Shown here: piece by piece, positions 1 through 15,156 of the stretch
Layout of the letters: every line of letters begins with the position of its first letter
How positions within the stretch are numbered: the first letter of the stretch is position 1
Assembly (NCBI GenBank): GCA_043750125.1
Contig: JAYVCD010000105.1
Span: forward strand, 1 to 15,156
DNA length: 15,156 nt
Direction: 5' to 3'
DNA from: Archangiaceae bacterium
Lineage (GTDB): Bacteria; Myxococcota; Myxococcia; Myxococcales; Myxococcaceae
The notes under the pieces: generated by a model
Databases searched by the model: none
The model's input: the letters and a program-made list of their open reading frames with translations, nothing else
What the model was told of the DNA's origin: nothing
Made by a program: the position numbers and the translations under genes

Positions 1-1
1 G

Positions 2-142
2 GTCGCGAAGAAGGGCGAGAAGTATTTTCATTTTGCCGACTGCCCCGCCGCTGCGAAGATTCCTCCGGGCCAGAGGGTGGTGTTCACCTCGCGCGCGGAG
101 GCGATGAAGAGGTTCAAGCCCGCTTCCGATTGTCAGCCCTGA
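2..142 (+). CDS. 3' end of a gene entering from the left edge; C-terminal Ada-type metal-binding-like domain (partial)
   Basis: Manual translation from base 2 gives VAKKGEKYFHFADCPAAAKIPPGQRVVFTSRAEAMKRFKPASDCQP*, with TGA at 140-142. This follows the 'YH..C....I....V.F.S..EA.....P...C.P' pattern of Ada metal-binding-like domains. Not in the ORF track because the start is outside the window. Confidence 0.65.
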   Translation, partial: VAKKGEKYFHFADCPAAAKIPPGQRVVFTSRAEAMKRFKPASDCQP

Positions 143-167
143 TTCGACCGACGGCGTCCCGCCGCCC

Positions 168-222
168 GTCCGACCGGCCATTCAGCGCCGTTCGACCGGC
201 CATTCAGCGCCGTCCGACCGGC
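168..222. repeat. 22-bp tandem repeat, 2.5 copies (GTYCGACCGGCCATTCAGCGCC), bracketed by a 9-bp inverted repeat
   Basis: Copies at 168-189, 190-211 (one mismatch) and 212-222 (partial). GTCCCGCCG at 156-164 is the reverse complement of CGGCGGGAC at 219-227. Confidence 0.9.
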
Positions 223-311
223 GGGACTCACTTCGCACTGACTTGCGGAATCGCGCTCGCGCCCTGGGTCGACGCTTCAAAATTTCAGGCCCCTGCCACC
301 ACTCAAGAAGC

Positions 312-1418
312 ATGAAAGCCTATTTGCTTCTCTTCGCTCTCATCGCGTCTTGTGGTGCTCCGGGCAGCGTCGGCACGGGCGGCAATACAGGGGTCGCTCT
401 CCTTTTGCAGCTCGGGCCCGACTGCCTGACACTGGCCAATTGCTGCAATGGCGACAGCAGCTTCCGATACATCGTGGAACTGAAGTCGGAGGCCTATTGC
501 GCCTATTACTTCAGTGCCTGCTCAAGCGCCGCTGCGCGAACGACAACCGCCTCGGCCCGTCCTCATGCCATCATCGAAAAGGCGGTGCTGCCAGGACAGT
601 CGCGGATGACGGAACGAACACCCATCTCCATGAAAGGCGTATCGATGGCGTGGTTGGTATTTCAAATCACAGGGTCGTCGTGGAAGCTGGGCCTGGTCGG
701 GTTGTGTCAGATGGCACCCCGACTCGCGGCGGGGCTGCTGGGCGGGATGATCGCAGACCGCTTCGATCGACGAAAACTGATGATCGTCCTTCAGCTGTTG
801 CTGATGCTCCAATCGGTGTTGCTTCTCGTCTTGTTTCTGTTGGGCCGGCTGACGTTCCCTTCGATCCTCGTGCTTTCCACCGTATTGGGCTTCCTGGAAG
901 CAGCAGCCCTGCCGACGCGCAACGCGATGCTGCCGCGCCTGGTCCCGAGTCAAATGCTCGAACGGGCCGCGTTCATCAACGCCGTTGCGCTCACGCTGTC
1001 GCAGACGCTGGGCCCATTTCTGGCGGCGGCTCTGTTGAGTGTCGCGGGTCTCGCCGGCAGTCTGATCGCCAATATCGTCAGCTTCTTCTTCGTTGTCCTG
1101 ACCCTGGTTCGCCTTCGCATCGGTCAGCCGATAACCGCTCGCTCGACTTCGGCGAACCTGGACAAGAGGCGGTCTGAATCGTCGCGGCCCGCGCAAGGCT
1201 TTTCACGGCGGCAAGCATTGGGCGAGCTCCTCGTAGATGCTCCGGAAGTCGCCGCGGGCTTTCAGATTCTGGAGGTCCTGAATCAGCCCTCCTTGAGCGC
1301 GGTAGAACATCAACCCTTCCGTCGGGGGCCGCATCTGCGCAATCTTGAACGCGTGTTTGAGAAAGTGCGCGCGCATCAGCCGAGTCGTGTCGGCGGTGGC
1401 GAAATCGAAGTCGGCTGA
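312..1418 (+). pseudogene. Chimeric or degraded ORF: Cys-rich lipoprotein-like N-terminus in frame with an MFS transporter N-half fragment (about 630-1121; DHA3/EntS/MFS_3-like)
   Basis: ATG at 312 gives MKAYLLLFALIAS-C (lipobox-like). From 630 it reads MKGVSMAWLVFQITGSSWKLGLVG...GGMIADRFDRRKLMI (MFS motif A) with about 5 hydrophobic segments. TM1 and the whole C-half are missing, and the tail runs 216 bp antisense into the kinase gene. Confidence 0.65.
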
Positions 1419-2513
1419 GCGCATCCACCTTGACGCAATCTCGGCGGTGGCCCGGATGAAGGGTTCGGCCTCGGCGTCTTTGAGGGTGATGGTGAAGCCG
1501 GCCTCACGGCAGAGCGCCACCACGTCCATCGGCTGAGCCTCGAGCAGCATGCGGAACATGCGTCGATTGACGTCATGCCAGGTCGGGGACAACCGCTTCA
1601 CCGAGCCGAAGTCCAGCACCGCCATCCGCCCGTCGGACATCAAGATGAAGTTGCCCGGGTGGGGGTCGGCGTGAATGCACCCGGAGCTCAGAAACGGAAC
1701 CCAGATCGCGCGGATCAGCAGTCGCGAAATCCGAAACCGCTCGGCGTTGGGCACCTCGTCGATTCGCCCGAGCACGTCTTTGAGCGTCTCGCCTTCGATC
1801 AGCTGCAGCGTCAGCACCTTCTGGGCCGTCAGCGCGTCCACCGGCTCGGGGACCACCAGGTCCGACGCGACCTTCGCCGCCTCGGCGTATTCCCGCGCCC
1901 GCGCCGCCTCTTCCCGGTAGTCGAGCTCTTTGAGCAGCTCATCGCGCAGCTCACCGAAGTACGCCTGGCCCTCGGTCATTCCCACCCCCCGGCTGACCAG
2001 GGTGACCATCGAACCCAGGTTCGCCAGGTCGGCCAGCATCGCCTTCTTGATCTCGGGGTACTGCACCTTCACCGCTACGTCCTGCCCCTGATGGGTCCTC
2101 GCGCGGTGCACCTGTCCTAATGAGGCCGAGGCGATGGGCTTGTCGTCGAACTGGGCGAACTTCTCTTCCGGGGTTCCCCCCAGCTCGCGACGCACCACTT
2201 CCCGGACGGTGGCGTACGGCATGGCCGGCGCCTGGTTCTGCAGCCGCGCGACCACCGCGCGGACTTCGGGCGGAAGCTGATCGGGGTCCATCGACATCGC
2301 CTGGCCCAGCTTCATCGCCAGCCCTTTCATCTCGCCGAGGGTCGCGACCAGCTTCTCGGCCCCGATGTTCCCCAATAACCCTTCAGACGAACCGGCCAGC
2401 TTTTTCACCCCTTTGCTCATCACCTCGGTCGACAGGCGCACGCCCAGCCCGGCCAGTCGGGCGAAGCGGGAAAAGCGGCCCGTCGAGGGCTTGAAATCGG
2501 GGTCGTCGGCCAC
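1203..2513 (-). CDS. AarF/ABC1/UbiB family atypical kinase
   Basis: Motifs MKLGQ (KxGQ), IASASLGQVHRA, VAVKVQYP, HADPHPGN and LDFG. Probable GTG start at 2513; the ORF track extends to 2561. Confidence 0.93.
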   Translation of the reverse strand: MADDPDFKPSTGRFSRFARLAGLGVRLSTEVMSKGVKKLAGSSEGLLGNIGAEKLVATLGEMKGLAMKLGQAMSMDPDQLPPEVRAVVARLQNQAPAMPYATVREVVRRELGGTPEEKFAQFDDKPIASASLGQVHRARTHQGQDVAVKVQYPEIKKAMLADLANLGSMVTLVSRGVGMTEGQAYFGELRDELLKELDYREEAARAREYAEAAKVASDLVVPEPVDALTAQKVLTLQLIEGETLKDVLGRIDEVPNAERFRISRLLIRAIWVPFLSSGCIHADPHPGNFILMSDGRMAVLDFGSVKRLSPTWHDVNRRMFRMLLEAQPMDVVALCREAGFTITLKDAEAEPFIRATAEIASRWMRSADFDFATADTTRLMRAHFLKHAFKIAQMRPPTEGLMFYRAQGGLIQDLQNLKARGDFRSIYEELAQCLPP

Positions 2514-2604
2514 AAAAAACCTGCGGACCTCACCTATAGCTTTGTTGTTCTCTCGACGCACCGCGCCGTGTTAAGCGCCGCCCCACTTTTCTCCTGCAAG
2601 GAAC

Positions 2605-5109
<2,505 letters not shown>

Positions 5110-5132
5110 AGTAGCGGTCGGCTTCACGCTTG

Positions 5133-5179
5133 AAAAAAGACGCCGGGCTCCTTGCACTGGGGCTCGGCGTTTTGCGTTT
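5133..5179 (+). terminator. Probable intrinsic terminator of hppA
   Basis: Stem GACGCCGGGCTCC (5139-5151) / GGGGCTCGGCGTT (5159-5171), 13 bp with three G:U pairs and a 7-nt loop. Preceded by A6 and followed by T-rich sequence; starts 24 nt after the hppA stop. Confidence 0.75.
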
Positions 5180-5205
5180 CGCCAGTTGTGGTATCCCGCT
5201 TCACC

Positions 5206-5796
5206 TTGAAGCGCTTGATCACCGCCGAGGTCGTCGCCCACGAGTTCGCGAGCGGACGGCTTCGGATCTGTGCACCGAGAGGCGAGGCGGTCATCACTCC
5301 CGCCGCCTGGTCCCGGGCCGGCGAGCTGGGCGTGACTTTTGATCGCACGGAAGGCTCGAAGCCGCAGCCGCTGGTTGCACCTGCGGCGGCAGCCAATGGC
5401 AGCTGCGAGCGGGTGGTGGACCCTTCGGGGGTGGTGGTGGTTCGCGGGCAGAGCGTTCGGCTGGGCCGATTCCCCGCGGCCGGCCCGGACCGCAATGTGG
5501 GCCTCACCGAGGTGGTGACGGGCAAAGACCGATCGCCGATGTCGGCGGGGTTCATGAGCTGGAGCCATGCGGACTCGTTTCCCTGGACGCTGGACTACGA
5601 CGAAGTCGATTACGTACTCGAAGGGGTGCTGCAGATCGGGATCGACGGCCGGGTGCTCGAGGGCAGGCCGGGCGACGTGCTGTTCATTCCGAAGGGCAGC
5701 AAGGTGGTCTTCGGGACGCCCAGCCGGACCCGGATTTTCTTCGTCACCTACCCCGCCGATTGGGCGGGCGCGGCGAAGGTGGTTTCAGGCGGTTGA
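5206..5796 (+). CDS. eutQ: Ethanolamine utilization protein EutQ-like cupin
   Basis: TTG at 5206 gives MKRLITAE...VITPAA...ELGVTF (EutQ N-terminal motif). Cupin part: GQSVRLGRF..VGLTEVVTG...MSAGFMSW..FPWTLDYDEVDYVLEG.L...GDVLFIPKGS...FGT...YPADW, closely resembling enterobacterial EutQ. Start inferred from homology; no clear RBS. Confidence 0.88.
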   Translation: MKRLITAEVVAHEFASGRLRICAPRGEAVITPAAWSRAGELGVTFDRTEGSKPQPLVAPAAAANGSCERVVDPSGVVVVRGQSVRLGRFPAAGPDRNVGLTEVVTGKDRSPMSAGFMSWSHADSFPWTLDYDEVDYVLEGVLQIGIDGRVLEGRPGDVLFIPKGSKVVFGTPSRTRIFFVTYPADWAGAAKVVSGG

Positions 5797-6668
5797 CTGG
5801 GTTGCTGCTCGCCGTGGCCCTGACCGCTTCGCCGCCGCTCGAGAACGACACGGCCTGGCACCGGCTGGTCGGGCTGATTCAATACATCGGTGGGGACTAC
5901 GCCGAGGCGGTGAACGAGGAAAACCCGGTCGAGCTCGCCGAGCAGCGTCGGCTGATGGCCGAGGCGACGGCGGCGCTCGACGCGTTGGGCACTGTGGGCG
6001 AGCCCTATCGTCCGCTGCTCAAGTCGCTGCGCGCGCGAGTCGACGAGGGGGTGGACGCCTGGGGAGTGACGGCGGGGTGCAACCGGCTGGGGCAGAAGAT
6101 TTTGATCGAGCAGAAGCTGCAGCGCGGTCCGCGGAAGACGCCCAACCTGGCGCGGGGGGTTGAGCTCTGGGCGAGCCAATGCGCGCTGTGCCATGGAATC
6201 ACCGGTGACGCGCAGACCCCGGTGGCGGCGGGGCTGAACCCGCGGCCAGCGAACTTTCACGACGCGGACAAGACGATTTGGCTGACTCCGTACCGCGCGT
6301 TCAACACCAGCACCTTCGGAGTCCCGGGGACGGCGATGGCCCCGTTCCCGTTGCTGTCAGAAGAGGATCGTTGGTCGCTCGCCTTCCACGTGTTCACGCT
6401 TCACCAGTTGCCGTGCGATCACGTTGCGCCGTTCGCCTCGCTCGAAGAGCTGGCCCAGTCGACCGACCCGGACCTGGCCGCCAAGTTCGGACTGGTGGAA
6501 GTCTCGTGCCTGCGCCGCAGACTGCCCGACGGCTTGGGACAAGTCGGTGGGACCCGCATCGCCGGGGTGACGTGGGCGGCGATCGCGAGCGCGTGGGTTG
6601 TGCTCGGGGGTCTTCTGTTCTGGCGACTCTCGAAGAGCCGCCGCTCAACTCCGGGCGGCACCGGCTGA
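5793..6668 (+). CDS. Exported mono-heme c-type cytochrome with C-terminal membrane anchor; resembles the N-terminal region of cytochrome c/FTR1 (PbrT-like) iron permeases
   Basis: TTG start overlaps the eutQ stop (TTGA 5793-5796). Short signal peptide MTGLLLAVALTA, then RLVGLIQYIGGDYAEAV...AEQ, PNLARGVELWASQCALCHG (CxxCH), PRPANF and GVPGTAM (likely axial Met). Ends in one TM helix plus basic tail (WRLSKSRR). Confidence 0.85.
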   Translation: MTGLLLAVALTASPPLENDTAWHRLVGLIQYIGGDYAEAVNEENPVELAEQRRLMAEATAALDALGTVGEPYRPLLKSLRARVDEGVDAWGVTAGCNRLGQKILIEQKLQRGPRKTPNLARGVELWASQCALCHGITGDAQTPVAAGLNPRPANFHDADKTIWLTPYRAFNTSTFGVPGTAMAPFPLLSEEDRWSLAFHVFTLHQLPCDHVAPFASLEELAQSTDPDLAAKFGLVEVSCLRRRLPDGLGQVGGTRIAGVTWAAIASAWVVLGGLLFWRLSKSRRSTPGGTG

Positions 6669-6977
6669 AGTCTTGAGCACCTCGAGCAGGTGCGCTGCGA
6701 ACTGCTCGGGGTATTCGCGGTGCATGAAGTGCCCGCCGTCCATTCGCACCACCCGATAGCCACCGGTGAACCACCGGGACGCGCGGTCGAACGCGGCTTG
6801 CTCCAGCAGGTCTGAAGAGCCGGCGAACGAAACTGTGGGCACCGAAATCTTCGAGCGGTTCGACTTCGCGAGCCACGGCCGCTGCGCGCGGTAGTAGCCC
6901 AGGGCGGCGTCCAGAGATCCGGGTTGCTCGAACGCCCACTTCACCAGCTGCGTCTCGGACGGGGCGAACTTCCAATC
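6645..6977 (-). pseudogene. C-terminal remnant of an alpha/beta-fold hydrolase (epoxide hydrolase-like)
   Basis: DWKFAPSET...PGSLDAALGYYRA...KISVPTVSFAGSSD...GGHFMHREYPEQF retains the acid and His motifs. There is no nucleophile elbow (GHDWG-like) and no plausible start; further upstream the frame is antisense to the GGDEF gene. Confidence 0.75.
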
Positions 6978-7010
6978 ACCGCGGCTGACCCGCGGTAGAC
7001 GAACGCCGAA

Positions 7011-8003
7011 ATGGTGCTGGGCGCGGAACAAGGCGAGAATCCCACGGTGGCCCAGCAGCGTCTGTTGATCATCTCCCAGCCGGGCCCCCTTCCGCTCTGG
7101 AGCTTTTCCGGGTTCACGGTCGAGCATTCCAGCCTGGCCGACGATCCGGTGCGGGTGCTGAAGGCGGGCAACTTCGACGCCGTGCTGCTCGTGGTGCAGG
7201 GCCCGCAGCCCGTGGGCGCGTGCGACCCGCTGCTCGCGTTGTGCGAGGAAGACGCTCTGCCCTTGGCGCTCGCCGCTGCGGGGGACGACGAGCCCGGCAC
7301 CCGATTGCTCGAGCAGCTCCCCTTCGACGCCTTCGTGGATCTGCGCTGGGACGTCCGGCTGGTCGAGCGGTGCCTGGGCGCGATGCTGCAGCGGGTCCAC
7401 GCGGGGCGAAACCTGGTTCAGATTCAACAGCACATCTTGAGCGTGGCGCGCGGCGAGGTGACCTCGCTGCAACACCTCGCGGTCCGCGACGAGCTGACCG
7501 GTCTGTACAACCTTCACCATTTCCGCGAGGTGGTGGGGAAAGAGCATCGCCGCTGCGAGCGACACGGGGGGACCTACGCGGTGGTGTTCCTGGACCTCGA
7601 CAACTTGAAGAAGCTCAACACCCAGCATGGACACGCGGCCGGCGCTCGCGCCCTCGTCCGGGTCGGACAGACATTGGCGGCCATCACCCGAACCTGCGAC
7701 TACGCCTTCCGCATCGGCGGTGACGAGTTCGTCGCGCTGATCGTCGAGAGCACTACCCCTGCCGCGGCCACCTATGCCGAGCGGGTGCGGCAGGCGGTCG
7801 AGCGGGACATCTACCCGGAAGGTCAGAGCACGGTGGAGCTGACGTTGAGCGCCGGCTGTGCCGGGTTCCCCGCCGACGGCGACACCAGTGAAGGCGTGCT
7901 CGCGAACGCCGACCGCGCGCTGTTTCGCGCCAAGGAACTGGGGAAGAACCGGGTCGTTTGCTACACGCACGAGCGTGGGGAGCCCGGAGTCCCCGCCCGA
8001 TGA
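7011..8003 (+). CDS. GGDEF-domain dinucleotide cyclase with degenerate receiver-like N-terminal domain
   Basis: DELTGLYN, FLDLDNLKKLN..HGH..G, I-site RTCD (RxxD), RIGGDEF, LTLSAG, ADRALFRAKELGKNRV. The N-terminus has a REC-like pattern (RLLIISQ...FDAVLLV) lacking the acidic residues. The start may be GTG 7047. Confidence 0.93.
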   Translation: MVLGAEQGENPTVAQQRLLIISQPGPLPLWSFSGFTVEHSSLADDPVRVLKAGNFDAVLLVVQGPQPVGACDPLLALCEEDALPLALAAAGDDEPGTRLLEQLPFDAFVDLRWDVRLVERCLGAMLQRVHAGRNLVQIQQHILSVARGEVTSLQHLAVRDELTGLYNLHHFREVVGKEHRRCERHGGTYAVVFLDLDNLKKLNTQHGHAAGARALVRVGQTLAAITRTCDYAFRIGGDEFVALIVESTTPAAATYAERVRQAVERDIYPEGQSTVELTLSAGCAGFPADGDTSEGVLANADRALFRAKELGKNRVVCYTHERGEPGVPAR

Positions 8004-8374
8004 CCGCGCAGCTGCTCGCTGGAGACTTGACCATCGATGTCGACCTCGCTTCGCCGGGGGCCATTCGCCTCGACTGGCGCGGGTCGAGCACCGCGCGCCA
8101 CCCCGACGCAGTCGTCTCTGCCTTCTTGTCGGAATGGGCGGCTCGGGCCTCGCAAACCGACGCGCGGCTCGAGCTCCACTTCGAAGCCTTGGAACGGCTC
8201 AATTCCTCGACCATCGCGGTGCTGGTTCAATTTCTTCAGCGAATGCGCGAGGTCAAGGTCACGGTGGCCTTGCGCTACAGCGGCAGGCTGCGTTGGCAAC
8301 AGGTGACGTTCGAAGCCCTCAGGGTGTTCGAGACTCCCACCGGGTGGTTGAGCGTCGAGTCCGTCGGCGACTGA
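8000..8374 (+). CDS. Small STAS-like / SiaC (DUF1987)-like protein, 124 aa
   Basis: ATGA overlap with the GGDEF stop (8000-8003). IRLDWRGSS...P, LELHFEALERLNSSTIAVLVQFLQ and V.V.L.Y resemble the SiaC 'YLNTSS' phospho-site region and STAS topology. Confidence 0.65.
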   Translation: MTAQLLAGDLTIDVDLASPGAIRLDWRGSSTARHPDAVVSAFLSEWAARASQTDARLELHFEALERLNSSTIAVLVQFLQRMREVKVTVALRYSGRLRWQQVTFEALRVFETPTGWLSVESVGD

Positions 8375-8500
8375 CCCGGCCGAACGGTCAAATCCAGTGC
8401 CAGTCGCTGGACTCCCTGGCTGTCTCGAAAGAGCGATCACGTCGTTTGACGTCCGTCTGGGCCCATGGGACCGTCTCGCGCAGAAGCGCTGGAGGTCTCG

Positions 8501-9466
8501 TTGCTGTCTTTGGTCGCCGCGCTCCTCCTTCGTGCCTGCGACCTGGACGCAGCCACCCACGCGCAGCTCGCGACCCTCACCTCGCCCGCACAGCGCAGCG
8601 CCTACCGCTTCGAGCTCTCGGTGCACGAGGGTGCCCTGCAGATTCGACTGTTGGGCGAGACCGGATTGGTGCGCTCGCGGAAAGTTGCCGCGACAGGTGC
8701 GTGCGAAGACGACGCGAGGATCGCCGCGGTCGTTCTGTCGGCGTGGATGGCGCAAGCGGAGCCCGCGCGAACCCCGCTTGCGGCGACGAAGCCGCGCCCG
8801 GCGCAGGTCCGGCCCGCTGCGTCACCCGTTCAAACGGCCGCACCGGTGGAGCCCCCTGCGGCTGTTCCGGTCGAGCCCGAGCCGGCGACTGCGACCCTCC
8901 CGCACGAAGAGATTGTCGACGACTCCGAGCTTCCGCAGCTGATCGCGCCGGAAGTGAAGCAGCGGTGGACCTGGTCTGCGTCGCTGGAAGCGGGTGCGGT
9001 GATCGGCGGAGGGGGCGCTCCAGCGCTGACCTTGCGCGCCGAAGGCGGGATGCGCCTGGGCATCGTGGCCGACCTCACGCTCGCGATGGAACGGGAGCAG
9101 GAGCTCGGAGCAGGAAGCGTCCTGTGGGCCCGCCAATTCGGCTCGATCGGGGTGCGGGCGCGGTGGCTTCCTGCGAAGCGCTGGCTCGTCGACGCTTCGT
9201 TGAGTCTGGCGGCGGGCTGGGTCTTTGCGCGCGCGCTCGGCTTCAACGTCGTCTCGGGCGCGGGCCGGGTCGACGCAGGCGCGTGCGGTGGAATGATGGT
9301 GGGTGGCTACGAGGGGGGCCCCTTCGGGGTGTTCCTCTCGGCGCGGGTGTGCGGCTGGCCCTGGGCCGCGCGGCTTGCGGTCGAAGGAGTCCAGCAGCCC
9401 CTTCAACTGCCGCAGCTCGAAGGAGTGATGGGCGTCGGGGTGATGTGGGGCGGCAGCGGTGGGTGA
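8501..9466 (+). CDS. Exported hypothetical protein: small N-domain, Pro/Ala-rich linker, C-terminal beta-strand-rich (putative outer-membrane barrel) domain
   Basis: GGAGG at 8491-8495 precedes TTG 8501 (the ORF track starts at ATG 8465). Hydrophobic N-terminus, CEDDARIAAVVLSAW helix, Pro-rich spacer, then alternating amphipathic Gly/aromatic strands ending GVGVMW. Confidence 0.7.
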   Translation: MLSLVAALLLRACDLDAATHAQLATLTSPAQRSAYRFELSVHEGALQIRLLGETGLVRSRKVAATGACEDDARIAAVVLSAWMAQAEPARTPLAATKPRPAQVRPAASPVQTAAPVEPPAAVPVEPEPATATLPHEEIVDDSELPQLIAPEVKQRWTWSASLEAGAVIGGGGAPALTLRAEGGMRLGIVADLTLAMEREQELGAGSVLWARQFGSIGVRARWLPAKRWLVDASLSLAAGWVFARALGFNVVSGAGRVDAGACGGMMVGGYEGGPFGVFLSARVCGWPWAARLAVEGVQQPLQLPQLEGVMGVGVMWGGSGG

Positions 9467-10052
9467 AAGGTTTCGGGCCCCCGACACCTCTACGAGGGTG
9501 CTCACCGCCGAGGCGCCCATTTCCTTCGAGGCCCAGCCCCGGCCGGCGCTTGCAGCCGTCTACGCCCAGCACGTCACCGCCGTCATCGGGTGGGCCGCCC
9601 GCCTCGGCGGACCGTCGGTCGACGCCGAAGACGTGGCCCACGACGTCTTCGTCACTGCCGGCAAGAAGTTGAGCGGCCTCGACGGCGACGCGCACCTCGA
9701 GCTCTGGCTCTTCACCTTGACCCGAAACGAAGTTCGCAATCGCCGCCGCCAGGTGCGCGCTCGAAGATTCCTGCTCGGGCTGTGGGGCAAAGGACTGTCG
9801 GCTGAAGATCCCCGTCCCCTGCCCCCGGACGCGATGGAGCAGGCCGCGACCGCGGCGCTCGTCCGTGCGGCGCTCGATCGGTTGACCGAACGGCAGCGCG
9901 AAGTCCTGGTGCTGTTCGAGCTCGAAGATCGTTCAGGCGCCGAGGTGGCCGCTTTGGTCGGGGTGAAGGAATCCAACATCTGGGTCGTGCTCCATCGCGC
10001 GCGGGCCGCGCTGGCGAGGGAAGTCGAACGCCTCGAGGAGGCTGCAAAATGA
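9459..10052 (+). CDS. ECF-family RNA polymerase sigma-70 factor
   Basis: Region 2: DAEDVAHDVFV...LWLFTLTRNEVRNRRR. Region 4: ALDRLTERQREVLVLFELEDRSGAEVAALVG......LHRARAAL. Start uncertain (GTG 9459 or GTG 9498). Confidence 0.94.
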   Translation: MGERFRAPDTSTRVLTAEAPISFEAQPRPALAAVYAQHVTAVIGWAARLGGPSVDAEDVAHDVFVTAGKKLSGLDGDAHLELWLFTLTRNEVRNRRRQVRARRFLLGLWGKGLSAEDPRPLPPDAMEQAATAALVRAALDRLTERQREVLVLFELEDRSGAEVAALVGVKESNIWVVLHRARAALAREVERLEEAAK

Positions 10053-10657
10053 GCGAAGAAATGACGGAAGCCGAGCGCCACGCTTTGGACCTGCTGCGCC
10101 AGCATGATCCGCTCTTGACCGTCCGCCCGGGTGCGGCCGCACGAATCGCAGCCCGGCTCCACCGGCCGGTGAAGAAGCGGCGCTCCGCCGTGCCCGTGGT
10201 GCTCGCGGCGATCGCGATCTCGACCGCCAGCTTCGCCGCCAAAAGGCTCTTCTGGCCCGCGCCGGTCGTTTCAGAAATGGCTTCAGCTCCTCTTGCGCAG
10301 GCAGTTCCGCAGCCGGTGGCCGCGCCGACCCCCCGCGGCTCCACTCTGCTCGAAGAGGCGCGGCTGCTCGAGCGGGTGGCGCAGGATCTAAAGCAGGGAC
10401 AGGTGACCCAAGCCCTGACCGGCGTCGATGCATACGAAGCGAAATACCCGTCCGGCGTGCTTCGACCCGAAGCCCTGGGTTTTCGGGTGCAGGCCTTCGA
10501 GCAGCTCGGCGCCGGGCACGTCACGGCGGCGATGGCGGAGCAGTGGGTGAGCGCTCTTGCCGGTCTGGGCCGATGTGCCGATGCGGCGCGGCTGGCCAAA
10601 CAGCCTGCCCAACGGGAGGCCTTCAATCGCGCGGTGAAAGGTTTCTGTTCGCCATGA
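10049..10657 (+). CDS. Putative single-pass anti-sigma factor with C-terminal TPR-like helical domain
   Basis: ATGA overlap with the sigma stop. Short N-domain, basic patch KKRR, TM (AVPVVLAAIAISTASFAA), Pro/Ala linker, then LLEEARLL...AL...Y..KYPSGVLRPEA helical-repeat motif. Anti-sigma role inferred from position and topology. Confidence 0.72.
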   Translation: MSEEMTEAERHALDLLRQHDPLLTVRPGAAARIAARLHRPVKKRRSAVPVVLAAIAISTASFAAKRLFWPAPVVSEMASAPLAQAVPQPVAAPTPRGSTLLEEARLLERVAQDLKQGQVTQALTGVDAYEAKYPSGVLRPEALGFRVQAFEQLGAGHVTAAMAEQWVSALAGLGRCADAARLAKQPAQREAFNRAVKGFCSP

Positions 10658-10681
10658 CCTTTCGTGAAAACGAGGCCGCAC

Positions 10682-11917
10682 ATGACTTCTTCGAGACTCT
10701 GGTTTGCGTTTGCAGTGGGTTCCACGGTGGGTCTGGTTGCAGGGTGCCAGTCGTACGACTTCGAGCCGGTGCAGCCGCTGGCCGTCTCGCAGACGACGCA
10801 GCCGACCAGGATTGTCGGGCGGCAGTTCAAGCCCAACCTGATGTTCCTGATCGACAAGTCCGGCTCGATGAACTTCGCCGCCAACGACACGGTGGCTCCG
10901 TGCACGCAGGGCTGCAACCAGACGGGACAGCCGGTCTGCGCGGCGGGCTGCAAGACGCGCCTGGGCGAGCTCAAGTCGGCGATGGGAACTTTCCTTTCCA
11001 CCCGCGGAGACCTCGCGTGGATGGGAATGGCCATCTTCCCCACCGCGGTCGCCGGTTCGAACGGGCTCCTGGACGCCTGTGGCGCCACCAGCTCAGCGGA
11101 CATTCGGGTTCAGCTCGCGCCGAATCAGGCCGACCTGCCGAGCGAGCTGATCGCCTCGGCCAACGCGGTGAACGCTCAGATTCAGAGCTTGAACGTCGGG
11201 GGCGGAACGCCGACCGGAGACTCGTTGAAGTTCCTCGGCGACTACGCCCCGCTGGCGGATCCGGATCCCAAGGTCTTGCGTGAAGACTTCGTGGTGCTGC
11301 TGACCGACGGTTTACCCAACTGCAACGCCAACAACGTCAACAGCTGCACCGGAAGCAGTTGCCGCTGCACGCTCGTGCCCGCGTCGGCCTGCGTCCCGAC
11401 GAGCTATTGCACCCAGGGCTGCCTCGACAAGGACAACTCGGCGGCGCAGGTGACGGCGCTGCGCAAGAAGAACATCCGGACGATCGTCATCGGTTTCGGC
11501 GCCGACACGGCCTCGGGCGACGGTCCGGACACGCTCAACGAGATGGCAGAGAACGGTGGCTTCGCCCGTACATGCAAGAACGGCTGTGGCGCGAACAACC
11601 CATGCGACACCGCGACGGGGCTGTGCACCCGAAAGTTCTACCAGGCCAGCAGCGCCGCGGAACTGGCGATTGTGCTCGCCGAGATTGGAGACGGCATCGA
11701 CACCAAAGGCATCTGCACCCGCGCGCTGTTCGAGCTTCCCAAAGACCGCAGCTTCCTCACGGTGATCGTCGACGGAAAGCATGAGGCCGAGAGCCCCACC
11801 ACCTGGACGTACTCGGCGGGCGTTGTCACCTTCACCGACGCGCTCTGCGACCGGATCAAGCAGTCGACTGCGGCGGCCCCGGTCCACATCGAGTTCCGGA
11901 TCGTGAACGCTCTCTAA
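10682..11917 (+). CDS. cglB: CglB-like adventurous gliding motility lipoprotein (Cys-rich VWA-domain adhesin)
   Basis: GAGG RBS at 10672-10675. Lipobox VAG-C followed by QSYDFEPVQPLAVSQTT...KPNLMFLIDKSGSM, as I recall from myxobacterial CglB N-termini. Complete MIDAS (DKSGS, GGTPT, LLTDGLPNC); 19 Cys; 411 aa. Orthologue versus paralogue cannot be resolved here. Confidence 0.85.
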   Translation: MTSSRLWFAFAVGSTVGLVAGCQSYDFEPVQPLAVSQTTQPTRIVGRQFKPNLMFLIDKSGSMNFAANDTVAPCTQGCNQTGQPVCAAGCKTRLGELKSAMGTFLSTRGDLAWMGMAIFPTAVAGSNGLLDACGATSSADIRVQLAPNQADLPSELIASANAVNAQIQSLNVGGGTPTGDSLKFLGDYAPLADPDPKVLREDFVVLLTDGLPNCNANNVNSCTGSSCRCTLVPASACVPTSYCTQGCLDKDNSAAQVTALRKKNIRTIVIGFGADTASGDGPDTLNEMAENGGFARTCKNGCGANNPCDTATGLCTRKFYQASSAAELAIVLAEIGDGIDTKGICTRALFELPKDRSFLTVIVDGKHEAESPTTWTYSAGVVTFTDALCDRIKQSTAAAPVHIEFRIVNAL

Positions 11918-11937
11918 AGCCGCAGGAATCTGGCCAC

Positions 11938-13092
11938 TCAATGTTTCGGCCGAAGCATCGGAGCCATCCCCCACAGCCAGCAGCCTCCTGCGCCGATGAA
12001 GGCCAGCGCGGCGAGCGTCATCCACTGCAGGTAGCGGGCGGAATCCCACTGCATCGCCACCCTTGCGACCAGCGCGACCGCGGTCAGAACGGCCAGGCCC
12101 CACGTCGGCACGGGCCAGGAAGACAACCAGTCACCGCGTCCGGCATGAGCGGCGATCACATGCTGGCCGATCGCGAGCGCGAGCAGCCCGAAGCCGCCGA
12201 GGAAGACCACGTGAAGCCCGGCGGCGCGGTACTGCGGCCAGAGCATCAGCAGCGCGTATCCCAACGGCAGACACCAGGCCGCGGCCAGCACCACCCGTCG
12301 GTTCAGCCCCGGCTGGGTCGGCCGCTTCCACAGCTCCGCGCCGTGCACCAGGACCCAGAGCACGACCGCCAGCCGCAGCGCGTAGCCCACCGACTGAGGC
12401 AGCGCCGTCTCGGTCTGAATGACGAAGCTCGCGATGAAGATCACCGCCAGGCCAAGGTGCGGCCAGCGCGGCGCAGGCGGGTTTGCCGGTGGCTGCCCGC
12501 GGGTGATGACCGGAACCAGCATCGCTCCGATTCCCATTACCAACGCTCCCACCACACCCTCGTGCAGCAGCGCGCGGCCCAGCGCCTGCCAGGGGGCGAA
12601 GGAAGTCAGCAGCGCGCCCGCCACCCCGAGCGCCAGCGCAACCGGAATCCAGATCATCGAGGGCGGTGAGCGCCCGGGGTTTCGAGAGGCGCGAATGCGG
12701 CTGATCACGAAATGAAGCAATACCGTCAGCTGAACCAGCCACATCCCCTGCGCCAGGGCCCACCGATCTTCCCAGGCGAACACCGCCAACAGCACCGGGC
12801 TGATCGCGGCGACCGCCAGCTGCCAACCGGCCGGAGCCGTCGTCCCGGTGCGCCGCGGAATGAAGGTGAAGAGAAAGCCGGCGATGAAGCAGGCGAGGAA
12901 GCCCTGCACCTGGACCATCGCGTGGAACAGGACTCGAAAGTTTCCGCCGGCGCCCAGGGAGAACCACAGCCATTGCCCGACGCCCACCCAGCCGAGCAGG
13001 ACTCCGAGCGGGAAGAACAGCTGGTACGGGTCTTTTCTGAGCCCCTCCACTTCCACGGTGCCGGCTTGCCCGGCGATCGGAAGCTGCGTCAT
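11938..13092 (-). CDS. nnrS: NnrS family membrane protein
   Basis: Highly hydrophobic, 384 aa. PYQLFFPLG, FHAMVQVQGF...AGFLFTFIPRRTGT, LHVVFLGGFG and terminal ..AHAGR motifs match the NnrS pattern. ATG at 13092; the ORF track starts at GTG 13098. Confidence 0.82.
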   Translation of the reverse strand: MTQLPIAGQAGTVEVEGLRKDPYQLFFPLGVLLGWVGVGQWLWFSLGAGGNFRVLFHAMVQVQGFLACFIAGFLFTFIPRRTGTTAPAGWQLAVAAISPVLLAVFAWEDRWALAQGMWLVQLTVLLHFVISRIRASRNPGRSPPSMIWIPVALALGVAGALLTSFAPWQALGRALLHEGVVGALVMGIGAMLVPVITRGQPPANPPAPRWPHLGLAVIFIASFVIQTETALPQSVGYALRLAVVLWVLVHGAELWKRPTQPGLNRRVVLAAAWCLPLGYALLMLWPQYRAAGLHVVFLGGFGLLALAIGQHVIAAHAGRGDWLSSWPVPTWGLAVLTAVALVARVAMQWDSARYLQWMTLAALAFIGAGGCWLWGMAPMLRPKH

Positions 13093-13306
13093 GGGCACCC
13101 GGCCCGGTGGCCAGGCGGCTGCTCGAGCCGGGCCGCAACTCTTCGAGCGAATGAGGACTCTTCACCAAACCGCAGGGCGCCGACGAGGGTCACGCCGCGA
13201 CCCTCGAGCAAGACGCGCGCCGGCTCGGGGGCAGAGGCAGCGGCTGAAGGCCCGGAGTGCAGACGGTGCACCGAAGCAGCCCGAGTGCAGTTTTACGAGC
13301 GACCCC

Positions 13307-13335
13307 GTGCTCCCAGCACCAGGTGCTGGGAGCAC
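13307..13335. repeat. Perfect 29-bp palindrome (14-bp arms, 1-nt centre) in the nnrS/desaturase divergent intergenic region
   Basis: GTGCTCCCAGCACC-A-GGTGCTGGGAGCAC; the arms are exact reverse complements. Confidence 0.95.
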
Positions 13336-13473
13336 TCCCTTCGGCATTTCTTCCCCAAGACGGGCACGGTCTCTGCAGACTGGCCGGGTCAACTTGAGGT
13401 CTCGACGAAAAGATTTGTACCGGCCGATCTTTCCGCTCGAAGTCGGGCCGCAGGGGCACGGTCGGTTCGCCGG

Positions 13474-14472
13474 ATGCGAGCTGTGACCGAACCGCAGCCG
13501 CGCACCGAGAAGGAGTTGCTGATCGCCAGCAAGGCCTTCACCCGCGAAGACCCGCTTCGGGCCTGGGCGGCGGTGCTCTCGACGTTTGCGCTGATCTCGG
13601 TGCTGGCGATCGCAATCGTCGCTGTGCCGGGGTGGCCGCCCAAGGCGGGGTTGGCGGCAATTCAGGGGCTGCTGCTGGTGCGCGGCTTCTGCCTCTTCCA
13701 CGACTTCCAACATGGATCTCTGCTGCGCGGGTCGCCGCTGGCCCGGGCGGTGTTCTTCCTCTTCGGGGTGCTGCTGCTGGTGCCGCCGAGCGTCTGGCGC
13801 GAGACCCACAACTACCACCACGCCCACACCGCGCAGCTGGTGGGCAGTCACATTGGCAGCTACCCGATGCTGACTCCGCGGATGTACCTGGCCCTCGGGC
13901 CTGGGCAGCGCTGGCTCTACCGGGCGGCGCGGCACCCGCTGAACATCGCCGGAGCAATGCTGAGCGTGTTCGCAGTGGGAATGTGCCTTCGTCCCTTTCT
14001 TCGCGCGCCGCTGCGGCATTGGCAGGGCCTGCTGTCGTTGCTGGCGGGGGGGACGATCGCCGCCGCCGCGATTGCGACCGGGCATCTGGAGGCGTTCTTG
14101 TTCGCCTGGGTTCTACCGCTGGCGATCGCCACCGCCGCGGGCGGCTATCTCTTCTATGCCCAGCACAACTTTCCCGGGGTGAAGGTCGCCCAGCGCGAGA
14201 GCTGGACCTTCACCGGCGCGGCGCTCGATTCGTCCAGCTTCATGAAGATGGGGCCGTTGATGGGCTGGTTCACCGCCAACATCGGCTTCCATCACGTGCA
14301 CCACCTCAACGCGGCGATCCCCTTCTACCGGCTGCCCGAGGCGATGGCGGCCCTGAGCGAGCTGCAGCACCCGGGCACGACCACCTTGACCCCGCGCGAC
14401 ATCGCGGCCTGCTTTCGACTGAAGCTGTGGGATCCACAAAGCGGGCGGATGGTCGGGTACCCCGCGCACTGA
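13474..14472 (+). CDS. Membrane-bound fatty acid desaturase (acyl-lipid, Des-like)
   Basis: Three His boxes (HDFQH, HNYHH, HHVHH), LFYAQHNF and IPFYRL, with TM segments. Start ATG 13474 or GTG 13483. The upstream extension in the ORF track overlaps nnrS and is not credible. Confidence 0.93.
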   Translation: MRAVTEPQPRTEKELLIASKAFTREDPLRAWAAVLSTFALISVLAIAIVAVPGWPPKAGLAAIQGLLLVRGFCLFHDFQHGSLLRGSPLARAVFFLFGVLLLVPPSVWRETHNYHHAHTAQLVGSHIGSYPMLTPRMYLALGPGQRWLYRAARHPLNIAGAMLSVFAVGMCLRPFLRAPLRHWQGLLSLLAGGTIAAAAIATGHLEAFLFAWVLPLAIATAAGGYLFYAQHNFPGVKVAQRESWTFTGAALDSSSFMKMGPLMGWFTANIGFHHVHHLNAAIPFYRLPEAMAALSELQHPGTTTLTPRDIAACFRLKLWDPQSGRMVGYPAH

Positions 14473-14529
14473 GGACGGGGCCCGCGGAGCCGATGACGCG
14501 TGGGCTGACGTTTGCATCGCGTGCGGGTC

Positions 14530-15156
14530 ATGCTCAACGCAGAACTGCTCTCTCGCTACGGCACCGTCCCCGTGCCGCGCTACACGTCCTACCCCTCGGC
14601 CAACCTCTGGGAGCCGCAGGGCGACGCCTTTGCGCGCGAGGTCTTCGGCCGCGCGGGCACCCGACCGCTCTCGCTCTACGTCCATGTGCCGTTCTGCAAG
14701 CGGCTCTGCTTCTACTGCGGCTGCAACATGCTGGTGACCCAACGCCAGGCGCTGGGCGAGCGGTACCTGGCCGCGCTGGAAGTCGAAGTGGCGCGGGTCG
14801 CGGGGCTGTTGAAGAGCGCGCCGACGGTGGTCCAGGTGCACCTGGGCGGAGGCACGCCGACCTGGCTCGATGTCGACCAGCTGACCCGGTTGACCCAGAC
14901 CCTGCAGCGCCACCTGCCCTTCAGCCGCGAGATTGAAGCGTCGATCGAGGTGCACCCGCCCGTCACGTCCTTCGAGCAGGTGCGGGCGCTGGCCCGGCTC
15001 GGCTTCAATCGGATCAGCATGGGAGTGCAGGACTTCGACCCTCAGGTGCAGCAGCGGGTCAACCGGCCGCAGCCGTTCGGCCAGACGCAAGAGCTGATCG
15101 GCTGCGCCCGCGCCGAAGGAATGAAGAGCGTGAACGTAGACCTGATGTATGGGCTT
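14530..15156 (+). CDS. hemN: Oxygen-independent coproporphyrinogen III oxidase, radical SAM (5' part; runs off the window)
   Basis: Manual translation from ATG 14530: MLNAELLSRYGTVPVPRYTSYP...LSLYVHVPFCKRLCFYCGCN...HLGGGTPT...GFNRISMGVQDFD..VQ..VNR.Q...NVDLMYGL. The PRYTSYP motif and the extra Cys after CxxxCxxC indicate true HemN rather than HemW. Confidence 0.96.
   Translation, partial: MLNAELLSRYGTVPVPRYTSYPSANLWEPQGDAFAREVFGRAGTRPLSLYVHVPFCKRLCFYCGCNMLVTQRQALGERYLAALEVEVARVAGLLKSAPTVVQVHLGGGTPTWLDVDQLTRLTQTLQRHLPFSREIEASIEVHPPVTSFEQVRALARLGFNRISMGVQDFDPQVQQRVNRPQPFGQTQELIGCARAEGMKSVNVDLMYGL

Follow-up and report, generated by a model that had tools for sequence, protein, structure and literature searches.

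In a stretch of 15,156 nucleotides of DNA from an Archangiaceae bacterium (hereafter, the window), we identified a GGDEF cyclase gene (7047..8003, forward strand) whose product has an apparently intact catalytic core and an alanine in the position that normally reads the guanine base, that is, the position of Asp344 in PleD. The original prediction described this as a single variant gene; the variant proved real, and the gene turned out to be a member of a distinct subfamily of GGDEF proteins with a conserved partner-switch neighborhood. The distinctive features of this subfamily are a natural series of residues at the base-reading position of one scaffold and the linkage to a partner switch. 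The interpretation that we favor, while putting its chances slightly below even, is that the gene encodes an active cyclase with relaxed base specificity, which would accept both ATP and GTP, would produce a cGAMP-rich mixture of cyclic dinucleotides and is probably switched by the STAS-like protein encoded next to it.

The open reading frame of the cyclase extends from an ATG at 7011 to 8003 (+; 330 amino acids), and its translation includes ...DLDNLKKLNTQHGHAAGARAL...RTCDYAFRIGGDEF; the residue numbers used here are counted from this alternative start. The likely start is the GTG at 7047, which yields a protein of 318 amino acids consisting of a pseudo-receiver, a stalk and the GGDEF domain: the relatives are mostly 300-340 amino acids long, and the two closest ones are in register with 7047. 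The Pfam GGDEF model matches residues 157-314 with an E-value of 2.3e-34 and a score of 118.9 bits, compared to the cut-off of 23.8. The metal- and substrate-binding segment (7593..7634, +) contains D195, D197, L199 (a position usually occupied by Phe), K200, N203, T204 (usually Asp) and H208. This segment is followed by Ala212 (GCT, 7644..7646, +), which corresponds to Ser348 of GacA, and by the stretch that comprises the RxxD I-site (R227-D230), R234 and the GGDEF motif (236-240) with Asp238 (7689..7730, +). The alanine codon, the NT dipeptide (N203-T204) in place of the usual ND, and the intact D195, K200, N203, RxxD and GGDEF elements all are located where the original prediction had placed them; L168, H169, L199 and F305 were absent from it. 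L168 and H169 are encoded at 7512..7517 (+); the former occupies the position of GacA Tyr304 and of the canonical cross-dimer Arg, and is non-Arg as in Hypr enzymes, whereas the latter is found in this copy alone, all 40 other members of the family having Arg. This family, as delineated here, includes 41 distinct full-length proteins collected from a list of homologs, a profile search and genome searches, with one duplicate dropped from 42. All 13 catalytic and structural positions that were compared are present in the cyclase and, likewise, in 38 of the 41 family members, and the cyclase deviates at only three of the 59 well-conserved columns of the family alignment. With a Pfam score above the cut-off and with the metal-binding Asp, the Lys, Asn and His, GG[DE]EF and the phosphate-binding Lys all in place, the protein is predicted to be a catalytically intact GGDEF cyclase.

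An explanation of the GCT codon as a sequencing or assembly error, or as an Asp codon mutated in this copy alone, has practically no chance of being correct and is refuted at the level of the family. It could draw on the rarity of GCT, which accounts for 10 of the 181 alanine codons in three genes, and on the fact that the codon is covered only by contigs of one study: among the contigs of four sequencing runs that were compared, X5 misses codon 7644-7646, and the three covering runs belong to a single study. However, two contigs show no differences over the codon, namely, X2, which spans 6400-8600 with 0 differences and may be the source of the window DNA, and X4, which covers 7412-7920, also with 0 differences; X3 (7412-8200) has three differences, the positions of which are not listed. 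Moreover, the closest homolog, P0002, with 61% identity, also contains Ala in this position. The original prediction would have fallen had the close orthologs all possessed Asp; this residue is found in none of the 27 closest among the 120 listed homologs and in one of the 41 full-length members. Ala212 is a genuine residue, and the loss of Asp is not confined to this protein.

The best sequence match of the cyclase in the PDB is GacA (GSU1658/Gmet_1914), the Rec-Hypr GGDEF cGAMP synthase of Geobacter (6D9M, according to excerpts of PMC6456294), with an E-value of 2.7e-30 and 109 bits, the next match scoring 90; the family profile also retrieves GacA as the best match in the PDB (187 bits, next 174). 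The phmmer alignment with 6D9M places Ala212 on Ser348 and Asn203 on Asn339, with this segment free of gaps, Leu168 on Tyr304, and Asp238 on Asp374 (the GacA numbering follows PMC6456294). The same excerpts give, as the marks of Hypr enzymes, Ser or Thr in position 348, GGDEF rather than GGEEF, and a non-Arg cross-dimer residue that is linked to cGAMP-dominant output. The cyclase has D238 and L168, and thus the second and third marks (the family is mixed with respect to the latter, with Arg in 15 of the 41 members), and instead of the first it has Ala, Ser or Thr being present in 30 of the 41 family members; neither does it contain the Asp of canonical diguanylate cyclases. The protein is Hypr-like by two of the three marks, and it should not be classified as a Hypr enzyme sensu stricto, an ortholog of GacA or SiaD. 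The part of the original Hypr-like assignment that stands rests on a family rich in Ser and Thr, with Asp in the GGDEF motif of all 41 members and GacA as the best PDB match, whereas an alanine, lacking a hydroxyl, falls outside the published definition, which calls for Ser or Thr.

Comparison with GacA and the other Hypr relatives, Bd0367 (PMC9140294, in part) and MxGacA and GacB (parts of bioRxiv 10.1101/600031), reveals the same combination of a receiver fold with a GGDEF domain, a non-Asp residue in the base-reading position, the GGDEF Asp, a non-Arg cross-dimer residue and an intact RxxD motif. Unlike these enzymes, the cyclase has Ala rather than Ser or Thr, NT rather than ND, Leu rather than Phe in position 199, and His169; it also lacks the phospho-acceptor Asp that is present in the receivers of GacA and Bd0367 (PMC9140294 for the latter, as excerpted), lies outside the GacA-like clade and is linked to a STAS, kinase and PP2C operon. 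In GacA, Ser348 forms a hydrogen bond with the base, and a 'Goldilocks' model has been put forward under which the activity is sensitive to the side chain in this position; among canonical enzymes with the Asp replaced by Ser, one, GSU3350, remained solely a diguanylate cyclase, and four were inactive (all from sections of PMC6456294). The Asp of the ND dipeptide has been proposed to pair with a Tyr across the competent dimer (PMC8041772, in part); the corresponding residue of the cyclase is Phe305, and Tyr is found in 15 of the 41 family members. A literature search that did not extend to the original 2016 Hypr paper, which possibly contains mutant data, retrieved no Ala variant at the GacA-348 position. 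One match to D344A in the literature concerns an unrelated protein.

Within the family, position 212 is occupied by Ser in 25 proteins, Gly in six, Thr in five, Ala in three, and Asn and Asp in one each. The sister group consists of 15 GGDEF proteins (P0014-P0028) with intact motifs and more divergent N-termini, of which seven have Ala and eight have Gly, so that alanine recurs in P0126, P0002 and seven of the 15 sister proteins without disruption of the motifs. The third position of the GGDEF motif is Asp in all 56 family and sister proteins, compared to 32 of the 58 proteins of the outgroup with Asp in position 212; this is the pattern given for Ser/Thr enzymes in the excerpts of PMC6456294. 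The Asp of the ND dipeptide is found in none of these 56 proteins, compared to 51 of the 58 Asp212-type proteins and 39 of the 44 other proteins without Asp212, GacA included. It is missing also in two other small groups (P0087, P0088, P0100, P0105 and P0110, together with P0029, P0053, P0096 and P0103), one with Asp and the other with Ser in the specificity position, so this residue was lost more than once. The proximity of GCT to both the Asp codon GAT and the Ser codon TCT, on which the original prediction remarked, adds little, because the Ser codons in the 14 family loci are, in eight cases of eight, TCG or TCC; from these, the change of Ser to Ala takes a single base replacement and is the simpler route. 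We infer that Ala212 was probably derived from Ser rather than from Asp.

For phylogenetic analysis, we used 52 sequences, with five trait columns removed. Of the 56 proteins of the family and its sister group, 22 were included; the remainder consisted of 12 GacA-like proteins, which are proxies chosen by likeness to 6D9M and not by name, and 18 Asp-type proteins. The 12 GacA-like proteins formed a clade (99/91) that did not include any family member, so the tree places the cyclase outside the GacA-like clade. The family and the sister group formed a clade with a support of 0.975 in a FastTree analysis with all columns, and this clade was not recovered in the 52-sequence tree with the five trait columns dropped. 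Topology tests rejected neither the monophyly of the family with the sister group (p-AU 0.29) nor a grouping of the family with the GacA-like clade (p-AU 0.39).

The AlphaFold model of the cyclase (mean pLDDT 87.8, pTM 0.59) consists of a receiver fold (7047..7403, +), in which five strands alternate with helices, a long stalk helix (residues 133-158; 7407..7484, +) and the GGDEF domain. The best Foldseek matches are the Rec-GGDEF proteins DgcR, PleD and WspR, aligned over 313-334 columns; the cyclase resembles these proteins in its full-length fold, catalytic core and I-site, and differs from them in lacking the equivalents of Asp344, Arg300 and Asp336 as well as a phosphorylatable receiver. 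A Pfam scan of the N-terminal region detected neither Response_reg nor any other domain, and an Atlas search with the N-terminal domain returned only matches under 0.9. When the phospho-acceptor and conserved Lys sites are located by the strands of the model, they appear to be occupied by Val61 and Leu111; accordingly, the domain does not have the makeup of a phosphorylatable receiver and is read as a pseudo-receiver. Asp is found in position 61 in three of the 41 family members, and Leu in position 111 in 29 of the 41. Gln139 of the stalk, conserved in 41 of 41 members, is in register with S82 of SiaD and was considered as a mark of SiaC binding; it was set aside because PleD also has Gln in this position.

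The stop codon of the cyclase gene overlaps, within an ATGA sequence, the start codon of a gene for a 124-amino acid STAS-like protein (8000..8374, +) that resembles SiaC and slr1659. Its matches to the NCBIfam slr1659 superfamily (E-value 2.3e-7) and to Pfam STAS_2 (E-value 0.0019) are both below the cut-offs, and a profile built from 33 sequences retrieved the anti-sigma antagonist TM1442 (E-value 0.006) and SiaC (E-value 0.04), matches that are weak and mutually consistent. The N68-S69-S70-T71 motif of this protein (8201..8212, +) aligns with N67-T68-S69 of SiaC (6KKO); in the 33 sequences, N68 is invariant and S69, S70 and T71 are at least 90% conserved, and Ser69 is the predicted phosphorylation site. 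A comparison of the profiles of the STAS protein and the cyclase produced no match.

This neighborhood is conserved in the family: 12 of the 14 family loci, two of which come from one genome and several from related genomes, adjoin a STAS gene or an operon of kinase, STAS, methyltransferase and PP2C genes. The STAS gene is directly downstream in seven of these, five more abut the operon, and one locus has both; the kinase operon is found in six. In the two loci without partner-switch neighbors, position 212 is Gly in both. Scans for loci by sequence pattern yielded mostly ordinary GGDEF genes, with one family locus per scan. The operon encodes a HATPase-type kinase, a STAS protein, a methyltransferase-like protein and a membrane SpoIIE phosphatase (PP2C). 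In the genome analyzed here, the kinase, the methyltransferase-like gene, the phosphatase and another STAS gene are located on a separate contig (C354), and a third STAS gene is on contig C238. The C354 operon (24216-27834, locus L126), in which the methyltransferase-like protein is approximately 465 amino acids long, is conserved at loci L120, L123-L125 and L128-L145. The kinase is present in seven of the eight family-bearing genomes versus 47 of 401 overall, a count that includes the unpublished genome G162. No full-length family gene was detected in 18 kinase loci from other genomes (out of 46 genomes with a match; 7.5-10.5 kb each), so the cyclase seems to be an optional output of a more common switch.

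The genes for a kinase, a PP2C phosphatase and a STAS protein with a conserved phospho-site, at least one of which adjoins the cyclase gene in the 12 loci, correspond to the makeup of a SiaABCD-like partner switch; the SiaABCD system of Pseudomonas aeruginosa likewise combines a PP2C, a HATPase-type kinase, a STAS protein that carries an N-S/T-S site, and a stalked GGDEF enzyme. In Pseudomonas, it is SiaB and SiaA that determine whether T68 of SiaC is phosphorylated (bioRxiv 10.1101/674879, in excerpt), and unphosphorylated SiaC binds the stalk of SiaD and activates this enzyme, a known partner-switch cyclase, which makes c-di-GMP (excerpts of PMC8457831). Unlike the SiaABCD system, all components described here fall short of the cut-offs for the Sia and slr1658/slr1659 families (for example, 131 vs 290 for SiaD and 66 vs 700 for SiaA); the operon includes an additional methyltransferase-like gene, frequently together with a second STAS gene; and the cyclase, unlike SiaD, contains a pseudo-receiver and lacks the guanine-reading Asp. 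Most of the residues with which SiaD binds SiaC are not retained in the stalk of the cyclase; the mechanism is therefore carried over from Pseudomonas by analogy, and the chances that the STAS partner switches the activity of the cyclase appear roughly even. A literature search, the scope of which did not include the original 2016 Hypr paper, retrieved no Hypr enzyme tied to a SiaC-like partner.

Under the interpretation that we favor, the family would originally have been of the Ser type, with Ser replaced by Ala in this lineage. Without Asp212 and the cross-dimer Arg, ATP would no longer be excluded, while Asn203 would still hold the purine; given that ATP exceeds GTP in the cell, mixed binding would favor 3',3'-cGAMP, as modeled for GacA (PMC6456294, in part). 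Through its intact RxxD site, the cyclase would be subject to inhibition by c-di-GMP, which has been shown for GacB (an excerpt of bioRxiv 10.1101/600031). The receiver domain would not act as a phospho-switch, and the input would come, instead, from the SiaABC-like partner switch: the kinase and the membrane PP2C encoded on the separate contig would set the state of Ser69 in the STAS protein, which, when unphosphorylated, would bind the stalk and hold the dimer in its active form, in the way that SiaC acts on SiaD. Several observations weigh against this interpretation, in particular, the lack of a hydroxyl in Ala212 that might bond the base, the loss of the ND Asp and the private H169, and also the cross-dimer Arg that 15 of the 41 members retain and the loss of catalytic residues in four of the 14 genomic copies. 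The kinase loci that lack a family gene weigh against the role of the switch, which evidently has other outputs.

Some of these observations could be taken to mean that the cyclase has little or no activity and that its role is to bind a nucleotide or c-di-GMP within the partner-switch module, or else that it is decaying, with the catalytic constraints on the family relaxing. We consider this to be on the unlikely side, and yet there is much that is compatible with it: position 212 offers no side chain to read the base, the ND Asp is gone family-wide with its partner Tyr in a minority of the members, H169 is private, and the degenerate copies include one from the same genus (genome G449, with GGDSF in place of GGDEF). 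The family also has a patchy presence, being found in eight of the 401 genomes of the phylum sample and in eight of the 208 genomes of the taxonomic family, and the I-site is well kept across it. What argues against inactivation is that 38 of the 41 proteins, at 32-61% identity, retain all 13 positions, that Ala recurs in relatives with intact motifs, and that the third-position GC content (GC3) of the gene, 0.87, is similar to that of the neighboring genes.

Alternatively, the protein could be an active diguanylate cyclase with a preference for GTP, in which Asn203 and the shape of the pocket favor guanine, so that the system would be a myxobacterial analog of SiaABCD with c-di-GMP output. 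The persistence of diguanylate cyclase activity in the D-to-S mutant of GSU3350 and the higher affinity of GacA itself for GTP than for ATP (both in excerpts of PMC6456294) are in line with this possibility, as are the cross-dimer Arg in 15 of the 41 members, the Asp212 of one member and the product of SiaD (PMC8457831, in part); nevertheless, the loss of Asp in 40 of the 41 members is hard to square with selection for guanine, and the cyclase lacks both guanine-favoring residues, which makes this scenario quite unlikely in our view. A further, unlikely reading is that the family represents a separate GGDEF lineage that would make adenine-containing cyclic dinucleotides without a base-reading side chain and would take its input from a SiaABC-like Ser-phosphorylation switch, in place of receiver phosphorylation or a GAF ligand; in that case, the Ala and Gly members possibly would be rich in c-di-AMP.

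The genome contains two additional, Ser-type GGDEF genes (C279:1-1011 and C432:3-2012), which branch with the GacA-like sequences; by eye, the N-termini of their products are GAF-like. One of the six HD-GYP-type proteins examined (C149:3411-4838) has RPYQ, which excerpts of bioRxiv 10.1101/600031 describe as the signature of the cGAMP phosphodiesterase PmxA. Together, and independently of the cyclase gene described here, these genes make a cGAMP pathway plausible in this cell. A search of the genome for c-di-GMP-I/GEMM-I riboswitches produced no match, and the control likewise matched nowhere. Upstream of the cyclase gene lies a truncated alpha/beta hydrolase gene that retains just the part for the C-terminal half (6648 to ~7004, reverse strand; Abhydrolase_6, E-value 0.02), with 27% identity to the product of a gene on contig C426; the 5' half of the hydrolase gene is missing where the cyclase gene begins, and contigs of four runs cross the region of this junction, so that an insertion or recombination may have brought the cyclase-STAS pair to this place. 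Downstream (8465-11917, +) are the genes for a 333-amino acid protein without known function, an ECF sigma factor (9459-10052), a 202-amino acid putative anti-sigma-like protein with a weak TPR-type match, and the gliding lipoprotein CglB (418.8 bits, compared to the cut-off of 200), which points to a myxobacterial host. A gene at 243-1418 (+) matches MFS transporters over residues 130-308 only and looks partial or frameshifted.

Hypr enzymes are predicted from a single Ser or Thr residue, and the family described here presents a natural series of Ser, Thr, Ala, Gly, Asn and Asp on one scaffold, with which the need for a hydroxyl can be told apart from the mere loss of Asp. Provided that Ala and Gly members produce cGAMP, there are more cGAMP synthases than the current rule detects; should the family indeed be a separate lineage, the Hypr rule would widen from Ser/Thr to any small residue, and cGAMP signaling would be tied to a partner-switch input. 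Conversely, if the product is c-di-GMP only, or if there is none, this family would mark a limit of Hypr assignments made from sequence. Little is known about the inputs to which Rec-type Hypr enzymes respond, and the gene neighborhood described here points to a concrete candidate for the activator.
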